Translations under genes and position numbers: made by a program
DNA from: an uncultured Candidatus Saccharibacteria bacterium
GTDB taxonomy: Bacteria; Patescibacteriota; Minisyncoccia; UBA6257; 1-14-0-10-44-23
Direction of reading: 5' to 3'
Length of the DNA stretch: 64,000 nt
Assembly (NCBI GenBank): GCA_964641225.1
Contig: CAZXKC010000002.1
Span: 52,893 to 116,892, forward strand
Shown: positions 1-64,000 of the stretch, in pieces
Numbering within the stretch: the first letter of the stretch is position 1
Layout: each line of letters starts with the position of its first letter
The notes under the pieces: model-generated
Databases searched by the model: none
The model's input: the letters and a program-made list of their open reading frames with translations, nothing else
What the model was told of the DNA's origin: nothing

Positions 1-174
1 TGGCTGGCCCGAACTTGGCGGATCAAGATAAATTGTTTTTTGAAAGACCCGAGCATTACATCGAGCCTGACATTTTTACGCAAAACACCGTGGGCGCGCG
101 AAAAAGTTGAGCAGCTCTACGTGAAAAGTATTTCGCCCTCAGCTCCGGCCGAGTATGGCGACTTCACATTGTAA
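1..174 (+). CDS. 3' end of an unidentified CDS, partial and open to the window start
   Basis: Frame 1 is open from base 1 to TAA at 172-174 (…AEYGDFTL*). I recognise no motif. Confidence 0.25.
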
Positions 175-183
175 ATCGAGCGG

Positions 184-1039
184 CTATTTAAAATTGCTGA
201 TAAATTGCAGGGGATCGACTGAGATACCGTTCACTTTCAGCGAGAGGTGAAGGTGTGGTGCGCTGGCCAAGCCGGTTTCGCCAAGAGTGCCAACTATAGT
301 GCCTTTTTTGACCGTGGCGCCTTGTTTGACCTTGAGGGTGTCTAAGTTGGAGGTAGAGGGTGTAAATGCCCTGACCGTGGTCGATAATGACCGAATTGCC
401 ATAGACCGGGTCGACGTAGGCTTTCGAGACAACGCCAGCATTGATAGCGGCCACAGAACTGCCTTTGGGCATCACAAAGTCTGTTCCCAGGTGATTGATT
501 CTCTCTTCACCGGTCTGTCTAATCTCGCCAAACGGGCTAGAGATGTTGCGGTTGTTAGCCAGCGGCAACGCAAACGGGGTCCTGAACCGAGTTTCTTTAG
601 TGACGATTTGTACTCCGGTGTTTATCGTTGAATTTACGGTTGCTAAATTTTGTACTAATTGCTGCGGCGTTTGATTTAATTTTGGTGGCACTGGCAAGAC
701 AATCACGTGCGGAGTGCGTGCGGCGATCGTAATAGTTTTTGTGACGCTACCCGTTTTAAATTCTGCAATCATCTGTTGCGAACCTGTTTTTGCGGTGAGT
801 GCTATCGGTGCTATCACGCGCCAACCGGTTTGATAGGGGAAAGCGGTGAGGGCTACGCTATTTAAAGTAACTTTTGTAGGCTGCTCATCAAACTTTGCAA
901 TCAATGTCTGGCCTTGCTGCAATCGCGGCGTGAGTATCTCAACCGTAGCCGCATGAGCGGGTAGGGCGAGCAAGTTAAGAAAGAGTGGGATGAGAAGGTA
1001 TCGGCGCATATATAGTAAGACGAGCTTAAGGAGCTTCAT
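184..1039 (-). pseudogene. M23/LytM-family metallopeptidase carrying a +1 frameshift (possible pseudogene or sequencing error)
   Basis: ORF 188..1039 has a signal peptide and the M23 motifs HLGTDF…VIIDHGQGIYTLY. ORF 184..441, in another frame, supplies the C-terminal LDTLKVKQGATVKKGTIVGTLGETGLASAPHLHL motif. The frames join at about 343-348, where removing one C from the run ctctacCtcc restores IYTLYSNLDTLKVKQG. Confidence 0.8.
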
Positions 1040-1321
1040 GTTACCATGAGTTTAATTAAAGAGGGCGTGCTTCGTCAGCGCTTGAGTCAGTAGTTAGCCA
1101 TTATTAGCTTCACATATCATTATGAAGTCATTCTCATGCACGGATTTGGGTTCAACGACATGTAACTTTGTTGCTATGGGAAAGACTGAGGGGGAGGTAA
1201 TCGGAAAGATGAAGGCCATGGGTGAGGAGGGAATGAACGGGATGATGAAGCCAAAAGTTAAGACGGCATAGGTAGATATCCAAACTCCGGCGAAAGCCTG
1301 AGTTTGTGTTAAAATTACGCA

Positions 1322-1975
1322 ATGCGAGCAGTAATTTCTAAATTTTTCGGAGACATTGGCCGGATTTTTAGCGAAAAAAATCTCGTCTGGCACGGGGCCG
1401 CTATCGTGATTACATATATTTTGGTTGTAACTGGATTTGATTGGTGGATCGTAACGACGTTTGGTCAGAGCACGGTGCGCTCAGTCGCTTTCAGCGCCGG
1501 GTTCATTGGGTTTTACGCGCCGATCGTCGTACCGCTGATCTATCTTGCTGTGGGGTATGCGCGCCGTAATAGCCAGTTCACTAAAACAGGTTGGCTCATT
1601 GCCCAGGCGGAAATTACCGGGTTACTGCTTTCATCGTTTTATAAAGTATTCACAGGTCGACCGGGGCCAACTCAATTTCACGCTGTGCCGCCGGTTGACA
1701 TGAGTCATGTATTTCGATTTGGGTTCTATGAAGGCGGCGTGTTTTGGGGGTGGCCGTCGTCACATATTACAGTCGCCGTTGCTGGAGCCGTCGTATTGAT
1801 GCTGCTGTATCGTCATAACACGGTGGTGAAATATCTAGCCTGTGCGTATGCAGTCTATATGGCGCTGGCTGTTTCAATTACGTTCCACTGGTTTAGTGAC
1901 GGCGTCGCCGGAGTGATTTTTGGTACGATCGTCGGGTTGACTGTTTTAAAATCTGCAAAGAAAATAAACATGTAG
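1322..1975 (+). CDS. PAP2-family membrane phosphatase
   Basis: Multi-TM protein with the PAP2 motifs KVFTGRPGP (KxxxxxxRP), WPSSH (PSGH) and SITFHWFSDGVAG (SRxxxxxHxxxD). Confidence 0.8.
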   Translation: MRAVISKFFGDIGRIFSEKNLVWHGAAIVITYILVVTGFDWWIVTTFGQSTVRSVAFSAGFIGFYAPIVVPLIYLAVGYARRNSQFTKTGWLIAQAEITGLLLSSFYKVFTGRPGPTQFHAVPPVDMSHVFRFGFYEGGVFWGWPSSHITVAVAGAVVLMLLYRHNTVVKYLACAYAVYMALAVSITFHWFSDGVAGVIFGTIVGLTVLKSAKKINM

Positions 1976-1978
1976 CGT

Positions 1979-2911
1979 ATGGATAAGGGTTTTAAAACGG
2001 GCGCATTAATCGTCCTGCTTGCCGGAGCAGGGTATCATTTTCGTGCGCCGCTTGTCGAAATTGCGACGCGCCTCAGTCAGAGTGTGCTGCCCTGTTCAAT
2101 CCCAATAAGCTATAGCCTTGGACACTTTGATACACAATTTGGAATTTCAAAAACAGATTTTTTAACCGCGGTTGCCCGGGCTGAGGCGTTATGGGAGAAG
2201 GCCGCCGGAAAAGAGTTGTTTAGGTATGCAGACAATGGGGGATTAAAAATAAACGTAGTGTATGATTCTCGTCAGCAGACAACGCAGCAGCTGCAAGAAA
2301 TAGGATCAACAGTTGCCGGTGCGCGCGCGTCGTATGATGCAATGAAGGCGCAGTATGCTGATTTGAATAGTCAGTATCAGGCTGATAAGGTGCGGCTCGA
2401 GAATGATGTGGCTGATTTTAATGGGCGACAAGAGGCATACAATCAGGAGGTTGCTCAGTGGAATGCCAAAGGCGGGGCACCAAAGGGAACGTATGAGCAA
2501 TTGCAGGCGCAGCAGCGTGCGCTTAAGGTTGAGGCTGCGCGGCTAAAAGAGCGACAAGAGGCGCTTAATCAGCAGGTCGCTCATATAAACGAACGTGTTG
2601 CTGAGCTTAATAAGGCTGCCAAAGATTTAAATCTCAATGTCGATATCTACAACGAGGTTGGTGCATCGCGTGGCGAAGAATTTGAAGAGGGCTTATTTAG
2701 AAGTGATATCAGCGGCCGGCAGATTGATATTTATCAGTATGATAGTCAATCAAAGCTCGTGCGTGTCCTTGCGCACGAGCTTGGTCACGCCTTGGGGCTC
2801 GATCACGTTGATGACGAAAAGGCGATTATGTACCGCTTAAATTCTGGAACCAGCCAGACGCTGACGGCGTCCGACAATGCAGTTCTCAAGAGTTTGTGCC
2901 GGATTAACTAA
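1979..2911 (+). CDS. Secreted metzincin-type zinc metalloprotease with a coiled-coil region
   Basis: N-terminal hydrophobic segment, a long Q/A-rich coiled coil, and a C-terminal HELGHALGLDH (HExxHxxGxxH) zinc-binding motif. Confidence 0.75.
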   Translation: MDKGFKTGALIVLLAGAGYHFRAPLVEIATRLSQSVLPCSIPISYSLGHFDTQFGISKTDFLTAVARAEALWEKAAGKELFRYADNGGLKINVVYDSRQQTTQQLQEIGSTVAGARASYDAMKAQYADLNSQYQADKVRLENDVADFNGRQEAYNQEVAQWNAKGGAPKGTYEQLQAQQRALKVEAARLKERQEALNQQVAHINERVAELNKAAKDLNLNVDIYNEVGASRGEEFEEGLFRSDISGRQIDIYQYDSQSKLVRVLAHELGHALGLDHVDDEKAIMYRLNSGTSQTLTASDNAVLKSLCRIN

Positions 2912-3037
2912 TCCACAGGCATCTCTTGAAAAGGTGCTATACTAAATCTATATGGGACACTTAAAGGGTCACTAAAGCACTTGTGCTTAATCAAAAACAG
3001 CCCTCACGGGCTGTTTTTGATTTCCTGAATACATTTC

Positions 3038-4552
3038 TTATCGTGCGTTAAGCGCAGCCTGTGTGGCTGGACCAACGTAGCCTTTTGCATCTATGCCGCG
3101 GGCAGACTGGAATTTCATAACTGCGGCCTGAGTGAGGGCACCAAAGTGGCCAGTCACCGAACCAGAGAAGTATCCAAGGTCTTTAAGGCGCTGTTGTAGT
3201 GCGCTTACTTCGGCACCATCTGAGCCCACATCTAAGAACTGCGTGAAGGTGTATGAGCTGGCTGAGACGCTGGTATTGCTTGTTGCCGAGGTTGAGGCGC
3301 CCATGGCTGTAGCCAGTTGATTGAGTGCTGTTGCCATAACCTGAATCTGGGCAAGCATTTGAGTAAGCTGAAGCTGCATGGCTTGAATGACTGAGGTGAG
3401 AGAGGCACCCGTGTTGACTGGGGTAGTGACTGCCGGAGTTTGTGTAGTGGTCGTTGTCCCCGTCGTTGTTGTACTACCGGTGACCGTAATGTTGAACGTA
3501 TTGCATCCGCCCGAGGTTCCACAGACGGTCATTGATGAGGTGCCGGCTCCAGTACCTGTTAGCGTGATTGTGTTGCCGCTGAGTGTTGCGTTTGCTACCG
3601 CCGGAGCTGGATTTGAGGTGACAAAATATGAAGAGGCGGTGCCGCCAACCGTCACGGTGAGCGACTGACCAACCGCAAGGCTTGGACTCATGTTGCTGAA
3701 GGTGACGGCCTGGCTACCGCTGGTGCTACCGCCTGTTGCACTTACGGTAATATTGAGCGTTCCGCAGCCGTTTGAGGTTGAACAGATTGTAATCACCGAT
3801 GAGCCAATCTGGTTACCGGAGACGCTGATTTGGCTGCCATTGATTGATACGGGGACTGTGTCCGGCATCGTGTTGCCGCTGACATAGTAGCCCGAGCCAC
3901 CCGTAGCGGTGATCACGAGAGTCTGGCCGGGGACGATAGTTGCACTTTGGTTGCTGAATGAAAGACTACCGGAGCTGCTACCATTTGTACTCACTGTGAC
4001 GTTGATCGTTCCACAGCCGCCGGTCTGCGCACAGACAGTAATAGTGCTATTTCCTGCGGCTAAGGCTGACAGTGAGGCGATGCTTCCATTTACAGAGGCG
4101 GAGACAATCGTCGAGTTACTATTGCCGCCGAGGTAGTAGCTGCCGTTGCCGCCGGAGATCGTAATTGAAAGACTTTGACCGATTGTCATCGTCGGCGCAT
4201 TTTGGCTAAACGATAACGCGCTGCTGGTTGTCTGAGTTCCATCAGTTACGGTTACTGAGAGGTTAGTACAATCCGTCGAGGTATTAACGTAACAGATACT
4301 GAGCGTAGTTGAGCCGAGTGAGGCGCCTACGATGGTGATCTGTGTACCGTTTATCTGGATTGAGGCAACGTTCGGGTTTGACGTGCTCATGCGGTAGACG
4401 GCTGTGGCCGTCGCCGTTGAACTTACTGTTGTTGATTGGCCCAGTCCAATAGTCACCGAGGTCTGATTCAGTGCCGGAGCGGCAAAGGCAACCGATGCTG
4501 CGGACAGTAATGCTACTGTCGCGGTCGCAAAAATACTAAGATATCGTTTCAT
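3038..4552 (-). CDS. Secreted surface protein with about five Ig-like tandem repeats and a C-terminal peptidoglycan-binding (PG_binding_1-like) domain
   Basis: Signal peptide MKRYLSIFATATVALLSAASVAFA. Repeated ~75-aa S/T/G-rich units each end in C..TGGCGT.N.TV. The C-terminus reads LQQRLKDLGYFSGSVTGHFGALTQAAVMKFQSARGIDAKGYVGPATQAAL. Confidence 0.7.
   Translation of the reverse strand: MKRYLSIFATATVALLSAASVAFAAPALNQTSVTIGLGQSTTVSSTATATAVYRMSTSNPNVASIQINGTQITIVGASLGSTTLSICYVNTSTDCTNLSVTVTDGTQTTSSALSFSQNAPTMTIGQSLSITISGGNGSYYLGGNSNSTIVSASVNGSIASLSALAAGNSTITVCAQTGGCGTINVTVSTNGSSSGSLSFSNQSATIVPGQTLVITATGGSGYYVSGNTMPDTVPVSINGSQISVSGNQIGSSVITICSTSNGCGTLNITVSATGGSTSGSQAVTFSNMSPSLAVGQSLTVTVGGTASSYFVTSNPAPAVANATLSGNTITLTGTGAGTSSMTVCGTSGGCNTFNITVTGSTTTTGTTTTTQTPAVTTPVNTGASLTSVIQAMQLQLTQMLAQIQVMATALNQLATAMGASTSATSNTSVSASSYTFTQFLDVGSDGAEVSALQQRLKDLGYFSGSVTGHFGALTQAAVMKFQSARGIDAKGYVGPATQAALNAR
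3415..4450. repeat. Intragenic tandem repeats of ~225 bp encoding Ig-like modules of the surface protein
   Basis: The protein units (…SFSQNAPTMTIGQSLSITISGGNGSYY… / …SFSNQSATIVPGQTLVITATGGSGYY… / …TFSNMSPSLAVGQSLTVTVGGTASSYF…) recur in register. Confidence 0.6.
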
Positions 4553-4609
4553 AAATTATAAAATGTTAATAATAACGTTCTTGCATACTACTACTTAATT
4601 TTAGCACTT

Positions 4610-5836
4610 TTATTTCCACAAATTCCAGACGTGAGCGGCTACGTTGACTGGCGTACCTTCAAGCGGGAAGTGGTGTAAATCAATAAATGGCAAAGAATTG
4701 CATTCAATCACGCCCCACTGTTGTCTATTCGGATCTTGCGTGATGTCGGGGATGATAAAATCAAAGCCCATGACCGGAAAATCAACCAGTCGGCCAACTT
4801 CTTCTAATATTTTTTTTGTCTCCGGATGAGTGATTGCGATCTCCTCGGCTTTATATCCGCCATAGCCAATACCAATTTTCTCCATCACATCAATTGTTTT
4901 ACTCTGCGGTAATTTTGTCTCAAGCGTGTAGTTGTTGCGCGCCAAAAAATCCTCAATATACGGTGTTACGACAACCTCTTTTACTTCTGATTTGCGATGC
5001 TTATTTTTAAGTTCGATCAGCTCGCCAATGGTATGTTTACCATCGCCGGTGATGCGCGGTGGGTCGCCGCGCAGAACACCTACGAGCGTTCCGTTTACGA
5101 TCGTAGCACGGTACACGCTCCCAATGAGATGCTCCTCCATCACCAGACGCTCTGCGATCTGTTTAGCTGCCTTATATGCCTTTTTAAGCTGCTTTTCAGT
5201 ATAAATATACGTTGTGGTGTGCCGGCCCCGCGAGCCAAGCGCAGGCTTAATAATGACTGGTTTGCGCAGCATCTTAAAGACGCGCAACATCTCCTTCCAG
5301 GTTGTAAATCCGCCGCCGCGCGCGGCTGGCAGTCCTGCGGCTAGGATTTTTTCTTTGAGTTTAACTTTGTCGTCGAGCCACTGATTTGCGTCGGTATTTA
5401 AATGACGGGGAATTGGCAGGCTTTCAAAAAATATTGTTTCACCGTTAACGATCGCTGCATGAAAATCAGTCGGTTTACCGAACACTAGCATTTGTCTCAT
5501 CGGAATCCCGCGCGCCTGCGCCTCCTGCCAGATTACCTTTGAGCGACTGCTGCGGGATTTAGATATGTCGTCGTTAAAACGAATCACGCCCATTTTTTCA
5601 AAGGCATTGATAATGTAGGGCAGGGCATAGTGAAATGCCGGGTCAAAAAGTTTGCGCAGTCCAATTTTATATGCGAACTGGTCAATCGGATCCATTAACG
5701 CTGAAAAAATCTCATTTGTCTTAGCAAGACTGTGGGGGATTGGATTGTTGCCGCAGTAGTAGCATGGCCTCATGTTTTGAGTATACTTTATCCCGCGATC
5801 TAGACAAATTTGCATCAGCTCACGAAGGATCGCCAC
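4610..5836 (-). CDS. ATP-grasp family ligase (RimK / cyanophycin-synthetase-N-terminal-like); start codon uncertain
   Basis: VIIKPALGSRGRHTTT matches the ATP-grasp phosphate-binding pattern (VVKPxxGSxGxGV) and sits in a C-terminal grasp-like region. The annotated GTG start overlaps RNA-like element A; internal Met codons at 5815 and 5773 are alternative starts. Confidence 0.6.
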   Translation of the reverse strand: MAILRELMQICLDRGIKYTQNMRPCYYCGNNPIPHSLAKTNEIFSALMDPIDQFAYKIGLRKLFDPAFHYALPYIINAFEKMGVIRFNDDISKSRSSRSKVIWQEAQARGIPMRQMLVFGKPTDFHAAIVNGETIFFESLPIPRHLNTDANQWLDDKVKLKEKILAAGLPAARGGGFTTWKEMLRVFKMLRKPVIIKPALGSRGRHTTTYIYTEKQLKKAYKAAKQIAERLVMEEHLIGSVYRATIVNGTLVGVLRGDPPRITGDGKHTIGELIELKNKHRKSEVKEVVVTPYIEDFLARNNYTLETKLPQSKTIDVMEKIGIGYGGYKAEEIAITHPETKKILEEVGRLVDFPVMGFDFIIPDITQDPNRQQWGVIECNSLPFIDLHHFPLEGTPVNVAAHVWNLWK

Positions 5837-6044
5837 AAGGAGTAGGTTTACCTACTTCGAGGATGTCCCGACACAGAGATGATGCAAATTTGCCTGATCC
5901 CTTTGGGTTGCAGCCCGGCTGCCGCCTGATCTCGTTGCTCGCAAAAGCCCATGCTAAAGCATATTGTCTTTTGCGCACGCCGAGCCGGTCAGGCAGCCGG
6001 ATCAGCAACGCGGCGGAAAGATGCTCAGAGCATGGGGCTTAGCC
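5792..6044 (+). ncRNA. GC-rich structured-RNA-like element, copy A, of a two-copy family of unknown identity
   Basis: Shares the core ccgcgatctagacaaa … caaggagtag-hairpin-ctacttcgagga … gggttgc-hairpin … gagcaacgcgg with copy B. Helix sequences differ but remain complementary: A gacaaatttgcatc/gatgcaaatttgcc versus B gacaaaaacccgttag/ctaacgggtttttgtc, and A gtagg-ttta-cctac versus B gtagc-ttcg-gctac. Strand was inferred from the UUCG loop and a conserved G·U pair. Confidence 0.45.
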
Positions 6045-6062
6045 ATATTAAGGTATTGTATA

Positions 6063-6542
6063 ATGAAGCATATGGATGAACAAGAAATTATTTGGTCTTC
6101 GCCGGAATTCCATGTTGTAGAACGGAGCTCAAACTGGTATCTGGCTAGTTTAGTAGTTGCTGCCGCAATTGCTATATTTTGTTTGTTTCAGAAGAATTTT
6201 CTCTTTTTGCTCTTTGTGATCATCGCCGAGACAACGCTGCTTTTTATGACGAAACAAAAGCCGAAACTTTTTGGATATGAAATTACCAGTCAGGGGATTA
6301 CGGTTGATGATGTGCTGGTCTATAAATTCTCGGAAATGAACGGGTTTGCGATCGTTGATGACGGGGTCAGTATGTATGTTGAGCTGGTGATTCGGCCGAT
6401 AAAAAAGCTTGGTCAGTACGGCAAGATTTTATTGCCGCGGGTGATGACCGGTGAGGTGTTTGCAGTGCTTTCGCGATATACCTCGGAATTCAAATATGAG
6501 GAGACAATGACCGAGTCTATGATTAAGAGAATCGGGTTATAG
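6063..6542 (+). CDS. Membrane protein with bacterial PH-like (DUF304/YdbS-like) architecture
   Basis: Two N-terminal TM helices (WYLASLVVAAAIAIFCLF / LFLLFVIIAETTLLF) are followed by a beta-rich domain. ATG at 6063 (MKHMDEQ…) follows an AT-rich stretch. Confidence 0.55.
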   Translation: MKHMDEQEIIWSSPEFHVVERSSNWYLASLVVAAAIAIFCLFQKNFLFLLFVIIAETTLLFMTKQKPKLFGYEITSQGITVDDVLVYKFSEMNGFAIVDDGVSMYVELVIRPIKKLGQYGKILLPRVMTGEVFAVLSRYTSEFKYEETMTESMIKRIGL

Positions 6543-6562
6543 ACGTCAGTAGGTATATAGAT

Positions 6563-7054
6563 ATGCATGTTCAGGAACTGTATTGGAAAGCGCCTGACTT
6601 TCGAAGAGCCAGGAAGCGTGCCACCTGGCACAGCCTTACTATTTTTGTAGCCATTGGACTCGGGATTGTTGCATTCATAGAAAGTAGCATCCCGTTTTTT
6701 ATTGGGATTATTATTGTTGAATTTTTTATTCTGATCGGTTCAAAGCGAGGGCGGGTAATTACGGCGGAGTATAGAGTTGATCGCGTTGGATTATGGTATG
6801 GCTCTGAACTTGTATATCGACGCGAAGAGATTGTGCGTTTTGACATTAGAGATCACGGTGATGCGCTTGACGTTGTGCCGTGGTGTGAATTGATTTTAGC
6901 GGTGCGCGGTCGGCGGCCTAATATTCGGCGCATGCTTATTCCGCACGAGAAACGGAAAGAGCTTCGATCGTATCTTATCGATGCGTGGCAGATTCAGGAA
7001 TTTGAATACCGAATCGGCGCCATTGGGTTTCTTAGGCGCTTACTGGGGTTGTAG
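6563..7054 (+). CDS. Paralogous PH-like (DUF304-type) membrane protein
   Basis: Same architecture as the upstream gene: two TM helices followed by a soluble domain. The two genes are tandem. Confidence 0.5.
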   Translation: MHVQELYWKAPDFRRARKRATWHSLTIFVAIGLGIVAFIESSIPFFIGIIIVEFFILIGSKRGRVITAEYRVDRVGLWYGSELVYRREEIVRFDIRDHGDALDVVPWCELILAVRGRRPNIRRMLIPHEKRKELRSYLIDAWQIQEFEYRIGAIGFLRRLLGL

Positions 7055-7115
7055 AAACGACTTTACAGAAGTTGCCTTTTTTCACGTTTTCGTATAAAAT
7101 TCAAAAACTGTAAAC

Positions 7116-7180
7116 GCTCTTGTCGTTCCCGCCCCTGTAGGGGCGAGGCTCGCCCAAAGTATTGGGCGGCAATGGATACC
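7116..7180 (+). other. Partial duplicate of the tRNA-Arg 5' end, interrupted by a 41-nt GC-rich double hairpin
   Basis: gctcttgtcgttc (identical to tRNA positions 1-13), then ccgcccctgtaggggcgaggctcgcccaaagtattgggcgg, then caatggata (matching the D-loop). The intact tRNA lies 147 bp downstream. Confidence 0.5.
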
Positions 7181-7262
7181 CTTTTATAGTATTCTTGTTG
7201 AGAGGGTGCAAGTGTCAGTTTGGCGAATGCTTGGTGGGTTAGCATAGTTCGCGATAGTCAAA

Positions 7263-7334
7263 GCTCTTGTCGTTCAATGGATAGGACAGCCGCCTGCGAA
7301 GTGGCAAATGTAGGTTCGATTCCTACCGAGAGCA
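7263..7334 (+). tRNA. tRNA-Arg, predicted anticodon GCG
   Basis: Manual fold: acceptor GCTCTTG/CGAGAGC, D-stem GTTC/GGAC, anticodon stem GCCGC/GTGGC with loop CTGCGAA, T-arm GTAGG-TTCGATT-CCTAC, discriminator A. CCA is not encoded. Confidence 0.7.
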
Positions 7335-7705
7335 CACTGTTGTAAAAGACTCATTCAAAGAGTCGATATGCGTTTGTTTTGTAAGCTTCTGTGGAGGCTC
7401 TAGCCAAGCATGGGGTTCCCACCTCTCAATTAGATTTTTTTCACTCATAAGCACAAGTAAGCCCATTCAAATATAGCTTCTTGGTCTTTTGGTGGAAGGT
7501 TCTAGTAATGCATAGAATACAAGCTCTGAGATTCTGTATCTCAATAATGATCTATACAGATAGCCCCAGTCATCGCACGGTCTCCCGTGGGGCTTCCGTT
7601 AGTCCTGCCTAGATACTTTCTAAGAAACCCTAAGAAAAACTCCATATGGGTCGCCGTGGTGAGTCTTTTTTAGCTAAAATAAGAAAGATTTGGTAAAATC
7701 AATTT

Positions 7706-8284
7706 ATGAAAGAAATTATTGGCGTCATTGCGGTTATTCTAACTTTTGTGGCATATGTTCCGTATTATCGGGACATTCTTAAAGGAAAAACTCATCCACA
7801 CATATATAGTTGGTCGCTATGGGCGTTACTGACAATCTTACTCGTTGCCCTGCAGATTAAAGGTGGTGCTGGTCCTGCTACTTGGGTTACTGCTGCGGCG
7901 GGTCTTTTGTGTGTTGGAGTAGTTTTATTCAGTCTCAAAAGTGGGAAAAAGAACATTACTATATCAGATACGGTTGTAGCTATTCTGTCACTTATCGCAA
8001 TTGGTTTTTGGCTTATTGCTGATCAGCCGATAGTATCTATAACCCTGGTTATTGTTGCTGATATGTTGGCATTCATTCCAACGGTTCGTAAGTCGTACCA
8101 AGATCCTTATTCTGAAACATTATCACTCTATGTTACAAATGCACTACGATTTACTCTTGCACTATTAGCAGTGGAGCATTACACCTATCTCTCCACATCT
8201 TGGATTGTGGCTTGGATAATTGGAAATGCCCTACTCTCGATACTTCTCATCGTGCGACGAATGCAAATCAAGAGAAGTAATTAA
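7706..8284 (+). CDS. Polytopic membrane protein of unknown function
   Basis: 192 aa with about six hydrophobic helices. A clear ORF follows a 370-bp non-coding stretch. Confidence 0.55.
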   Translation: MKEIIGVIAVILTFVAYVPYYRDILKGKTHPHIYSWSLWALLTILLVALQIKGGAGPATWVTAAAGLLCVGVVLFSLKSGKKNITISDTVVAILSLIAIGFWLIADQPIVSITLVIVADMLAFIPTVRKSYQDPYSETLSLYVTNALRFTLALLAVEHYTYLSTSWIVAWIIGNALLSILLIVRRMQIKRSN

Positions 8285-8371
8285 AGACTTTGAATTTTAG
8301 ACAGTCACCTCGGCAGGCAGAACAAGAGCCGGAACACTCGTAAATTGGTTTCTAGCGGCGTACAATAGGGA

Positions 8372-8419
8372 GCACAAAACCAAAACACCTGCGCTAATGC
8401 AGGTGTTTTGGTTTTGTGC
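8372..8419. terminator. Perfect 20-bp-stem hairpin between convergent genes
   Basis: gcacaaaaccaaaacacctg-cgctaatg-caggtgttttggttttgtgc. Confidence 0.5.
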
Positions 8420-8440
8420 TTAATGAGTAACTTAAGGTGA

Positions 8441-8471
8441 GGCCGGGCTTAATCTCCGATTAAGCCCGGCC
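8441..8471. terminator. GC hairpin followed by TTT
   Basis: ggccgggcttaatctccgattaagcccggcc then tttgaatg. Confidence 0.45.
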
Positions 8472-8487
8472 TTTGAATGATGTGTCG

Positions 8488-9123
8488 TCACGAGATAAAG
8501 ACCTCGCGTACGCTTTCTTGCTCATTGTCGTCGAGCAGGCCTCGAATGCTTTCGTAGACGTCGTCCCAGGCTGAACGAAACTCTTCGGGCGTAATTCCGG
8601 CGCGCTTCGAGTCGTACACGCCTATGACATCGCCGTCCTCGGAAATCGATTCGACGAAGGTTGCGCGCTCGACAAGAGCTGCAACTCTGTGATGAGCTGC
8701 GCGAACCCGATCAAGCATCGCTGTGAGTTCTCGATCTGTTCGGTCGCGTCGAAGTCGAGACATGGCGGCGATGAATTTCGGAGGAATATCGCTCGGAACC
8801 TTTCCTTCGATGATCCCAGCCAGGCTTCCATAATAGCGCGCTTCAGCGGCAATCTTTTTCTCTCTGTAATCAACAGAAGCTACCTGCTTGATCTGTACCT
8901 CCGGAGTTGATACTGAGGCGGGCTGCTCCTGAATTTCGGCTTTGACGACCTCTTTCGGGCTTTCTAGATTGCGTGGCCGTGAGGCCGAGCTCGACTTTGC
9001 ATCTGTGCGCACAACCCCGGTCTGCTTGGTGTCCGAGGTCGAATCTACTGGATAGCGGTAGGCGAGTCCGCATACCAAGCCAAACAGGAAGATGAGGCAA
9101 AAACGAACGGATCGACTGAACAT
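8488..9123 (-). CDS. Hypothetical secreted protein on a GC-rich island
   Basis: Signal-peptide-like N-terminus MFSRSVRFCLIFLFGLVCGLA. The ORF is about 57% GC against a 45-50% background. I recognise no motif. Confidence 0.5.
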   Translation of the reverse strand: MFSRSVRFCLIFLFGLVCGLAYRYPVDSTSDTKQTGVVRTDAKSSSASRPRNLESPKEVVKAEIQEQPASVSTPEVQIKQVASVDYREKKIAAEARYYGSLAGIIEGKVPSDIPPKFIAAMSRLRRDRTDRELTAMLDRVRAAHHRVAALVERATFVESISEDGDVIGVYDSKRAGITPEEFRSAWDDVYESIRGLLDDNEQESVREVFIS

Positions 9124-9222
9124 GGCCCCCCTTTTCGTATATATGTCCTGTGTGCAGTAAAAATGCCGAGACCCAGCACAATTAATGCATGTACTCGTAA
9201 GGATCGCAAGTAGTAATGAATA

Positions 9223-10950
9223 TTACTGCTTCGTCTCAATGGCTTGCCCGAGTTCAGGGGAACAGGCGCGGATAAGTAAACCGATGCCGCTAGCGCCATT
9301 ATTAATGCTTTGTACGGCGTAATACGTTTTTGCGGCTGAGCCGATGAGCGGGTCGATCGGTAGCGCGGGTAAATAGGTTGGTACAAAGGTTGGCGCAAGG
9401 TTCAGACAGGCATTTGCGGTTGAGGCGGTGCTAGTTGTATTTACTGTTCCGCTGCCGCTATTTGAGAAGGCGACGTTTTGGAGTGTTGGCCCAAACGACG
9501 AGGTGTCGGTGTCAAAATATGTTTTGTATTGGAAATAGCGATTTACCGGAACATTTGTAAGTGTGAACGACGGGGTAGTTAGGCTGGCGCTGGCAAGGTT
9601 GTCGTAATAGGTTGCCGCAGTGCCGTCTGGTCCGATAAATGTCTCGCCGCTACAGGCGGAGTCGTTGCAGGAGCGTACCTGGTGGCGCAACTTGAGTGCT
9701 CCACGTTTGTAAAAATCTAAGATCTCCGGAGCCGAGAGCGTGCGGTTAAATAATGCAACTTCATCAATAAGGCCGTTGTACCAGGCGCGGTTGCTGCTAA
9801 TCGAGTCGGAGTTGCGACCAATGTCGAGGGCAGCGGTATTGCTGGCCCAGTTTAGCTGGCCATTGACGCGTGCTGTTGCGATATCTTGAACGCCGTTTAC
9901 GTATATAGTTACCGTTGTTGTGTTCCATGTGAGTGCGACGTGATACCACTGACCGCTGATTAAATTAGTCGTGCCCAGAAGTATCTGTTGCGAATTAGTT
10001 GAGCCGTTGTTCCAGCCAAGGTGCACCTTCAGATTGTGTGGCCCGCCGCTGTTTGTTCGAAAAATTTCAATACCATATCCGCCCGGAGTATTTAGGTTGG
10101 CGCCATAGTCTGGCTTGCGAATAACGCCCATACCAGTGTTTGCTGCAAGATTGAGAGTCGGCTGAATCCAGAGCATTACGCTACCACCCGTATTTGGTAA
10201 ATTAAGAGTTGCATTGTTGGCAATTGAAACGTAGTTATTTGATGTGCCGGGCCATGAGAGCGCTTTGTTAAGTTTGCCGGTTGCGTTATAGCCCACAGCG
10301 CCGTTTATCGTGCCGTTATTGGTATTGCCCGAGGTGTCTACGAGCGCGCCGCTTGTTTCGTTGAGGTGCAGCAGCATTCGATTGCCGGTCATCGAGGCAT
10401 TACCTGCAGGGTAGCTGGTTTCTGTGGCGGCTGCGTTTGGCAGTTCTTTATTGTGGGGTGCGCCAGGAGTCCAGCTGATCGTATTCCAGGTTTGGGCTGA
10501 GGCGGCATCTTTAATGCTGCTTGTATAGGTTCCAGTTTTTGCGGTCAGTCCGGCTGCAGTTAAATCAATTGCAGCTATCGGAGTATTCCACTGCGTAGAG
10601 GCATAGGTACCTGAGGCAAAGGTTATGAGGCTATTATCGAGAAATGAATTAATAACTGAGGCGAGCGTATCTGGCCCGCAGATTACGTTGCACGTCGAGG
10701 TTGCCGTGCCCAGCATCTGAAGCGTGGTCGTGACTCCGGCAGGGAAGGCGCCATTTTGTTCTATCGCGTATTGATTGAGAGCGCCCAGAATTTTTTGCAG
10801 ATCTCCGGAGCGCTGCGTGTTGTGTGCGGCACTAAAATTCCGTTTCGGATTAACGGCAATAATCGTAATCGTTGCCAGCATGGCAATAATTCCGATAGTT
10901 ACCAGTACCTCAAGAAGCGTGAAGCCATTTTTAGTTGTGATACTGCGCAT
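9223..10950 (-). CDS. Large type IV pilin/pseudopilin with a LamG/concanavalin-like domain
   Basis: Class III signal with prepilin motif KNGFTLLEVLVTIGIIAMLATITIIAV. The remainder is N/T/G-rich with LamG-like strands (…WYHVALTWN…VTIYVNG…). I chose the Met at 10950 as start rather than the ORF-track start at 11040. Confidence 0.7.
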   Translation of the reverse strand: MRSITTKNGFTLLEVLVTIGIIAMLATITIIAVNPKRNFSAAHNTQRSGDLQKILGALNQYAIEQNGAFPAGVTTTLQMLGTATSTCNVICGPDTLASVINSFLDNSLITFASGTYASTQWNTPIAAIDLTAAGLTAKTGTYTSSIKDAASAQTWNTISWTPGAPHNKELPNAAATETSYPAGNASMTGNRMLLHLNETSGALVDTSGNTNNGTINGAVGYNATGKLNKALSWPGTSNNYVSIANNATLNLPNTGGSVMLWIQPTLNLAANTGMGVIRKPDYGANLNTPGGYGIEIFRTNSGGPHNLKVHLGWNNGSTNSQQILLGTTNLISGQWYHVALTWNTTTVTIYVNGVQDIATARVNGQLNWASNTAALDIGRNSDSISSNRAWYNGLIDEVALFNRTLSAPEILDFYKRGALKLRHQVRSCNDSACSGETFIGPDGTAATYYDNLASASLTTPSFTLTNVPVNRYFQYKTYFDTDTSSFGPTLQNVAFSNSGSGTVNTTSTASTANACLNLAPTFVPTYLPALPIDPLIGSAAKTYYAVQSINNGASGIGLLIRACSPELGQAIETKQ

Positions 10951-11595
10951 ACTCCTAGTATAGCGCACGCACGTTATCGGTGAGCGCCTTCGTCCAGGAT
11001 GTTCGAACCTTTTGTCTCGATCCGAAGAACAGAGAGGCAATCGAAATGATGAGGGGCATGTTGAGGAGGATGGGCGGCAAGAGTGATCACTGCAAAGGCG
11101 CCTGAATGGCTGAGGGTCTCACAGAGTGAGACCCTTGTGGCGCGACGGGCATTGCCCGCGCAAACTTGCCACGCGGGCCTCGGCGGTTGTCACCCTAGTA
11201 ACTTGCCCATGCAGTACCACGGGCTGTCGAGTGACGGTTGCCGGTGCCAGACCTACTGTATCATTGTCATTCTCGCGCCGCAAACATCAGGGCTGTAGTG
11301 CCCTGTCTCTCTTCCGCAATCGTCTGAACCATGGCACTCTGTAGCGATGCAACTAACCGATGAGGACATCCGCAAGTTCCGGCAGATATGGAAAGAGGAG
11401 TTCAATGAAGAGATTACAGAAGGCTACACACGCCAGCGCGCAATAGCCGTACTCGAAATGATGGTGTTGATGCTTAAGCACCAGGCGAAACAGAGTTCAC
11501 CAAGTTCACAGAGTTCAGGAAGCGAGGAGTGATGTGGGTTGAAGCGATGAACTTCGGTGGTGAACACTGGACTTGAAGTTCACCAGAAACTCGAA

Positions 11596-11634
11596 GGCCG
11601 CCCGGTGGACGACATTCGAGTCGTGAGGGCGGCC
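11596..11634. terminator. Bidirectional GC hairpin
   Basis: ggccgcccggtggacgacattcgagtcgtgagggcggcc lies between convergent small ORFs. Confidence 0.4.
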
Positions 11635-11649
11635 CATGCTCTCTGGTCA

Positions 11650-11922
11650 TCAGGAAGTAGGCTCCGGGTTCTTGATCTTCTCCTTCGCCCCGATGAAAAC
11701 GAGGCTGAAGATCACGATCCAGAGGGCGATACCCAAGATGGCGCTCACAAGTTCGTTCGATCGCAGTTCCATCCACGATTGCAGAGCGAACACCCCGAGC
11801 AGTCCCAGGGTGATGACAGGCAGATTGCGTCTGCTGTCTCCGTAGAAGAAGAGTACGAAGCTGATCAGAAGGATCACCATGCAGGCGATGAACTCAGTAA
11901 TCGTAAGATCGGAGCGAGACAT
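11650..11922 (-). CDS. Small membrane protein (~90 aa)
   Basis: RBS aaaggggttcataATG, then MSRSDLTITEFIACMVILLISFVLFFYGD… with two TM helices. The ORF-track start at 12042 is probably too long. Confidence 0.35.
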   Translation of the reverse strand: MSRSDLTITEFIACMVILLISFVLFFYGDSRRNLPVITLGLLGVFALQSWMELRSNELVSAILGIALWIVIFSLVFIGAKEKIKNPEPTS

Positions 11923-12138
11923 TATGAACCCCTTTCTTGAGGCGCCGAAAACGTTCGGCTCGGCCCAACTCTCTAGACTTGTTATATAAGAGCACTGACT
12001 AGTGAAAATTGCAAATGGCGGCGATGTTGCCGATTGCGGCAAACCGCTACTGCTATCGGGCGAAAGCAGAGCGAGCTAAACTGGCCGCGAACCCTGAAAG
12101 GATGGGTGGAGTTGAAGTTTGCCGGAGTCGGCTATATG

Positions 12139-12209
12139 AGCGGGTAACGGGAGTCGAACCCGTGTTTTGACCTTGGCAAGGTCACATAATACCGTTATAT
12201 GATACCCGC
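12139..12209 (-). tRNA. tRNA-Gly (GCC)
   Basis: Minus strand: acceptor GCGGGTA/TACCCGC, anticodon stem TGACC/GGTCA with loop TTGCCAA, T-arm ACGGG-TTCGACT-CCCGT, discriminator T. Confidence 0.85.
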
Positions 12210-12291
12210 ATACGCTCTATGGCGGGCAAGCCCGCCGCGTAGGTTTCGTCAATTATTGTATTCGAAATAGCCCTCTGTTGCAAGCGCGGTC

Positions 12292-12504
12292 TTATTTAAG
12301 TGAGGGTGGTGCAGAGGTGGGACCAGTAACGTGTGGTGCGCCTATTGGGCCAACAAAGTCGTCTACGGGTACGGTCTGTCTCTGCGCGGTAGGCGAGACA
12401 AGTCCGCTGAATACGGGGGCAAGATAGAGCAGAATCATACCGAGTGCGACGAAAAAGATAACTACGCCCTTAAGAAATTTCTTACTGCCTTTTGTGAGTG
12501 CCAT
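12292..12504 (-). CDS. Small membrane protein
   Basis: 70 aa with one TM helix (VVIFFVALGMILLYLAPVF). Confidence 0.35.
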   Translation of the reverse strand: MALTKGSKKFLKGVVIFFVALGMILLYLAPVFSGLVSPTAQRQTVPVDDFVGPIGAPHVTGPTSAPPSLK

Positions 12505-12748
12505 AAAATGAGTATAACAGATTTGTAAAAAAATATGATCACAGCACTGCGACGCCTTCTCCGCGCGAGTACGCGCTCCGCGGTGTGCGCCTTGATGCTC
12601 GTTTTAGTTGCGTCTGCCTACCGGTAGGCAGGCCTGTCGCGGCGCAAAGGTTGCATCAAGGGCAGATATGCAAAGACCCACTGCCTCACGCAGCGGGTCT
12701 TGTACAGGTATTAGTATACCACGAATTCTAAAGAGGGGGCTGTGGAAA

Positions 12749-13024
12749 CTATTTCACAGCGTCTTTGAGGAGCTTACCAGCCTTAAATTTAGGAACCTTT
12801 GATGCAGCGATCTGGATTTTGGCTCCGGTTTTCGGGTTAACACCGGCGCGAGCGGCGCGCTTTGCAACCTTAAAGGTACCAAAGCCGGTGATACCGACCT
12901 CGTCGCCTTTCTTGAGTGCGGTGGTAATCGTATCAAAGAACCATTCAACGATCTCGCCAGCTTGTTTTTTTGTCTCAAGACCTGCTCCTTTGTAGAGCGC
13001 TTCAACCATGTCGTCCTTCTTCAT
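12749..13024 (-). CDS. hup: HU-family nucleoid DNA-binding protein
   Basis: MKKDDMVEAL…GFGTFKVAKRAARAGVNPKTGAKIQI matches the HU signature GFGxFxxxxRxARxGRNPxTGxxIxI. Confidence 0.9.
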   Translation of the reverse strand: MKKDDMVEALYKGAGLETKKQAGEIVEWFFDTITTALKKGDEVGITGFGTFKVAKRAARAGVNPKTGAKIQIAASKVPKFKAGKLLKDAVK

Positions 13025-13127
13025 AGAAATTATTTTTAATTTAGTAATGCTGGAATTATACACGAGGCCTTAGAAAACAAGCAATAGCGCGGATTTATGG
13101 CTGTGAATATCTTGTATTAAAAATAAT

Positions 13128-13164
13128 CCGGGCGGCACCAGCTGGTGCCGCCCGGATTAAAATC
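13128..13164. terminator. Rho-independent terminator, bidirectional
   Basis: ccgggcggcaccagctggtgccgcccgg is flanked by A/T runs on both sides. Confidence 0.6.
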
Positions 13165-13209
13165 ATTTTTTATCTTTATCTCGCGTACCAGGTAGTAGCG
13201 ACGCAAGCA

Positions 13210-13473
13210 TTAGTTTGGTTCGCGTAATTGTTCGCGCAACATTCTTTTGATTGCCCATGCGCCCTGACTTGTTTTCAGGTATCGTTCTCTGCGCCGAGCG
13301 TCTTCTTCGTTGCGATGCCCTTCAAAATAAATAACTTTCCATGGCGCATAGGGCGCAGTTGATTTGTTTTCTTTACGATTATGTTCTTCTAGGCGACGTT
13401 TCAAGTCGGTCGTAAGGCCAACATACAGCCCACGGTCTTTATTCATTAAGACATACACCGTGAAAAACATCAT
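13210..13473 (-). CDS. Small GIY-YIG nuclease-superfamily protein (YhbQ/UPF0213-like)
   Basis: FFTVYVLMNKDRGLYVGLTTDLKRRLEEHN carries the GIY…YVG…R…E motifs. Confidence 0.7.
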   Translation of the reverse strand: MMFFTVYVLMNKDRGLYVGLTTDLKRRLEEHNRKENKSTAPYAPWKVIYFEGHRNEEDARRRERYLKTSQGAWAIKRMLREQLREPN

Positions 13474-13489
13474 CGCACTTGCGTCGTCA

Positions 13490-15016
13490 CTACCTGGCGT
13501 ACTCAACTGCTCGAGTTTCGCGAATCACGTTGACTTTGATTTCACCCGGATACTTCATGTCCGTTTGAATTTTGTTTGCGATGTTACGTGCCATGTCGAG
13601 CGCGGCAAAGTCATCGATCTTTTCTGGAATTACGAATACGCGGATTTCGCGGCCGGCTGAAAGAGCGTAGGCCTGCTTAACTCCTTCAAACTTGCTCGTT
13701 ATTTCTTCCAGATCTTTAAGGCGCTTAATATATTGCTCGACGGTGTCGCGGCGAGCACCTGGGCGAGCAGCCGAGAGAATGTCGGCCATCGTAACGATGT
13801 ACGCCTCAGGCGAGGAGAATGGGTAGTCCTCGTGATGGCTTTCCATAGCAGTGATAACGGCCTGCTCTACGCCGTATTTAGCCAAAATTTTGCGACCAAG
13901 TTCAACGTGCGTACCTTCAACTTCGTGGCTGATTGCTTTGCCAATGTCATGGACAAGTGCGCCTTTTTTGGCGATATCAACATTAACGCCGAGTTCGCGG
14001 GCGACCATGCCGGCAATGTGGGCCATTTCAACTGAGTGCAAAAGCACGTTCTGACCATAGCTGGTGCGGAAGTGCAGGCGACCCAAAAGCTGGAGAATTT
14101 CCTTTGGAAAACCAGTAATACCGACTTCAAGCGTGGCCTGTTCGCCGATTTCCTGCATGCGGCGGATGAGCTCTGTTTTACAAGCCTCGACGGTTTCTTC
14201 GATGCGAGCAGGCTGAATGCGGCCGTCTTTAATCATTTTGTCGAGCGTCATACGCGCGATCTCGCGACGAAGGGGATCAAATGACGAAAGAATGATTGAC
14301 TCCGGTGCCTCGTCGATAATAATTTCAACACCCGTAGCTCGTTCAAGCGCCTTAATGTTGCGACCCTCGCGGCCGATGATTTTTCCTTTAATATCTTCTG
14401 ACGGCAGGTGGAATACTGAGGTGGTAACATCAGCAACCTGGCTGCGCGCGTAGCGCATCAGTGCGGTCGTGATAATTTCCGAGGTTTTCTTTTCAATTTC
14501 ATCGCGACGTTCGTGTTCTACTTTTTGAATCGTGGCGACCATGTCGGCCTTGTAGCGCTCCGTAATGTCTTTAATAATCATCGACTTTGCCTCCTCAGCC
14601 TTCATGCCGGTGATTTTTTCCAGGTGAGCGACGGCTTTGGCGTGTGTTGCGTCTGCGTCTGCTTTAAGAGAATCAACTTTTTTCAGCTCCTCCTGAAGCT
14701 TTGTTTCTCGAGAGGTGATATTGCTCGACTGTGATTCAAGGGTCTCTTCGCGCTTAATAAGGCGCTCCTCAGTTTTGTTGAGCTTTTCCGTGCGATCGCG
14801 TTCGGCTTTTTGACTCTCATTAAGAACCTCGGCCGCTTTTAATTTTGCGTCGGCAACAAGATGCTCGGCCTTTTTCTCTGCCTCGGCAAGCTTAACTTTT
14901 ATTTCTGCATCAACTGACGCTGCTGTCTTGCTGCTACGTGATTTACTGACAAAGAAGCCCGCCGCCGCTCCGACAACTAAAAATACCCAAACCAGTGGGT
15001 TGGAGAGAAAGTTCAT
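13490..15016 (-). CDS. rny: Ribonuclease Y
   Basis: N-terminal TM helix, a long coiled coil, a KH region (IIGREGRNIKALE), and an HD domain (HSVEMAHIAGMVARELG…VHDIGKA). Confidence 0.9.
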   Translation of the reverse strand: MNFLSNPLVWVFLVVGAAAGFFVSKSRSSKTAASVDAEIKVKLAEAEKKAEHLVADAKLKAAEVLNESQKAERDRTEKLNKTEERLIKREETLESQSSNITSRETKLQEELKKVDSLKADADATHAKAVAHLEKITGMKAEEAKSMIIKDITERYKADMVATIQKVEHERRDEIEKKTSEIITTALMRYARSQVADVTTSVFHLPSEDIKGKIIGREGRNIKALERATGVEIIIDEAPESIILSSFDPLRREIARMTLDKMIKDGRIQPARIEETVEACKTELIRRMQEIGEQATLEVGITGFPKEILQLLGRLHFRTSYGQNVLLHSVEMAHIAGMVARELGVNVDIAKKGALVHDIGKAISHEVEGTHVELGRKILAKYGVEQAVITAMESHHEDYPFSSPEAYIVTMADILSAARPGARRDTVEQYIKRLKDLEEITSKFEGVKQAYALSAGREIRVFVIPEKIDDFAALDMARNIANKIQTDMKYPGEIKVNVIRETRAVEYAR

Positions 15017-15220
15017 AAGTGATAAGGTCCCGTATGATATTCGTAGTCAAATAAGTGACCATGAAGGCAAAAGGGATGTAAGAATTAGCTAAATAATTAG
15101 AAAACTATCTTCATTAGTATACGCACTATATCAGAAAATGGCAATTGACAAATTTCTAGTATATAGTGATATTGGTTGCGGTTCTTTGATTTCTTAATTC
15201 AACCAAAAGGGAGGTGGTTT

Positions 15221-16372
15221 GTGTCTCGAACAAGAGGCAATTCGCTTCCGGCGGCTGTTGTTGCTGAGTGCGAAGAGTTGATCATTCAGTTTCGCGAGCA
15301 AGGACTCAAATTGCACGAAATTGGCGAAGAGCTCGGGATGACCAAAAACAGAGTTGGTCAAATGGCCGCCCGACTGATTCGGGAGGGGCGCTTGAAGTCA
15401 AAGTGGAGCACGTTTTGCGGTGAAGCTAGCGACCTAACGTTTCGTGAGAGGCTTCAAGGGCGCGATAGCAAGATTGTCGCTTTTGTAGCAGAAGGGCTTT
15501 GCGTTTCAGAGATCGCAGTGCGGCTCGGCCTTGCCTATAGTGGCGTGTATTCTGCTGTCCGGGGGCTTGTTCAAAGAGGATGTATACCCAAGCCAAAGTC
15601 AAAGCGGGGGTGGTACACGAGGAGCGGAAGGCCCTCTTTCGAGGAGAGAAACAAGGGGTCGATCGCGGTCATAATTGCGATGAAAAAGCAACGCGTAACT
15701 ACTAGAGAGATTGCTGGTGTCCTTAGAATTAGTTGTCGGCGCGTTCGGGAGCTTGCCGGAGAAATTTTGCAGTTGCGCGGTCCGGATATTTTCAAGCCAG
15801 ATGAAGCGCTTTGGATCGCCAAGGAGCTTTGTAGGATCACCGGATGTACTCCGGAATTTCTCAGGAATCTCTGTAAGCGAGGACTTATCCCATTCAGGCA
15901 AGACGACCCCGAAGGTCAGAGGATCTTCAATCAGGAGAGCTTGGTGGCTTTGGTGAAGCGGATGGAGGAGATTGGTCCTAGGAAGCGGGCCTGCCTCGCT
16001 TGTAAGACTGAATTCGTCGGTCGAGCTAATTTTTGCACTGTACGGTGCAAAAATCGTCATCGGTATCTGACCAGAGGAGAGTGGCAACCAGATTGTTCTC
16101 ATGGTTGGCGAAAGATTCTTTGGGAAAGGTTGCAGGGGTACGTTATTTCCGAAGCTGAAGATTGGATCGGTCTGACCGAAGCAGCTCAGCGTGCGGGGCT
16201 GAGTAAAAATCAATTGCTCTATCTTGAGGATATCGCAATTGTCGTGACTAGCCCGCATCCGAATAGGTTATGGTGTGGTCGACCGAAAAAAATGTACGCC
16301 GCAAGTCAAATGGCAATCATCAAGGAGGTGCACCAGCAGTTTCAGAAAAAACCAAGCTCATCTGCGAGCTAG
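15221..16372 (+). CDS. Multi-HTH regulatory protein with a C-terminal Cys-rich, zinc-ribbon-like segment
   Basis: RBS gggaggtg, then a GTG start. At least three HTH-like modules are present: LKLHEIGEELGMTKNRVGQMAARL, LCVSEIAVRLGLAYSGVYSAVRGL, VTTREIAGVLRISCRRVRELAGEI. The Cys-rich segment reads CLACKTEF…CTVRCKNRH. GC content is elevated. Confidence 0.5.
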   Translation: MSRTRGNSLPAAVVAECEELIIQFREQGLKLHEIGEELGMTKNRVGQMAARLIREGRLKSKWSTFCGEASDLTFRERLQGRDSKIVAFVAEGLCVSEIAVRLGLAYSGVYSAVRGLVQRGCIPKPKSKRGWYTRSGRPSFEERNKGSIAVIIAMKKQRVTTREIAGVLRISCRRVRELAGEILQLRGPDIFKPDEALWIAKELCRITGCTPEFLRNLCKRGLIPFRQDDPEGQRIFNQESLVALVKRMEEIGPRKRACLACKTEFVGRANFCTVRCKNRHRYLTRGEWQPDCSHGWRKILWERLQGYVISEAEDWIGLTEAAQRAGLSKNQLLYLEDIAIVVTSPHPNRLWCGRPKKMYAASQMAIIKEVHQQFQKKPSSSAS

Positions 16373-16382
16373 GTTCGCGAGA

Positions 16383-16414
16383 GAGGTCGTGTCTTCGGAT
16401 GCGACCTCTTTTCG
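16383..16414 (+). terminator. Rho-independent terminator
   Basis: gaggtcg-tgtcttcggatg-cgacctc followed by ttttcg. Confidence 0.6.
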
Positions 16415-16441
16415 TTATCTGAAAATGCTATACTTGTAGCC

Positions 16442-18004
16442 ATGGCTGATAAACCGATGTTGGTACTGGCGATCTTAGATGGCTGGGGAGTGGGTAGAAA
16501 GGATTTTACGAATCCGCTGGCTAAGGCGACACTGACAACAATTCCGTACCTTGAACAGCACTATCTGAGCGGCTCACTGCAGGCCTCGGGTATTGCAGTT
16601 GGCTTGCCCTGGACCGAGGTGGGCAACTCCGAGGTGGGGCATTTAACCATTGGCGCCGGCAAGGTGCTCTATCAACACTACCCGCGCATTACATTGGCGA
16701 TTGAACGTGGAGAGTTTCAAAAAAATTCTGTCTTTGTAGAGGCATTTGAGCACGTGAAGAAACATAGCTCTGCCTTAAACATAGCCAGCTTGTTAACCGA
16801 AGGGGCAATTCATGCCGCCTTTGATCATCTTGCAGCACTGATTCAGGCAGCGGCTGATAATGGAGTGAAGCAGGTTAATCTCCATTTATTTGCCGACGGT
16901 AAAGATAGTCGGCCGCATTCTGTTATATCGCTGCTTACAAAATTGCGCGATGTGACGGCTGCTGCCGGCGTTGGCACACTGGCGAGTCTCTCCGGGCGTC
17001 ATTTCGCACTTGATCGCGACAGTCATTACGACCGGACGCAAAAAGCCTATGATGCGATGGTGGGAACCATACCGGTTACCGATAAACCGGTTGAGTCGCT
17101 CATAAATACATTTTATGAAATTGATCAGAGCGATGAGTATTTTTTGCCGGTTGCGCTTGCTCCAAGCGGGCACTCTGTGGGGGATAACGATGCGCTGATT
17201 TTTTGCGATTTTCGCGAGGACTCAATTCGTCAGATCGCCGCTGCGTTTATAGAACCCGCATTTGATAAGTTTCCGGTGAAAAAATTTACTAATCTGTTTG
17301 TGGCGACGATGACCGAGTATACAAAGCATTTTAATGTGCCGGTCGCATTTCCGCCTGAGGATATTACGATGCCGCTCGGTAAGGTGCTCGCAGACGCACA
17401 GCTCAAGCAGTTGCTGATTGCGGAGACAGAAAAATATGCTCACGTGACGTATTTTTTCAACGGATATCGCGACGAAACTTTTAATGGCCAGACAAAAGTA
17501 CTTATTCCATCGCGCAACGTTGAGCGTCATGACCTCGAGCCGGAGATGATGGCGCAGACTATTGCCGACCGCGTTGTTGATGCGCTTACCAAGCATACCT
17601 ATGACGTCATTGTTCTGAACTTTGCTAATGCCGACATGATTGCACACACCGGCAATTTTAATGCCGCGATTACCGCCGCGCAGACCGTTGATGAGCAGCT
17701 GGGCAGAATCGTCAAAGCCTGCGAAGAGACCGATAGTTATCTTGTGGTGACCGCCGATCACGGCAACGTTGAGGTGATGCTTGATGTAATGACGGGGAAC
17801 CCGGAAACGTCTCATGATCCAAGCCCGGTGCCGCTGTATATTCTTGGGCCGGAATTTAAACATGCCGCCGCCGCTTCTGGGGTCTCTGCTGAAGGAGCAA
17901 TTGGCATCCTCTCTGACGTCGCTCCAACGATTTTGGAATTACTCGCACTTAAAAAACCAAACGAGATGACCGGTCAAAGTCTGCTCGGACTTTTAAAGTC
18001 ATAA
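16442..18004 (+). CDS. gpmI: 2,3-bisphosphoglycerate-independent phosphoglycerate mutase
   Basis: The N-terminus LVLAILDGWG and overall length (520 aa) are typical of iPGM. Confidence 0.85.
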   Translation: MADKPMLVLAILDGWGVGRKDFTNPLAKATLTTIPYLEQHYLSGSLQASGIAVGLPWTEVGNSEVGHLTIGAGKVLYQHYPRITLAIERGEFQKNSVFVEAFEHVKKHSSALNIASLLTEGAIHAAFDHLAALIQAAADNGVKQVNLHLFADGKDSRPHSVISLLTKLRDVTAAAGVGTLASLSGRHFALDRDSHYDRTQKAYDAMVGTIPVTDKPVESLINTFYEIDQSDEYFLPVALAPSGHSVGDNDALIFCDFREDSIRQIAAAFIEPAFDKFPVKKFTNLFVATMTEYTKHFNVPVAFPPEDITMPLGKVLADAQLKQLLIAETEKYAHVTYFFNGYRDETFNGQTKVLIPSRNVERHDLEPEMMAQTIADRVVDALTKHTYDVIVLNFANADMIAHTGNFNAAITAAQTVDEQLGRIVKACEETDSYLVVTADHGNVEVMLDVMTGNPETSHDPSPVPLYILGPEFKHAAAASGVSAEGAIGILSDVAPTILELLALKKPNEMTGQSLLGLLKS

Positions 18005-18008
18005 CGGT

Positions 18009-18581
18009 ATGCCAGAGAAGACGCTCATGCAAAAAATTTTTACGATGCGGCACATGGCGTATTTTGTGCTCGTCGCGTTTATTATCGTCGCGTCATATCT
18101 CTTAGTTGTCTCCGGTGTGCTCGACAAATGGGCGGCGCTGGGCGGCTGGTGGTTGATCCTCATGACCTTTGTGGGAGGACTGTGCTTTACCTCATTTTCA
18201 ACCACGCCGTTATCAGTAGCAATTTTTGTGGTGCTCGCGCGTGATGGCAACGTGCCGCTCTATCAAATCGCACTCTTAGGAGGCTTTGGGGCAATGCTGG
18301 GCGACGCCGGCTTGATAAGCACTGTGAAGATGAGTATTCTCGATGATTTGTTCGAATACTTTGTCCGTAAAACGCATGGAGCATTTGCTCAGTTCGCCAT
18401 AAAGCCCATTGTTCGTGTACTGGCGGTGGTACTAGGTGCGCTCGTGATTGCCTCGCCGCTACCTGACGAGGTTGGTTTGTCGATGATGGGTATGACGCAG
18501 TTGCCAATGCGTTACATTATGCTTGTCTCATTTGTGATCAATTCCGCGGCCATTGCCGGAATTATTTATTTTGTGCGATAA
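18009..18581 (+). CDS. Polytopic membrane protein of unknown function
   Basis: 190 aa with four or five TM helices, immediately downstream of gpmI. Confidence 0.5.
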   Translation: MPEKTLMQKIFTMRHMAYFVLVAFIIVASYLLVVSGVLDKWAALGGWWLILMTFVGGLCFTSFSTTPLSVAIFVVLARDGNVPLYQIALLGGFGAMLGDAGLISTVKMSILDDLFEYFVRKTHGAFAQFAIKPIVRVLAVVLGALVIASPLPDEVGLSMMGMTQLPMRYIMLVSFVINSAAIAGIIYFVR

Positions 18582-18625
18582 GAGAAACCTGTACGAAAGT
18601 ACGAATCTCGACGTATAATTGGTGC

Positions 18626-19714
18626 ATGACACCGATTTACTTTGGTATTTTATTGTTCGTACTCATCGCCGGTTTTGCCGTCCTACTCATGCATCTGCGC
18701 CGTTCAGGCGCCTCTAAAGACGAGGGGCAGGGTATGGTGTTGCTTCAGCAGCAGCTCCAGCAGCTGACCAGCGCCGTTGATTCCAAGCTGGGCGAGAGCC
18801 GTAAAGAGATGACTGAAAGCGTTCGCCATCAGTTTAGTCAGTCGCAGCAATTACTGCGCGAAATCAGCGAACAGATGAATAAATCGCTGGTTGATGTTAC
18901 GCGTGAGCAGACAAAAACAAACGAGCAGACTAAACAGTTCATGACAATTGCCGAGCAGCTTTCGAGCCTTGAGAAGGTACTCAAGCATCAAAAACAGCGT
19001 GGCAATCTGGGCGAGGCCTCGCTTGAGCTTATTTTGAGCAATATGCTCGCACCCGGGCAGTATAAAATGCAGCATCAGTTTAAAAATGGCGAGGTTGTTG
19101 ATGCAGTTATTCAAACTAAAGAAGGCTTGATTCCAATTGACGCTAAATTTTCATTAGATAACTACAACCGTGTTACGCAGGCGCTCGATGATCGTCAGCG
19201 CGAGGAATTAGAGAAGGTATTTCGTACTGATTTAAAAAAGCGTATCGATGAGACTGCTAAATATGTGCGGCCAGAGGAGGGAACGCTTTCGTTTGCCTTT
19301 ATGTTTATTCCTGCCGAAGGTATTTATTACGACCTGCTCGTGAACGAGGTTGGCGCGGTTAAAGTAAATACCCGTAATTTAATTGAATACGCTCAGCATG
19401 AAAAAAAGGTCATTATTGTCTCGCCGACAACCTTCTACGCATATTTGCAATCCGTGTTGTATGGATTTAAGGCGTTTAAAATTGAGCAGACGGCAAAAGA
19501 TATTATTAAGCGGGTTGATGACCTCGGTAAACATTTAAAGGCGCACGAGGATTATATGACGCGCCTTGGAAACGCAATGAGTACGACCGTCAATCATTAT
19601 AATGCCGCGTATAAAGAGCTTGGCAAAGTAGATAAGGACGTACTGCGCATCACCGGTGACGGAGTTGGGTTTGACGTCAAGCAATTAGAAAAACCCACCG
19701 TTGATAATGAATAG
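18626..19714 (+). CDS. rmuC: DNA recombination protein RmuC
   Basis: N-terminal TM helix, a Q-rich coiled coil, and a RmuC-like C-terminal block (…VIIVSPTTFYAYLQSV…). Confidence 0.8.
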   Translation: MTPIYFGILLFVLIAGFAVLLMHLRRSGASKDEGQGMVLLQQQLQQLTSAVDSKLGESRKEMTESVRHQFSQSQQLLREISEQMNKSLVDVTREQTKTNEQTKQFMTIAEQLSSLEKVLKHQKQRGNLGEASLELILSNMLAPGQYKMQHQFKNGEVVDAVIQTKEGLIPIDAKFSLDNYNRVTQALDDRQREELEKVFRTDLKKRIDETAKYVRPEEGTLSFAFMFIPAEGIYYDLLVNEVGAVKVNTRNLIEYAQHEKKVIIVSPTTFYAYLQSVLYGFKAFKIEQTAKDIIKRVDDLGKHLKAHEDYMTRLGNAMSTTVNHYNAAYKELGKVDKDVLRITGDGVGFDVKQLEKPTVDNE

Positions 19715-20426
19715 GGTGCAGCAAGATTTAATGTACGATAAAAAATGGTTTAGGTTTTTGAAGAAAACCTGGCTATTTCGATATATTCCTTTTGTTGAAA
19801 TGGCGTTTGGTAGCGGCTCACTTGCGGTAGGTAATGTTGATGAAGAATCAGATTTTGACGTACTGATTGGCGTGCGGGAGGGCAGAATTTTTACCGCGCG
19901 TTTTTGCGCAGCGCTACTGTTTGGCGTGTTTGGGTGGCGCAGGTCAAAGTTGGATCACAGCGTGGCTGCGAGCGACAAGATTTGCCTCAATCATTTTATG
20001 ACGCCGCAGACGTATCGGTTTCAACTGGAGTATAACGAGTACTGGAAGATGATGTATCAAGGGTTAGCTCCAATTTATGGCAGCGATGAAAAAGTGAAGG
20101 CATTCTTTGATGCAAACAGAGGCTGGGTAGGGGATTTTACGTACGAAGGCGATCTACGGCATCTACACAAAACATCTGCTCTAAAAAAACGTTTTTTTGA
20201 ATCTTTACTCGCTGGTAATTTTGGAGATTGGGTAGAAAAAAAGTTAAAAGCGTATCAAATACAACGAATCGAAAGAGGGTTGCCGCAAGAGCAGCAGGGT
20301 AAGGCGCCGCGCATTATTCGTGTATCTGGCAGTGCGCCAGCTCAGGTTGATTTGCCCCCGCTTATTAAATACACCGATACCGAGCTTGAGTTTCATCCTG
20401 ATCCGGTGCGAATAGAAATAGTTTAG
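19701..20426 (+). CDS. Nucleotidyltransferase-fold protein (MNT-like)
   Basis: GSGSLAVGNVDEESDFDVLIGV matches the polymerase-beta NTase motif hG[GS]…DhDhhh. Confidence 0.6.
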   Translation: MIMNRVQQDLMYDKKWFRFLKKTWLFRYIPFVEMAFGSGSLAVGNVDEESDFDVLIGVREGRIFTARFCAALLFGVFGWRRSKLDHSVAASDKICLNHFMTPQTYRFQLEYNEYWKMMYQGLAPIYGSDEKVKAFFDANRGWVGDFTYEGDLRHLHKTSALKKRFFESLLAGNFGDWVEKKLKAYQIQRIERGLPQEQQGKAPRIIRVSGSAPAQVDLPPLIKYTDTELEFHPDPVRIEIV

Positions 20427-20427
20427 T

Positions 20428-20469
20428 ATATATCACTATCTAGAACGGCCGTTCTAGATAGTGATATAT
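20428..20469. repeat. 42-bp perfect palindrome with a GGCC centre and no spacer
   Basis: atatatcactatctagaacgg|ccgttctagatagtgatatat begins directly after the NTase stop codon. No T-run follows. Confidence 0.8.
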
Positions 20470-20653
20470 TATAAGATAGGCGTTAATATTTTACGAAAGG
20501 TTTGCGCTATAATGAGGGTATGCCCCGTAATACAACCGCGAGCATTGCCTACGGCAATTAGATCGTGTGGGCACGATAGCATCGCACCTTTATATTGCAT
20601 GAGGAATGTATTCTATTACAAACTCTTAAAAACTCGCGGTTGATATACAGGGT

Positions 20654-21574
20654 ATGGCCAAGATTGATGAGCTTCTTCAGGATTATTTGGATTATTTGAC
20701 TGTCGAGAAGGGGCGCTCGCCAAAGACGAGGCGTAATTACGAGCATTATTTGCGCGTATTTTTTAAGGATGCCGATATCAAGAAAGAAACAGATATTACC
20801 GAGCGCGTAGTTAAATCATTTCGTGTGCGACTTTCAGAGCAGCAGAGCGGTCGTGGTGGCGTGATGAAAAAGGTAACGCAGAATTATTACGTGATCGCGC
20901 TTCGCAGTTTTTTGAAATATCTTGCCAAGCATGATCATAACGTGATTGCCGCCGACAAGATTGAACTACCGAAAATTGCACAGCGCCAGATTGATATTCC
21001 TGAATATAAAGAGTTTGATCGACTGATGAGCGCCCCAGAGGGCGAAAGCCTGCGCGCACTGCGCGATCGCGCCATCTTAGAGACACTATTTTCAACAGGC
21101 CTGCGTGTTTCTGAGTTATGTAACCTGAGTCGCTACCTTGATCTGAGTCGCGGAGAGATAACCGTACGCGGTAAGGGTGAAAAACTGCGCGTGGTGTTTT
21201 TTTCAGATAGCTGTAAGGCAACGATAAAAAAGTATTTAGATGCGCGCGGCGATGCTATGGAGTGGATGTTTGTCAGTCTCACACGGGTTCCGAAGAAATC
21301 GCAGAAGCCACCGAAGGTGATCGGCAAAATAACTCCGCGTTCTGTGCAAAACATGGTGAATTTTTATTCCCGCAAAGCCGGGCTTTCTCAGAAGGTGACG
21401 CCACACAAGCTTCGTCACTTATTTGCCACTGACTTACTGATTAACGGCGCCGACCTGCGTTCCGTTCAAGAACTGCTTGGTCACAGCAATATTTCTACCA
21501 CGCAAATTTATACGCACTTAACTAATAAACAATTAGGGGACGTGCATAAGAAATTCCATGGAAAGCGGACGTAG
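20654..21574 (+). CDS. xerC: XerC/XerD-family tyrosine recombinase
   Basis: N-terminal SAM-like domain (LQDYLDYLTVEKGRSPKTRRNYEHYLRVFF). C-terminal catalytic motifs HKLRHLFATDLL…LLGHSNISTTQIYTHL. Confidence 0.85.
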   Translation: MAKIDELLQDYLDYLTVEKGRSPKTRRNYEHYLRVFFKDADIKKETDITERVVKSFRVRLSEQQSGRGGVMKKVTQNYYVIALRSFLKYLAKHDHNVIAADKIELPKIAQRQIDIPEYKEFDRLMSAPEGESLRALRDRAILETLFSTGLRVSELCNLSRYLDLSRGEITVRGKGEKLRVVFFSDSCKATIKKYLDARGDAMEWMFVSLTRVPKKSQKPPKVIGKITPRSVQNMVNFYSRKAGLSQKVTPHKLRHLFATDLLINGADLRSVQELLGHSNISTTQIYTHLTNKQLGDVHKKFHGKRT

Positions 21575-21610
21575 ACTAATAGGGTTTTTTGCGACATAAT
21601 AGCCTTTATC

Positions 21611-21692
21611 GCTCTCGTGGTGAAATTGGCAGACACGCCACCCTTAGGAGGTGGTGCCGCAAGGCATGGAGGTTCAAGTCCTCCCGAGAGCA
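21611..21692 (+). tRNA. tRNA-Leu (TAG)
   Basis: Acceptor GCTCTCG/CGAGAGC, anticodon stem CCACC/GGTGG with loop CTTAGGA, long variable arm TGCCGCAAGGCA, T-arm GGAGG-TTCAAGT-CCTCC, discriminator A. Confidence 0.85.
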
Positions 21693-21703
21693 CCCTGAAA
21701 ATC

Positions 21704-21727
21704 AAAAACGCCCTTGCGGGCGTTTTT
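21704..21727 (+). terminator. Rho-independent terminator
   Basis: aaaaacgcccttgcgggcgttttt. Confidence 0.6.
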
Positions 21728-21743
21728 GATTTGATACCAATTA

Positions 21744-22091
21744 CTAACCTTGTCCGAGCAACTGCGCAACTACGAACGATACTCCTTGTGCCAAGAAGGC
21801 GACGGCGATGGCAACTACTGCGTAGATGATGCGCTGGTGAGCTGCTTTAACTTTTTCTTCGTCACCACCAGAGGTCAGGTAAGCGAAGGCGGCCCAGATG
21901 ATCATCAGTACTGCGACAACGAGTAAAATAGTGAACAACCAGCGGATGACGGTGTCAAAAATACCAAGAACTCCTTCAAAGCTACGAATGCCTGGAGGCG
22001 GAGTCGTTGTCGGGATATCGATAGCCATAGCAGCTAGAGGCATAAAGGCTACGAATGCAATTGCGCTGATCGCGAGAATCTTTTTCTTCAT
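21744..22091 (-). CDS. TrbC/VirB2-like (T4SS-pilin-like) small secreted protein, a singleton copy
   Basis: Signal peptide followed by two TM segments around a short SGG..E loop (…IRWLFTILLVVAVLMIIWAAFAYLTSGGDEEKVKAAHQRIIYAVVAIAVAFL…). The same motif recurs in the 24583-27867 array. Confidence 0.6.
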   Translation of the reverse strand: MKKKILAISAIAFVAFMPLAAMAIDIPTTTPPPGIRSFEGVLGIFDTVIRWLFTILLVVAVLMIIWAAFAYLTSGGDEEKVKAAHQRIIYAVVAIAVAFLAQGVSFVVAQLLGQG

Positions 22092-22210
22092 ACGTTGTTA
22101 TTAATTTGTAAAACTTAATTCGTTAATTCAAGTATAACATATCTCTATGTGTATATAGCGGATTCGGTGGATAACGTACAGTTTGAATAGGGAATTTTTT
22201 GATCATTTGA

Positions 22211-22412
22211 CCTAGAGCCTGCTGAGAAACCCCCTCCGTACCGCGTTGCTCAGCCACAACGGCTGGCAACCCTCTGGGATCCGACAAAAACCCGTTAGCC
22301 CTTTGTCGGCTCGTCCTCGAAGTAGCCGAAGCTACTCCTTGCGGCGAGTCTTCTCGGTCTAACGGGTTTTTGTCTAGATCGCGGTTGAAGGGGGTTTCCC
22401 GGCAGGCTCTAA
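22211..22412 (-). ncRNA. GC-rich structured-RNA-like element, copy B
   Basis: On the minus strand the closing helix is agagcctgc-cggGAAACCCCCT paired with AGGGGGTTTC-tca-gcaggctct. Internal helices are gacaaaaacccgttag/ctaacgggtttttgtc, ggagtagc-UUCG-gctacttc and gttgc-cagcc-gttgt-ggctg-a-gcaac. It aligns to copy A with compensatory substitutions. Confidence 0.45.
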
Positions 22413-22435
22413 ATGCCACTAATATGCGCTAATAC

Positions 22436-22464
22436 TTGACAAAATAGATATAGTATGCTATACT
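22436..22464 (+). promoter_or_regulatory. Consensus sigma70-type promoter upstream of the GC-rich two-gene island
   Basis: TTGACA, then 17 nt (aaatagatatagtatgc), then TATACT (a TATAAT also overlaps at 22464-22469). Confidence 0.55.
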
Positions 22465-22713
22465 ATAATTCGTCAGTCGTGTACCTTGAAAACCTAGGTA
22501 TAGAGCCGTTTTTAGCGGTTTTATGCAATACCTTGCTCTAATTCGTCACGAAATGGGAATCGTATAGCTGATAATGCATAGTCAGCTATACAACTCCCGT
22601 TTCGTGTTAAGTTTGGTTCCTTGTGGAGCCAGCACGGATGGGGCAAGGGCTCTAGTGGCCCGACGCGGGCAAAAGAATGGCCCGCGTTAAGCGGCCATTG
22701 GAGGAGAAAGAAC

Positions 22714-23772
22714 ATGAGTGCAGGACACGGTAGTGGCGGTGGCAAGGGGATGGCGATCTTCGGACTGGTCATCCTGACCACCGTAATCGCCGTGCTCTTC
22801 ATGGTCTTGCCGGAGGAATACCAGCTGCTGATCGGCGCCATCGCGCTTGTCGCAGGGCTCGGACTCACGGCAGTCATCTTCTGTGCGAAGAGCGTTGTCT
22901 TCAACAAGGCAGGGCATGCTCTGATCCAGGAGGAGTTTGGTGATCCCGTAGGAGACGTGAAGAGAAGCCCGGGACCCGCATGGGTTCCGGCATATCGCCG
23001 ACCGATCGTGGTGCACGAGGAGATCAAGACCCTCGATACTACGATCAGGATCGTCACCAGCGGCAGCGCTCAGCCGATTCCCGGACTCTCGATGCTCGCT
23101 AGTCTGCCCGAAGGGCTCGCGATCGAGATTGATGGCTTCATCCGCTATCGGGATTCGGCCACGGTGCTCGACGCCATGGGCAATCCTCAGGTTCTCAGAG
23201 TCAGCAGGCAGAACAGGGAGACTGCGATTCGGCACGCCAGCGAATCGGTGGGCACTATGATCGGCTCCGGATATACGATGGGGGACATCCTCCTGCATCT
23301 TCCGGAGGTCGACAAGATCCACAAGTGCCGACTCGAGCTCTCTCGCATGCCCAATGACGACTCGAGGTTCCTGGATCACTACGGCGTTCGTCGTCCTGTG
23401 CCTCACAAGCTGCCGGACTTCTTCCGTCGTAACCACGCCCGAGTTGACGAGTGGATCGAGCGGTGGGCGGCCACTGAGTCTTCCAGGACCGAAAAGGATG
23501 TCGCGGTCGAGATCATCGAGACCGGAATCCGCAGGGTCAGGCTGCCTCCCCAGATCGACGCTCTCAATCAGCGTAGGGTCTACGGCATCGTCTTCGGCGA
23601 GCTCGTCAAGTCTTACGTTGACGACTACGGAATGACGCCTGCTGAGGCCAAGATCAGCGCTGCTCAAGTGCTGGGGTTCGATGCCCAGACGCGCGAGGTT
23701 CGTTCAACCGGAACTGGCAGGGGTCGTAACATCAACGTGATCGATGGCGGTCACGGCGGTTCGCACCACTAG
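22714..23772 (+). CDS. Hypothetical membrane protein on a GC-rich island; two N-terminal TM helices then a ~280-aa soluble domain, possibly SPFH/band-7-like
   Basis: RBS ggaggagaaagaacATG. Sequence runs MSAGHGSGGGKGMAIFGLVILTTVIAVLFMV…LLIGAIALVAGLGLTAVIF…. GC content is about 60%. The SPFH assignment is tentative. Confidence 0.5.
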   Translation: MSAGHGSGGGKGMAIFGLVILTTVIAVLFMVLPEEYQLLIGAIALVAGLGLTAVIFCAKSVVFNKAGHALIQEEFGDPVGDVKRSPGPAWVPAYRRPIVVHEEIKTLDTTIRIVTSGSAQPIPGLSMLASLPEGLAIEIDGFIRYRDSATVLDAMGNPQVLRVSRQNRETAIRHASESVGTMIGSGYTMGDILLHLPEVDKIHKCRLELSRMPNDDSRFLDHYGVRRPVPHKLPDFFRRNHARVDEWIERWAATESSRTEKDVAVEIIETGIRRVRLPPQIDALNQRRVYGIVFGELVKSYVDDYGMTPAEAKISAAQVLGFDAQTREVRSTGTGRGRNINVIDGGHGGSHH

Positions 23773-23807
23773 CGTAGTTCACTTCACAGAGAAAGGAATT
23801 CGGAAAG

Positions 23808-24407
23808 ATGACTGAAGCACACGCGCCGCATGCTGAAGAAGAGCACGGCCACGACGCTGACGAACCCGTCTTCGAGACGGCTCCTACCTTCTGGGACGAG
23901 CAGAAGAGCTGGCTCGTGCCGGTCCTCGTGATTCTCATCACGCTGGCCTTCGTTGTTCCGATCGTCTTGCTCCTGAAGGCGCATGCGAAGGCGAAGCAGG
24001 AGGCACTCAAGCAGGTGCCCGCGGCCGTCCAGCCGCAGGCGACTCAGCAGTACGGCGTGCCGGTGGCTGCGCCACAGGTCGTCGAGATGCCCCAGGACGA
24101 GGTCTACCCGCGCGATATCGCCGGCGGCAAGACCTGGGAGAAGATCTACGGCGGCACCCGGGCGAAGGTCCGGCGGCCGGCCAACGGGTATGTCCAGTGG
24201 CAGGACGTGCTCATCAGTACAGACGGGAAGAGTTGGCAGAACTTCCCGGACGGTCGTAACAACTACGACCACACGCTCGCCGAGCAGTCCGGAGTCTTCG
24301 ATATCCGGGCCGTCGATGAAACGATTCCGTTCAATCGCGGAATCAGGGTGGTGATCGCCGACCATCCGCTGCCCGATCCTCCCGGTGCGGGAACGATCGT
24401 CAAGTAG
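23808..24407 (+). CDS. Hypothetical single-pass membrane protein on a GC-rich island
   Basis: RBS gaaaggaa. An acidic, His-rich N-terminus precedes a TM helix (WLVPVLVILITLAFVVPIVLLL) and a Q/P-rich extracellular part. It is co-oriented with the upstream gene at a 35-bp gap. Confidence 0.5.
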   Translation: MTEAHAPHAEEEHGHDADEPVFETAPTFWDEQKSWLVPVLVILITLAFVVPIVLLLKAHAKAKQEALKQVPAAVQPQATQQYGVPVAAPQVVEMPQDEVYPRDIAGGKTWEKIYGGTRAKVRRPANGYVQWQDVLISTDGKSWQNFPDGRNNYDHTLAEQSGVFDIRAVDETIPFNRGIRVVIADHPLPDPPGAGTIVK

Positions 24408-24480
24408 GGCAGTTAGTCAGCGTATCGCGAGACACAAGAAAGGAGGCGAAATTAAGCCGTCGTGTCTCGCAGCAAGAAGG

Positions 24481-24513
24481 GCCCCGATGACCGCAAGGTT
24501 GTCGGGGCTTTTT
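24481..24513 (+). terminator. Rho-independent terminator
   Basis: gccccgatgaccgcaaggttgtcggggc followed by ttttt. Confidence 0.6.
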
Positions 24514-24535
24514 CTATTGGAGAGGGAAATAAAAC

Positions 24536-24562
24536 CGGGCGGCCTGAGTAGGCCGCCCGGAA
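24536..24562. terminator. Bidirectional GC hairpin (ccgggcggc…gccgcccgg family)
   Basis: ccgggcggcctgagtaggccgcccgg, with an A/T-rich flank on the minus side, downstream of the pilin-like operon. Confidence 0.5.
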
Positions 24563-24582
24563 AGATCTTTGCCGATCTATAT

Positions 24583-25080
24583 TTAAAACTTGATATTTGG
24601 GTTGAGCTGAATGCTGCCGTACTTTGTGTTGACGTTGATGCTGGCGTTTACATTGCCATTCTGGTTTCCGTTAAGACCATTTTGGCCAACTGCGCTGCTG
24701 CCGTCGCTGACGAGCTGGTATACAACAAATACAATGCCTTTTGAAAGAAGAGCGACGGCAATTGCTACTGCGGCGTAAATGATCATCTTGTGGGCTGAAG
24801 CAACGGCCTCTTCTGCGCCTCCTGAGAACATGTATTTGTAGGCCGCAAAGATGATCCACATCACGGCGAGTACGAGCAGGAGGATAAACATCCAGTTGGC
24901 GATCGTAACGATCAGGCCCTGAATGCCGCTTAAGCCATCACCGCTTTGACCTAAGATTGTGTTTTGCGCGCAGGGGATCGGGCCGCTACAGTCTTGCGTA
25001 ATGTTTTGCTGCGCAAAGGCAACGACGGGCAACAAGAATGTTGCAAGAGAGGCCGCTACAGTTGTAATAAATGTTTTCAT
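24583..25080 (-). CDS. T4SS-pilin-like (TrbC/VirB2-like) protein, array member 5
   Basis: Signal peptide, then …IANWMFILLLVLAVMWIIFAAYKYMFSGGAEEAVASAHKMIIYAAVAIAVALL…, then an N/G-rich tail. Confidence 0.6.
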   Translation of the reverse strand: MKTFITTVAASLATFLLPVVAFAQQNITQDCSGPIPCAQNTILGQSGDGLSGIQGLIVTIANWMFILLLVLAVMWIIFAAYKYMFSGGAEEAVASAHKMIIYAAVAIAVALLSKGIVFVVYQLVSDGSSAVGQNGLNGNQNGNVNASINVNTKYGSIQLNPNIKF

Positions 25081-25092
25081 GCAGATGATAAA

Positions 25093-25821
25093 TTAATTTA
25101 TATTACGGCCATCGAGTGGCCGAATCTCGCCTCCGCTGACACACATAACTGGTCTGCGGCCGTTGGAGCACTGCTGAACCTCGGCGGTGTGTCCTGGAAT
25201 ACTGTAAGGTACAAGTACCGACTGCTTGCCGTCGCTTAAGGTTATATTACTCAAGCTGCCAAAAGTTTGTCCATCCATAATCACAGCAGGGTATTTGGTT
25301 ACGTAACTACCCGAGCTATCTTTGTCGTTGCTGCAGTAGTCGACGAAGACGTCGGTCAGTGTCGGGTGAGGTACTTTAAAGAAGCCGACACCTGGATTTG
25401 CGCAGATTCCCGGAGTAGGGCCTAGCGCAGAGGTTGCCGGCGTTGAGGTTGCCGAGGTCGAGGTGGTGCCACCGCTTCCGCCAAGCACAAAGCGCTGTAC
25501 CGTAAAGACGATACCTTTAGCGAGTGTGCCGACGGCAATAGCGACGGCGGCGTACATCAGCATCTTGTGCGCAGTGCTGACACCTTCTTCGCTGCCACCA
25601 CTAAACAAGTATTTGTAGGCTGCGTAGACGATAAAGGCAACGGCCAGAACAATTAAAAGAGTGAAAAACCAGTTGATGACGGTGTTGATGAGCGCAAGTA
25701 CAGAATCTTCTCCTTGCGGCAGACTGTCTGGTAGTTGTTGGACGCCGCTGACTTGAGCCATTGCTAAGGCAGGAGAGAGAGTCAGGAGCGTAAGTGTCAG
25801 AGCAGTAAAAAGTTTTCGCAT
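25093..25821 (-). CDS. T4SS-pilin-like protein with a Cys-containing C-terminal extension, array member 4
   Basis: …VINWFFTLLIVLAVAFIVYAAYKYLFSGGSEEGVSTAHKMLMYAAVAIAVGTL… plus a ~120-aa tail. Confidence 0.6.
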   Translation of the reverse strand: MRKLFTALTLTLLTLSPALAMAQVSGVQQLPDSLPQGEDSVLALINTVINWFFTLLIVLAVAFIVYAAYKYLFSGGSEEGVSTAHKMLMYAAVAIAVGTLAKGIVFTVQRFVLGGSGGTTSTSATSTPATSALGPTPGICANPGVGFFKVPHPTLTDVFVDYCSNDKDSSGSYVTKYPAVIMDGQTFGSLSNITLSDGKQSVLVPYSIPGHTAEVQQCSNGRRPVMCVSGGEIRPLDGRNIN

Positions 25822-25825
25822 ATGA

Positions 25826-26230
25826 TTACACCTTTGTTACAAAGTTTTGTACGAGCGAAACTAATCCGCGCGAAAGGGTTGCAACAGCGACTGCGATAGC
25901 GCCGTACATAATCATTTTGTGCGCTGTGCCGACATTTTCGCCGCCACCGGCTGTTAGGTAAATAAAGGCGGCGTAGATAAACATGATGATCGCTACCGAG
26001 ATAAAGATGGTGAACATCCAGTTGATGATTTTGTTGATCAAGCCAATTACTTTTTCTTCAGTATCAAGTACGCCTTCGGTGTTGCCGGCACCGTTTGGTG
26101 GTACCTGCTGCACATTGGTCGGGCTACCGTTTGGTGGTACCTGCGTTGTTTGCGCTGTGGCAATAAATGGTGAAGCGATCAGAATACCTGCAGAAAGACC
26201 GGCTGCTAAAAGAACAAGAGTTTTTTTCAT
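25826..26230 (-). CDS. T4SS-pilin-like protein, array member 3
   Basis: …IINWMFTIFISVAIIMFIYAAFIYLTAGGGENVGTAHKMIMYGAIAVAVATL…. Confidence 0.6.
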   Translation of the reverse strand: MKKTLVLLAAGLSAGILIASPFIATAQTTQVPPNGSPTNVQQVPPNGAGNTEGVLDTEEKVIGLINKIINWMFTIFISVAIIMFIYAAFIYLTAGGGENVGTAHKMIMYGAIAVAVATLSRGLVSLVQNFVTKV

Positions 26231-26236
26231 ACTCTC

Positions 26237-26620
26237 TTATAGGGATGGAGTTAATAATTTTTGAACGATTGCAACAATGCCTTGAGCCGCCAGGATGATT
26301 ACGTATCCGATAACAGTATACACAATTGTGTTACGTCCGGTCGCAAACTTTTCCGGATTGCCGGCGGCAAACACCATTTGAAATGCACCAAAGATAACGA
26401 TCAGCGGAACAAGAATCGTGATGATTTTAACGGCTTGTGTAAAGAAATTTTTTAACAGACCTGGTAGGGTTGCATTTGCTCCTAGGGGATTACAGAGCGT
26501 AATCTCGCCATGAGGGCCCGGCGGGCAGCTTGTGTCGTCGGCTGCAAAGGAAACAGAGCCTACGCTTATAATACTAAGCGTGAGTAAGCCTGCAGCAATC
26601 GCTAATAATGCCTTATTCAT
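26237..26620 (-). CDS. T4SS-pilin-like protein, divergent array member 2
   Basis: A signal peptide and two C-terminal TM segments (…ITILVPLIVIFGAFQMVFAAGNPEKF…VIGYVIILAAQGI…). Confidence 0.5.
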   Translation of the reverse strand: MNKALLAIAAGLLTLSIISVGSVSFAADDTSCPPGPHGEITLCNPLGANATLPGLLKNFFTQAVKIITILVPLIVIFGAFQMVFAAGNPEKFATGRNTIVYTVIGYVIILAAQGIVAIVQKLLTPSL

Positions 26621-26628
26621 TGCACTTA

Positions 26629-27867
26629 TTATAACCCACTTGGTCGGAAGACGGTAGCAACCCCCAGTGCATCAAAGATAAATTTAATAACGAGGTAGGA
26701 GACGGAGACATAGACCAAGCCCAAGATTGCTGTTTTGGCAACGGTGATGCCTTGGCTTACTTTCTCGCTGCTGCCGCCGGAGGTCATCACTTTAAAACCA
26801 GCGTAACCGATCATCAGGAAGATAATCGGCAAAATAATAACCGTCAGCCACTTGATGATGTTTTTAATCAGTTGCACGAATGCGTTCAGGCCGCAGGCGC
26901 CTGGTGTGTTTGGGGGAAGGACGGGGTCACACTGAGGGACTATGCCGCCGCCGGAATTTGTGTTGCTGCCGACTACGCCCGTATTAAGTTCTCTCAGGGC
27001 AACTTTAATACCATCTATACACCCACTTGTGTAGCTATTATTGTAGTCAATTTGTTTGTAGCCCTCGTTAATCGGAAGTTTATATTTAGCTTGTGGTGCT
27101 GTTGTGCAGTTTATGCCTAGTGAGTCGCCCTTAGTAATGACTTCGCGGTATCCATCTACGCAGCCAACTCTGTATCCCAGTGCCATTACGTCTGTGTCAG
27201 AGCCAACGAGTGTATTACAATTTCTGATTTTTGAAGAAATTGCCTGCATTTCTGCAGTAAAAGGAATGGAAACAAGCGGTATGCTGTTTCTGTAGTCTTC
27301 GTATGACCTGTTGTATCCTGCAAGACAGCCGCGGTTAGCGATGACATCAGTGTTATTGCAGATCGAGAAGGAGTCGGGTTTTTTGTCGGTATTAACCTGG
27401 TCGATATAGCCGTCAATGCAGCCTTGATTAAATCTGTTCTGCTCTGCGCTGCCAATAAGTGGGTTCGAGCTTGCATATTCACTGGCTTTATTGGTGAGCT
27501 GCTGGCAAATCCGAGCAACATCATCAAGCGTCATCTTTCGGTCTGCAAGTTTTGAGCTGGCAGTGACCGTATACAGCTCAGAGCCTTTCGCAAAGCCGTC
27601 ATAGCAGCCGTTTACCCAGTCAGTGGCATTTGCTCCTGAAGGAGCGGCAATTCGTACACAAAAAGAGTCCTTATCAGTCGCTCCGGTAATCGCGCGAGTG
27701 CAGCCGCTGGTGTATCCCTGTTGATAGCTTTGAGGGTTGCTGCTATTTGGAGTAGGGCAGGTTGCTGCGTCTGTTATCGCGGGAGTGTGTAACACTGCTG
27801 ATGCAAGAAACATTGCTGCAATGCTTGTGCGTACAATATATCTAGCTATTTTTTGAATTCGACGCAT
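26629..27867 (-). CDS. Large Cys-rich secreted protein with a C-terminal T4SS-pilin-like module, array member 1
   Basis: A ~330-aa Cys-rich extracellular region with repeated C..GY / GC.DGY motifs is followed by …IIKWLTVIILPIIFLMIGYAGFKVMTSGGSSEKVSQGITVAKTAILGLVYV…. Confidence 0.55.
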   Translation of the reverse strand: MRRIQKIARYIVRTSIAAMFLASAVLHTPAITDAATCPTPNSSNPQSYQQGYTSGCTRAITGATDKDSFCVRIAAPSGANATDWVNGCYDGFAKGSELYTVTASSKLADRKMTLDDVARICQQLTNKASEYASSNPLIGSAEQNRFNQGCIDGYIDQVNTDKKPDSFSICNNTDVIANRGCLAGYNRSYEDYRNSIPLVSIPFTAEMQAISSKIRNCNTLVGSDTDVMALGYRVGCVDGYREVITKGDSLGINCTTAPQAKYKLPINEGYKQIDYNNSYTSGCIDGIKVALRELNTGVVGSNTNSGGGIVPQCDPVLPPNTPGACGLNAFVQLIKNIIKWLTVIILPIIFLMIGYAGFKVMTSGGSSEKVSQGITVAKTAILGLVYVSVSYLVIKFIFDALGVATVFRPSGL

Positions 27868-27868
27868 A

Positions 27869-29182
27869 TTATTGCGCGGCTTTACGCTGCATAAGCGTGG
27901 TTATGTTTTCTTCCGCAAGTTTAAGCGCCTGCTCAATTGGCATCTGGGTTGCGTTGATCAGATCGATCATCTTGGTAAAGATGTAGTCAATGCTTGCGTC
28001 ATCAATTTTTGGCCAGCTCTGCGCAGTGAGAGCCTGACGCACAAATACGCCGATTTGCGGGTCGTTAAGGTTTGGCGTGATTAGTTCTCGTAGCGCCGGT
28101 GGGCGGCTAACGGCATTAAGGTATTTTCCGTTTGCCGTCGGCTCGAGGGTTGAATTTAAAATAAATTGCCAGGCAAGATTTGGGTCGGCTGTTTTTGAGG
28201 AGACGGCCAAGCCCCAGTAATTAGCATAGCTGATTGATTTTTTTGCCTGCGAAAACTGAGGAATTGGGATAACGCTGAAGGTTAAAAATGGATTCTTAGC
28301 TTTAATTGAGGGGATTTGATAGGCATAGTTAAAAATCATAGCCACTTTTTCTTCAGTGAAGGCGTCGAGTGAGTAGTGCTGCGCGCTATCCCAGGTATAT
28401 TGCGGCAGACGAGGATTCGCAAAGTCAGTATAAAACTGCACAGAGGCGGCGCCATTGGTTGCAGTTGCGAAGGTGGCTCGTGTTATTTGCGGACTGACCA
28501 TTTGTACGCCAAGTTGTAGCATGATTGCATTAAGCAGATCAGTGGCTTCATTGATATTGTTTGAACTGCCGCCAATAGCCGCCGCGGCTTGAGTGATCCG
28601 GCCCAGATTATCAGTCTTGCGCAGCTGCGGGATCATGTTTAAGAACTGCTCCCAGGTTGTAGGTGGCTGAGCAATGCCTGCCGCATCAAACATTTTTTGG
28701 TTATAAAACAGCGACAGTGTATCGATATATAACGGCAGTGCGTATGTTTGCCCGCCGGTCGTAAAGTCTTGCTCTACAATAGAAGGAAAGGCCGCACGTA
28801 ATGTTTCAATTGGGAAGTCTTTAGTCGGAAGCGGGACAACTTTGTCGTTGTGTTTAAGCAGCCAGCTGTTTTTAAACATAAAGACGTCCGGACCACTTCC
28901 TGCAGCAAGCGCATTAATTAAATCTTGTTCGTAGGTCCGGTCATCTATTTTTCGGTAGGTAATTTTTACCTGTGGATTTTTGGCAATAAAGTCGGCTATC
29001 AGCGTGCTGTTAACGGCCTGTTCAGTATCAAATACTCCCCACACGGTTAGGTTGCCTTTGAGGGTGCTGATGTTCTGCGTACTGCGTAAGCCCGGAATAA
29101 CACCTGTAAAAAGTAAAATAACTACGAGCGCAATTAGGAGAACGCCCCCAATTAAGATGAGTTGAGTTTTAGAAAATTGCAT
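27869..29182 (-). CDS. Membrane-anchored extracellular solute-binding protein (SBP family-1-like), orphan
   Basis: N-terminal TM anchor, then a typical SBP_bac_1 start …LKGNLTVWGVFDTEQAVNSTLIADFIAKNPQVKITY…. Its stop overlaps the start of the gene downstream on the minus strand. No permease or ATPase gene is adjacent. Confidence 0.6.
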   Translation of the reverse strand: MQFSKTQLILIGGVLLIALVVILLFTGVIPGLRSTQNISTLKGNLTVWGVFDTEQAVNSTLIADFIAKNPQVKITYRKIDDRTYEQDLINALAAGSGPDVFMFKNSWLLKHNDKVVPLPTKDFPIETLRAAFPSIVEQDFTTGGQTYALPLYIDTLSLFYNQKMFDAAGIAQPPTTWEQFLNMIPQLRKTDNLGRITQAAAAIGGSSNNINEATDLLNAIMLQLGVQMVSPQITRATFATATNGAASVQFYTDFANPRLPQYTWDSAQHYSLDAFTEEKVAMIFNYAYQIPSIKAKNPFLTFSVIPIPQFSQAKKSISYANYWGLAVSSKTADPNLAWQFILNSTLEPTANGKYLNAVSRPPALRELITPNLNDPQIGVFVRQALTAQSWPKIDDASIDYIFTKMIDLINATQMPIEQALKLAEENITTLMQRKAAQ

Positions 29183-29321
29183 GAAAATTTACAAATAAAT
29201 TCTCACCCCATGACATAGCCCGCACGGGCTTATCTTTTCGGGGTAACTCAATTTATTGTAGCACAATCTCAGTTAGATAGGCTTCGCCATCTAACGGGAT
29301 GAACGGCAGTAATTCTTCTGC

Positions 29322-31796
29322 TCAGAAGCAGATAATTCCGATGACCTGGTCGCCCTTCTCAACATTCATGATGCGTACGCCTTGTGTTGCGCGCGAGGCC
29401 GTTCTAATCGAGGCGATTTCAGTGCGGATAACCTGGCCTTTTGCTGAAAGCGCAATTAATTCTTTTTCCGCCGATACAACGCGCGCATCCATAACCGGAC
29501 CGGTTTTTGTAGTCACTTCAGCCGTCTTAATACCTGATCCACCGCGGCTTTGCAGGCGATATTGTCCAAGTGCTGTTTGTTTCCCGTAGCCATTAGACAT
29601 AACTACGAGTAGACGATGATCTTTTGAGTCAGTTTTAGTGATCAAATTCATCGAACTGACAAAATCCTTTCCTTTGAGTTTGATGGCAGTAACACCCGAG
29701 GCGGTGCGACCCATTGCGCGAACTTGTTTTTCAGGGAAGCGAATAGACTGGCCGTCGTGCGTGGTGATAATTACTTCATCGCTGCCACCCGAAAGATTGA
29801 CCCATTTGAGTTCGTCTTCTTTGCGCAGGCCGATTGCGATAATGCCTGATTTACGGACGTTCTGGAAGTCAGCCAAGGCTGTTTTTTTGATCATGCCTTT
29901 GACTGTTGCCATCATCAAGAACTGATTTGCCAGATCTTTTTCTTTGACTGTATTCGGGTAGGTGATGATTGCATTAACGCGTTCCTCAAGCGGCATTTCT
30001 AAGAAGTTGTGAACAGGCTTGCCCTTGCTTTGGCGGCTAGCAGCAGGAAGTTCCCAAACCTTTGTTTGGAAGACGCGGCCGCGATCAGTGAAGAATAAGA
30101 TATTGTCGTGCGTGTGGGCAAAGGAAATGTGAGCGATAAAGTCGTCGTCGGCAACATCAGAGCCGATTAGGCCCTTGCCGCCGCGATTTTGTACTTTAAA
30201 GCTGCCTGGCGGAACGCGCTTAATATAGCCGCTCTGCGAAAGAGTAATGATTGTTTCTTCGTTGGCGATCAAGTCTTCTTCGGCAAAATCTTTGATGCCG
30301 CCGGCAACCAGCCGAGTGCGTCGTTCATCGCCAAAGCGCTCTTTAACCTCCTTAAGTTCAGTTTTAATCACCGTGAGAATTTTTGCCGCACTTTTGAGGA
30401 GCGATTCAAGGTCTTCAATGAGCGCTCGCTTTTCTTTGAGCTCGTTTTCGATTTTATAACGCTCGAGGCTAGCCAGCGTTGCCAGCTTGGTGTCCAAAAT
30501 TGCCGTTGCCTGTAAGTCGCTAAACTTAAACTGCTTCATCAAATTCGTGTGTGCCTCTTCGCGATTTTCTGCTTTGCGGATTAGCGCGATAATCTTGTCG
30601 ATATTTGAAAGCGCCTTTTCAAGACCTTCTAAAATATGTTCACGCTCTTTGGCTTTTTTCAGATCAAATTCTGCGCGGCGTTTAACGACGAGTTTGCGGT
30701 GTTCGATAAAGGCAACCAGCATGTCTTTAAGCGACATGACTTGAGGCTGTAGTCCGCCGTCGCCGAGGGCCACCATGTTCACTGCAAAGTTTTTCTGCAG
30801 ATCAGTGTACTCAAAGAGCTGGTTTAAGATTTTTTGCGGGTTGGCATCATTTTTTAATTCAATAACGATCGACATACCATGCTTGTCGCTCTCGTCGCGG
30901 ATGTCCCGCACGCCTTCAATTTTTTTGTCGGTGACCAGTTCAGCCATGCGCATCAGCAACTCTGATTTATTCACCTGATACGGAATCTCGGTGATTTCAA
31001 TGTCGTAGCCCTTGCCGCCTTTGCGTTCTTTGATTTCTGCCACGCCGCGCATAGTAATCGGACCCTTGCCGGTTGTGTAGGCTTGCAAAATGTCTTTTTT
31101 GTTGTAAATTACGCCGCCGGTCGGGAAGTCTGGGCCTTTTACGAATTCAACTAGTTCTTCCGTGGTTGCCTTTGGGTTATCGGCTAGATGCAGTGTCGCG
31201 TCTACGACCTCAGTCAAGTTGTGCGGCGGAATGTTTGTCGCCATACCAACGGCGATACCGGCTGTACCGTTGAGCAGCAGGCTTGGTAATTTCGTCGGCA
31301 AAAATTTTGGCTCCTGTTTCGTGCCCGAATAGTTTGGCGCCCAATCGACTGTTTCTTTATCGATGTCACCTAGGAGCGCCTCTGAGACACGCGCAAGTTT
31401 TGTTTCGGTGTAACGATATGCAGCCGCCTCATCGCCGTCGATAGAACCCCAGTTGCCCTGGCCAATACACAGCGGGTAGCGGAACGAGAAGTCTTGCACC
31501 ATGCGGACAATCGTCTGGTAAATCGAGGAGTCTCCGTGCGGGTGATATTTACCCATGACCTCACCGACGATGTCGGCTGATTTTCGAAATTTTGCATCAG
31601 CAGTTACCCCCGAGTCCCACATGCCCCAGAGAATACGGCGTTGCACCGGCTTTAATCCGTCGCGTACATCCGGAAGTGCACGGGCGACAATAACGCTCAT
31701 CGCATAATCTAAATACGATTCCTTGAGTTCCTCGGTAATCTCGCGCGGCTCTATGTCTTTGGGCTGCTTTGGTTTTGTTTCTTCTGTGTCGGCCAT
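29322..31796 (-). CDS. gyrA: DNA gyrase subunit A
   Basis: …[28 protein letters not shown]…[10 protein letters not shown] (active-site Tyr region). 824 aa. Confidence 0.9.
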
Positions 31797-31802
31797 ATTG
31801 GT

Positions 31803-32114
31803 TTATTGACTAGTTGAGGTGGTGGTCGTTGGCGTCAGTTCTAATGGTGGCTGCGAGGTTTTTTCTTTAAAGTAGTGAATCGTGTTGCTAATTCCATTTT
31901 TAAAATCCGAGAATCCTTGTTTGAAAGTGGTGCTAATCGAGGAGAACATCATGCTGCTACTTGATTCCTGCGGTGCTGCTACGCTCGAGGTAATATGTTT
32001 AATGCCTCCTATCCATATAATGAGTACGAAGACGCCTGATAGGGAGGATAAGATGATCAGCCAGCGCACCCGCGTTTTCCGATCAGCCTGTTGAATGGTA
32101 TCAAGTGAGAGCAT
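31803..32114 (-). CDS. Small membrane protein
   Basis: TM helix (WLIILSSLSGVFVLIIWIGGI), then an S/T-rich tail. Its stop lies 6 bp from the gyrA start. Confidence 0.45.
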   Translation of the reverse strand: MLSLDTIQQADRKTRVRWLIILSSLSGVFVLIIWIGGIKHITSSVAAPQESSSSMMFSSISTTFKQGFSDFKNGISNTIHYFKEKTSQPPLELTPTTTTSTSQ

Positions 32115-32119
32115 GGCTA

Positions 32120-32755
32120 TTAGAGTGTAAGAAGTGCAACCTGCATTTTTTCTCCGAGCTCCTTCTTTTTAATTGAAACTTTTTCTACCGGCTCGCTCTT
32201 GAGGCCAAGTTGCTTGAGAAAGTCCGCCGCATCATCGCTTTTTCGTTTTAGTCCGGCTACCTTAAAGAATGAGGGGATTACGAGTCGCGGATCAATTTGA
32301 CGTATTAATTTTGCCGCCGCCTCTTGGGTGATATATGGAGCGCCGCCGCCGGGCACAATTAAAATATCAATATCGCCAAGCTCTTCGAGAATCTCCGGAT
32401 CATTGAATTCTGCGAGATGACCAAGTAGTCCTACCGAAAGATCATCGGTTTTGATTTTAAATACGGAGCGCAGCATCTCTTTATCGCTGCCTCCTTTGAG
32501 CGGCCAGCCCGTAATTTGAATCCCTTTTACCTCGTATTCGCCCGGACCGGCGATTACAACAGCGCCATCGTCGTCGTGCGTCCCAACAGGCTTTTCGTCT
32601 TCCGGCGAAATCGGATTTAGCAGAGTCTTGAGGACAATATCTGTTTTAAAACGCGGCGCAGAAAGACCGGTGTAGTTTTCGATCGGATCGGTCGTGATCG
32701 TTACGCCATTTTCAACAATTTTAAAGCACCCCTCGCCGTACCAGTTTATGGTCAT
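32120..32755 (-). CDS. UPF0173/YtkL-like metallo-beta-lactamase-fold protein with an apparently degenerate HxHxDH motif
   Basis: N-terminus WYGEGCFKIVENGVTITTDP and C-terminal …DILIVPGGGAPYITQEAAAKLIRQIDPRLVIPSFF… fit this fold. THDDDG stands where HxHxDH is expected. Confidence 0.45.
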   Translation of the reverse strand: MTINWYGEGCFKIVENGVTITTDPIENYTGLSAPRFKTDIVLKTLLNPISPEDEKPVGTHDDDGAVVIAGPGEYEVKGIQITGWPLKGGSDKEMLRSVFKIKTDDLSVGLLGHLAEFNDPEILEELGDIDILIVPGGGAPYITQEAAAKLIRQIDPRLVIPSFFKVAGLKRKSDDAADFLKQLGLKSEPVEKVSIKKKELGEKMQVALLTL

Positions 32756-33008
32756 AGTAGACAGTAGTTAGTAGTATAGTAGTCAGCAGATGCAAAAACA
32801 ATGAATCTATTTTAGCAAAAAAAGACGAAAGGCGCAACTTTATTTTTTGACCGGCAGTGAAAATGTGAGCATGATTTTTACGTAGAAAAATCGTTTTTTT
32901 GCTCAGCTTTTCTTATTTATCGACGATACCCGATTTTGACAAAATATATCACTTATGATATATTATTTTCCACTCTGCGCCATGGTGGCGTTGAGTAGGG
33001 AGGTTTTC

Positions 33009-33332
33009 GTGAAAGATCGAAGGGTATGGATTGAGTTGGTCATTCTGGTCGCATGCATCGTCGTTCTGGTGGCCGTGCCGGAGCTGATCAGGTTCCGCCT
33101 ACCGCTGGTATCGGCGGCGCTGGTTGTGGCGCTGATTGTCGGCGTCTACCGGTGTCTCTTCAAGCAGCCGTCCTGTGCGATGCGCGAGCAGACGGCTCGG
33201 TTCGCACGGGGAGAGCTGGGGCATGAGCATTTCGAACACGCCTCATTCCATCTGGGGAGGTGTCAACGTTGCAGTTCTGATTTCGGCGAGATCTCCAAGG
33301 AGAAGATGCACTTCGAAGGGAGTGCATCATGA
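33009..33332 (+). CDS. Hypothetical small membrane protein with a C-terminal CxxC…H-rich segment, on a GC-rich island
   Basis: RBS gggagg, then GTG. Hydrophobic helices VILVACIVVLVAV / ALVVALIVGVY, then …HEHFEHASFHLGRCQRCSS…. Confidence 0.4.
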   Translation: MKDRRVWIELVILVACIVVLVAVPELIRFRLPLVSAALVVALIVGVYRCLFKQPSCAMREQTARFARGELGHEHFEHASFHLGRCQRCSSDFGEISKEKMHFEGSAS

Positions 33333-33742
33333 AGGCGAGCTTGAATCTGTGCACAGTACTGCTTCTGGTGGGCGTGGCAGGTGGGTATGCCATGGGCAGC
33401 CACGACTTCACCCCGCCGGACGCTCAGGCAACGATCACCTCGTTGACTGCCGATCTCAAGGTGCAGAAGGAGCAGGTCGCGTCGCTCACCGCACTGCTGG
33501 CGACCTACCGGAGTCGCGTTGGCTACCTGTGCATCTCGCTCAAGTCGGTTCCTCCGGGGATGAACAAGCTCGATGTCTCTCCCAGGGGTATCTTCGCGGT
33601 CTGCACGCAGGCTCTCGAAGAGACGCGTGAGCCGCGGGCCAAAACCATCGACGTTCTCGAGGTTGACCCCGAAGGCAAGCTCATCGGCATCTATGTGCCG
33701 GGCATGCAGGCGGTGATGATCGGTATACCACCCGGGAAGTAA
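33329..33742 (+). CDS. Hypothetical secreted protein on a GC-rich island
   Basis: Signal peptide MKASLNLCTVLLLVGVAGG. The ATGA overlap with the upstream gene suggests translational coupling. GC content is about 60%. Confidence 0.5.
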   Translation: MKASLNLCTVLLLVGVAGGYAMGSHDFTPPDAQATITSLTADLKVQKEQVASLTALLATYRSRVGYLCISLKSVPPGMNKLDVSPRGIFAVCTQALEETREPRAKTIDVLEVDPEGKLIGIYVPGMQAVMIGIPPGK

Positions 33743-34462
33743 GGAAGGAGTGATTATGCAGCATGATATCTCGTGAATTGTGCGACACGATGCAGTGAGT
33801 TCGCACGCAGCACTGTAGGGCCGTCCAAAAGACGGCCTTCAGTATTTTTATACGATGTATTTGAGGAGGTGTTTTGTACCCCTTGACAATAATTTAAAAG
33901 GGTGCTATGATGTAATTACATCGCTTTGCCAGGCGATTGATCGCGTGTCCGTGTGGACACGTATTCGTATTCGGCAGGTGATATCCTCAAGAGGAGGAAG
34001 CCCATGAGGACGCATTCGTTGTCTCCGCCGTGCTCGCGCACGGACATGTTCCTCGAACTCTGAACGACGCCGGCGCCACGACCACGTTTCCATCGCGATT
34101 CTGAACAGGCTTCGAGCGTTCGCTCGATCGCTTCCTGGAAGGGTCCAAGATGGAACGCCACCAGTGCCATGGTGCACAAAAGAGAAGGGAGAAGACACGT
34201 GATCCATCGCATGCATCTGTTCTAGATGAGCGTCGTGCAACAAGCACGACGCGCCAGGCTCCAACATCCCAGAGGGGAAGAATCATGCGTGCGCAGGGCA
34301 AGTGATCTGAGCACCGATTAGCAGGAGGGGCTTGCCAAAGATTATGCCGAAAGGTGTAATCCCGGTTGTTTCGGAAATGTCCTGCTTTAAAGGTTTTATC
34401 AGGCCGCACTGCGCCCGGAAACTCTACGAGAGTCTCCGGGCGCAGCTACTTTTGGAATTAGA

Positions 34463-34487
34463 AAAAACCGCCCTTAGGCGGTTTTTT
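34463..34487. terminator. Bidirectional rho-independent terminator; the thrS stop codon sits inside the hairpin loop
   Basis: aaaaaaccgcccttaggcggtttttt. Confidence 0.65.
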
Positions 34488-36222
34488 CGTTGATCTCCAT
34501 TTTCAGGCGCTTAACCAGATCCTGCACAGAAAGTTTTCCTAAATCTTCAGCGCGGCGTTTGGCCGCAACTGTCTTTGCATTCATTTCTTCTTCGCCAACA
34601 ACCAGTGCATACGGAATTTTTTCCATTTGCGCGGCACGAATTCGTTTACCAAGAGTTTCAGATGCATCTGCGAGCTCGGCGCGAATGCCGGCGGCTTTTA
34701 ATTCTTTTAGAACCTGTTCTCCATAGCTTTGGAATTTTTCTGACACGGCGATAATGCGCGCCTGTACGGGGGCAAGCCAGAGAGGGAAGTGCCCGGCGTA
34801 ATGTTCGATAAGAATCGCCATAAAGCGTTCGAGTGAGCCGGAGATCGCGCGGTGGACCATGACGGGGCGCTGCTTGGTTCCATCGGCGGCGGTATATTCT
34901 AATTCAAATCGTTCCGGCTGATTAAAATCAAGTTGCGCGGTTGCTAATTGCCACTCGCGTCCAATCGCATCTTTAGCCATGAAGTCAATTTTTGGTCCAT
35001 AGAAAGCAGCCTCTCCGACTCCGAGTTCGTATTCTTTTCCGAGTGACTTAAGAACATCTTTCAGAGCATCAACAGATTTTTCCCACATCGCCTGAGTACC
35101 CAAATATTTTTCCGGTTTTGCCGGATCATTGACCGACAGGCGAATGCGCAGCGGCATGTTAAAGGCGTTGTAAAAAGCCGTGATTGTATCGTGAATTGCT
35201 TTGACCTCGTGTTTAACCTGATCCATGGTGCAGAAAATATGCGCGTCGTCTTGAGTAATCGAACGCACGCGAGAAAGCCCGGCGAGTTGACCGGTGTTTT
35301 CATCGCGGTAGACGGTGGTTACCTCAGAGTAGCGAATAGGTAGATCGCGATAGCTGCGCGGTTTTGAGGCATAAATTTGCGTGTGATGCGGGCAGTTCAT
35401 CGGCTTCATGATAAATGCATCCTCGCTTTTTTTACTGGTGACGTGGAAAATATCATCGGCAAATTTATCGTAATGGCCGGAGGCTTTGTAGAGATCGGCT
35501 TTAGCCATGTGCGGAATAGTCACGCGCTGGTAGCCATGTGGCTCCATCAAACCCCAGACAAATTCCTGCAGTAGTTGACGCAGTAGTGTTCCGCGCGGCG
35601 TAAACATCGGCAGGCCTGAGCCAACGAGCGGGGAGAAGGTGAACAAATCTAATTCTTGACCTAGCTTTCTGTGATCGCGTTTTTCCGCCTCGGCTATCAT
35701 GGTCAGATATGCATCAAGGTCGGCCTTGGTTGCAAATGCTACGCCGTAAATACGGGTGAGTTGCGCATTTTTTTCATCACCGCGCCAATAGGCGCCGGCG
35801 AGTTTGGTGAGCTTAAACGAATCCGGATCAATCTCTGAGGTATTTTCAATGTGGCCGCCGCGGCAGAGATCTTCAAAGATCTCGCCGGTTTTGTAGCTGG
35901 TTAACGTACGCCCTTCCTTTGTATATTCTTCAATTAAATCGAGCTTAAATGGCTGCTGCGCATATTTTCTACGTAACTCATCGGCATTCATCTCGGTTCC
36001 GGAAAAGGCAATCTTGCCGCCGACAAACTTTTTCATCTGCTTCTCTAAGTCTTTCAGGTCAGCGTCGCTGATCGGCTGGGCAAATTGGAAATCATAATAA
36101 AATCCGTTTTCGATCACAGGGCCGATACCGAGCTTGGTGTCGGGCCATTTTTTTAACACCGCTGCAGCGAGCAGATGGGCGAGTGAGTGGCGAATATTGT
36201 CGAGATTGTGTTCGGAGTGCAT
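34474..36222 (-). CDS. thrS: Threonine--tRNA ligase, short N-terminus
   Basis: …RHSLAHLLAAAV… (editing-domain region), class-II core, and C-terminal anticodon-binding domain. 582 aa. Confidence 0.9.
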   Translation of the reverse strand: MHSEHNLDNIRHSLAHLLAAAVLKKWPDTKLGIGPVIENGFYYDFQFAQPISDADLKDLEKQMKKFVGGKIAFSGTEMNADELRRKYAQQPFKLDLIEEYTKEGRTLTSYKTGEIFEDLCRGGHIENTSEIDPDSFKLTKLAGAYWRGDEKNAQLTRIYGVAFATKADLDAYLTMIAEAEKRDHRKLGQELDLFTFSPLVGSGLPMFTPRGTLLRQLLQEFVWGLMEPHGYQRVTIPHMAKADLYKASGHYDKFADDIFHVTSKKSEDAFIMKPMNCPHHTQIYASKPRSYRDLPIRYSEVTTVYRDENTGQLAGLSRVRSITQDDAHIFCTMDQVKHEVKAIHDTITAFYNAFNMPLRIRLSVNDPAKPEKYLGTQAMWEKSVDALKDVLKSLGKEYELGVGEAAFYGPKIDFMAKDAIGREWQLATAQLDFNQPERFELEYTAADGTKQRPVMVHRAISGSLERFMAILIEHYAGHFPLWLAPVQARIIAVSEKFQSYGEQVLKELKAAGIRAELADASETLGKRIRAAQMEKIPYALVVGEEEMNAKTVAAKRRAEDLGKLSVQDLVKRLKMEINEKTA

Positions 36223-36496
36223 AAACGTAAGTGTAGCGGGAAATACGGGCTATTTCAATGCGGCGATGAGCATGCAGCGTTTTATAAGTTCCTTGTTATT
36301 GAGTTCGTCCCATGCTGTGAAAGGTCGAAGCGTATTAATATCTTAATCACACTACATGGCAACACAAGCGCAGCGAGAGGCGGCGCGTCGCAATATAAAG
36401 AAGGCTCAGGCGGCTCGCCGCCGAGGTGGATCACAGAATAATCGGAATACTGGTACTAATAGTCGTAGAAATGATGATATGTAATATCACATAACG

Positions 36497-36525
36497 AAAA
36501 CAGCCCTGCAGAGATGGGCTGTTTT
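36497..36525 (-). terminator. Rho-independent terminator of dnaE
   Basis: aaaacagccctgcagagatgggctgtttt. Confidence 0.6.
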
Positions 36526-36530
36526 CGTTA

Positions 36531-39500
36531 TTAGGCAATTTCTTTTACCTGATCGCAGACCAGTGAGGTCTCGCCATTCCTAAAGTTGAGTTTGCCGATA
36601 CATACAATAATTGCACCCTCTTTAAAGCAGGTTTGATTCTTCGTAAATATTTCTGAGAAGACGACCACCTCAACCGTACCTGAGTGGTCCTCGAGTTTTG
36701 CAAAACACATCGGCTTACCGGTTTTGGTAATAATCGATTTTACGGAATTGATCATGCCGCAGACGCGATAATTTTTAACCGTTGAGCGCTCAACGAGCAT
36801 GTCTTTAATCTTCGTTGGTTTCATTGTTTCAATCTGAGCCGCCGCTACGGTCAGCGGGTGATTGGAGACATAGAGTCCGAGTAATTCTTTTTCCCAGGCT
36901 AATTTTTCTTTATTCGTTGCCTCGGTTGCCGGTTTTAGTTGCAGCGCCTTTGACGCAGCTTTTGAGGTAAACGCATTACCGAATAAGTCGGCGGTTTGCG
37001 GAGCGGCGATTTTACGTGCTGCTTGGGCATATTTTGTGATGTCGTCGATATTAGCGAGCAGGGTATTGCGATCTATCGTAAATCCATCGAGCGCTCCGCA
37101 TTTAATCAGCGACTCAAGCGATTTTTTATTTAAATCTTTGTGTTGTACGCGCGTGAGTAATTCATTGAAGGTTGCAAACTCACCGCCGCGGCTGCGTTCC
37201 TCGATAATTGCTTTAACGATATTGGTGCCAACATTTTTAACCGCCTCAAGACCAAAGCGGACGTTGATTCCTTCTGGTGCAAATGCGGAGGAGCTTTTGT
37301 TGATATCCGGAGGTAAGACCTGCACGCCAGATTTTTTCGCCTCGCTGATCAAGAAAGAGATGCGTTCAATGTCTGAACTTTCTGAATTGAGCAGTGCGGT
37401 TATAAATTCCGTCGGATAATGCGTCTTTAAGTAGGCCGTTCGGTAGGCGATCATCGCGTAACAGGCGGCGTGAGAGCGGTTAAAACCGTAGCGGGCAAAC
37501 GGCGGGAAGAGTTCCCAGATAATGCGGGCGGTGCGTTCTGGAATTCCATTTTTTACCAAGCCGGCAATTAATTTTGCCTCTTGCTCATCAAGCAGTTTTT
37601 TAATTTTTTTACCGATCGCTTTTCGGAGCGTATCAGCCTCTGCGAGCGAGTAGCCGGCCAAATCTGAGGCAATCCGCATCATCTGCTCTTGGTAAATACC
37701 AATGCCGTAGGTTTTTTTCATGATCGGCTCGAGCTTTGGGTGTTGATAGGTTACCTGCTCTTTGCCGTATTTACGATTAATATACGATGGAATCAGTTCC
37801 ATTGGGCCTGGGCGGTAGAGCGCCACCATCGCGATAATGTCCTCGAGCTCGGTTGGCTTTAACTCCTTTAAATAGCGACGCATGCCGCCGGATTCTAACT
37901 GGAATACACCCACGGTGTCGGCGCGCTGGAACAGCTCAAAGGTTGCCTTGTCGTTAAGCGGCAACTTGCTCATATCAATCAGATCTCCGGTTTTTTCTTG
38001 AACGAGTCGGATCGTGTTTTCGATGATCGTCAGGTTTTTGAGTCCCAAGATATCCATTTTGAGCAGACCAAGATCCTCGATTGCATGCATTTCAAATTGA
38101 GTCAGGGTCACGTTTTCATCTTGCGGCGCATGCTGAAGCGGTACGCGTAGTGGTAGCGGTTGTGCGGCAATCACGGTACCACAGGCGTGGACTGAGGCAT
38201 GGCGTGCAACGCCCTCGAGCTTTCGAGCCGCATCGATTAACTTTTTTGCGCGCTCATCGCTTTTATAAATCTGCGCAAGTTCATCGACTTCGGCGAGTGC
38301 CTCATCTAAATCTTTGTTAAACGGAATTAATTTTGCCAGGCGATCGCAAAATGCTAATTCAATATCGAGTGCGCGGCCGACGTCACGAATCGAAGCGCGC
38401 GCCGCCATAGTTCCAAACGTAATAATATGTGCGACACGATCTTTGCCGTATTTTTCCTCCAGATAACTAAAGACCTCGTCACGGCGGACGTCGGTGATAT
38501 CTACGTCGATATCTGGCATTTGAATACGCTCCGGGTTAAGGAAGCGCTCAAAGAGCAGTTCGTAGTGAATCGGGTCAAGATCGGTGATGCGTAATATGTA
38601 AGAAATAATTGATCCGGCGGCAGAACCACGGCCAGGGCCGACAACGACGCCGCGGTCTTTTGCCCAGTTAATAAAATCTTGGACGATCAAAAAGTAATCG
38701 GCAAAACCGGTTTTTTCGATAATACCCAGCTCATATTCAATACGGGTTTTCGTAATCTCATCGACAACCGGATAGCGGTCAGGCGTGCGTTCTTTAACGA
38801 GCTGACGAAGATATGCCTTAGAATCACTGCCGTCCGGTGTATCAAATTTTGGCAGCAGAATTTTTCCCAGCTCTAGTTTAAAGTTACAGGCCTCGGCGAT
38901 TTTTGCGGTGTTTTGAATTGATTCGGGCAGATCAGAAAACGTGTATTCCATCTGCAGGCCGCTCATCACTGAAAAATCATCGGTGAGCGTGAATTTTTTC
39001 GGATCATTTACTTTTTTGCCGGTCTGAATTGCCAGCAAAATATCGTGCACGTCTTTATCTTCGCTGGTTAAATAATGACTGTCTTGAGTGGCAACCAGGG
39101 GAGCGCCGGTCTTTTTAGAAAGTGCGACGAGGTGCGGATTAATCTTTTCAATATCCGGAATTTTCGGGTGGCGACCGATTTCAATATAATAATTTTCTGC
39201 GCCAAAAATATCCTGATACTCGCGGATAACTTTTTCAGCCTGGACGAGATCGTTTTTGAGTGTGGCCTGTGCTAGCTCGCCGCCCAAACAGGCCGAGGTG
39301 GCTATAAGCCCTTCGTGGTGCTTTCGCAGCATGGCTTTGTCCATACGCGGCTTATAATAGAAGCCGTGCAGCCAGCTTTCGGTAACTAATTGCAGTAGAT
39401 TTTTCCAGCCGGCTTCATTTTTGACTAATAAGATGAGGTGATAGTATCGTTCCTCGCCGTTGGTGCCTGTACTGGTTTTGTCTGTGTGATCGCCCGGCGC

Positions 39501-39719
39501 AATATAGGCCTCAACGCCCATGATGGGTTTGATGCCGGCCTTTGTGCATTCTTGATAAAATTCAACGGCGCCGTATAAATTGCCGTGGTCGGTGATCGCC
39601 AGCGAGGTCATGCCGAGCGCTTTTGCTCGGGCAACTAAATCAGGTATTTTACTCATCCCGTCGAGTAGGGAGTAGTGGGTATGAGTATGAAGGTGTACAA
39701 ATTGAGAGGTGTCTGCCAT
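36531..39719 (-). CDS. dnaE: DNA polymerase III alpha subunit
   Basis: PHP domain VHLHTHTHYSLLDG. 1062 aa. Confidence 0.9.
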   Translation of the reverse strand: MADTSQFVHLHTHTHYSLLDGMSKIPDLVARAKALGMTSLAITDHGNLYGAVEFYQECTKAGIKPIMGVEAYIAPGDHTDKTSTGTNGEERYYHLILLVKNEAGWKNLLQLVTESWLHGFYYKPRMDKAMLRKHHEGLIATSACLGGELAQATLKNDLVQAEKVIREYQDIFGAENYYIEIGRHPKIPDIEKINPHLVALSKKTGAPLVATQDSHYLTSEDKDVHDILLAIQTGKKVNDPKKFTLTDDFSVMSGLQMEYTFSDLPESIQNTAKIAEACNFKLELGKILLPKFDTPDGSDSKAYLRQLVKERTPDRYPVVDEITKTRIEYELGIIEKTGFADYFLIVQDFINWAKDRGVVVGPGRGSAAGSIISYILRITDLDPIHYELLFERFLNPERIQMPDIDVDITDVRRDEVFSYLEEKYGKDRVAHIITFGTMAARASIRDVGRALDIELAFCDRLAKLIPFNKDLDEALAEVDELAQIYKSDERAKKLIDAARKLEGVARHASVHACGTVIAAQPLPLRVPLQHAPQDENVTLTQFEMHAIEDLGLLKMDILGLKNLTIIENTIRLVQEKTGDLIDMSKLPLNDKATFELFQRADTVGVFQLESGGMRRYLKELKPTELEDIIAMVALYRPGPMELIPSYINRKYGKEQVTYQHPKLEPIMKKTYGIGIYQEQMMRIASDLAGYSLAEADTLRKAIGKKIKKLLDEQEAKLIAGLVKNGIPERTARIIWELFPPFARYGFNRSHAACYAMIAYRTAYLKTHYPTEFITALLNSESSDIERISFLISEAKKSGVQVLPPDINKSSSAFAPEGINVRFGLEAVKNVGTNIVKAIIEERSRGGEFATFNELLTRVQHKDLNKKSLESLIKCGALDGFTIDRNTLLANIDDITKYAQAARKIAAPQTADLFGNAFTSKAASKALQLKPATEATNKEKLAWEKELLGLYVSNHPLTVAAAQIETMKPTKIKDMLVERSTVKNYRVCGMINSVKSIITKTGKPMCFAKLEDHSGTVEVVVFSEIFTKNQTCFKEGAIIVCIGKLNFRNGETSLVCDQVKEIA

Positions 39720-39834
39720 ACATTTATTTTTAGCTTTTCGTGTGTATCACGAGAAACTAACAGCTGTAGTATAACGTACGGATTGCTGTAACACAACCGC
39801 CGGTTACTGCGTCTTACTGATAGATATCCTGCCT

Positions 39835-41247
39835 ATGAATTATCTTAAATTTATTAGTTTTTCTATCCTTGCGGGATTAGTTGTACCCGCAGTTGCCGTC
39901 GCGCAAATGTACTCAGGCTCAATCAGCGGAGGTATGTTTACGTCTACCGTAGTTACTCCATCATTTGATAGCAATCACGCCGACGATATTCTCACGCAGA
40001 TCAATAATTTCACAATTCAGGCGATTAATTACAATCAATCGGGCGGCTCTGCCGTAATAACTGCAACTGGGGAGGTGCAGGTTCAGTGTTTTGCCTATCC
40101 GTGTTACCCGCAGACGAATACCTATTATATCCGCACATTTTCTACGACGAGTTTTCTCTTAAAAAATCGCGCATGGGCAACGCTTAGTGCGCTTGCCGTC
40201 GGCGATCGCATCAATGCTTATGGATACCTCGATCGCGATGATCAGGTGATGGACGCACTGATTGTGCGTGACTTAGATAAACCTGCTGTCGCCCAGTATG
40301 TACAGATCGATAACGTTCAGGTGCAGAACGTACCCGGCCCGTATGCGCCAACCAGTTTTACGGTATCGGAAAACACTCAGTATTGTCCGTATCAATTTTT
40401 TGGCGGCGTCTGTCCATTTACGACGGGCAACAGTCGCACATATCAAATCCAGGTTAGTTTTTCAACAACGTTGCTCTACGCAAATCGCACCGCAATGCCG
40501 CTGCCAGAGATACGAGCAGGCGATAGAGTAAATGTATACGGAGTATTGAATCCCACCACAAACACCGTTGATGCAACGGTGATCCGAAATCTTTCGCGCG
40601 ACGGAAATATTTTTACGCCGCCTCCTATGAGTACCAATCAGGCGCCGGTGATAACCTCGGTCAGTGGGCCAAATTTTTTACCGCTCGGTCAGAACGGAAC
40701 ATGGACAATTAGCGCCTATGATCCAGATACTACGCAGCTTACGTATTATGTACGATGGGGCGATGAGCTGTATGGATATGGCAATAATGCAGCGGCTGTT
40801 CCGCAGCTACTTACTCAGACCGGCACCTTTACTCATGCGTATGCTATGGCTGGAACATATACTGTTACGTTTACCGTCGCTGATCAGTACGGAAAACAAG
40901 CAACCTCGACGCTGACGGTAACCGTTAGTGGTAGCGGGCAAATTTCAGTGCCGCAATTAAATCAACTTTCGCCAATTTACGGCCCCGTCGGAAGCTATGT
41001 TACTGTTTATGGTTCTGGGTTTGCCTCGACGGGCAACATTGTTTATTTCGGATCGGGCGCGATTACCGGCGTAAGCTCGTATGACGGGAAAGCGCTCAGT
41101 TTTTTGGCGCCTCAATACCTGAGCCCGTACTGCGCTCCGGGCATGTACTGTGCGCAATATGTTGTAAACGTTACGCCGGGAACATATGAGGTCTCAATTG
41201 ATAACGGATTTAGTAGAAGTAATGTGGTGACGTTTGGGGTGCAGTAG
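39835..41247 (+). CDS. Secreted protein with a duplicated N-terminal domain, a PKD-like domain and an IPT/TIG-like C-terminus
   Basis: Signal peptide. Internal duplication (…VGDRINAYGYL… versus …AGDRVNVYGVL…). PKD-like TYYVRWGDELYGYG…GTYTVTFTVADQYG. C-terminal GPVGSYVTVYGSGF. Confidence 0.55.
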   Translation: MNYLKFISFSILAGLVVPAVAVAQMYSGSISGGMFTSTVVTPSFDSNHADDILTQINNFTIQAINYNQSGGSAVITATGEVQVQCFAYPCYPQTNTYYIRTFSTTSFLLKNRAWATLSALAVGDRINAYGYLDRDDQVMDALIVRDLDKPAVAQYVQIDNVQVQNVPGPYAPTSFTVSENTQYCPYQFFGGVCPFTTGNSRTYQIQVSFSTTLLYANRTAMPLPEIRAGDRVNVYGVLNPTTNTVDATVIRNLSRDGNIFTPPPMSTNQAPVITSVSGPNFLPLGQNGTWTISAYDPDTTQLTYYVRWGDELYGYGNNAAAVPQLLTQTGTFTHAYAMAGTYTVTFTVADQYGKQATSTLTVTVSGSGQISVPQLNQLSPIYGPVGSYVTVYGSGFASTGNIVYFGSGAITGVSSYDGKALSFLAPQYLSPYCAPGMYCAQYVVNVTPGTYEVSIDNGFSRSNVVTFGVQ

Positions 41248-41262
41248 AAAGAAGATTTTTAT

Positions 41263-41300
41263 CCGGGCGGCGCACAAGCGCCGCCCGGTTGCTTTTTGAC
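41263..41300 (+). terminator. Rho-independent terminator (ccgggcggc…gccgcccgg family)
   Basis: ccgggcggcgcacaagcgccgcccgg followed by ttgcttttt. Confidence 0.6.
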
Positions 41301-41384
41301 TTTGCCTCATGAAAATCGTTAGAATACTAGCATCCCGGTACGAATGCATGGCGCGTTCGATTAGGGGTAGGGGGGGTAGCGAAG

Positions 41385-41525
41385 ATGACTAAGGGGCAGC
41401 TGCGCGATATCGGTTCGATCGCCGGTATTGTTCTTTTCTCCGGAGCGATCCTGTTCGCCGTCGCGATGGCCATTAGCTCGTGCGGTTCGAGCAGTGTGCA
41501 AACGAAGATCGCCGCCAGTAAGTGA
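41385..41525 (+). CDS. 46-aa single-TM peptide on a GC-rich island
   Basis: RBS ggggggtagcgaagATG. MTKGQLRDIGSIAGIVLFSGAILFAVAMAISSCGSSSVQTKIAASK*. Not in the ORF track (<60 aa). Confidence 0.35.
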   Translation: MTKGQLRDIGSIAGIVLFSGAILFAVAMAISSCGSSSVQTKIAASK

Positions 41526-41560
41526 TCGTTGTGTAAGTTCGACAATCACCGCATCAGTCT

Positions 41561-41598
41561 GGGGCGGCGCCCACGCGCGCCGCCCCGACAGAGATTTT
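41561..41598 (+). terminator. GC hairpin terminator, first copy of a duplicated terminator motif
   Basis: ggggcggcgcccacgcgcgccgcccc followed by gacagagattttt. Confidence 0.5.
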
Positions 41599-41698
41599 TA
41601 TATTGTTGCCTCGCCAGATTGGCGGTTTTAATAAAAAATTGTTAGGGTAAGGATGTCTGCGGGAGGTTGTTCCCGTGGCAGGCAACAAGGAGAGAATC

Positions 41699-42181
41699 AT
41701 GAAGCGACCTTTGTCGAAGGGGATGCGTACGGCGATCATCGGATTGGCGTCGATGTGTATGCTCTTCGGACTCGCACTCGGACTTGCGATCGGGCTCGGT
41801 CATCCGGCGCAGGCGCAGGAGGCGCCGCAGATGGTCCGTGTCGGCACGAAGGTGCCGGACGAGTTCCTTCTCAATCGCCACACTCTCGCGGGGGTCATCG
41901 AAGCGGCTACAAAGAGCAACGAATTCGTGATGTGCTCTATGAGCCCGGGATCGGTGTGGTTCCATGACGGAGAGCTGTATGTCTGGGATGGGCCTGGGAC
42001 GACCGTAGAGCTGGGAGAGACTTTGAGCGTTCCTGTCGAGGTGGGTCCGAAGGGAGAGCTTCAACTCTACATCCGGCGTTCCCGTCCGACGGTCTGGTAT
42101 CGCGACCAGAGTTACAATCCCTTACAGAAGAAGGCCATGAAGGTGACGCAGATCATCGTCGTGGAAGACGGCAGGAAGTAG
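41699..42181 (+). CDS. Hypothetical secreted protein on a GC-rich island
   Basis: RBS aaggagagaatcATG. Signal peptide MKRPLSKGMRTAIIGLASMCMLFGLALGLAIGLGHPAQA. The mature part is beta-rich and matches no motif I recognise. Confidence 0.55.
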   Translation: MKRPLSKGMRTAIIGLASMCMLFGLALGLAIGLGHPAQAQEAPQMVRVGTKVPDEFLLNRHTLAGVIEAATKSNEFVMCSMSPGSVWFHDGELYVWDGPGTTVELGETLSVPVEVGPKGELQLYIRRSRPTVWYRDQSYNPLQKKAMKVTQIIVVEDGRK

Positions 42182-42210
42182 CTCGCCGCAAGGCGAGTCG
42201 CGGTCTGATC

Positions 42211-42248
42211 GGGGCGGTGTGCAACCGCCGCCCCGACAGAGAGAATAA
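42211..42248 (+). terminator. GC hairpin terminator, second copy, sharing the ccgccccgacagaga tail
   Basis: ggggcggtgtgcaaccgccgcccc followed by gacagagagaataattt. Confidence 0.5.
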
Positions 42249-42314
42249 TTTGCGCATTTTTTAATAATCTGGTATTCTCTTTTTCATTACTAACTGCTAC
42301 CAATCACTTGTACT

Positions 42315-42470
42315 ATGGGTTCACTACCTCCCAAACATCCTACCAGCGGTAAAGTTCGCCGCCGCCGCAGTCACTTGGCCTTAAAGCCGCTTAATATTGT
42401 TGCTGATAAGGACACAAAGATGCCGACCTTCCCGCACAAAATTATCCCAAAGAAGTGGACCGCAAAATAA
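42315..42470 (+). CDS. rpmF: 50S ribosomal protein L32 (missed by the 60-aa ORF track)
   Basis: MGSLPPKHPTSGKVRRRRSHLALKPLNIVADKDTKMPTFPHKIIPKKWTAK* fits the bL32 pattern (PK+KTS+S+R.RR.H). A terminator aaaaacggagctcatggctccgtttt follows. Confidence 0.65.
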   Translation: MGSLPPKHPTSGKVRRRRSHLALKPLNIVADKDTKMPTFPHKIIPKKWTAK

Positions 42471-42526
42471 GAACTTAAAAACGGAGCTCATGGCTCCGTT
42501 TTCGGTTTTCATATACTATATAGAAC

Positions 42527-42958
42527 ATGGCTTCACGACAGCTCGCACGCTCAATAGTCCTGCAATCCCTCTATGAATGGGATTTTTATGCTCAAAAAAG
42601 TGGACTCGACGAAATAATCGAGCGCAACACAGCAGAGTTTGGTCCGGGTCTTGAAAAAGAAAAGGAATTTATTTCAAAGCTCGCGCACGGCATCGTGGAG
42701 CATATGACTGAGCTCGACAAAATGATTGTTGAGGCTGCACCTGAGTGGCCGATTGAACAGATCGCGGTAATCGATAGAAATGCGCTACGTATTGGACTTT
42801 ATGAATTAAAGTATTCAGATAGGAAGGAGGTGCCGGCGCCGGTTGCCATTGATGAGGCGATCGAGATAGCAAAAAATTACGGCGGTCCGAATTCCGGTAA
42901 GTTTATCAATGGCGTTCTCGGAACGGTCTATCACGCAATGCAAGCAAAAGAAAAATAA
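42527..42958 (+). CDS. nusB: Transcription antitermination factor NusB
   Basis: [20 protein letters not shown]… gives a NusB-fold N-terminus. 143 aa. Confidence 0.8.
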
Positions 42959-42961
42959 TCT

Positions 42962-43651
42962 ATGAAAGGCGTTAAACTACAAGAAACAATTAAATACGAA
43001 TTTAAAAACGAGGCACTGCTTAATGAGGCGCTCACGCACCGTTCGTATTTAAATGAGCATCCGGAGTGGAAGTTGCCGCACAATGAGCGGCTTGAATTTT
43101 TGGGTGATGCGGTACTCGAACTCGTCGTAACTGAAGAGTTGTTTAATCGTTATCCCGAGAAAGAAGAGGGCTGGATGACCTCGGTGCGCGCTGCGCTGGT
43201 CAACTACGTTACGCTCGCTGACGTTGCGCGCGGCGTTGGCATTGATGGAGCTGTTCTACTTTCGCGTGGTGAGTCAAAAGATGCCGGCCGCGCTCGCGAG
43301 GTAATCTTGGCAAACGCACTTGAATCGTTAATCGGCGCTGTGTATCAAGATGGCGGCTACAACGCGGCTAAAAAGTTTATTAATAGCTGCATCACCAGTC
43401 GGCTTGAAGAGGTAATTCGTAAAGAGTTGCACGTTGATGCTAAGAGTCTACTGCAAGAGAAAGTCCAGGCATCGCTGAAAGTTACGCCGGTCTACAAAGT
43501 ACTTGAAAGTGTTGGACCAGATCATAAGAAACAATTTACCATCGGTGTATATTTTGGCGACAAGTTGATTGCGCAGGGAAGTGGTCCGAGCAAACAAGAC
43601 GGCGAGGTTGATGCGGCAAAGAAGGCGCTAGAGACAATGAGTACAAAGTGA
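42962..43651 (+). CDS. rnc: Ribonuclease III
   Basis: RNase III signature ERLEFLGDAVLELVV and a C-terminal dsRBD. Confidence 0.9.
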   Translation: MKGVKLQETIKYEFKNEALLNEALTHRSYLNEHPEWKLPHNERLEFLGDAVLELVVTEELFNRYPEKEEGWMTSVRAALVNYVTLADVARGVGIDGAVLLSRGESKDAGRAREVILANALESLIGAVYQDGGYNAAKKFINSCITSRLEEVIRKELHVDAKSLLQEKVQASLKVTPVYKVLESVGPDHKKQFTIGVYFGDKLIAQGSGPSKQDGEVDAAKKALETMSTK

Positions 43652-43804
43652 TATATGCGTGTTCCTCCTATATTGCCAATACCAATGCTGATCAAGCGGC
43701 CTTGGCTTTGTTTTTTCTTAGGAATCATCTCCTTAGCAATCGCGTTATATTTCGGAATTTTGAAGGGGTAGCTTACTGGTCGTAGGTTTAGTACAATATA
43801 AGAG

Positions 43805-46006
43805 ATGTATTTAAAGCGCCTAGAGCTGCTCGGTTTTAAATCGTTTGCAAATAAAACAACGCTGGAATTTCCCAGTGGCGTTACTGCCATTGTTGGACCA
43901 AACGGCAGCGGTAAGTCAAACGTGATCGATGCACTGCGCTGGATTTTGGGCGAAAGTTCAGCGAAAAATATCCGTGCCGAGAAAAGCGAAAATTTACTGT
44001 ATTCCGGAACGCTGACCAGGCCTCGTTCTAGCTTTGCCGAGGTAAAAATTACGTTTGATAACAGCACGCACTTTTTCCCCGTTGATTACACGGAGGTCGC
44101 AATTCGCCGGCGTGTGACGCGCGATGGAACTTCAGCCTATTTTATCAACGACGGCGAGGTACGCATGCGCGATATCGTCGACTTTTTTTCAAAAGTTCGT
44201 CTTGGCACCAAAGGTTTTTCGATTATCAATCAAGGCAACGCCGATTTATTTATTAAAGCCTCGCCGATTGAGCGCCGTGTGATGCTTGAAGAGGTGCTTG
44301 GGCTCCGGCAGTACCAGATCAAGCGGCATGATGCAGAAAATAAACTTGAGGCGACAAAGGTAAATCTTGATAAGGCAAAGGCGCTGATAGAAGAGTTATT
44401 GCCGTCGTTGCGTATTTTGCGCAGACAGGCCGGTAGATTTGAAAAGCATGACCAGGTAAAGGCCGAACTTGCTCAGTTTGAAGGCTTATATTTTGGAGCC
44501 AAATTATTTGAACTCAAAATAGATGAAGAAAAGATCGCCCCACAGGTGGCACTGCTTGATGAGCAGCTTGCCGGGAAAGAAAAGGAGCTTGCTGGTCTGC
44601 GCGAAGAGCTTGCAACCGTCGAAAAGCGTCAACCGTCGCCCGGCGCCAGCGATGCTCGGTATGATGAGTTTAAACATAAACAAACCGAATTACTGAATCG
44701 TCGCGGGCAGATTCAAAAAGAATTAGGTCGTCTTGAGGCGGAGATTGAATTTTTGTTGTCTCGACCAAAGGCAAGCGTAAAGGAGGCCGAGCTGCTTGCG
44801 GTGGTTAAGGATGCAAAAGAGGCGGTTGCGAAGGCGCTTTCGGCCGATGATCTGAGCGCTATTAAAACCTTGCTTGCAGCGCTTGCTGAAAAGATTGAAG
44901 GCGTGCTTGACGGAGGCAGTCGCGAAGCAAAAAATCGCCATGACGAACTCTCTGGAGTCAGGAAACAACTTTCTGTAGATCTTGAGCAGCTAGAAAAGCA
45001 TTTGCAGGAGCTTGGCACCATGGAAAATAAGCTCGCCGGCGAGATGCGGCAATTTAACGTTATTTTTAAAGCCGCCTTTGAAAAGGTGCAGGCCAAGCAA
45101 AATGAAATTAATGCACTCGAGACTCAAAAGAGTCGCCTGCAATTTGAACGCGAAAAAATAACTATGCGTCGCGGCGAACTCGAGCACCAGGCAAAGCAAT
45201 CTGGTCGTAGTCTTGCTGATTTTACCGTGCAGCAGTCACAGGAGGTTGGTCTGGCAGACGCAGAGCGCAAAATGCTGCGCCTACGCGGTGAGCTCGCTGC
45301 AATCGGCGATATTGATCCGGCGATGATCGCTCAGGCAAAGCAGATGGAGGAGCGCTACGCATTTTTAGAGCAGCAGATAACAGACCTTGAAAAGGCAGGC
45401 ATTGATCTTAAAAAATTGATTACCGATCTTAAAAAGAAACTGCACGAAGAATTTACGAAGTCTCTCCATAAGGTAAACGATGAGTTTAATAATTATTTCC
45501 GTTTAATGTTTAGCGGCGGCAAGGCAAAATTGCATTTGGAGAAGAAAGAAAAGAAAGAGGTATTAGAGGGAATAGAGGACGATAGAGGTACTAGCGCGGC
45601 TGATGCCGCAGCGACATCAGCCGCGCAGGAGCAGGAACCGGAAGAGGCCGGCTTGGAAATCGAACTTGCCATCCCGCGTAAGAATATTAAGGGTCTTGAT
45701 TTGCTTTCAGGGGGCGAACGTAGCCTGGTTTCAATCGCCGTATTATTCGCGCTCGTCGCAGTTTCTCCGCCGCCATTTTTGGTGCTCGACGAGGTAGATG
45801 CGGCACTGGACGAAAATAACACCAAGCGGTTTGCGAACTTGGTTGAAAACTTTGGCGGCAAAACACAGTTTGTGATTGTTACCCACAACCGCGCAACGAT
45901 GAGTGCTGCGAATGTTTTGTACGGCGTCACCATGGCTGCCGACGGAACAAGTAAATTGCTTTCGATCAAATTAGAGGAGGCGGAAAAGGTAGTCCAAAAA
46001 ATGTAG
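43805..46006 (+). CDS. smc: SMC-family chromosome segregation ATPase, unusually short (733 aa)
   Basis: N-terminus MYLKRLELLGFKSFANKTTLEFPSGVTAIVGPNGSGKSNVIDALRWILGE (Walker A). Coiled coils. C-terminus LSGGERSLVSIAVLFAL…FLVLDEVDAALD (ABC signature plus Walker B). Confidence 0.8.
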   Translation: MYLKRLELLGFKSFANKTTLEFPSGVTAIVGPNGSGKSNVIDALRWILGESSAKNIRAEKSENLLYSGTLTRPRSSFAEVKITFDNSTHFFPVDYTEVAIRRRVTRDGTSAYFINDGEVRMRDIVDFFSKVRLGTKGFSIINQGNADLFIKASPIERRVMLEEVLGLRQYQIKRHDAENKLEATKVNLDKAKALIEELLPSLRILRRQAGRFEKHDQVKAELAQFEGLYFGAKLFELKIDEEKIAPQVALLDEQLAGKEKELAGLREELATVEKRQPSPGASDARYDEFKHKQTELLNRRGQIQKELGRLEAEIEFLLSRPKASVKEAELLAVVKDAKEAVAKALSADDLSAIKTLLAALAEKIEGVLDGGSREAKNRHDELSGVRKQLSVDLEQLEKHLQELGTMENKLAGEMRQFNVIFKAAFEKVQAKQNEINALETQKSRLQFEREKITMRRGELEHQAKQSGRSLADFTVQQSQEVGLADAERKMLRLRGELAAIGDIDPAMIAQAKQMEERYAFLEQQITDLEKAGIDLKKLITDLKKKLHEEFTKSLHKVNDEFNNYFRLMFSGGKAKLHLEKKEKKEVLEGIEDDRGTSAADAAATSAAQEQEPEEAGLEIELAIPRKNIKGLDLLSGGERSLVSIAVLFALVAVSPPPFLVLDEVDAALDENNTKRFANLVENFGGKTQFVIVTHNRATMSAANVLYGVTMAADGTSKLLSIKLEEAEKVVQKM

Positions 46007-46007
46007 T

Positions 46008-46358
46008 ATGACCTTCGAGAATTCTTTAGAGCCATTTGATGAAGCGCCAGTACGCCGTTCTATGGAGCTTGCAAGCCAGAAGTGCGCTGAAGCGCTGGAT
46101 TCGTTGGCTCTTTATAAAAAGATGCTCAATGCAAAGACGTTGGAAGCATCGCAAGAGGCTCTTGTGGCATTTCAGAGCCAATTAATAGTAGCAGGCGTTG
46201 AATTGGCGACGGCCGAAGAAGATATTCGGATAGCACAAGAGAATGGAGAAAATGTTACCCAAGATCTTATTAAGCTTGTGGAGGATCAACGCAGAGAAAT
46301 TATGGAGTTAGAAGAGGCTTTTGTCGTGATTACTATGGATAGATCTAATAAGCAGTAG
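46008..46358 (+). CDS. Hypothetical acidic coiled-coil protein, start-stop coupled to smc
   Basis: 116 aa. Its ATG lies 2 bp after the smc stop. No recognisable motif. Confidence 0.5.
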   Translation: MTFENSLEPFDEAPVRRSMELASQKCAEALDSLALYKKMLNAKTLEASQEALVAFQSQLIVAGVELATAEEDIRIAQENGENVTQDLIKLVEDQRREIMELEEAFVVITMDRSNKQ

Positions 46359-46373
46359 TTTGATAAGCCGCAT

Positions 46374-46401
46374 TGACAGGAAGTTATTTTTCGCGTATTA
46401 T
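46374..46401 (+). promoter_or_regulatory. Sigma70-type promoter upstream of rpsP
   Basis: TTGACA, then 17 nt, then TATTAT. Downstream lies the direct repeat ttcataattcg-ttattcataattcg. Confidence 0.5.
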
Positions 46402-46498
46402 TTCTCGCATTGCTGATGTTGCTGTGCGGGCCTCCCCGCGCTGCTAGAGCGATGTCTGCAACGCTTAATTCATAATTCGTTATTCATAATTCGATCCA

Positions 46499-46783
46499 AT
46501 GCTTTCAATTCGATTAAAACGTATCGGTAAGAAACACCAGGCGGCTTTTCGTTTGGTTATCGGTGAGCGCCGCAGCAAGCTTAAGGGCGATTCGCTCGAG
46601 GATTTGGGATGGTACAACCCGCGTGTTAAAAAAGGAGAGTTTAACAAGGAGCGTGTGAACTACTGGCTTGGCGTTGGTGCGAAAGCCTCCGACACAGTGC
46701 ACAATCTGCTGGTAACTCACGGAGTGATCACTGCAGAGAAGCGTGCAAATCACGAGATCAAGAAGGTGAAAGAGAAGAAATAG
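46499..46783 (+). CDS. rpsP: 30S ribosomal protein S16
   Basis: MLSIRLKRIGKKHQAAFRLVIGERRSKLKGDSLEDLGWYNP. Confidence 0.9.
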   Translation: MLSIRLKRIGKKHQAAFRLVIGERRSKLKGDSLEDLGWYNPRVKKGEFNKERVNYWLGVGAKASDTVHNLLVTHGVITAEKRANHEIKKVKEKK

Positions 46784-46795
46784 GAGTTGAATATG

Positions 46796-46835
46796 TCCGG
46801 GCGGCGCGCAAGCGCCGCCCGGATTCGTTTGCGTA
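46796..46835 (+). terminator. Rho-independent terminator (ccgggcggc…gccgcccgg family)
   Basis: tccgggcggcgcgcaagcgccgcccgga followed by ttcgtttgcgtatttt. Confidence 0.55.
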
Positions 46836-46901
46836 TTTTGTAATTTTTGTTTAGAATAATTTTATTATCAGAAAAAGGTCGTTTCGACAGAACATGATTG
46901 T

Positions 46902-47357
46902 ATGGCAGAAAAGTTTCTTGATCAGGAGTTTTTAGATTATTTAGTAAAGTCTATCGTTGATCACCCGGAGGAGGTCAAAGTTGAGCGCAGTATCGATGAC
47001 TTGGGGGTATTGCTTCGCCTGAAGGTTCATAAGGAGGATATGGGTCAGGTAGTTGGTCGGCAGGGTGCGACGGCAAAGGCGATTCGTTCGCTGCTTCGTA
47101 TTGTCGGCATTAAGCACCAGGCACGCGTGAATTTAAAGATTGAAGAGCCGGAGGGTTCAACCCACGTTCGTCCGGAAACTGCTCCTCGTCCGATTGCTCC
47201 ACGTCAGACGCAGACAACGTCATACGGCGCAGGAGGCGCACCCGCCTTCGCTGAAGCTTCGGCGGGCAAGCCCGCAGCGCGCGTAGAAGATTCCGGGCCC
47301 TATGTCCCGAGCACTCCGAAGTTTGACGGTCCGATCGCAGATGAACTGAAGTTCTAA
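46902..47357 (+). CDS. KH-domain RNA-binding protein (YlqC/UPF0109-like) with a C-terminal extension
   Basis: …KVHKEDMGQVVGRQGATAKAIRSLLRIV… is a KH GxxG core. It lies between rpsP and trmD, as in many bacteria. Confidence 0.8.
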   Translation: MAEKFLDQEFLDYLVKSIVDHPEEVKVERSIDDLGVLLRLKVHKEDMGQVVGRQGATAKAIRSLLRIVGIKHQARVNLKIEEPEGSTHVRPETAPRPIAPRQTQTTSYGAGGAPAFAEASAGKPAARVEDSGPYVPSTPKFDGPIADELKF

Positions 47358-47368
47358 GAATGATTTTG

Positions 47369-47394
47369 CAAAACCGCCTTCGGGCGGTTTTGTG
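47369..47394 (+). terminator. Rho-independent terminator
   Basis: caaaaccgccttcgggcggttttgtg. Confidence 0.6.
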
Positions 47395-47407
47395 TTAAGA
47401 TAAAAAT

Positions 47408-47665
47408 ATGAAGCATAAGATTTTGTTTTGGCTAGGCATACTATTTTTAGTAATTGCAGTTCTATGCGCAGTCTCCGTTTTCACGATTGAGCGACATGTT
47501 GAGCTTGGTGGATTGATCACTGCACCTGCTGGTTTCTGCGCTGCAATAATTGGTTTCATGCTGCTTATATTGGCGACTAATTCAGGGAGTAGGCTGCGGT
47601 CCCGGATTATGTGGAGTATTTTTTGTCTTAGTCTCGTAGTTCTTATCGCTCAGTGGATATTGTAG
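47408..47665 (+). CDS. Small membrane protein
   Basis: 85 aa with three hydrophobic helices. Confidence 0.4.
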   Translation: MKHKILFWLGILFLVIAVLCAVSVFTIERHVELGGLITAPAGFCAAIIGFMLLILATNSGSRLRSRIMWSIFCLSLVVLIAQWIL

Positions 47666-47710
47666 GGTATTGATTGCATTTTTAATTTTATCGTGGTAAA
47701 ACTATGTACC

Positions 47711-48376
47711 ATGATGAAATTCGATATTCTAACGATTTTCCCGAAAATGCTCGACTCGTACATCTCCGAGTCGATTTTAAAGCGCGCCCAGGAAAAGAAA
47801 CTGATTAAGATTGTGGGACACGATATTCGAGCCTTTTCAAAAGATAGGCACAAAAAGGTGGACGACCGGCCATATGGCGGCGGCGCAGGGATGGTAATGA
47901 GCTTTCAGCCAATTGCCGATGCTGTTGCTAAACTAAAAACTAGAAACAAGAAACTAAAAACAAGAATAATTTTATTTTCAACCCGCGGAAACGTATTCAC
48001 AAATAAAGATGCAAAGAGGCTCGCAAAATACGATCAGCTCATTTTTATCTGCGGCCGTTACGAGGGAGTTGATCAGCGTGTCGCAGAGTATGTTGCTGAC
48101 GAGGAAATTTCTTTAGGTGATTACGTTATTACGGGCGGAGAGCTTGCTGCCGGAATCGTCATTGACGCAGTTTCACGTCAGATTCCTGGCGTGCTTGGTA
48201 AAACCGAATCACTCGAGGAGCAACAGGGAAGTTATCCAACATACACGAAACCGGAGATAATCAAAGACAAAAAGAAAACGTTGCGCGTGCCAAAGGTTTT
48301 AACAGAAGGAAATCATAAGTTGATTAACGAGTGGCGCGCTCAAAACGGCCTGTCGCGTGAGAGATCGAATTCATAA
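47711..48376 (+). CDS. trmD: tRNA (guanine37-N1)-methyltransferase
   Basis: MMKFDILTIFPKMLDSYISESILKRAQEKKL…YGGGAGMVM. The ORF-track start at 47693 is a GTG; ATGATG at 47711 is more likely. Confidence 0.9.
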   Translation: MMKFDILTIFPKMLDSYISESILKRAQEKKLIKIVGHDIRAFSKDRHKKVDDRPYGGGAGMVMSFQPIADAVAKLKTRNKKLKTRIILFSTRGNVFTNKDAKRLAKYDQLIFICGRYEGVDQRVAEYVADEEISLGDYVITGGELAAGIVIDAVSRQIPGVLGKTESLEEQQGSYPTYTKPEIIKDKKKTLRVPKVLTEGNHKLINEWRAQNGLSRERSNS

Positions 48377-48488
48377 AGTCGTTGTTTCGCACGCGGGGGA
48401 TAAGCTAGGCTTGCAAGCGTTTTTTGTTAGGCGTATCCTAAGAGTGGAAGTCATTTTATGCGGCTATTTCTAGGGTGAGTCAGGGGTA

Positions 48489-48517
48489 TTGACTTTTTCT
48501 ACTAATAGGTGTATAAT
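48489..48517 (+). promoter_or_regulatory. Perfect-consensus sigma70 promoter driving a GC-rich island gene
   Basis: TTGACT, then 17 nt (ttttctactaataggtg), then TATAAT. A ~170-nt leader with hairpin ttcggacgg…ccgtccgaa follows. Confidence 0.6.
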
Positions 48518-48693
48518 ATATGCTAGTTCATTGAAAGCCAGTTTTTGGTTTGTTCTTCGTTTTCGGACGGGAATTCAGTGCTTTTAGGAGCTTTGAGTTT
48601 CCGTCCGAAATCCACGCGAACTTGAAGAGTCGACCTTGGGGGGTCGAACAGGTTCAGGGGGGATGAAGGACATCACTGTGCTGGGGGTGAGAG

Positions 48694-49083
48694 ATGCGTA
48701 AGAAGTCGTTGCATGCGTTTGCGGTAGCGGTCGCTATTGCCGCCGGTTCGTCAGAGGCGCTTGCAGAGCGCGATCCGGCAGAAGGTTGGCTCCGAGCAAA
48801 CGGCGTGTCGCATGCCGAAGCTCGGCTGCAGTCGGTGACGTGCGAGGCGGTCGTCAAGTGCGTGCGCAAGCTCTCGGGAAGGTCTCGATTCGAGGAGGCG
48901 GACGAGTTCACGGCGCGTGACCACGAACTGCGCGTGGAGCGGCGCGAGCGCCGTCTTTACGCCAAGCGCTATGCGCACGTCAATCTGAGCAGGTCGCTCG
49001 GAGAGACGACGCTGGCGGAGGTGATCGCCGACCTCAAGCGCAGTGAGCGACCCGTCATCGTTCGACGAGTGCTGGTCGCCTGA
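48694..49083 (+). CDS. Hypothetical secreted Arg/Glu-rich protein on a GC-rich island
   Basis: Signal peptide MRKKSLHAFAVAVAIAAGSSEALA. GC content is about 62%. No known motif. Confidence 0.5.
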   Translation: MRKKSLHAFAVAVAIAAGSSEALAERDPAEGWLRANGVSHAEARLQSVTCEAVVKCVRKLSGRSRFEEADEFTARDHELRVERRERRLYAKRYAHVNLSRSLGETTLAEVIADLKRSERPVIVRRVLVA

Positions 49084-49159
49084 AGTAGCTCGAGGAGCAT
49101 TCGCAGCTCCTCGACAATCGGCCCCGCGCGGTACACGCCGCGCGGGGCAGGGAGGGAAG

Positions 49160-49342
49160 ATGACACGAAGCAAGGTGCTCGAGGAGGCGCCAGCAGAAAT
49201 TGCTCGGCGACCTCGACTCTATGCTCCGACGCTCTGGTCGCGCATCAAGAAGATGTTCGATCGCTCTGGGCGGTCGGCAATCGACAGGTGGAAACGGGAC
49301 GCCCAGCGTGGCGTTCAGAAGGGAGATTTCACGGGGCTGTAA
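49160..49342 (+). CDS. Hypothetical small basic protein (60 aa) on the same island
   Basis: RBS gggagggaagATG preceded by hairpin ccccgcgcggtacacgccgcgcgggg. MTRSKVLEEAPAEIARRPRLYAPTLWSRIKKMF…. Confidence 0.3.
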   Translation: MTRSKVLEEAPAEIARRPRLYAPTLWSRIKKMFDRSGRSAIDRWKRDAQRGVQKGDFTGL

Positions 49343-49371
49343 TACTAAGGTGTTGCGGCCCCTTAGTGTTT

Positions 49372-49400
49372 ATTGACCTTTTGGCGCGTTTCCTGTATAT
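49372..49400 (+). promoter_or_regulatory. Consensus sigma70 promoter of rplJ-rplL
   Basis: TTGACC, then 17 nt, then TATATT. Confidence 0.6.
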
Positions 49401-49550
49401 TATCCACATCCGTAGAAAGGTGGTGAGCGAAAGCTCTTAATCTCCACCCGAGGAACGTCCAGTTACTTTTTTGTAATTGTTTCGGACCCTACGGCCCATA
49501 CGGGTCGTTTTTTATTAAAAACCCGGGTCGAATAAAAAAGTTTCGTATCT
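49401..49550 (+). promoter_or_regulatory. Structured 5' leader of rplJ (candidate L10-L12 autoregulatory leader)
   Basis: A ~150-nt leader with stem ccacatccgtagaaaggtgg and gaccctacggcccatacgggtc. The placement is canonical for the L10 leader. Confidence 0.35.
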
Positions 49551-50135
49551 ATGCTTACAAAAAAACAAAAGCAGGAGCACGTCGCAATGAGCTCAAAGCT
49601 CGTTACGGCAAGTAAGTCACTCGTGTTTGCCGATTTTACCGGTGCACCGACCAAAGAGGTTAACCGTCTCAAGGTTGAACTCAAGAAGGCCGGCGCAACG
49701 TTTAAGGTCGTCAAAAAGCGATTGCTTAAAATTGCCCTTAAAGAGGCTGGTATTCCAACCGATGCCCTCGAAGGCAAGAGTCAGGCGGCAACCGTGTTTA
49801 GCCCAGGTGATTTGACCTCAGTTGCCGGACCAATTTTCAAGTTCAGTAAAGAGCTTGCAAAGAGTAAGGTTGATTTCAAAGTACTTGGTGCGTATGACAG
49901 CGACCGCAAGGCTGCAATCAGTGTTGCCGAGTTTAACGTAATTGCTAAACTTCCGAGCCGCGAGGTTCTTCTTGCTCAGGTTATCGGCACGATGTCTGGT
50001 CCGCTCCGCAAGTTTATGATCGCTTTGCAAGAAATTGCGAAGAAGAAAGGGGAAGGTGCTCCGGCAGCTTCATCTGCGCCAGTCGCAGAGGTAGCCGCGC
50101 CTGCGCCCGAGGCTCCAGCCACACCCGCAGTCTAG
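49551..50135 (+). CDS. rplJ: 50S ribosomal protein L10
   Basis: …KSLVFADFTGAPTKEVNRLKVELKKAGATFKVVKKRLL… with an Ala/Pro-rich C-terminus. Confidence 0.9.
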   Translation: MLTKKQKQEHVAMSSKLVTASKSLVFADFTGAPTKEVNRLKVELKKAGATFKVVKKRLLKIALKEAGIPTDALEGKSQAATVFSPGDLTSVAGPIFKFSKELAKSKVDFKVLGAYDSDRKAAISVAEFNVIAKLPSREVLLAQVIGTMSGPLRKFMIALQEIAKKKGEGAPAASSAPVAEVAAPAPEAPATPAV

Positions 50136-50173
50136 TAAAGAAAAAGTAGTATTAAGTAAAAATTATTAATTAT

Positions 50174-50545
50174 ATGGCAGATTTTGACACAATCATCAGC
50201 GCCGTTGAGAAGCTCACAGTAGCTGAACTCAGCGAGCTCGTGAAGAAGATGGAGGAGAAGTTTGGTGTTTCAGCCGCTATGATGGCGGGTCCGGCCGCAG
50301 GTGGCGCAGCTGGCGGTGAGGCTGCTGAAGAGAAGACCGCGTACGACGTTGTTATTAAGTCGGGCGGCGAACAGAAGATCCAGGTCATCAAGGTTATCCG
50401 TGAGGCCACTGGTCTTGGTTTGAAGGAGGCTAAGGATATCGTTGACGGTGCTCCGAAGGCCGTTAAGACCGGCATGGCCAAGGCTGATGCTGATGAGCTC
50501 AAGAAGAAGCTCGAGGATGCAGGCGCAACCATTGAATTGAAATAA
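50174..50545 (+). CDS. rplL: 50S ribosomal protein L7/L12
   Basis: [35 protein letters not shown]…[26 protein letters not shown]. Confidence 0.95.
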
Positions 50546-50554
50546 TGTTCTTAC

Positions 50555-50586
50555 AAAAAATCCCCGTACTATGCGGGGATTTTTTG
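50555..50586 (+). terminator. Rho-independent terminator
   Basis: aaaaaatccccgtactatgcggggatttttt. Confidence 0.65.
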
Positions 50587-50590
50587 TTTG

Positions 50591-50662
50591 TGCGTCTTGC
50601 TGGGATCGGACCAGCGGCCTTCTCAATGTGAATGAGACGCTCTACCACTGAGCTAAAGACGC
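50591..50662 (-). tRNA. tRNA-Val (CAC)
   Basis: Minus strand: GCGTCTT-TA-GCTC-AGTGGTA-GAGC-G-TCTCA-TTCACAT-TGAGA-AGGCC-GCTGG-TCCGATC-CCAGC-AAGACGC-A. Confidence 0.8.
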
Positions 50663-50686
50663 GTGGTGCAAGTATACAAAATCTAG

Positions 50687-51393
50687 CTACTTCTGCAAAG
50701 TCGATGTAATAAAATTATCGAGCAGTCGATCGCACTGTTGTTGCATCAGTTTTTCATTTTTTCTTGCCGCTGCCCTCAGAATATTCTCGTCAATTTCGTT
50801 TTCTTCATGAACCCATGCTTTATCAATCTCGGTCTGATTTTCAATCATTGCTGGCGTGAATTCAAAATGGAAAAGTGTGCCATATGCATTTTTATAACGG
50901 AATGCTTGATTTGTGCAGAGCGGGGAGGTGGCTAGTAGCGTTGCGCCAGTCGGCAGATCAAATGCGTCACCATGCCACTCCAGTACAGTTACCGGTGACG
51001 TAAATCCGGAAAAGAGAGGATCCTTTTTCCCGTCTGCCGTAAGTTCTATCTGGTAAAAACCAACTTCTTTGGCACGCGCGCCGTTTTGATATTTTTGAAA
51101 ACTTTTGCGCCCAAACAATGAGCAATCAATTGGCTTCCGAGGCAAAATCCAATCATCGGCAATGAGCCTATATTATCTTTGATAAATACCTCTTCATCTA
51201 CTTTTGATGGATATTTTTCATAAACACCCATAGGTCCGCCCATGATAAGTAAGGCATCATAGTCCTTCGCTTCAGGGATTTTATATGGCTCCCACAATTT
51301 TATTACATCGAGCGCGATATTATTCCGTCTCGCGTAATCACCAATAAGGCCGGGATGTTCGTGCGCAACATGTTGAAAAACAAGCCATTTCAT
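50687..51393 (-). pseudogene. Class-I glutamine amidotransferase (GATase1) gene with a frameshift in a homopolymer run
   Basis: Frame A (51046..51393) ends …PMIGFCLGSQLIAHCLGAKV (GxCxG active-site Cys). Frame B (50687..51145) continues …ARAKEVGFYQIELT…HGD…. Adding one A to the aaaa run (plus-strand tttt at 51083-51086) gives KNIKNGARAKEVGFY in one frame. Confidence 0.7.
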
Positions 51394-51889
51394 ATAAAAA
51401 TTTTATCATAAAATGAACACGGGCCGCCAAGGTAGGCGGCCCATGCAGTTCGTAAGTCCGAGGACTCCGAACGCAGCGTGCTCAGGCTAGCGTACCAGGT
51501 GCCCTACGCTAGCGAGTGAGTCGAGACTTGCATTTGCAAGTATCAGGCTCTTCAGGAGAAGAGTTTCTACGGCGTGAAATACGTCCGGTAGAAAGACCGC
51601 GACCGTCACAAGAGCAATTACGAAACCGATAGCTCGCGACATGTACGGGTGTACAGGGTGAGTGGTTAGAAATCGCGTGACGACCGCGATTCGTTCAGTA
51701 ATTTTGAACGAACTCCCTCCTGCATTCGGGTAACATCAAAGGATGCAGCGCGAATGCAGGAGAGATGCGGTAGCGGAGATTATGTTAAGGAGCTCTCGGT
51801 GTTCCGGGCACTATATCATATATGATATATTTCGTGCCAGCCGTCTCTGCTATCTTGTGCAACGGGCTATATTTGATATTGTTACTGCC

Positions 51890-52144
51890 ATGCTCACTCT
51901 TATTATCTGGATCTTCATCGGTATTATTGCGCTGACAATTTTGTATTATATCGGCGCCTTTATCTTTGCATTTTTGGGTGTTAAAAAAATCCTTACCTGG
52001 GCAACAGACGAGGCAAATCAGTTGCCAAAAGATTATGCTAAGTTGCGTAAGGAGGTTAAAAATGAAGGCAATAATCACTCGGAGTCGTTTGAGTCGTTTC
52101 TCAAAGGAGTGTTTGTACGCTGGTACGACAAGTTGTTTAAATAG
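51890..52144 (+). CDS. Small membrane protein (~84 aa)
   Basis: MLTLIIWIFIGIIALTILYYIGAFIFAFLGV… I chose the internal Met because the upstream part of the ORF-track frame runs through GC-rich non-coding-like sequence. Confidence 0.4.
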   Translation: MLTLIIWIFIGIIALTILYYIGAFIFAFLGVKKILTWATDEANQLPKDYAKLRKEVKNEGNNHSESFESFLKGVFVRWYDKLFK

Positions 52145-52156
52145 AGTGCAAGAAAC

Positions 52157-52185
52157 TAAAAACCGCCCCTCAGGGGCGGTTTTTA
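52157..52185. terminator. Bidirectional rho-independent terminator
   Basis: aaaaaccgcccctcaggggcggttttt. Confidence 0.65.
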
Positions 52186-52194
52186 GTGTGCGAC

Positions 52195-53838
52195 TTATTC
52201 GTAGCTGATAGTTAAGATGGAAAGCGGTAGCACGTTTTGGCTTAACTTGTGGAGTTGGCCTGCGGTATCCGTCCAAAGCGCATCCGTGCCTTCAGACATA
52301 GTAATGCCAAGCGCGTCTGCTGAACCTGCTGCGTTGTTGAAGTTACTCGAGTTAATGACCAGTTGAATTGATTTAGTAGTACCTGCAGAAAAGGTGTAGT
52401 TAGGAGAGAAGGTTACTGAACAACCTTTTACAGTTGGTGTGCAGGTCTCGAAACCAATCGTCTCTCCAAAGTTTGCGCCTGTCATAGTATCGCGCAGACT
52501 GATGGTAAAGGCGGGCGTGCCATTTGCCACAGCCTGACCCTGTAAATTTAGTGTGAATTTTTTCAGGGTAAGCTGTTGTGTGGCAGCGAAACTTATCAAC
52601 GACATCGTTTGTCCGCGGGCTGCTGAGGTTATTGGTTGGCTGTTTCCAATGATCGAGAGCTTAGTGTCTACAGTTGCCGTACTCGGATCGATGACAACAA
52701 CCGGGGGAGTTTCGCTCGGCGGTAAGACGGTCGGCAGCACGGTGATTTTAATATCTTTTTTGTCTAACCCGCCGCGACCATCGTAGACCATAACAGTGAT
52801 CGTTCTGTCGTATGCGGCAGAAACAATCGGCGGAGTCCAGGTGAACACGCCGCCAAGACCGGTGAGCGAGGCACCCGTTGGCATATTTGTTGCCATATAT
52901 ACGAGTGAATTGTTGTCTTCATCGGTCGCTGCAACGGTGAACATAAGAGTTTTGCCGCCCATTACGCTCTGGTTGCCGATAGTGTTTAATTTCGGTGAAC
53001 GATTTGGATCGGGAATAAAAATTTTATCAAGAATGCGGTAGCCGCTGCTTGGTTGGCCATACACTTTCTGAGCGATGTCGATTTCCCAGGTGCCATCAGC
53101 GGGCATGCTTGGGAAGGTAGCGCTATAGACTTTAAAGTGTCGATCGGCCTCCTGGTCACCCGACTCGGGCACATTGTCAAAGCGCATGCCAAGTTGCGGG
53201 CTGACATAATACGGAATACCACCCGGAACCTGGATTGAGTTGTTGCCATCAAGTGTGTGAGTGCGGCTGTACGCGTCCCAGCCATATCCGTCTATATCAG
53301 TTCCCGGAAGGAAGCTTGCAACAATTGAGACGGGAACTTTTGTTCCGCCCTTTTTAATATAGTAGGCCTTGAAGGTATGGCGATAATTTTTAGTCAGATC
53401 AAGTCCTCCTGTGGTTGTATCAATAGTCGCACCCCGATTAACGAACAGCTTACCGGCCTTCGGGCTAAATAAAAGTGCACCAACGGCTTGACCAGGAACA
53501 AGATCGCTTCCTGCCTGAAAATATTGTCCATTAGTATTCATGCTGGGCGTTGGCATAGAGTATGTACCTGCCGCATCAATTTTTTTGCTGTTTTGTAAGT
53601 TATCGGAAATCCATGCGGCGTTGCCGTATGTCCACGTTGAAAGCATTCGTGAGCCTGTCTCCACGGGGCCCGTGATGATAAATTTTTGCGCTGCGGCATC
53701 AACTGTCTGCAGGGAGGTTATTGATTGATTGGCGACATACAAAATTGTCATCGCCATGCCTGTAACCATTCCAATCATCAGCCATGCAAACGCGCCATGC
53801 ATGTGCATGCGGTGGATTCCTTTTTTATGGTGTTCCAT
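52195..53838 (-). CDS. Membrane-anchored surface protein with a cadherin-like 'putative Ig' domain
   Basis: N-terminal TM helix (AFAWLMIGMVTGMAMTILYV). …FTVAATDEDNNSLVYMATNMPTGASLTGLGGVFTWTPP… fits the dystroglycan/cadherin-like Ig domain pattern. Confidence 0.55.
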   Translation of the reverse strand: MEHHKKGIHRMHMHGAFAWLMIGMVTGMAMTILYVANQSITSLQTVDAAAQKFIITGPVETGSRMLSTWTYGNAAWISDNLQNSKKIDAAGTYSMPTPSMNTNGQYFQAGSDLVPGQAVGALLFSPKAGKLFVNRGATIDTTTGGLDLTKNYRHTFKAYYIKKGGTKVPVSIVASFLPGTDIDGYGWDAYSRTHTLDGNNSIQVPGGIPYYVSPQLGMRFDNVPESGDQEADRHFKVYSATFPSMPADGTWEIDIAQKVYGQPSSGYRILDKIFIPDPNRSPKLNTIGNQSVMGGKTLMFTVAATDEDNNSLVYMATNMPTGASLTGLGGVFTWTPPIVSAAYDRTITVMVYDGRGGLDKKDIKITVLPTVLPPSETPPVVVIDPSTATVDTKLSIIGNSQPITSAARGQTMSLISFAATQQLTLKKFTLNLQGQAVANGTPAFTISLRDTMTGANFGETIGFETCTPTVKGCSVTFSPNYTFSAGTTKSIQLVINSSNFNNAAGSADALGITMSEGTDALWTDTAGQLHKLSQNVLPLSILTISYE

Positions 53839-53947
53839 AGATATTATTTTTTTTGATTACCTTTTAGTATACAACACCTAGCTGCTCGTATATTCAGATT
53901 CTGTGTGCAGCAGCGTCAGTGGTGCACAGGATATACACAGTTTTGCT

Positions 53948-53975
53948 TTGACAGCGGATGCCGGTGTGGGATAAT
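53948..53975 (+). promoter_or_regulatory. Sigma70-type promoter of the dcw (mraZ) operon
   Basis: TTGACA, then 16 nt, then GATAAT. Confidence 0.5.
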
Positions 53976-53986
53976 CGTCAATGTAA

Positions 53987-54013
53987 GTGGGGAACTGTGG
54001 AGAAAGGTGGGGA
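53987..54013 (+). promoter_or_regulatory. Three direct GTGG(G/A)GA repeats on a 10-bp phase; candidate MraZ operator
   Basis: GTGGGGAactGTGGAGAaagGTGGGGA lies immediately downstream of the -10 element. E. coli MraZ binds GTGGG-type repeats with 10-bp spacing. Confidence 0.5.
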
Positions 54014-54415
54014 TAAGCCGCATTTCAGGGGATAACTTCTTGATTTACTGTTCGGGCAGCGCATGTCGATGCCGGGCTGGCATCGCATCCTATGCTCTCG
54101 CGCCGTCGCGCTGCGAGAATTGCCCGAGACAGCAAATCTTCGAAGTTTAACGAGGGGACAACAGAAAAAGTTGTCAGCAAAGAGCAGGACGAATACGAGC
54201 GCCTTCGGTAGCGATATTTCATTAACGCCCGTTGTGCAAGCTTAGGTGAGGACCATTTGTTCTGCTCTGTGCTCCAAGAGGCACAAAATTAAAAGTTAAG
54301 CGTTCGCAAGCTCACGCTTTCAAGGATCGCCGTCTCGTTTCTTAGTAACGAAACTCGCGGCACGCGCCTTGATGCGTTTTCTTAGAGCCTGCGGCGCAAA
54401 GGAATTATCAAGGGC

Positions 54416-54847
54416 GTGTTTATAGGCGAATACAAACACTCTATAGATGATAAAGGCCGCGTCGCCATCCCGGTGAAGTTTCGGTCTGATTTGAGTCATG
54501 CCGCGGTAATTACGCGCGGACTCGATCACTGTCTGTATGTATTTACCGCGACGGCGTGGCAGGAGATTGCCGGAAAAATTAAAGCCTTGCCGATGACAAA
54601 TGCAAACGCTCGCGCATTTCAACGATTGATGCTTGCTGGCGCAGTTGAAGTTGAACTTGATACTCAAGGCCGCGCACTGATTCCTGATTATCTTCGTGAA
54701 TATGCGAAGCTTGGAAAACAAACTGTGATTGCCGGTGTGTATGACCGTATTGAAATTTGGAACGAGGCTGCGTGGAACGAATATAAAACAAAGACTGAGG
54801 CGGCAGGCGATGAGATCGCGGAACGATTAGGCGAACTTGGTATATAA
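54416..54847 (+). CDS. mraZ: Transcriptional regulator MraZ
   Basis: MFIGEYKHSIDDKGRVAIPVKFR… with two SpoVT/AbrB-like halves. First gene of the dcw cluster. Confidence 0.9.
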   Translation: MFIGEYKHSIDDKGRVAIPVKFRSDLSHAAVITRGLDHCLYVFTATAWQEIAGKIKALPMTNANARAFQRLMLAGAVEVELDTQGRALIPDYLREYAKLGKQTVIAGVYDRIEIWNEAAWNEYKTKTEAAGDEIAERLGELGI

Positions 54848-54918
54848 AAACGATTGCGACCCACGACGAACGACTGAATCGCTTGAGTCGCTCGTCGTGG
54901 GTCGCCAGTCAAAACACA

Positions 54919-55893
54919 ATGGCCCACATCCCAGTTCTTTTACATGAGGTTCTTGAGGTGCTCAGTCCTAAAGTAGGCGAGCAGTTTGCAGATGGCACAC
55001 TTGGCGCCGGCGGACATGCACGAGAAATATTAATGCGCATAACGCCCGGGGGAACGTTGCTTGCTGTTGATCGCGATACTCGTGCTGTGCAGGCTACGGC
55101 AAAAACGTTGCCGCATGACGCAAAGACGCGAGTGCTCGTAGAGGCCGGAAGCTATGCGCGCATTCCAAAGTTTATGCAGCAATTTGGAATTGCTAAGCTC
55201 GACGGGCTTCTGCTAGATCTTGGTTTTTCATCAGAGCAGATTGTCGGTGGTACGCTCTCAGGTCGCGGGTTTAGTTTTATGACCGACGAGCCGCTGCTGA
55301 TGACCTACGACGATGAAACTCCGCCGTTAGCACAGGTTCTTGCCGAGCTTTCTGTAGCTGATCTGGCCGCAATCATTCGCGAGTATGGCGAGGAGCGCTA
55401 TGCGGACAAGATTGCGCAGAGTATTTTAGAGCGGGCAAAGAGCCAGGGAATTGCAACGACCGGTGCATTGGTTGAAGCGATCAAGGCTGCCGTGCCGAGT
55501 AATTACGAGCAAGGGCGCATTCATCCGGCAACGCGTACGTTTCAAGCGCTACGGATTTATGTAAACAGTGAATTAAAGCAGCTCGAAAATTTGCTCGCAG
55601 AATTGCCAAACATTATGGCGCCAGGGGGTCGAGTGGCGATAATCAGTTTTCACTCACTCGAGGACAGAATCGTGAAGCATTATTTTCAAGATTTTGCGCG
55701 AAATAGGGAAGGGCGTTCGGTGGAAGGAATCTATAACAAGATGAATTCCAAGTCTGGGGAGACACCGAACTCCTTCTCTGCGTCGCGCGACGCAGAACTC
55801 ATAACTAAAAAACCAATCACCGCCTCGGATGCAGAGCTTGCTGTAAATCCGCGCGCGCGTTCGGCAAAGCTCAGGGCAATTACTTTTTTATAA
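54919..55893 (+). CDS. rsmH: 16S rRNA (cytosine1402-N4)-methyltransferase RsmH
   Basis: MAHIPVLLHEVLEVL…DGTLGAGGHA… I chose the internal Met; the ORF-track start at 54883 adds 12 residues. Confidence 0.85.
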   Translation: MAHIPVLLHEVLEVLSPKVGEQFADGTLGAGGHAREILMRITPGGTLLAVDRDTRAVQATAKTLPHDAKTRVLVEAGSYARIPKFMQQFGIAKLDGLLLDLGFSSEQIVGGTLSGRGFSFMTDEPLLMTYDDETPPLAQVLAELSVADLAAIIREYGEERYADKIAQSILERAKSQGIATTGALVEAIKAAVPSNYEQGRIHPATRTFQALRIYVNSELKQLENLLAELPNIMAPGGRVAIISFHSLEDRIVKHYFQDFARNREGRSVEGIYNKMNSKSGETPNSFSASRDAELITKKPITASDAELAVNPRARSAKLRAITFL

Positions 55894-55897
55894 CGCA

Positions 55898-56233
55898 ATG
55901 ACAATTTCTCATTCAAATCCAACGCGATACGCAACCGGTGCCATCAGAATACTGCTTGGTGTCATTGTGATTTCATGTCTTTCCAGCATCTTTTTATATA
56001 ACCGGATGGTGCAGGCGCGTAGGGCCGACAATCAAATTACGAAAGTTGTAGATCAGCTGAAGGTTGAAAATGCGAAATTGAAAAATGATTTATATACGAT
56101 GATTGATGGTCGCTCGCTCACCATGCACGCTGAACGTTTGGGGTATATTAAAGATAGCAATCCGGCCTATATTACGTTTCTTGCTGATGGGTCGGTCCGC
56201 GAGGGAGCTACGGTTTCATTGTTAGAGCGATAA
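55898..56233 (+). CDS. ftsL: FtsL-like cell-division membrane protein
   Basis: TM helix (AIRILLGVIVISCLSSIFLY) followed by a coiled coil (VDQLKVENAKLKNDL). Sits between rsmH and ftsI. Confidence 0.5.
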   Translation: MTISHSNPTRYATGAIRILLGVIVISCLSSIFLYNRMVQARRADNQITKVVDQLKVENAKLKNDLYTMIDGRSLTMHAERLGYIKDSNPAYITFLADGSVREGATVSLLER

Positions 56234-56238
56234 CATAT

Positions 56239-57879
56239 ATGAGAGTTCGTTTTGGTTTACTTGTCGGATGCACGATCTGTGTTTTTTTGTTTCTAGCCGG
56301 TACGCTTTACAATATTCAGGTGCGCCACGCAGATCGGTATGAAGCGCGCGCAAAGGCGCAGCAATTACTTAACAGTGATCTTATACCTGAACGCGGCACT
56401 ATCTCTTTGCTTGATAAAGATGGTAGATCAATTCCGCTTGCAGTCAATCAGGATTACAATATTATTTTTGCCGTACCGAAAGAGATTGATGATACAACAG
56501 AGACTGGTAGCCGTGTTGCTACGCTGCTGGGTCTTGCGCCAGAGACGATTATCGCCAAGTTGAATAAGGCAAGCTCAGGCGCTTTGTATAAGGAGCTTGT
56601 GGTAAAGGCAACCGATAGCGATGCCCGCGCGATTGATGCGGCGGAGATTAAAGGAATTTATACAACTACTAAGCGAGGCCGGCACTATCCGTTTGGTTCG
56701 GTTGCTGCTCAGGTTGTCGGCTTCGTAAGTCAGCCTGACGAGTTGTCGCCATTTACGGGCCAATACGGAATTGAGAAACAATTTGATGCGATGCTGCTCG
56801 GTACGCCGGGCGCTGTGGGTGAGAAGGGGGTGATAACGCCGCCAACTCCCGGTGAAAATATTCAGCTGACTATCGATCAATATGTTCAGCAGCATGCGCA
56901 GGAGATACTCGAGAATTTGGTAAAAGATAAACGAGCTAAAAGCGGATCAATTATTGTTGAGGATCCGGTAACCGGAAAAATTTTAGGACTGACTAATTAT
57001 CCGACCTTTGATCCTAATGAATACGGTAAAAGTCCGCTTGAAGTATTCACCAATCCTGCGGTGCAAGGGTTATATGAACCTGGTTCTGTATTAAAGCCGC
57101 TGACCATGGCGATTGGTATTGATACAGGCGTTATTACCCCAAACACCACGTATTATGATCCGGGTTATTTTACCGCCAATGGCAAAACCATTAAAAATTG
57201 GGATTTGCTTGCACACGGAATGCTGACAATGACCAACGTCATCGAGCAGTCGATTAACACCGGTGTAGTCTTTGTTGAAAAGAAAATCGGACACTCACGG
57301 TTTTATGACTATTTACTGAAATTTGGATTAAAAGATCTGACAGGTATTACGCTGCCGGGTGAGGCGGCAGGTAGGCTCACGCCACTGGAAAAATATCCGC
57401 GTGATATTAACTTTGCAACCGCCTCGTATGGGCAGGGAGTTGCCGTGACGCCGATTCGGATGATCGCTGCTATGTCGGCAATCGCCAATGGCGGCATGAT
57501 GGTGGAGCCATATATTATTGAAGGTGCGCATACGCCGCCGCCACGCACTATTGTGAGTCCGCAAACAGCACGACAGGTAACCGATATGATGGTTTCGGCG
57601 GTAGATAAGGCAAAGGTGGCAGTGATTCCGCAGTACACGGTTGCCGGTAAGACCGGCACTGCATTTGTTCCGGATTTTGTCAGCGGCGGCTATAGCGACA
57701 AGGTTATCAATACCTATATTGGGTTTGCTCCGGCGTATAAACCGCGATTTATTATCCTGATTAAATTAGATCAACCTGAGAATGCGCCACTAGCCGGTAC
57801 GACGGTCGTCCCTGCGTTTCGTGAGTTTGCCGAGTTTTTGCTTAACTACTATACCGTCGCGCCTGATAAAGTTCAGTAG
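56239..57879 (+). CDS. ftsI: Peptidoglycan D,D-transpeptidase FtsI / PBP2-class penicillin-binding protein
   Basis: N-terminal TM helix. Motifs SVLKP (SxxK), SIN (SxN) and KTGTA (KTG). Confidence 0.85.
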   Translation: MRVRFGLLVGCTICVFLFLAGTLYNIQVRHADRYEARAKAQQLLNSDLIPERGTISLLDKDGRSIPLAVNQDYNIIFAVPKEIDDTTETGSRVATLLGLAPETIIAKLNKASSGALYKELVVKATDSDARAIDAAEIKGIYTTTKRGRHYPFGSVAAQVVGFVSQPDELSPFTGQYGIEKQFDAMLLGTPGAVGEKGVITPPTPGENIQLTIDQYVQQHAQEILENLVKDKRAKSGSIIVEDPVTGKILGLTNYPTFDPNEYGKSPLEVFTNPAVQGLYEPGSVLKPLTMAIGIDTGVITPNTTYYDPGYFTANGKTIKNWDLLAHGMLTMTNVIEQSINTGVVFVEKKIGHSRFYDYLLKFGLKDLTGITLPGEAAGRLTPLEKYPRDINFATASYGQGVAVTPIRMIAAMSAIANGGMMVEPYIIEGAHTPPPRTIVSPQTARQVTDMMVSAVDKAKVAVIPQYTVAGKTGTAFVPDFVSGGYSDKVINTYIGFAPAYKPRFIILIKLDQPENAPLAGTTVVPAFREFAEFLLNYYTVAPDKVQ

Positions 57880-57923
57880 CTTTTTTAGAGTCTTTTCGTC
57901 TATTATTGAAGTATAGATAGGGT

Positions 57924-59225
57924 ATGGCAGAACAATCAAAAAAAGCGCTGTTGCGCGTCATTGAGTGGTTGGCGAAAAAAACAGTGGCGCGCTTTAAGCC
58001 TGTTGTAATAGGAGTAACCGGCAGCGTCGGGAAAACCTCGACCGTAGAGGCGATCGCTACTGTGTTAGCTAACAAGAGGCGTATTCGTGCTAGTCATACA
58101 GATTTCAGCGGTGAATACGCGATTCCGCTTGCTGTGCTTGGGGCCTGGCCAGAGGAGGATCTTCAATTAGTTGATCCATGGACTGCTTCGGGCCTCTCGT
58201 CGGGAAAGAGAACGCGTTTTTTGCTGCGCGTTATTATCGTAAGTTTTTTTAAATATATATGCGGGATCAAAAAAATGTACCCCGAGGTATTAGTGTTTGA
58301 ATATGCTTCGCAAAAGCCGGGCGATCTTGCCGCTCAACTGGATATTGTCAGACCAAACATTAGCGTAGTAACGGCTGTTGGAGATGCGCCGGCACACGTT
58401 GAGTCATATGTCTCAGCTGAGGCCGTTGCAAAAGAGAAGGCGCGCCTTGTCGAGTCCTTGCCCGCAAGTGGACTTGCGGTGCTGTGTGGTGATGAATTGC
58501 GCGTCAGCGTGATGGCTCAAAAAACACGCGCAACCGCACTGACATTTGGCTTTGCTGAAAGTTGCGATGTGCGCATTATTGATTTTGAAAACAAGATTGA
58601 GTCGCGCGACGGCCTCCTGAAACCGATCGGCATAACCTTTAAGCTTGGTTATGATGGAGCATTTGTTCCTGTGCGTATTAGCGGTAGTCTTGGATCTCCT
58701 GCCTCCTACGCCGCTGCAGCGGCCGCCTGTGTTGGCTTGGCATTTAATTTAAATCTAGTCGATGTATCGCAGGCGCTCGCATATTACAAACCGCCGGCCT
58801 CACGCATGCAGTTTTTACGCGGTATTCATAATTCTGTGCTTATCGATGACTCCTATGATGCCTCGCCGCTCTCTATGCGTATGGCCATAGAGACGGTCAA
58901 AGAAATTAAAGCAAAGCGGACTATAGCCGTACTCGGCGATATGCGTGAGCTTGGAGAATTTTCACTGCCGGCGCATAAAGAAATTGCCGCATTTGCAGCA
59001 AAAATATTCGATGTGATTGTTGCCGTTGGCCCGCAGGCAACTCAGTTTGCTGAAGCTGCGGTTAAGGCGCGCATACCCAAAAAGAATATTTTTTATGTTA
59101 TTCATGTTGAAGATGCGCTTACGCAACTTCCCGGTCTTATCCAGGCAGGAGATGTAGTGCTTATTAAGGGTGATCGCGCGATGCAACTTGAGAAAGCAGT
59201 TCAGGCGCTGACTCCTAAGATTTAG
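57924..59225 (+). CDS. murF: UDP-N-acetylmuramoyl-tripeptide--D-alanyl-D-alanine ligase
   Basis: Mur ligase P-loop GVTGSVGKTST and the MurF-type DDSYDASP (DDSYNAN) motif. Confidence 0.75.
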   Translation: MAEQSKKALLRVIEWLAKKTVARFKPVVIGVTGSVGKTSTVEAIATVLANKRRIRASHTDFSGEYAIPLAVLGAWPEEDLQLVDPWTASGLSSGKRTRFLLRVIIVSFFKYICGIKKMYPEVLVFEYASQKPGDLAAQLDIVRPNISVVTAVGDAPAHVESYVSAEAVAKEKARLVESLPASGLAVLCGDELRVSVMAQKTRATALTFGFAESCDVRIIDFENKIESRDGLLKPIGITFKLGYDGAFVPVRISGSLGSPASYAAAAAACVGLAFNLNLVDVSQALAYYKPPASRMQFLRGIHNSVLIDDSYDASPLSMRMAIETVKEIKAKRTIAVLGDMRELGEFSLPAHKEIAAFAAKIFDVIVAVGPQATQFAEAAVKARIPKKNIFYVIHVEDALTQLPGLIQAGDVVLIKGDRAMQLEKAVQALTPKI

Positions 59226-59282
59226 GAAGAAAATAGCTTAGCTTGTCTAAAACAGGTAAATTTTGTATTATCTAAGCGTTCT

Positions 59283-59355
59283 GCTCTCATCTTCTAATGG
59301 CTTAGGAAGCGCCCCTCTCACGGGCGAAATCCGGGTTCGATTCCCGGTGAGAGCG
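59283..59355 (+). tRNA. tRNA-Glu (CTC)
   Basis: Acceptor GCTCTCA/TGAGAGC, anticodon stem CGCCC/GGGCG with loop CTCTCAC, T-arm CCGGG-TTCGATT-CCCGG, discriminator G. Confidence 0.8.
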
Positions 59356-59363
59356 CACTGGTT

Positions 59364-59645
59364 TTAAAAAAGGATATAGCTGCTTCCGTTGTCGCTTGAT
59401 ACCGGTATAAGCAAACGTACAACCAAAACAGGTACGACGACTAGTAACGCGAGTAAAAATATTTTTGCATTTGATGCTTGTTGTGCACAGAGTTTTTTGG
59501 CGATAATTGAGCCGGCGATGCTCGTATATAGAAGTGAGATGGGCAAAAAAATGAAGCTTTCCCAGCCACCGAAATACACGCCAATAACAATTGTAAGAAT
59601 GATTGCCGGCGTTAATAGGGTGACGTAGTAATGTTCTGCTTTCAT
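59364..59645 (-). CDS. Small membrane protein
   Basis: 93 aa with three hydrophobic helices. Confidence 0.4.
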   Translation of the reverse strand: MKAEHYYVTLLTPAIILTIVIGVYFGGWESFIFLPISLLYTSIAGSIIAKKLCAQQASNAKIFLLALLVVVPVLVVRLLIPVSSDNGSSYILF

Positions 59646-59652
59646 TATTTGA

Positions 59653-60657
59653 ATGATACCACGAAGGTGGTATGCTTTAATTATGCGATCAAAATCAAAG
59701 TTTTTACACTATCTCGTGTTTTTGTTAGTTGTTTCTGCGGGCGCACTGATTTATTTTCTACATATCTTCTACCCGCATATGTTTGGGCGGCCATCTGCTA
59801 TGCCTGCAGAGCCTGTGAGCATAACTCAAGATTTAGATGCTGTTACGGAATCCGATTTTAAGCCGGTTGCATCTGAAGCGAGTATTTTTGAGAAAGGTAT
59901 ATATGCCGACACGCGAGCTACGGGCTTGACGTTTATGGCCCCAGAAACCTGGAGGCTCGCCGCAACCGAGCAGCGGAGCCGCTTTGAAACACGATCAAGC
60001 CTGCAATCGCCAGACTTTAATCAAATTATTCATGAAGATAGCGATTTTGCGTATGCTGAACTAAAATCCGGAGCTGAAATTACCGTCTCAACGTTTTGGC
60101 TGCCGGGTAGTCAGACTATTGCTGACATTCAAAAATTTAATAGTCTTGGGCGCGATACCGGACCTGTCCTTACTAACGAACAGGTGGTGAGGATTCAAGG
60201 TAAAGATGCGTTGCTGTATGACGGGACGAGTTCGAGTGATAGTTCACTTTGGCACCGCCTCGATATTTTGAATGTATTGCAACAGGGGCCGACTACGACC
60301 ATCAGTTTAGTAGCTACAATTCAGATTCATTACAAAACAGGCGATGGCAAGGCGGTATTTAATACTATTCTTGATACGCTTATTATCAATAATCACTACG
60401 CCGAATGGACAAGGCGAGATGGTACAGTATATTTCCGAGGGGTAGCACTATCACATCTAGACGCAGCTACGTTTGCGATTAATGATCCGGGGTATTACGG
60501 TGAATGTGGTAGCGGGCCGTCTGTTCGCGATAAGAATGGGTACTATATTCCGAAGGATTTTTATCTATACAATTTTAATGATCCGTCCAAATATATATTC
60601 GAACGTGTGACTGAGCAGCAGTTGAAGCAATTTTATGCAGTTGAAGGGTGCGGTTAA
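59653..60657 (+). CDS. Membrane-anchored DKNYY-domain protein
   Basis: N-terminal TM helix (FLHYLVFLLVVSAGALIYFL). C-terminal …DGTVYFRGVALSHLDAATFAINDPGYYGECGSGPSVRDKNGYY…. Confidence 0.55.
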   Translation: MIPRRWYALIMRSKSKFLHYLVFLLVVSAGALIYFLHIFYPHMFGRPSAMPAEPVSITQDLDAVTESDFKPVASEASIFEKGIYADTRATGLTFMAPETWRLAATEQRSRFETRSSLQSPDFNQIIHEDSDFAYAELKSGAEITVSTFWLPGSQTIADIQKFNSLGRDTGPVLTNEQVVRIQGKDALLYDGTSSSDSSLWHRLDILNVLQQGPTTTISLVATIQIHYKTGDGKAVFNTILDTLIINNHYAEWTRRDGTVYFRGVALSHLDAATFAINDPGYYGECGSGPSVRDKNGYYIPKDFYLYNFNDPSKYIFERVTEQQLKQFYAVEGCG

Positions 60658-60661
60658 AATT

Positions 60662-61249
60662 ATGCCCAAAGCAATTATCTTTGATGCAGATGGAGTCTTG
60701 ATAAACGCTGAAAGATTTAGTGCGCAATATCAGCGCGATTTTGGCGTTCCTAACGAAGTAATGCTGCCCTTTTTCCTTGGACCGATGCAGGAGTGTCTGG
60801 TTGGTAAAAAAGATTTAAAACAGGAGATAATGGGCCATCTCAAAGAATGGAAGTGGGAAAAATCAGTAGACGAATTTTTACAGTATTGGTTTAAGGCTGA
60901 GCACAAGCTTAACCAGCCGCTTTTCGATTACATCCAAGGATTAAAGAAGCGTGGCATTATTTGCTGCCTTGGAACAAATAATGAAAAGTATCGGACGCAG
61001 TATATGCTGAATGAAATGGGTTTCAGTAATATTTTTGATAAAGAGCATATATTCTCATCGGCAAACGTTGGGCACAAAAAACCCTCGCAGGATTTTTATG
61101 CTCATGCATGTAATGTATTGAAGTTAAATCCTAGTGAGGTTGATTTCTGGGACGATGATCCAAAGAATATTGAGGGTGCAAAAATGTACGGGTTAAAGGC
61201 CCGTTTATATACCTCATTAGAAGAATTTAAGAAGTGCTATGAGCAATAG
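60662..61249 (+). CDS. HAD-superfamily hydrolase
   Basis: MPKAIIFDADGVL (motif I DxDG) and a C-terminal …FWDDDPKNIEGA (motif IV region). Confidence 0.75.
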   Translation: MPKAIIFDADGVLINAERFSAQYQRDFGVPNEVMLPFFLGPMQECLVGKKDLKQEIMGHLKEWKWEKSVDEFLQYWFKAEHKLNQPLFDYIQGLKKRGIICCLGTNNEKYRTQYMLNEMGFSNIFDKEHIFSSANVGHKKPSQDFYAHACNVLKLNPSEVDFWDDDPKNIEGAKMYGLKARLYTSLEEFKKCYEQ

Positions 61250-61670
61250 GATCCAATTCACCGTTGCTGTTGATTTATTCGTCGTCCGAGACGGAAAGTT
61301 GTTGCTGGGCAAGCGGCAAAATACCTTTGGCGCAGGCTTTTGGGGATTGCCCGGCGGGCATTTGGAAAAAGATGAAACGATTGAACAGGCAGCATTACGA
61401 GAATTAAAAGAGGAGACCGGGCTTACGGCTGCTTCTGCGCAATTTGCCGCTGTGTTTAACAATAACAATAGGGAGGAACCCTATATCCACTTTGGACTAA
61501 TTGCAGTTGGTGTTTCAGGGGAGCCAAAAGTCATGGAGCCAAATAAATTTACAGCCTGGGAGTGGTTTGATTTGAAAGATTTACCAAATAAAGATATTCT
61601 GTGGGTTCACACGCCGCTTATCAAAGCGTTCAAGAAAAAAATCCCGCTCATTGATCATGAAGTTAATTAA
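61239..61670 (+). CDS. NUDIX hydrolase
   Basis: Nudix box GLPGGHLEKDETIEQAALRELKEETGL. Confidence 0.8.
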   Translation: MSNRIQFTVAVDLFVVRDGKLLLGKRQNTFGAGFWGLPGGHLEKDETIEQAALRELKEETGLTAASAQFAAVFNNNNREEPYIHFGLIAVGVSGEPKVMEPNKFTAWEWFDLKDLPNKDILWVHTPLIKAFKKKIPLIDHEVN

Positions 61671-61977
61671 TATTTTATTTCTTATCGCAGTTGTTGTGCT
61701 CGGGGTCGCCGGAGCCTATGCGTATTTTCATTTGTCGCCAACAAACGAGTTGATTTTGCATTTTACGCAGGCCGGCCAGCCGGATTATACCGGGTCGCAG
61801 GTAGACGTAATCGGTGCCGTGGTAACTGGGGGAGTCGTGTTGCTGCTCAATTATTTGCTCGCGCGTTCGCTGTCAAAAAGAGAGGGATTTTTCGCTCTTG
61901 GGCTTAGTATCACTGGCTTAATGGTCGCCCTCTTGCTTTTTGTAGCCGTATTTGTTATTGTAGTCAACAACCAATAA
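61651..61977 (+). CDS. Small membrane protein
   Basis: 108 aa with three TM helices. Confidence 0.45.
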   Translation: MIMKLINILFLIAVVVLGVAGAYAYFHLSPTNELILHFTQAGQPDYTGSQVDVIGAVVTGGVVLLLNYLLARSLSKREGFFALGLSITGLMVALLLFVAVFVIVVNNQ

Positions 61978-62004
61978 AAGTCCTTTGAGGCATTTTTTAT
62001 TTAT

Positions 62005-62313
62005 ATGTTCGCAGTAATTCACACAGGAGGAAAGCAATATCGCGTGCAGCCGGGTGACAAGCTCAAAATTGAGAAACTGCCAGGCGTAGCAGGTGACACA
62101 GTAACCTTTGACCAGGTATTTTTGACCGTTGATGGTGAGGCTATGAAGCTCGGTACTCCGGTTGTTGCCGGTGCAGCCGTTTCAGCCAAGATCGTTCAGC
62201 AGGGTCGTCACGATAAAGTGATCGTCTTCAAGTACAAGAGCAAGACCCGCCGCCGCACAAAGAACACTCACCGTCAGCCGTTTACGGAGGTGGAGATTAC
62301 GGGGATCAAATAG
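62005..62313 (+). CDS. rplU: 50S ribosomal protein L21
   Basis: MFAVIHTGGKQYRVQPGDKLKIEKL. Confidence 0.9.
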   Translation: MFAVIHTGGKQYRVQPGDKLKIEKLPGVAGDTVTFDQVFLTVDGEAMKLGTPVVAGAAVSAKIVQQGRHDKVIVFKYKSKTRRRTKNTHRQPFTEVEITGIK

Positions 62314-62319
62314 TTTTTA

Positions 62320-62347
62320 CAAAAATCGCCTTCGGGCGATTTTTGGT
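62320..62347 (+). terminator. Rho-independent terminator
   Basis: caaaaatcgccttcgggcgatttttgg. Confidence 0.65.
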
Positions 62348-62426
62348 TGACGAACTACAATTTTTTGCGTATGAATAGTGGTGCGGTGTGTAGCCGCAAC
62401 ATCTTCATAAACAAACGAGGTGTCCA

Positions 62427-63446
62427 GTGACTAGGATCCGTGGCGTGGACTTCGGGCCGGTCTGGGGCGCTTCGGGCGTCCAGAAGTTCTTCGGTGACTC
62501 GTGGCCGCATCATGAGCGCTTCAAGAGGTGGTTCCCCAAGGGCTTTGACATGACGGGCATGACTTTTGTCGCCAAGACCATGACGACAAAGGCGCTCAAG
62601 GGAAACATGCCCAGTGACGACCAGGACAATCCTTACGAGGCAAGGCCCCGGTGCGTCGTCGTCAACCCGCTCTCATTTCTTCGCGGAGTGGCGCTTAACG
62701 CTGTCGGTCTGACAAACCGCGGCGCGCGAGCCCTGTTCGCAGATGGGCGGTGGCATGAGCGGACCGAGCCCTTCTTCATTTCGTTTGCCCCACAGGGCAA
62801 GACGCTGTCGGCGAAGATCGAAGACGCCAGGGAGTTCATTCGTATCTGTCAGTTCTGCCTTCCGTTCCATGTTCCGGCCGGTCTTCAGCTCAACCTCTCT
62901 TGTCCCAACACCGGAGAGAATGTCAGCGACAGCGGACCGCTGGTGAATGAGGCGCTCGCTCTTCTGGACGAGTTCAAGGTTCTTTCGGTTCATCTGCGGA
63001 TCGTCGTGAAGATCAACGTCCTGATGCCTGCAGAGGCGGCGAGGCGAATCTCGCTGCACATTGCTTGTGACGGGCTTTGCATTTCCAACACGATTCCGTG
63101 GGAGGCATTGCCAAGTCTTGGTATCAATCGGTTCCTGCTGTTCGGAACAACAACTTCTCCGCTGCGCAAGCGGGGATTTGAACAGAGCGGTGGACTTTCC
63201 GGAAAACCGCTTCTCCCTCTAGTAGAACGTTGGGTGCGTCATGCGCGCAGCGTCGGCGTCCTCAAACACATCAACGCTGGAGGCGGCATCCTGTCGCCAA
63301 GTGATGTCTACCGCCTCAAGGATGCGGGAGCCGATAGCGTTTCGCTCGGAGTCATCACCATGCTCCGTCCCTGGCGTGTACAGGAAACAATTCGCGCCGC
63401 GCATCAAGTGTTTGATGGCAGTTGTTGGTGTCCCGGTCCGCACTAG
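62427..63446 (+). CDS. Dihydroorotate-dehydrogenase-family (PyrD-like) TIM-barrel flavoenzyme, GC-rich
   Basis: RBS gaggtg, then GTG. DHOD-family motifs NLSCPNTGE, SGGLSGKPLLPL and NAGGGI. GC content is about 60% against the ~47% flanks. Confidence 0.65.
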   Translation: MTRIRGVDFGPVWGASGVQKFFGDSWPHHERFKRWFPKGFDMTGMTFVAKTMTTKALKGNMPSDDQDNPYEARPRCVVVNPLSFLRGVALNAVGLTNRGARALFADGRWHERTEPFFISFAPQGKTLSAKIEDAREFIRICQFCLPFHVPAGLQLNLSCPNTGENVSDSGPLVNEALALLDEFKVLSVHLRIVVKINVLMPAEAARRISLHIACDGLCISNTIPWEALPSLGINRFLLFGTTTSPLRKRGFEQSGGLSGKPLLPLVERWVRHARSVGVLKHINAGGGILSPSDVYRLKDAGADSVSLGVITMLRPWRVQETIRAAHQVFDGSCWCPGPH

Positions 63447-63513
63447 CTCAAGTCAAGACCCGTCTGACGGTCTCTCAAGGAGAGGCTCGTCGCAAGGCGG
63501 GTCTCTCTCTATT

Positions 63514-64000
63514 TTAGTTTCGATTCTTTAGTGCAGCGCTTAGCGTGTCTTCATCCGCGAATTCAATTTCTCCACCTGTCGGAATACCGCGGGCGAGGCG
63601 GGTGATTTTTTCAGAAACTCCTTTGAGCTGTCCGGCGACTACTTCGGCGTTGAGGTCGCCATAGGTTGTTGGCGAAAAGCCGATGATAACCTCCTTAAGT
63701 AACGTACTATCTTTTAACACTGCAAGTCGGCGTTTGTGATCCGCAGTTAAAATGCCATCTTTGGGTAGATCGCCGAGTACGAGGTAGCGGCCCTTGAAGG
63801 CTTTTGTTTTTTCAATCGTAAGCACATCAGTTTCTTTTTCAACGATCGCAACGATTGTTTGATCGCGGCGCGGGTTGGTACAGATCGTGCACTTTCCTGA
63901 TTCGAGCGTATCAATTCTAAAACACTGCGTGCAGCGTTTTAGAATTGCCATCTCAGCAATTGTTTTTGCCAGTTCCTGCGCCTCAACCGCAGGCATCCCG
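63514..64000 (-). CDS. recR: Recombination protein RecR, N-terminus beyond the window end
   Basis: C4 zinc finger CTQCFRIDTLESGKCTICTNP and a Toprim domain (…VVTADHKRRLAV…). The HhH region must lie upstream of base 64000. Confidence 0.8.
   Translation of the reverse strand, partial: GMPAVEAQELAKTIAEMAILKRCTQCFRIDTLESGKCTICTNPRRDQTIVAIVEKETDVLTIEKTKAFKGRYLVLGDLPKDGILTADHKRRLAVLKDSTLLKEVIIGFSPTTYGDLNAEVVAGQLKGVSEKITRLARGIPTGGEIEFADEDTLSAALKNRN

Follow-up and report, generated by a model that had tools for sequence, protein, structure and literature searches.

The window analysed here, a 64,000-nucleotide stretch of an uncultured Candidatus Saccharibacteria genome, holds two GC-rich intergenic loci that resemble each other in shared blocks. 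Are they two copies of an orphan structured RNA, as proposed in the initial annotation, which took compensatory changes in their helices to exclude a transposon, or do they have another origin?

Copy A (about 5766-6042, forward strand) and copy B (22213-22411, reverse strand) form the longest inverted repeat of the window (119 nt at 71%), and the two loci, their opposite orientation and the shared blocks described at the outset were all recovered in place. CCGCGATCTAGACAAA occurs exactly twice in the window (5793-5808, forward, and 22369-22384, reverse), as does CAAGGAGTAG-N8-CTACTTCGAGGA (5836-5863, forward, and 22314-22341, reverse; none is expected from shuffles), and GATCCC, GGGTTGC and GAGCAACGCGG are also common to both copies. 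The helices between these blocks differ in sequence between A and B while keeping their complementarity, and each copy is enclosed by an outer closing helix of ~22 bp, again of different sequence, which the initial annotation had overlooked. Both are strongly folded (MFE -131.4 kcal/mol, z = -9.4 for copy A; -128.0 kcal/mol, z = -11.7 for copy B). The GC content, first put at ~58% in a ~47% genome, is right for copy B (58-59.5%), while copy A reaches 55.7% and the window as a whole 48.7%.

Copies A and B and two copies from other Patescibacteria MAGs (L103 and L042) fit a single multi-branched fold of 79 pairs, based on RNAalifold and pair counts. In the four-sequence alignment 94.9% of the cells are paired, and compensatory double changes occur in 29 of the 79 pairs, as anticipated for the helices from A and B; none of 500 shuffles gave an equally good fold, and slid controls were 36-44% paired. 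The core of copy B has a short P3 hairpin where copy A has a long arm (Table 1). The two GC-rich loci are genuine, fold strongly and do not code for protein, and the copies are long diverged from each other.

Table 1. Coordinates and pairing of the elements of copies A and B in the window
Feature	Position	Strand	Remarks
Copy A, outer closing helix, 5' strand (degenerate left terminal repeat)	5766..5789	+	pairs with 6015-6039; aligns with left ends of copy B and L103
Copy A, core	5793..6013	+	RNAalifold and pair counts
Copy A, P1 CCGC/GCGG	5793-5796 with 6010-6013	+	
Copy A, P2 base GAUC/GAUC and long arm	5797-5800 with 5896-5899	+	
Copy A, apical module CAA-GGAGUAGG-UUUA-CCUACUUC-GAGGA	5836..5863	+	hairpin, invariant G·U pair, asymmetric internal loops
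Copy A, P3 arm GUUGC...GCAAC with conserved tip AAAGCCCAUGC-UAAA-GCAUAUUGUCUUU	5907-6009	+	tip common to L042 and L103
Copy A, outer helix, 3' strand (degenerate right terminal repeat ...CAUGGGGCU), then TAG	6015..6042	+	
Copy B, whole element: TA + GAGCCUG (22409 down to 22403) ... CAGGCUC (22221 down to 22215) + TA	22213..22411	-	perfect 9-bp terminal inverted repeat TAGAGCCTG/CAGGCTCTA; flanking TA dinucleotides at 22410-22411 and 22213-22214
Copy B, core CCGCGAUC...GCAACGCGG	22241..22384	-	
Copy B, apical module CAA-GGAGUAGC-UUCG-GCUACUUC-GAGGA	22314..22341	-	

The ORFs that span the two copies, 5740-6042 (forward) and 22123-22419 (reverse), have the peptides RDLDK, SPQGV and TSR in common, which could point to a small conserved protein. 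This reading is refuted for practical purposes, its probability being close to nil: a search of 5.8 billion proteins with the aligned translations returned no homologue at E ≤ 10, in agreement with the non-coding status assigned initially, their similarity is limited to the nucleotide-conserved blocks, and the frame is lost across the long insertion in copy A. The claim that no known RNA consensus fits was likewise upheld. At the gathering threshold, Rfam 15 (whose families cover riboswitches, ribozymes, 6S, SRP, RNase P, tmRNA, Y RNA, HEARO, IS605-orfB, GOLLD/ROOL, raiA and others) detected only tRNAs and rRNA in the window and in 28 loci of the family described below, and at E ≤ 10 the two copies drew only chance snoRNA and miRNA matches. 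A metagenome scan with the pattern of the near subfamily gave one chance match, inside a coding region. Searches of viral contigs and phage and plasmid sequences by BLAST with copies A and B, an end fragment of L030 and the near-full-length L007 and L077 returned nothing meaningful, and full-text literature searches found no account of the motif, nor of MITEs in Saccharibacteria. The element matches no Rfam 15 family and probably belongs to an undescribed one.

Both copies lie between divergent core promoters and upstream of a gene on the same strand, an arrangement that, with a multi-way junction carrying conserved unpaired bases, would suit a cis-regulatory leader (riboswitch or thermosensor) of the downstream membrane-protein and pilin genes. 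This explanation is largely refuted, and we give it a very small probability, because the -10 boxes of the downstream genes come after the copies. The next gene 3' of copy A, the 156-aa gene, carries a -10 TATAAT of its own at 6057-6062, 7 nt ahead of its ATG (6072), and an extended -10 for the pilin gene follows copy B. Moreover, the orthologous genes of relatives lack the element, and neither gene association nor orientation is consistent among family members. No recurrent neighbouring protein was detected beside the copies in the fetched loci, where only translations of the element itself were returned, and a suggested constant link to membrane or secreted-protein genes did not materialize. 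On its left side, copy A does overlap the start of the ATP-grasp gene, as had been noted, but this start is most likely ATG 5773 (5773-5771, minus strand) and not GTG 5836, since the orthologues begin M-x-x-C-x-Y-C-G-N-N at the equivalent place. The left end of copy A covers this start codon and a palindromic -10-like AGTATACT (5782-5789), and copy A may now supply or overlap the -10 box and the start-codon region of the gene.

The apical module is the signature of a whole family, with the hairpin GGAGUAG-loop-CUACUUCGAGG as its marker. At least ~50 copies across at least ~30 MAGs carry this hairpin, from Patescibacteria, Gemmatimonadota, Myxococcota, Actinomycetota, Verrucomicrobiota and Thermoplasmatales, and the element is thus neither confined to two copies nor a genome-specific RNA. 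The apical pattern matched at least 116 loci, about half of them members with the same extended architecture, and a model search gave 51 matches at E < 1e-4; the covariance model R1 retained only the 7-bp apex stem, and no variant copies were found. MAGs contain 2-8 copies as a lower bound (at least eight in the Patescibacteria Bin_050, at least six and at least five in two Gemmatimonadota MAGs) of about 160-330 bp, with no ORF in common besides the translations of the element itself. In multi-copy genomes, JAHCSD Bin_050, NYZA01 ARS67 and CAZBBK among them, up to at least eight near-identical copies stand in unrelated contexts. Family copies recombine with each other; one is inserted in antisense orientation in a 16S rRNA gene, at a helix of the rRNA, and copies are also found around a tRNA gene. 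The most conserved part is the interior, not the ends. It forms a long self-complementary rod or a 3-4-way junction, with conserved internal loops CGAAG / CGACAAAG and a nearly invariant apical module RAA-GGAGUAG-loop-CUACUUC-GA-GG, an invariance that is partly ascertainment, as every member was found by a fixed 18-nt pattern.

The family ends are inverted repeats of the form G(A/G)G...C(Y)C, often GAGCCTG, and their inward extensions score ~9-33 on a custom inverted-repeat score (above ~13 in most clear cases). Immediately outside the helix are 3-bp, TNA-like direct repeats, the variable bases of which agree left and right (TCA, TTA, ATA, GTA and AAA); TAA also occurs. These repeats are perfect in 7 of 33 copies, compared with 4.7% in cross-element controls (P = 8e-4), and perfect target duplications are found mainly in GC-rich lineages. 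The flanks of copy B, L034 and L086 are TA...TA, the duplication of copy B being 2 bp only; the ends of copy A are degenerate and its exact insertion boundaries ambiguous. The comparison with relatives reveals empty sites for both copies. The orthologous ATP-grasp/156-aa gene pair in L121 and L122 (55-62% amino acid identity) has spacers of 56-75 nt and 15 nt without the element, and the pilin loci of five relatives with the same pilin/integrase synteny (L123-L127) lack it as well. The insertion of copy B is visible relative to L123 and L124, and two MAGs among the pilin-locus relatives carry a copy of their own elsewhere (L103 and L042).

A host-derived origin of the 5' half of the copy A outer helix, as an inverted target flank, was considered from the comparison with L122; on the other side, the left end of copy A also aligns with the ends of copy B and L103.

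Given the inverted-repeat ends, the 2-3 bp direct repeats, the empty orthologous loci and the multi-copy, multi-phylum spread, copies A and B are probably old copies of a small, protein-less mobile element (MITE-like) whose core has a strand-biased, G·U-rich fold. The same observations contradict the view that compensatory change excludes a transposon. As expected of MITEs, the elements are smaller than ~500 bp without coding capacity, have terminal inverted repeats and a target-site duplication, and occur as dispersed copies that are present in some genomes and absent in others. Against a MITE-like element stand the broad host range and the conserved centre, the reverse of usual MITE families, and the autonomous partner: no IS or transposase gene bounded by the same ends was detected, either across the window or across ~0.9 Mb of fetched loci, and no DDE transposase (DDE_Tnp_1-type) ORF lies next to any copy in these loci, as a non-autonomous derivative would lead one to expect. 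Additional sequences that resemble the ends, in L040 and L048, are solo remnants next to ordinary genes.

An unlikely alternative at this point is a stand-alone structured non-coding RNA gene family that is not mobile, spread by duplication and horizontal transfer, with a long 5'/3' processing stem, so that the terminal repeats would be its closing helix. Closing stems are present in Y RNA and 6S RNA. The strong covariation, the G·U bias of the forward strand, an apex and internal loops typical of protein-binding RNAs and the missing transposase in the window and fetched loci are consistent with such genes, but these would not account for direct repeats just outside the helix with matching variable bases, at least eight near-identical copies in unrelated contexts of one genome, empty orthologous sites, copies within the 16S rRNA gene and around the tRNA gene, or recombination between copies.

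The strand chosen initially is favoured or equal in every subgroup tested. Forward and reverse consensus energies are -146.1 and -89.6 in Gemmatimonadota, -60.4 and -47.9 in Myxococcota/Actinomycetota and -74.5 and -68.6 in the near subfamily; no such difference exists in Bin_050-type Patescibacteria (-109.5 and -109.8). Double changes affect 20 of the 78 pairs in 11 Gemmatimonadota copies, many of them in U·G<->C·G<->U·A series, and in GC-rich lineages the route of compensatory change leads through G·U intermediates on a single strand. Because the helices are kept by compensatory change with one-stranded G·U intermediates, the working form is most likely RNA from the favoured strand, and the interior is best read, from sequence comparison, as behaving like a conserved structured RNA. 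This predicted RNA would be co-transcribed with neighbouring genes or made from nearby promoters and would fold closed, its ~22-bp closing helix being a natural candidate substrate of RNase III. A conserved partner, be it a protein or a second RNA, would bind at the apex. With a rather low probability, the conserved interior may itself be a functional RNA, whether a module that binds a protein or the ribosome, a ribozyme, or a molecule that assists as cofactor in its own transposition or regulates it; a miniature transposon would then carry it among bacterial phyla and archaea, making it in effect a non-coding RNA gene that is mobile.

A strand-biased fold and a conserved hairpin with a fixed mismatch are also what a folded single-stranded DNA site would show, for instance a recombination or cleavage substrate for HUH enzymes (IS200/IS605, REP-RAYT), for a Xer recombinase or for the integrase of an integron, or else a promoter or origin that works as a single strand in conjugation, and copy B adjoins a PF18895 pilin (T4SS) gene and a Phage_integrase (tyrosine recombinase) gene. 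We consider this quite improbable. The element is absent from five relatives with the same pilin/integrase synteny, plasmid and phage matches were lacking in the searches above, HUH elements make no target duplication, and the ends, compared by eye, are unlike attC R''/R'. The latter reads RYYYAAC/GTTRRRY, and REP sequences are 20-40 nt with a 5' GTAG. The end hairpins of attC, REP-RAYT and IS200-IS605 were rejected, as GAGCCTG...CAGGCTC ends, 2-3 bp duplications and a length of 160-330 bp do not fit them. Readings as a tRNA-like structure, retron, bridge RNA, single-stranded DNA promoter (Frpo), oriT or attC were weighed and set aside, their defining motifs or partner genes being absent. A kink-turn apex was suggested by the match of GGAGUAGC to Kt-23 of 16S rRNA, where constructs place this strand opposite the bulged GA strand; in the family, GUAG pairs with CUAC by sequence, and the kink-turn reading was rejected.

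The MITE-like element has partial counterparts among known systems. Correia/NEMIS of Neisseria, ERIC/IRU of Enterobacteria and QMITE of Coxiella are also small and without ORFs, with terminal inverted repeats, short target duplications and many intergenic copies. However, these are restricted to a genus or family and are conserved at their ends, whereas the present family spans several bacterial phyla and Thermoplasmatales MAGs, is best conserved in the apical hairpin/internal-loop module, has covarying helices and, in its Patescibacteria subfamily, a branched core. MITEs have been reviewed as having terminal inverted repeats, decaying direct repeats and stable stem-loops in transcripts, and Correia transcripts are cut by RNase III at their paired ends (PMC10969869).

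The IS1031 and IS427 groups of the IS5 family, and their eukaryotic relatives PIF/Harbinger with the Tourist MITEs, may be related to the present family, in which the duplications are TNA-like (3 bp) or TA (2 bp) and the ends GAG/GGG. Typical of IS1031 and IS427 are a 3-bp TNA (or 2-4 bp) duplication and ends of GAG or Ga/g, and Tourist elements have the corresponding terminal inverted repeat and TWA features. The IS1031 subgroup of IS5 prefers TNA targets (PMC1676026). Going by the likeness in ends and duplications to the IS1031 and IS427 groups, a DDE transposase of the type found in the IS5 superfamily may have moved the copies in trans, although no transposase with these ends was present in any locus examined.

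The HEARO and IS605-orfB motifs, which later proved to be IscB/TnpB omega RNAs, and the IS110 bridge RNA are similar in that a conserved, covarying RNA multiplies with its mobile element. They differ in lying beside a protein gene, in having a free guide segment and in belonging to elements without target duplication; the present family has no associated protein, its fold is closed by its own ends, and the Rfam models of those families gave no match. Palindromic insertions are also tolerated in RNA genes by extending a helix in the case of rRNA-gene intervening sequences and Rickettsia palindromic elements, but these are lineage-restricted and without a conserved apical module, and the present rRNA copy is antisense to the rRNA.

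What first looked like an orphan RNA in two copies is thereby placed in a large uncatalogued family of structured mobile elements, common to ultra-small Patescibacteria, phyla of soil and Thermoplasmatales MAGs. By themselves, compensatory base changes cannot tell an RNA gene from the relic of a transposon, and the case is unusual in that the centre of a MITE, not its ends, is deeply conserved with covariation of the RNA type. HEARO and IS605-orfB motifs, which turned out to be guide RNAs of transposons, illustrate that such elements can conceal new biochemistry. Should a conserved factor bind the apex, this family would amount to a new mobile RNA module; otherwise it is still useful for annotation, in that it prevents false calls of ORFs 5740-6042 and 22123-22419 and of GTG 5836 as a start, and accounts for changes that are specific to lineages in the promoter regions of reduced genomes. 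The sequence G(A/G)GCCTG/GGGTCCGCG is a candidate end for the partner element.

The element is best explained as a MITE-like mobile element (MITE, miniature inverted-repeat transposable element) of an undescribed, cross-phylum family. The initial annotation had proposed a structured RNA in two copies and not a transposon; the element proved real, structured, covarying and non-coding, as the helix covariation, folding z-scores and lack of a protein homologue given below attest, but it is a dispersed repeat family of multiple host phyla instead of a two-copy element.

When the two loci were read and then aligned, every sequence block previously listed was present in both. CCGCGATCTAGACAAA occurs exactly twice in the window, once at each locus, as does CAAGGAGTAG-N8-CTACTTCGAGGA, for which shuffles predict no occurrence, and the two copies form the window's longest inverted repeat. 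The segments between blocks differ in sequence and retain self-complementarity, and the copies are indeed GC-rich (56-59%; whole window, 48.7%). An outer helix, some 22 bp long and absent from the earlier description, closes each copy, with completely different sequences in A and B. Relative to shuffled controls, folding gave z = -9.4 (copy A) and -11.7 (copy B). As anticipated, the ORFs spanning the copies have RDLDK, SPQGV and TSR in common only where the DNA is conserved, and their alignment has no protein homologue at E<=10 among 5.8 billion sequences. Rfam 15 at gathering scores detected only tRNAs in the window, at E<=10 only chance snoRNA and miRNA matches at both loci, and nothing on the element in 28 family loci, so that the element was rightly said to be in no RNA catalogue.

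Scanning a genome collection with GGAGTAG-N4-14-CTACTTCGAGG matched at least 116 loci; members were selected by this fixed motif, so its 18 bases look invariant in part through ascertainment. Roughly half of the loci are coding-region hits by chance, and the remainder resemble one another well beyond the motif, with a flanking helix, an RA dinucleotide 5' of GGAG, GA-GG with one bulged base after CUUC, an internal loop CGAAG / C(G/A)AC(A/G)A, and self-complementary long arms. No variant copies turned up when the fetched loci were searched with a model. Two members, from a Saccharibacteria MAG (L103) and a MAG labelled Harrisonbacteria (L042), also have the CCGCGATC...GCAACGCGG core together with copy A's long P3 arm. 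For these four sequences RNAalifold predicts 79 pairs, 29 with compensatory double changes; 94.9% of cells are paired (36-44% in slid controls), and none of 500 shuffles attains any of five pairing measures. The common fold comprises the outer helix, P1 (CCGC/GCGG), a long P2 arm (base GAUC/GAUC, tip the invariant hairpin GGAGUAG-loop-CUACUUC with a fixed G·U pair), a possible CCC/GGG mini-hairpin, and P3 (GUUGC/GCAAC; long in A, L042 and L103, short in B).

The outer helices terminate in conserved inverted repeats, GAGCCTG...CAGGCTC in copy B, Anaeromyxobacteraceae and Solirubrobacterales, GGGTCCGCG...CGCGGACCC in Gemmatimonadota, and GGGCTCTAGGAC... in Bin_050, a multi-copy Patescibacteria MAG. 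Short direct repeats adjoin them on the outside, the variable bases agreeing left and right: TCA (L007, L012, L030), TTA (L077), ATA (L059), GTA (L083), AAA (L110) and, by eye, TAA (L055), with TA on both flanks of copy B, L034 and L086. An automatic rule found perfect direct repeats in 7 of 33 copies, against 4.7% when the left flank of one element was set against the right flank of another (P = 8e-4). GAG is the end sequence of IS1031, and the Tourist MITEs of eukaryotes, which belong to the related PIF/Harbinger superfamily, have a similar appearance. Within the IS5 family, the IS1031 subgroup has a stated preference for three-base TNA duplications (PMC1676026). The ends and flanking repeats suggest an IS5/IS1031-like insertion signature; no partner transposase was found in the window or the fetched loci.

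Members occur in Patescibacteria (Saccharibacteria, Pacebacteria, Spechtbacteria, Peregrinibacteria and others), Gemmatimonadota, Myxococcota, Solirubrobacterales, Verrucomicrobiota, Kiloniellaceae, Eisenbacteria and two Thermoplasmatales MAGs. Among the matches listed, all members are in MAGs and all isolate-genome matches are coding-region chance matches. Bin_050 carries at least eight copies and two Gemmatimonadota MAGs at least six and five, and element GC content follows that of the host. No recurrent protein lies beside the copies, the sole "conserved ORFs" being the element's own translations, and searches of viral contigs, phages and plasmids yielded no copies.

Both window copies have orthologous loci without the element. 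Two relatives retain the divergent ATP-grasp and 156-aa genes as a pair (61-62% and 55-57% amino acid identity); the start codons are separated there by 15 nt (L122) and 56-75 nt (L121), and by ~300 nt in the window with copy A. Five loci (L123-L127) conserve the synteny of copy B (divergent gene, gap, T4SS pilin, tyrosine recombinase), and an unfiltered model search found no element there; removing copy B improves the window's alignment to L123, the break falling at the inverted-repeat ends. L123 is in the same MAG as L103, and L125 on the same contig as L042, so those genomes carry a copy elsewhere. Other loci show signs of DNA-level mobility and recombination: a ~120-nt family arm with the apical module is inserted antisense in a 16S rRNA gene (L009, model positions 181-198); a complete tRNA-Glu gene, on the opposite strand and with its own stem, is nested in the junction of a member whose 5' end adjoins a 60-nt partial duplicate of that tRNA (L114); two copies lie head-to-head ~150 nt apart (L005); and three Gemmatimonadota copies (L040, L055, L094) have an identical 3' half and different 5' halves. 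The swapped halves and the head-to-head pair would indicate recombination or gene conversion between copies. The same 16S rRNA gene has a second insertion of 80 nt near position 80, and its MAG, labelled Pseudomonadales, looks mis-binned.

In a palindrome undergoing simple decay, G·T and A·C mismatches should build up to the same extent, contrary to what is observed. Consensus energies are lower on the strand initially annotated in Gemmatimonadota (-146.1 vs -89.6 kcal/mol), Myxococcota/Actinomycetota (-60.4 vs -47.9) and the near subfamily (-74.5 vs -68.6), and equal in Bin_050-type Patescibacteria (-109.5 vs -109.8); folded singly, 41 of 49 sequences have the lower MFE on that strand. Eleven closely related Gemmatimonadota copies have double changes at 20 of 78 pairs and, on that strand, many U·G / C·G / U·A series with A·C rare, many G·U cells being inherited from common ancestors and thus not independent. 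Read by eye on the + strand, the copy A outer helix has U·G wobbles at four positions and an A·G mismatch at one. With moderate confidence, this is the pattern expected of a transcribed, folded RNA, strand-specific ssDNA being less likely, and the asymmetry argues, moderately, that the fold is selected beyond mere inheritance from inverted ends. The interior has conserved structure, probably at the RNA level. That it is a functional RNA module which travels as a miniature transposon is a novel reading to which we give a low probability.

Judged from their -10/ATG layout, the divergent genes flanking copy A appear leaderless. This layout places copy A between divergent core promoters, with the ATP-grasp -10 box and start codon lying within the 5' end of the copy or overlapping it. 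The same layout recurs in L121 and in L122, where the two -10 boxes overlap inside the 15-nt spacer. The annotated ATP-grasp GTG is probably a mis-call, the ATG fitting orthologues. Copy B, flanked by a near-consensus promoter and the pilin gene's own extended -10, is no obligatory leader of either adjoining gene.

Positions of the element copies and associated features
Feature	Locus	Position (strand)	Remark
Copy A	window	~5766-6042 (+)	ambiguous: ~5783-6053 from L122; left end ~5766 from copy B/L103 homology
Copy B	window	22213-22411 (-)	
ORF over copy A	window	5740-6042 (+)	
ORF over copy B	window	22123-22419 (-)	
ATP-grasp start region	window	5771-5789 (-)	TATACT 5789-5784, 6 nt upstream of ATG 5773; annotated GTG 5836
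156-aa gene -10	window	6057-6062 (+)	TATAAT, 7 nt upstream of ATG 6072 (agrees with public gene call)
Same layout	L121	555-633	
Same layout	L122	325-353	
Promoter by copy B	window	22436-22464 (+)	TTGACA-17-TATACT
Structured leader	window	22465-22640 (+)	predicted transcript start; MFE -69.7 kcal/mol, z = -8.6
Long leader hairpin	window	22547-22606	
Tyrosine recombinase	window	20654-21574	
tRNA	window	21611-21692	
T4SS-type pilin	window	21744-22091	PF18895
T-rich-tailed hairpins	window	24533-24561, 41261-41296, 46796-46830	probable terminators
Arm in 16S rRNA gene	L009	4963-5087	
Element with nested tRNA-Glu	L114	~3935-4322	tRNA-Glu 4089-4164
Head-to-head copies	L005	1020-1454	

The leader predicted downstream of the promoter by copy B has no Rfam match, and the foot of its hairpin (ACGAAAC.GGA / TCC.GTTTCGTG) is kept in L123 and L125-L127; the leader is possibly a cis-regulatory RNA of its own or an operator. 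Several Patescibacteria MAGs (L123-L127) share the tRNA/recombinase/pilin order, so the recombinase looks core XerC/D-type, not part of an island. Elsewhere in the window, several GC-rich perfect hairpins (TCCGGGCGGCGC-loop-GCGCCGCCCGGA) are followed by T-rich sequence, and these and a second hairpin family (AAAACCGCC-TTCG-GGCGGTTTT) are probably intrinsic terminators.

Follow-up and report, generated by a model that had tools for sequence, protein, structure and literature searches.

The window, as the whole 64-kb stretch of DNA analysed here is called, carries an intact tRNA-Arg(GCG) gene that is preceded by an interrupted copy of its own 5' end and followed by a non-coding spacer. A 163-aa protein is encoded upstream, and a 192-aa PQ-loop protein flanks the tRNA gene. 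The features to which the text refers are the following, all positions being those of the window.

7072-7100, plus strand: sigma-70-like promoter candidate TTGCCT-17-TAAAAT, predicted from a consensus match only
7116-7128, plus strand: exact copy of tRNA-Arg nt 1-13, GCTCTTGTCGTTC
7129-7169: 41-nt GC-rich palindromic module that splits the tRNA copy
7170-7178, plus strand: resumed tRNA copy, CAATGGATA, equal to tRNA nt 13-21 (D-loop)
7178-7207, plus strand: hairpin B, ACCCUUUU...AGAGGGU, about 10 bp
7208-7262, plus strand: 55-nt spacer before the intact tRNA
7263-7335, plus strand: intact tRNA-Arg(GCG), as delimited by ARAGORN
7336-7705: 370-nt non-coding spacer with stops in all frames
7562-7594: GC hairpin in the downstream spacer
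13210-13506, minus strand: the window's own GIY-YIG gene, found with a profile HMM built from four ORFs of related loci (see below)

The initial annotation had placed a tRNA with a GCG anticodon at about 7263-7334 and had called this anticodon unusual for bacterial arginine tRNAs. The gene and its anticodon are confirmed: ARAGORN reads the same anticodon, the Rfam tRNA model scores 60.5 bits over 7263-7334, and of 4227 Rfam covariance models tRNA alone passes, the rest staying far below their gathering scores. The arginine tRNA that reads CGY codons in bacteria normally has an ACG (ICG) anticodon, and the remark on rarity is valid for model bacteria but not for the lineage of the window. A metagenome scan with a pattern composed of the D-arm of the window tRNA, any anticodon stem and CTGCGAA matched at least 120 loci, and ARAGORN identified tRNA-Arg(GCG) in at least 110 of the matched loci, counting those with at least 100 nt of upstream flank. 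The GCG anticodon is therefore ordinary in this lineage, where it belongs to the normal CGY-reading Arg tRNA. The PQ-loop protein has hundreds of relatives, 75-87% identical, in MAGs that are labelled Parcubacteria, Paceibacterota, Saccharibacteria or Patescibacteria. The other tRNA genes of the window (Gly, Leu, Val, Glu) are accompanied by neither 5' nor 3' copies.

The 13 copied nucleotides comprise the acceptor 5' strand, U8 and C9, and the 5' strand of the D-stem. In the 64-kb window GCTCTTGTCGTTC has two exact occurrences, at 7116-7128 and 7263-7275, which agrees with the distance of 147 bp reported before, and the repeat reaches weakly 6 nt farther upstream (GTAAAC vs GTCAAA). An exact 13-mer is expected by chance within 400 nt with p of about 6e-6, and because the same architecture also recurs in other loci, a chance match, which had been named as an outcome that would refute the reading, is excluded. 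An independent Logan assembly (L003, from SRR14271336) matches 5907-7292 at 100%; therefore the structure cannot be put down to an assembly error of a single pipeline. The double hairpin and the D-loop-like sequence that were first seen behind the copy are equally present. The module at 7129-7169 can be drawn as two hairpins or as one long imperfect palindrome centred on GAG-G-CTC, with a fold energy of -24.2 kcal/mol; allowing up to 3 mismatches, the window contains it once. To hairpin B correspond CCC...GGG hairpins that follow CAATGGA in three related loci (L135, L051, L117), while the 55-nt spacer behind it contains no ORF, no GIY-YIG remnant and no remnant of a tRNA body. The identity of the fragment to the tRNA is 100% over nt 1-21, and the remainder of the leader resembles nt 22-73 no better than shuffled sequences do; it is thus a truncated copy rather than a decayed whole tRNA.

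The promoter candidate lies 15 nt before the tRNA fragment. It is the sole promoter-like site on the plus strand that a consensus scan of 6900-7800 detects, and in the same scan no such site stands directly before the intact tRNA. Judged from this position, it is presumably the original promoter of the tRNA-Arg gene. The ORF at 7063-7245 on the minus strand overlaps the palindrome and has no Pfam match; it is a spurious product of the leader. An intrinsic terminator or attenuator was rejected, since the GC hairpins are trailed by CAATGG and GTGCAAG and not by a T-run, and 0 terminator-like sites were found in 6900-7800. A split tRNA, as proposed at first, or a permuted one is not what lies here, since a complete, high-scoring tRNA gene, the only one that ARAGORN and Rfam detect here, follows downstream, the fragment ends at nt 21 without the rest of the tRNA turning up in the leader, and no intron family is involved. 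In 6900-7900 no intron family of Rfam reached E <= 10, and permissive thresholds gave tRNA only, both in the window region and in six related loci. A group I or group II intron was rejected on this result and on the small size of the 41-nt insert, behind which an uninterrupted tRNA follows.

The arrangement is not restricted to the window. A sample of 206 tRNAs from related metagenome and MAG loci (designated L with a number) was searched by comparing every 12-mer with the 400-nt flanks on both sides. For 13 of the 206 tRNAs, an exact same-strand copy of at least their own first 12 nt is present 50-350 nt upstream. Opposite-strand copies of the tRNA 5' start were found in 0 of the 206 upstream flanks of 400 nt, and no 12-mer starting at tRNA nt 26-46 has an upstream copy in flanks of this length; upstream matches to later tRNA positions occur only where two tRNA-Arg genes stand in tandem. 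The isotypes with a 5' copy are Arg, Ser (three cases), Asp, Gly and Lys, to which a short 6-nt copy in L024 adds Asn. Eight copies, that of the window included, are interrupted, each by a GC-rich hairpin module of 20-43 nt after which the tRNA sequence resumes:

Window: 5' copy 13 nt, hairpin insert 41 nt, resumed tRNA 9 nt
L051: 5' copy 13 nt, hairpin insert 33 nt, resumed tRNA 7 nt
L135-Arg: 5' copy 13 nt, hairpin insert 43 nt, resumed tRNA 7 nt
L133: 5' copy 15 nt, hairpin insert 40 nt, resumed tRNA 6 nt
L081: 5' copy 36 nt, hairpin insert 38 nt, resumed tRNA 8 nt
L021: 5' copy 12 nt, hairpin insert 26 nt, resumed tRNA 8 nt
L135-Ser: 5' copy 16 nt, hairpin insert 20 nt, resumed tRNA 12 nt
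L024: 5' copy 6 nt, hairpin insert 41 nt, resumed tRNA 6 nt

Any palindrome is missing from the cases L053, L098-Ser and L117. Across the class the duplicated promoter-proximal part measures 12-42 nt and sometimes includes upstream flank. In several tRNA-Arg(GCG) loci a copy of the first 12-13 nt of the tRNA lies 75-170 nt upstream despite differing acceptors, and in all five lineages compared the leader copy is the acceptor strand of the local tRNA (GCTCTTG in the window, GCTCCCC in L135, CTCCTCG in L051, CCCCTCG in L117, GCCCTTG in L133). On balance, the structure in the window appears to belong, as a member without ORF, to a recurrent class of insertions at the 5' end of patescibacterial tRNA genes. 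Such a class at the front of these genes is apparently undescribed; the literature searched, the coverage of which is incomplete so that absence is not proof, holds no description of an interrupted 5'-copy architecture.

An important example for the origin of these units is the insertion polymorphism between L133 and L079. The flanks of these loci are almost identical on both sides, and L133 has an extra 75-nt unit without ORF, which is composed of tRNA nt 1-15, a 40-nt palindrome, TGGATA and 14 nt, and is followed by the intact tRNA. The unit is absent from six relatives with the same flanks (L079, L141, L115, L113, L057, L070), in which the tRNA comes directly after the upstream ORF. Because one gain is more parsimonious than six precise losses, the unit in L133 is taken as a gain, and as far as these alignments indicate, ORF-less units arise as recent insertions. 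The suggestion of a tRNA-targeted insertion or recombination scar, already made in the initial annotation, gains support from this filled and empty pair and from the recurrence of interrupted 5' copies elsewhere. The fragment in L133 retains the native upstream flank, which fits the window, where the sole promoter-like site lies upstream of the fragment; in L135 the fragment is preceded by TTGCCT-17-TATATT, with the same -35 hexamer and spacing as in the window. L051 and L134 have an identical tRNA and downstream flank and differ upstream. Among the loci compared no filled and empty pair was found for an ORF-bearing unit. Synteny of the flanking proteins yielded no orthologous locus of the window: the sole homologue found for the 163-aa upstream protein was that protein itself, and among hundreds of PQ-loop homologues none lies behind a tRNA-Arg gene. 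Insertion in the window itself is argued by analogy with the other loci only, because the search turned up no empty site orthologous to it.

When the 208-nt leader was compared by blastn with 1.15 Mb of related loci, positions 7125-7176 matched L135 5712-5765 with 83% identity over 54 nt (E 2e-7), and the rest of the query gave no significant match. In this collection the palindrome has no relatives besides that in the L135 leader, which stands at the same place in the tRNA copy although L135 represents a distant lineage; the tRNAs of the window and L135 share only 56 of 72 nt. Stems are kept and loops differ (CCGCCCC-TGTA-GGGGCG in the window vs CCGCCC-ATAGTAAT-GGGCG in L135), with the core GAGGCTCGCCC common to both palindromes. 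The core AGGCTCGC is common to the window and L051, the outer stem of which differs in sequence, and L117 has the following CCC...GGG hairpin and no palindromic module. Neutral scar DNA would be expected to diverge together with its surroundings; this similarity suggests that the module is either under constraint or has recently moved between lineages. For the four homologous Arg leaders the MAFFT alignment is too poor, and the sequences are too few, for a meaningful covariation count. In viral contigs a 24-nt stretch of the palindrome has no match, and a 15-nt core of it has 95 chance matches, none with the full module. A REP-like dispersed repeat was rejected as the identity of the module, which has one copy in 64 kb and the L135 leader as its sole relative in the 1.15 Mb.

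A second component of the class consists of small nuclease genes. Gaps of about 310-350 nt separate copy and tRNA in five loci (L021 Asp, L081 Arg, L098 Gly, L135 Ser, L024 Asn), and all five encode a protein of about 90 aa. The gap ORFs of L021, L081, L098 and L135 belong to the GIY-YIG family (PF01541, E 1e-12 to 8e-16), and an HMM built from these four also finds the ORF of L024 and one upstream of tRNA-Ser in L088. The gap ORFs abut or enter the tRNA, ending between -8 and +22 from its first base, and the duplicated unit of L081 includes 42 nt upstream of the tRNA that encode the C-terminus of the ORF. A GIY-YIG ORF of this size stands between copy and tRNA in 4 of the 8 interrupted examples, or in 4 of the 7 outside the window. 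The proteins consist of the catalytic domain only, without the DNA-binding domain of proven homing enzymes. Within 7055-7705 neither a GIY-YIG ORF nor a remnant of one was found. The window's own GIY-YIG gene and five homologues are located between protein genes with no tRNA nearby, and L167 retains the rny-GIY-HU gene order of the window. Since such homologues occur away from tRNAs, the link between nuclease and tRNA holds only for a subset; it is to be read as an association that emerges from a tRNA-centred sample.

We lean towards the view that the leader in the window is the footprint of a selfish, probably nuclease-associated event that duplicated the 5' end of the tRNA gene and inserted DNA there. 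In this view the tRNA-Arg gene would originally have begun with the fragment at 7116-7178, which would still stand behind its own promoter and would have been moved upstream by a 147-bp duplication/insertion. This selfish event was probably set off by a nuclease-made break in the 5' part of the gene, repair of which may have copied or created the duplicated arrangement, with the payload (the palindrome with or without an ORF) ending up between the old gene start and the restored complete gene. With the promoter-proximal part duplicated, the tRNA would stay intact, and the palindrome would break the upstream copy only. Copies without ORF could have been mobilised in trans or could be deletion derivatives. 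Transcription would start near 7107 from the upstream promoter and proceed through a leader of about 155 nt, after which cleavage by RNase P at 7262/7263 would release a normal tRNA. The causal role of the nuclease, this route of transcription and processing, and the lack of a leader function are what we infer from the comparisons above.

Several observations count against a selfish insertion. Besides the missing nuclease gene and empty site of the window, the GIY-YIG genes away from tRNAs and the lack of a DNA-binding domain in the proteins, any target site of the nuclease would persist in the intact tRNA downstream. The palindromes differ between lineages, that of the window having no second copy in 64 kb, and a host function would explain equally well why the palindrome is conserved and why the acceptor copy matches perfectly.

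A more specific proposal can also be envisaged, in which miniature cassettes of an undescribed family invade patescibacterial tRNA genes in their 5' part, from the D-loop to the anticodon loop. The cassettes would carry a palindromic module of about 40 nt, with or without the gene for a GIY-YIG protein of about 90 aa, and the tRNA would be spared by promoter-proximal duplication and not by splicing; the window would hold an ORF-less member that was mobilised in trans. The palindrome might then break the repeat to give immunity to re-cleavage or protection against deletion. This proposal is tentative, and we regard it as possible rather than probable.

It is also conceivable, although we consider it unlikely, that the leader is a functional, selected RNA that mimics the 5' half of the tRNA and bears stable hairpins. 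Such an RNA could act in pre-tRNA folding, RNase P processing or stability, or as a decoy for a factor that binds or cleaves tRNA. Between lineages whose leaders otherwise show no match, the palindrome is still 83% identical, with stems retained and loops variable, and the acceptor copy always equals the local tRNA. The thermodynamic fold pairs 7116-7122 with the 3' acceptor strand of the tRNA, for which the copy thus competes. Closed multi-branch folds with z of about -3.2 to -3.3 are predicted for L051 and L135, where a complement located downstream pairs with the copy. Moreover, a mirror-image trailer, consisting of an inverted T-arm copy and a 3'-end copy, is found downstream of about 13 of 93 tRNA-Arg(GCG) genes. 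However, the fold of the window leader reaches a z-score of only -1.8 to -1.9, and no Rfam family matches it. Leaders of this type accompany only about 6% of the tRNAs and a minority of the tRNA-Arg(GCG) genes, and they are missing from the tRNAs closest to that of the window (L076, L139). The near-identical alleles of L133 and L079, with and without the unit, indicate a recent gain that can be dispensed with, six tRNA isotypes carry this architecture with palindromes that are unrelated, and the dyad symmetry of the module suits a feature at the DNA level better than one of RNA.

An explanation by plain tandem duplication, due to slippage or unequal recombination, followed by insertion of an unrelated REP-like palindrome, would require neither nuclease nor mobile cassette; we judge it distinctly unlikely. 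It accounts well for the units that include upstream flank (42 nt in L081, 51-nt tandem units at the tRNA-Ser of L098, GTAAAC/GTCAAA in the window) and for the three cases without palindrome, and the inserted hairpin of L051 resembles two nearby hairpins, as a dispersed repeat would. Coincidence is nevertheless improbable for 8 independent cases with a palindrome of 20-43 nt inside the duplicated segment, and four of the cases have the same kind of nuclease gene. Duplications are confined to 5'-proximal and upstream sequence, and the palindrome of the window has no second copy in its 64 kb nor, apart from L135, in the related loci.

That the fragment is what remains of a largely destroyed tandem tRNA-Arg isoacceptor gene upstream is very unlikely. 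A possible precursor exists in L155, where tRNA-Arg(CCG) lies 115 nt upstream of tRNA-Arg(GCG), a spacing comparable to the 147 nt in the window, and the first 26 nt of the two are identical. Yet the rest of the leader is no closer than shuffles to nt 22-73, whether of the window tRNA or of tRNA-Arg(CCG) in L155, and the complete identity of nt 1-21 ends at a sharp boundary instead of showing uniform decay. The recent gain in L133 relative to six empty relatives, and the occurrence of the same pattern on Asp, Asn, Gly and Lys tRNAs, for which no tandem isoacceptor is known, also argue against such a remnant.

The reading as an attL/attR-type scar of an integrase-mediated island or prophage, suggested by the fact that tRNA genes are classic integration sites with partial tRNA direct repeats as signature, is largely refuted and hardly credible: integration of this kind leads to a duplicate of the 3' part, whereas the 5' part is repeated here, the repeats are 147 bp apart, no locus has kb-scale 5' copies, no tRNA-derived repeat, from the 3' end or otherwise, follows downstream up to 9300, 0 of 6 neighbouring ORFs match an integrase family (Pfam, E <= 0.01), and the match of the 21-mer in viral contigs is merely a phage tRNA-Arg(CCT).

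If a selfish duplication and insertion is accepted as the preferred reading, it is interesting to compare the units with known systems. Extragenic palindromes of the REP/BIME type are mobilised by RAYT transposases and form dispersed, multi-copy families. The likeness is that both are GC-rich imperfect palindromes of about 35-40 nt that encode nothing and are inserted in non-coding DNA, whereas the window module is single-copy in 64 kb and is located within a 5' copy of a tRNA; a RAYT gene was not observed. With integrase att sites the units have in common that insertion keeps the tRNA intact by means of a duplicate of the displaced segment, which leaves a partial direct repeat. In the integrase case the duplication concerns the 3' part, with the copies kilobases apart and an integrase encoded, whereas the patescibacterial units duplicate the 5' part over 50-350 bp without integrase and have a palindrome inside the repeat. 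Group I introns in tRNA genes of Patescibacteria are selfish, sometimes carry homing endonuclease genes and leave tRNA function intact (PMC13011429). They are located in the anticodon loop and restore the tRNA by RNA splicing (PMC13011429); in the 5'-copy units, restoration takes place at the DNA level by duplication of the 5' part.

The closest precedent for the putative cassettes would be the free-standing GIY-YIG homing endonucleases of phage tRNA clusters. The GIY-YIG enzyme SegB of phage T4, which recognises a motif in the tRNA T-arm, is a homing enzyme of tRNA clusters (PMC2330249). Under its action units of tRNA and segB are amplified in tandem, the 5' end of the tRNA sharing microhomology with the 3' end of segB (PMC13096335). 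The likeness to the units described here is that a GIY-YIG gene lies directly beside tRNA genes and, presumably also in these units, has its target inside the sequence of a tRNA gene and spreads together with flanking tRNA DNA. Such adjacency is found at L021, L081, L098, L135 and L024, and the tandem repeats of tRNA and nuclease resemble L081, where the ORF 3' end and the tRNA 5' part are duplicated. SegB differs in being a phage protein with a DNA-binding domain, whereas the cassette proteins are chromosomal proteins of Patescibacteria of about 90 aa with the catalytic domain only. Furthermore, its motif is in the T-arm, whereas the patescibacterial units duplicate the 5' D-arm or anticodon side and have a palindrome that splits the copy. 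Judged by the adjacency of a GIY-YIG gene, the unit in the window does not qualify as a SegB-like cassette, as there is no nuclease gene, neither ORF nor remnant, in 7055-7705. The phenomenon thus seems, slightly on the probable side, to be of a known kind, namely selfish DNA resident in tRNA genes and related to homing-endonuclease cassettes, of which the interrupted 5'-copy form is new.

If the class is real, it represents a third way in which selfish DNA can reside in an essential tRNA gene, besides self-splicing introns and integrase-restored 3' ends, and it would provide a testable role for small stand-alone GIY-YIG proteins, which form a very common family. Should the cassette family also be true, it would constitute an alternative to self-splicing introns and integrase 3' duplication that acts on the 5' side and at the DNA level. 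The leaders imply unusually long and structured pre-tRNA leaders despite a minimal RNA-processing machinery. For the annotation of reduced genomes it is relevant that such leaders yield spurious ORFs, like the one at 7063-7245 on the minus strand, and pseudo-tRNA fragments. Filled and empty alleles offer a ready marker for strain-level dynamics in uncultured Patescibacteria.

Downstream of the tRNA, about 370 bp of AT-rich non-coding DNA with a GC hairpin had been noted before, and this description stands, with a GC content of 0.36-0.44 that makes the spacer at 7336-7705 modestly AT-rich. A homologue of this spacer was not found among the fetched loci, an HMM of the trailer element of related loci has no match in the window, and no link to the 5' structure could be established. 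The spacer folds somewhat better than shuffled sequences (z -2.88), and it is bracketed by an inverted 10-nt repeat, AAAAGACTCA (7344-7353 / 7660-7669), of which there are just two copies in the window, with 0.16 expected by chance. It may be a separate small foldback insertion.

About 13 of the 93 distinct tRNA-Arg(GCG) genes in the related loci (metagenome and MAG sequences, designated by L-numbers) are followed on their 3′ side by an element of 130–170 nt, for which the following examples can be given:

L133, 4285-4436, minus strand: downstream element
L117, 11101-11278, minus strand: downstream element
L097, 2426-2568, minus strand: downstream element
L058, 627-805, plus strand: downstream element
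L103, 2509-2655, minus strand: downstream element

The element starts with ..GAACGAAGTGA.., after which comes an inverted copy, 12–21 nt long, of the T-arm of the same tRNA (e.g. GCAGGAATCGAA). This is followed by a hairpin whose UGUAA loop is conserved and whose stems covary, and the 3′ end is a direct copy of the final 14–16 nt of the tRNA. The element is organized as the mirror image of the 5′ duplication, i.e., the copy of a tRNA's own first nucleotides that lies upstream of the intact gene. A comparison with Rfam gave no match for the element, and it was not detected in the window.

In L083 (1052-1221, minus strand), two pseudo-tRNA units, both about 85 nt long, lie in tandem upstream of a rumen-type tRNA-Arg(GCG) gene; each combines tRNA nucleotides 1–26 with a different arm carrying a 6-nt loop, and lacks both the T-arm and the 3′ acceptor strand. 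The identical tRNA is present in the relatives L140, L128, L121 and L066, yet without such units. Upstream of the tRNA-Ser(GCT) of L098 (10799-10900, plus strand), there are two tandem units of 51 nt, each beginning with the first 12 nt of this tRNA and ending in a −10-like A/T-rich stretch; here the gene start is duplicated and the palindrome is absent.

In L051 (2005-4210), the motif CTACGGGG / CCCCGTAG occurs nine times within 2.2 kb, on both strands, as the foot of CCCxGTAG...CTACGGGG hairpins, with one copy falling within the 5′ fragment of the tRNA. In L027, a GIY-YIG gene is followed by a hairpin of similar type that has GAGCAAAGCTC at its apex, and these hairpins may form a local palindromic repeat family.

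The window itself also encodes a GIY-YIG protein:

13210-13506, minus strand: small GIY-YIG nuclease gene, about 87–98 aa

The gene overlaps the RNase Y gene (13490-15016) at the end of the latter, and an HU gene (12749-13063) comes next. This rny-GIY-HU order recurs in L167, where the GIY-YIG protein is 75% identical to that of the window; other homologues occur in unrelated gene neighbourhoods, with no adjoining tRNA.

The non-coding spacer behind the window tRNA-Arg(GCG) contains a perfect 10-nt inverted repeat, AAAAGACTCA / TGAGTCTTTT (7344-7353 and 7660-7669), which starts 9 nt past the tRNA, brackets 326 bp of spacer and is present in the 64 kb in these two copies only (0.16 expected). 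It could mark an insertion of the foldback or MITE-like type, or else form a long-range RNA helix. The features beyond the spacer are:

7706-8284, plus strand: PQ-loop membrane protein gene, with homologues in L004-L045 and L175-L179
8371-8420: perfect inverted repeat, 22-nt arms, 6-nt gap
8440-8472: perfect inverted repeat, 15-nt arms, 3-nt gap

The PQ-loop protein is 75–87% identical over very diverse Patescibacteria. Its varied gene contexts, together with the presence in six genome loci of a tRNA (Trp or Met) some 10–180 nt upstream on the same strand, suggest that the gene is horizontally mobile or tends to be located downstream of tRNA genes. As read from the sequence, TGGTAAAAT (7690-7708) is an extended −10-like motif whose end lies 7 nt upstream of the ATG (7706), so the PQ-loop mRNA may be leaderless. 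The two inverted repeats, located between this gene and the convergent gene at 8488-9123 (minus strand), are probably bidirectional terminators.

Follow-up and report, generated by a model that had tools for sequence, protein, structure and literature searches.

On balance, the analysis favors the interpretation that the protein encoded between the RNase Y gene (rny) and gpmI, here called X, binds DNA sequence-specifically, is accessory and restricted to a lineage, and most likely regulates transcription, with its own promoter as the minimum target. A strain-specific transcription regulator is the most likely identity of X, and a factor of phage origin or for excision is less likely. The position of X between RNase Y and gpmI, already proposed in the first-pass annotation, was confirmed by matches to TIGR03319 and TIGR01307, and the following features were located in the window, which is the whole 64-kb stretch of DNA that was analyzed.

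13490-15016, minus strand: RNase Y gene (rny), TIGR03319 at 1.7e-179
15125-16428, no strand assigned: window-specific cassette of about 1.3 kb, consisting of promoter, RBS, CDS and terminator and missing in the closest relative
15145-15173, plus strand: promoter-like site of X, with TTGACA at 15145-15150, 17 nt, and GATATT at 15168-15173
15209-15217, plus strand: Shine-Dalgarno sequence GGGAGGTGG of X, with its GGAGG core 6 nt 5' of the GTG
15221-16372, plus strand: CDS of X, GTG start, 383 amino acids, stop at 16370-16372
16382-16418, plus strand: intrinsic terminator of X, with a 12-bp stem, a TTCG loop and then the T-tract TTTCGTTAT
16442-18004, plus strand: gpmI, TIGR01307 at 1.4e-163

The promoter, RBS, GTG start and terminator that had been attributed to X were all borne out. 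The promoter motif is sigma-70-like, with a match score of 10/12, but it had been placed 8 nt away, at 15153-15181; four promoter-like sites were found in the X region against 1.4 expected. The terminator is strong; its hairpin (16382-16409) has a folding energy of -28.1 kcal/mol and a z-score of -4.1, and none of 200 shuffled sequences folded as well. The reading frame is open from 15176, and its credible start is the GTG at 15221, whereas the public NCBI gene model begins at M40 and thereby cuts the first helix-turn-helix (HTH) module in half. The GTG is preferred over M40 because of the RBS, the alignment with homologues and a pLDDT of about 96 at residues 11-50. The protein has 14 cysteines and a net charge of about +26. 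The description of the locus as a moderately GC-rich segment did not hold, since its GC content is 0.52 compared with about 0.50 in the flanks. Its GC3 (0.52) and its codon-usage distance are typical of genes in the window, and a compositional island at X was ruled out on the basis of GC, GC3 and codon usage like those of the rest of the window.

A search of relatives for orthologues at this locus gave none, and X is therefore considered accessory rather than core, as had been supposed: all 16 fetched relatives in which rny and gpmI are adjacent, including one with a 94% identical RNase Y, have no X there. The rny-gpmI gap measures 70-450 bp in 15 of these 16 relatives and about 900 bp in L022. 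No X-family member was found in 80 rny loci of relatives, and neither paralogues of X within the 64-kb window nor Rfam elements or tandem repeats near X were found. Homology with one relative that does not carry X at this site, L001, continues from the start of rny up to about 15124 and is found again from the -10 box of gpmI near 16428; gpmI seems to be leaderless. A short direct repeat is located at these junctions.

15129-15140, plus strand: left copy of the junction direct repeat, TATCAGAAAATG, 11/12 identical to the right copy at a spacing of 1287
16416-16427, plus strand: right copy of the junction direct repeat, TATCTGAAAATG, 11/12 identical to the left copy

Of 5000 shuffles, 7 gave an equally good repeat between the 30-nt stretches at the two junctions. 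A left junction at the RBS, where L001 has the similar sequence ACCAAAGGGGAGG, was also considered and was rejected as not significant (22/500 shuffles). Another relative, L002, carries a different insert in the same spacer between rny and gpmI. The cassette, complete with promoter, RBS, ORF and terminator, probably either arrived whole in this Patescibacteria ('Harrisonbacteria'-like) genome, in the spacer from which the rny and gpmI promoters diverge, or survives only here.

Domain searches and structure prediction divided X into five HTH modules, of which three are tethered and similar to LuxR, sigma region 4 and Cbp2, while the other two are MerR/Xis-like winged modules placed around a Cys4 zinc ribbon.

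15251-15394, plus strand: HTH-A (residues 11-58), sigma-70 region 4/LuxR-like three-helix module, Sigma70_r4_2 at 25.8 bits, with WhiG/FliA alignments
15431-15580, plus strand: HTH-B (residues 71-120), HTH_23/IclR/GerE-like, a repeat of HTH-A, HTH_23 at 3.4e-8
15638-15793, plus strand: HTH-C (residues 140-191), sigma region 4.2-like, at the start of the conserved core of the family
15806-15973, plus strand: HTH-D (residues 196-251), MerR/HTH_17 (Xis/BldC-type) winged HTH
15980-16072, plus strand: Cys4 zinc ribbon (residues 254-284), with C258, C261, C272 and C276
16100-16348, plus strand: C-terminal signature domain (residues 294-376), a helix and the winged HTH-E, pLDDT 91-98

The first-pass annotation had recognized at least three HTH modules and a zinc-ribbon motif; the multi-HTH character stands, but the number of modules is five. 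The motif CLACKTEF...CTVRCKNRH was likewise confirmed, with C258, C261, C272 and C276 as its cysteines. The protein does not end there, contrary to what had been thought, for about 105 residues lie beyond the ribbon, including the fifth HTH, a winged one, which is the most family-specific part. With regard to HTH class, for which sigma-70 region 4, LuxR and Xis/MerR types had been suggested, modules A to C are sigma region 4/LuxR-like and module D passes the cut-offs of HTH_17 (34.2 bits against 27), MerR and MerR_1. The other Pfam matches above cut-off were HTH_23, HTH_IclR and MarR_2, and Sigma70_r4_2 passed marginally. The internal repeats A, B and C are mutually related (z = 6.0 for A versus B), and the linkers between them are rich in K and R.

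The family profile matched Cbp2 (PDB 2LVS) at 4e-8 over two tethered HTHs, and it also matched NarL/GerE and sigma region 4. The AlphaFold2 model built with the family alignment had a mean pLDDT of 88, while the single-sequence model (pLDDT 42) was unusable. In this model the helices of HTH-A comprise residues 11-26, 31-38 and 42-54, and the zinc ribbon is formed by a beta-hairpin (254-267) and a helix (274-284). A fold search of viral structures (BFVD) with the model returned only generic multi-HTH matches with TM scores of 0.14-0.23, and the last ~95 residues of X had no match among Pfam and PDB sequences. No enzymatic or catalytic domain was detected in X by domain searches or in the model, and no sensor or effector domain was found. 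Matches to PHROG HNH families at residues 18-59 and 251-297 raised the possibility of an HNH or other nuclease, which was rejected because the matches cover only DNA-binding and zinc modules and there is no conserved His/Asn motif and no nuclease fold.

X belongs to a rare, very divergent and unannotated family, which was revealed by phmmer alone; word-indexed searches with X or with a 47-sequence alignment recovered only X and one other protein. The exhaustive phmmer search yielded 234 representatives, the best with 37% identity, and 114 matches at E<=1e-10 with full-length alignments. The conserved core, approximately residues 149-377 of X, comprises a region-4.2-like HTH, 'HGxxVF', an HTH_17 winged HTH, a CxxC...F...CxxxC ribbon, a 'GWxxxLWxxLQ' helix and a C-terminal winged HTH. 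HTH-C has the consensus ATLxEIGxxLGVTRERARQLI...HGxxVF, and the C-terminal winged HTH has the consensus 'WLTLxEA..GLSxMQLxWL...PHPTKxWRGxP..YAxSE'. G187, C258, C261 and C276 are invariant in the family alignment of 47 sequences, and F265, C272, W296, L304, W315, A321, Q331, L335, P347 and S362 are at least 90% conserved. X has the elements of the family core and departs from the consensus in places, as in PHPNRLWCGRP. Family members carry from zero to three or more N-terminal repeats, and the C-terminal signature domain also occurs as free-standing proteins of about 100 amino acids (P0110, P0132). The alignment of the X family designated A2 was too divergent to yield search patterns.

Members of the family are about 30-45% identical to one another, and all 13 that were looked up fall into clusters of one or two sequences. 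Other members are located at unrelated housekeeping loci, between fusA and tuf and upstream of secE-nusG, and homologues with enough flanking sequence to be read have their own promoter-like sites and terminators. No adjacent integrase, transposase or phage gene was found in nine homologue contexts. Scans for X peptide motifs in genome, viral and metagenome contigs returned nothing, nor did patterns from alignment A3 in viral and JGI metagenome collections; both required exact short motifs and are weak negatives.

If X regulates transcription, its three three-helix HTHs, joined through basic linkers in the manner of Cbp1/Cbp2, Pax and Myb, would be expected to act together in vivo in reading an extended composite site, tens of base pairs in length. 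The best candidate for such a site is an imperfect palindrome over the -35 boxes together with the spacer and -10 element of the X promoter (15124-15172), and the elements considered as candidate operators are as follows.

15124-15168, no strand assigned: imperfect palindrome CACTATAT...CAATTG...ATATAGTG, which spans back-to-back -35 boxes; candidate operator
15154-15172, plus strand: motif TTCTAG-TAT-ATAGTGATAT, which overlaps the spacer and -10 of the X promoter and is common to the 20428 palindrome
20428-20469, no strand assigned: perfect 42-bp palindrome, possibly a second X site or the terminator hairpin of the upstream ORF

A mirror-image site on the minus strand faces rny (TTGCCA at 15144-15139, 17 nt, TATACT at 15121-15116). 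Occupancy of 15124-15172 would be predicted to repress X, and the mirror-image rny promoter might be affected as well. The palindrome at 15124-15168 is a weak signal, since its score of 20 was reached in 116 of 5000 shuffles (p ~0.02) and at about 1% of the positions in the window. Two homologues, L085 and L082, likewise have promoters flanked by inverted repeats. This weakness of the promoter palindrome (p ~0.02) and the lack of a sensor or effector domain through which X could be modulated are points against a regulatory role.

The composite motif TTCTAG-N(0/3)-ATAGTGATAT occurs three times in the window, against 0.00 expected, and only in the X promoter and both arms of the 20428 palindrome. 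The 10-mer ATAGTGATAT by itself is at chance level and was discarded as a signal, for about 20 exact 10-mers of a 125-nt region recur elsewhere in the window; the weight therefore lies on the composite motif and the gapped alignment only. In that alignment the X promoter matched the 20428 palindrome, both arms of which align, at p ~0.002, a value that refers to one comparison, with equal or better gapped matches of the X promoter elsewhere in the window. None of the 80 related loci has this palindrome, and the hairpin that L001 has in its place is unrelated. The suggestion that it is a cognate site of X thus gained some support from the shared motif, but it may be a plain terminator, because many long hairpins are found at gene ends in this genome. 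As a predicted second X site it is a possible lead.

MerR/Xis-type and tethered HTH modules are also known from architectural, partition and recombination-directionality proteins, and alternative roles for X were therefore weighed. Instead of regulating specific genes, X could have an architectural or chromosome-organizing role, as a nucleoid-associated, anchoring or centromere-binding protein, like RacA, pSK1 Par or BldC, that coats or bridges repeated sites. HTH_17/BldC-type modules are described as binding to direct repeats as head-to-tail multimers (PMC5859096), and X has no effector domain and is very basic (net +26), all of which would suit such a role. We nevertheless regard it as unlikely, because X is accessory and missing at the syntenic site of close relatives, as would be unusual if it served chromosome maintenance, the window showed no repeated arrays of a candidate site, and no gene for a partner ATPase adjoins X. 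Still more doubtful is a sigma-like or anti-sigma-like function, in which the region-4-type HTHs would contact -35 elements or RNA polymerase. Sigma70_r4_2 scored 25.8 against a cut-off of 25.7 bits, a borderline match accompanied by alignments to region 4 of WhiG and FliA, and the HTH-C consensus LGVTRERARQLI resembles region 4.2. However, regions 2 and 3 are absent from X, and without region 2 it is not a true sigma factor; Sigma70_r4 scored 20.7 against 24.1, TIGR02937 reached 25.2 against 42.9 and aligned only to model positions 123-159, and the region-4 fold is common to LuxR/GerE regulators. We consider this role highly improbable.

The reading of X as a phage, mobile-element or excision factor was not supported. 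X would then be a remnant or part of a mobile element and would act, now or formerly, in moving the cassette, as a recombination directionality factor, an excisionase-like protein or the portion of a transposase that binds DNA. The 11/12 direct repeat on both sides of the cassette, the scatter of family members over unrelated sites, the fusA-tuf spacer among them, the different insert in the rny-gpmI spacer of L002, the HTH_17 domain and weak IS630 and Sleeping Beauty/Pax paired-domain similarities are consistent with this possibility. The IS630/Tc1-mariner match (NF033545) is N-terminal and scored 13.6 against a cut-off of 100, and the excisionase-type model TIGR01764 scored 18.7 against 28.8, on a stretch (residues 160-179) other than that of the HTH_17 match. 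Integrase, transposase and phage genes are absent beside X and in the nine homologue contexts, no DDE or recombinase domain was seen in the sequence or the model, and there were no matches in 50,697 phage and 72,556 plasmid records or in IMG/VR motif scans, the latter being a weak negative that depended on exact motifs. Near-identical copies are also absent, the 13 members examined falling into clusters of one or two at about 30-45% identity, and the codon usage of X is host-like. The nearest tyrosine recombinase (20654-21574) is found at the same place in L001, which does not carry X between rny and gpmI. A mobile-element role is thus judged rather improbable, its support being domain likeness and the short direct repeat.

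The preferred reading of X as a regulator can be compared with several known systems. The closest in design are Cbp1/Cbp2 and paired-domain or Myb-type proteins, in which, as in X, basic linkers connect imperfect three-helix HTH repeats, two or three in number; these proteins recognize a long site of about 25 bp, as read by the two HTHs and basic linker of Cbp2 (PMC3597662). Cbp1 and Cbp2 differ in repeat number, as do members of the X family. They are crenarchaeal, whereas X is from a bacterium of the Patescibacteria and has two additional winged HTHs and a zinc ribbon; the Cbp1 model NF040595 scored 14.1, far below its cut-off of 140 bits, and no CRISPR-like array was found in the 64-kb window. 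Module D belongs with the MerR superfamily (Xis, BldC, mad1, TnrA/GlnR and RacA) by its HTH_17, MerR and MerR_1 matches, and it matches the mad1 HTH at 7.5e-13. BldC and Xis, like X, have neither a coiled coil nor an effector domain. In contrast to MerR-family regulators, X lacks a long antiparallel coiled-coil dimerization helix with an effector-binding region behind it; in the model the wing is followed by a helix of only 14 residues (238-251) and then directly by the ribbon. Minimal winged HTHs of the MerR type differ from X, in which two are placed in one 383-residue chain with a Cys4 ribbon between them and three other HTHs ahead, and module E is too divergent from MerR-type modules for a Pfam or PDB sequence match.

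Excisionases are small single-domain proteins encoded by mobile elements beside an integrase with att sites, while X has 383 residues, six modules and rny and gpmI as neighbors. Modules A to C have the fold and signature of sigma-70 region 4 and LuxR/GerE proteins, but X has no sigma regions 2/3 and no receiver or ligand domain, and its modules are in tandem. IS630/Tc1-mariner transposases have a DDE catalytic domain after a bipartite HTH, and X has none. No described family with five tethered DNA readers and a zinc ribbon was found in the searches, and sequence searches place the C-terminal domain of the X family outside Pfam, NCBIfam and solved structures.

If X is merely another HTH regulator, the gains are modest: the start codon is corrected, a new domain family is defined, and there is an operator that can be tested. 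How single genes enter conserved operons in these genomes is a question raised by the junction repeat and by the scatter of family members over different loci. We also entertain, as a speculative and distinctly improbable proposal, that the X family is a new kind of roaming promoter-ORF-terminator cassette in Patescibacteria, which would consist of DNA-binding modules only, generate a short target duplication and enter spacers of strongly conserved housekeeping arrays (rny-gpmI, fusA-tuf and upstream of secE-nusG), either as a selfish element mobilized in trans or as a new local control of essential operons where regulators are few. Patescibacteria (CPR) have tiny genomes with very few recognizable transcription factors. 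Because these bacteria are poor in regulators, and because X is strain-variable, consists entirely of DNA-binding modules and lies between two essential genes, it is a concrete candidate for a gain of regulation in this lineage.

The gene between rny and gpmI is real and looks expressed. The ORF listing gives it as 15176-16372, and GTG 15221 is most plausibly the start of its 383-residue product, protein X, because a ribosome-binding site, the homologue alignment and structure confidence all favour this codon; an alternative in-frame TTG (15176) lies 3 nt past the -10 box and has no ribosome-binding site. The public NCBI model of X (344 aa) begins at an internal ATG (M40), with loss of half of module A, the first of its helix-turn-helix (HTH) units (window 15221-15338).

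13490-15016, minus strand: rny, RNase Y gene (TIGR03319, 1.7e-179)
15145-15150 and 15168-15173: promoter-like site of X, TTGACA, 17 nt, GATATT (10/12 in a consensus scan)
15209-15217: strong Shine-Dalgarno sequence of X, GGGAGGTGG, GGAGG core 6 nt 5' of GTG 15221
15221-16372, plus strand: gene of X
16382-16409: terminator of X, 12-bp stem and TTCG tetraloop, then TTTCGTTAT, 3' of the stop codon (16370-16372)
16442-18004, plus strand: gpmI, cofactor-independent phosphoglycerate mutase gene (TIGR01307, 1.4e-163)

The promoter reported by the first-pass annotation is present, but 8 nt further left than it had been placed. The terminator fold (-28.1 kcal/mol, z = -4.1) was equalled by none of 200 shuffles. 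The segment had also been called moderately GC-rich, but its composition is ordinary (~0.52 versus ~0.50 nearby), and both GC3 (0.52) and codon-usage distance fall in the usual range for genes of the window. Arg (10.9%) and Cys (14) are abundant in the protein, which has a net charge of ~+26.

Searches of Pfam, NCBIfam, PHROGs, PADLOC and PDB sequences with X matched DNA-binding modules alone. The AlphaFold2 model built from a 47-sequence family alignment was confident (mean pLDDT 88; the single-sequence model was unusable), and its pTM of 0.52 is in line with a beads-on-a-string arrangement. Domain searches and model together bore out the predicted multi-HTH architecture, with five HTH modules (A-E); X consists of DNA-binding modules and a zinc ribbon, and nothing else.

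aa 11-58, 71-120 and 140-191: modules A, B and C, three-helix HTHs of sigma-region-4/LuxR-GerE/HTH_23 type
aa 196-251: module D, MerR/HTH_17 winged HTH
aa 254-284: Cys4 zinc ribbon (C258, C261, C272, C276), beta-hairpin and helix
aa 296-305 and 316-376: C-terminal domain, a helix and a second winged HTH (module E)

Modules A, B and C are weakly related to one another (z = 6.0 for A versus B, 3.1 for A versus C, 3.3 for B versus C) and are joined by basic linkers. Module D scored above the respective cut-offs for HTH_17 (34.2 bits), MerR (32.5) and MerR_1 (31.9), and matched the PADLOC mad1 HTH at 7.5e-13. The zinc-ribbon motif noticed earlier exists, but not at the C-terminus as had been proposed, since ~105 residues lie beyond it. 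Neither the last 137 residues of X nor an alignment of the family's C-terminal domain had a sequence match in Pfam or PDB. The X-family profile matched Cbp2, an archaeal CRISPR-repeat-binding protein (PDB 2LVS), at 4e-8 over two consecutive repeats; Cbp2 reads ~25 bp with two HTHs on a basic tether (PMC3597662).

Word-indexed homology searches returned X itself and did not recover its family. When 1.84 billion cluster representatives were searched exhaustively with phmmer, 234 proteins passed E<=1e-3, of which 114 reached E<=1e-10 and 8 reached E<=1e-30; the best match is 37% identical over the full length. The conserved core (X residues ~149-377) runs from module C through 'HGxxVF', module D, the ribbon and a 'GWxxxLWxxLQ' helix to module E, with G187, C258, C261 and C276 invariant. 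The N-terminal HTH repeats vary from none to three or more, and the C-terminal domain also occurs free-standing in proteins of ~100 aa (P0110, P0132). Twelve of the 13 members whose 90% clusters were looked up were singletons and one cluster had two members, indicating a rare and very divergent family. No member is named or carries a family-specific annotation. The constituent domain types are all known already; what the libraries searched do not describe is their combination in X and the sequence family formed by the C-terminal domain.

With RNase Y as the probe, 80 related loci (~0.9 Mb) were fetched, all from Patescibacteria/Paceibacteria MAGs, the nearest of which carry the label 'Harrisonbacteria' or, used loosely, 'Saccharibacteria'. 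Identity to the RNase Y of the window was 94% in L001, 83% in L002, 79% in L003, 75% in L004 and lower in the others. Among the 30 closest loci, which were tabulated, 17 keep the divergent rny-gpmI order; 16 of these 17 have nothing X-like between the two genes, as the proposed accessory nature of X had implied. The X-free spacers measure ~70-450 bp in 15 cases and ~900 bp in L022, versus 1425 bp in the window. A family profile HMM found no member in the 80 loci and no paralogue within the window. X is thus absent from the syntenic site in all close relatives.

Homology between the window and L001 extends from the rny start codon to ~15124 (covering the rny leader and -10 box, which are conserved) and returns at the gpmI -10 box TATACT (16429-16434), so that the window-specific ~1.3 kb holds the promoter, RBS, ORF and terminator of X. 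This cassette is bracketed by a direct repeat:

15129-15140 and 16416-16427: TATC[A/T]GAAAATG, 11/12

A repeat as good between the two junction windows arose in 7 of 5000 shuffles. The repeat would fit either a target-site duplication or an insertion mediated by microhomology. The more parsimonious history is a gain of X in this lineage; repeated loss would be the less likely alternative. The host-like codon usage implies a donor of similar composition or a gene that is not very recent.

Other features of the region were also observed. The same spacer in L002 (4669-6000) holds a different 1.3-kb insert, with a membrane-like 212-aa ORF without Pfam match and 10-nt tandem repeats (GCTGCTAGAG)n; strain-specific DNA seems to have a hot spot in this spacer. 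A stand-alone 98-aa GIY-YIG ORF (13210-13506, minus strand; Pfam 4e-17) lies between an HU/IHF-like gene and rny; as these two genes directly adjoin in L001, it represents a second small strain-variable insertion by rny, and related copies occur elsewhere in L002 and L003. The ~108 nt 5' of rny (15017-15124), which comprise its leader and -10 region, show good conservation with L001, unlike the remaining spacer; they have no Rfam match and could form a regulatory 5' leader for RNase Y. A gpmI -10 box (TATACT, TATAAT or TACACT) 6-9 nt 5' of the ATG is conserved in five genomes (window 16429-16441; L001-L004), and no Shine-Dalgarno sequence precedes gpmI in the window, which suggests that gpmI mRNA may be leaderless.

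Nine contexts of homologues besides X were read.

5' of secE-nusG
On a 1.5-kb contig, neighbours not called
Adjoining leuS and rarA
Among prfB, htrA, divIC and trxB-type genes, with a tRNA-like sequence alongside
Next to a glyoxalase gene and unannotated ORFs
In an interval between ABC transporter and DKNYY-protein genes (two near-identical assemblies)
Next to unannotated ORFs, with a pseudouridine synthase gene ~1 kb downstream
In the str operon between fusA and tuf (P0009; L088 9685-11563), with an unannotated 118-aa ORF

None of the nine had an adjacent integrase, transposase or phage gene, and several homologues have their own TTGACA-type promoter and strong terminator. P0153, ~30% identical to X, lies at another locus in GCA_023255625.1, the MAG of L002; the family is therefore present in this lineage, though not as positional orthologues. 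The L088 contig carries a further extra ORF (229 aa) between rpsJ and rplC. Terminators of three divergent family genes from one sequencing study (L082 1338-1420; L085 9324-9385; L086 2471-2535) share the frame GCGGAAGG...CCTTCCGC followed by a T-run, so gene and terminator may travel or persist as a unit.

A candidate operator was sought in the promoter region and in the palindrome at 20428, which the first-pass annotation had offered as a candidate cognate site.

15144-15139 and 15121-15116, minus strand: TTGCCA, 17 nt, TATACT, mirroring the X promoter and facing rny
15154-15172: TTCTAG-TAT-ATAGTGATAT, over the spacer and -10 box of the X promoter
20428-20469: perfect 42-bp palindrome, ATATATCACTATCTAGAACGG then CCGTTCTAGATAGTGATATAT, following an unannotated 241-aa ORF, 5' of an xerC/D-like gene

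The spacers of the two promoters form an imperfect inverted repeat, CACTATAT...ATATAGTG, centred on CAATTG and weakly significant (p ~0.02 by shuffles), each arm of which aligns to the 20428 palindrome. The palindrome's half-site, TTCTAG-ATAGTGATAT, does recur in the X promoter. The window has three occurrences of the gapped TTCTAG pattern (expected, 0.00); the 10-mer by itself is no more frequent than chance predicts. An alignment to the palindrome as good as that of the X promoter was reached by 9 of 5000 shuffled promoters and 1 of 1006 other window segments, and the promoter has gapped matches elsewhere equal to or better than this one. The palindrome was found in none of the 80 related loci and could serve either as a terminator or as a site for protein binding; normal terminators in this genome are long hairpins. 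The motif link is accordingly a testable lead to a putative operator, not a finding.

Several perfect hairpins with 14-16-bp arms and an A-run, GC core and T-run, such as AAATCAAAAACGCCC...GGGCGTTTTTGATTT, were also seen (2989-3022, 21699-21732, 36491-36531, 52155-52187 and 50553-50587); they look like bidirectional intrinsic terminators, some alike in sequence. On each strand, predicted ORFs overlap a 60-bp near-palindrome (22547-22606) whose 30-nt arms are 83% complementary and directly adjacent.

Our best reading, held with modest confidence, is that X is a strain-specific, sequence-specific DNA-binding regulator. Its tethered HTH modules would together read one long composite site; X would probably regulate its own promoter, and possibly also affect the back-to-back rny promoter. 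The main rival, an architectural or partition-like role, appears unlikely. The phage or excision flavour seen earlier was not upheld, and a mobile-element directionality factor or transposase remnant is rather doubtful: the recombinase linkage that defines such factors is absent, tblastn of X gave no match in 50,697 phage and 72,556 plasmid records, and IMG/VR motif scans were negative. A BFVD fold search gave generic matches. A sigma-like role fails because region 2 is missing.

It is also conceivable, although we consider it a long shot, that the X family is a mobile single-gene cassette targeting conserved operons in CPR genomes; if this were true, the interest of the family would rise.
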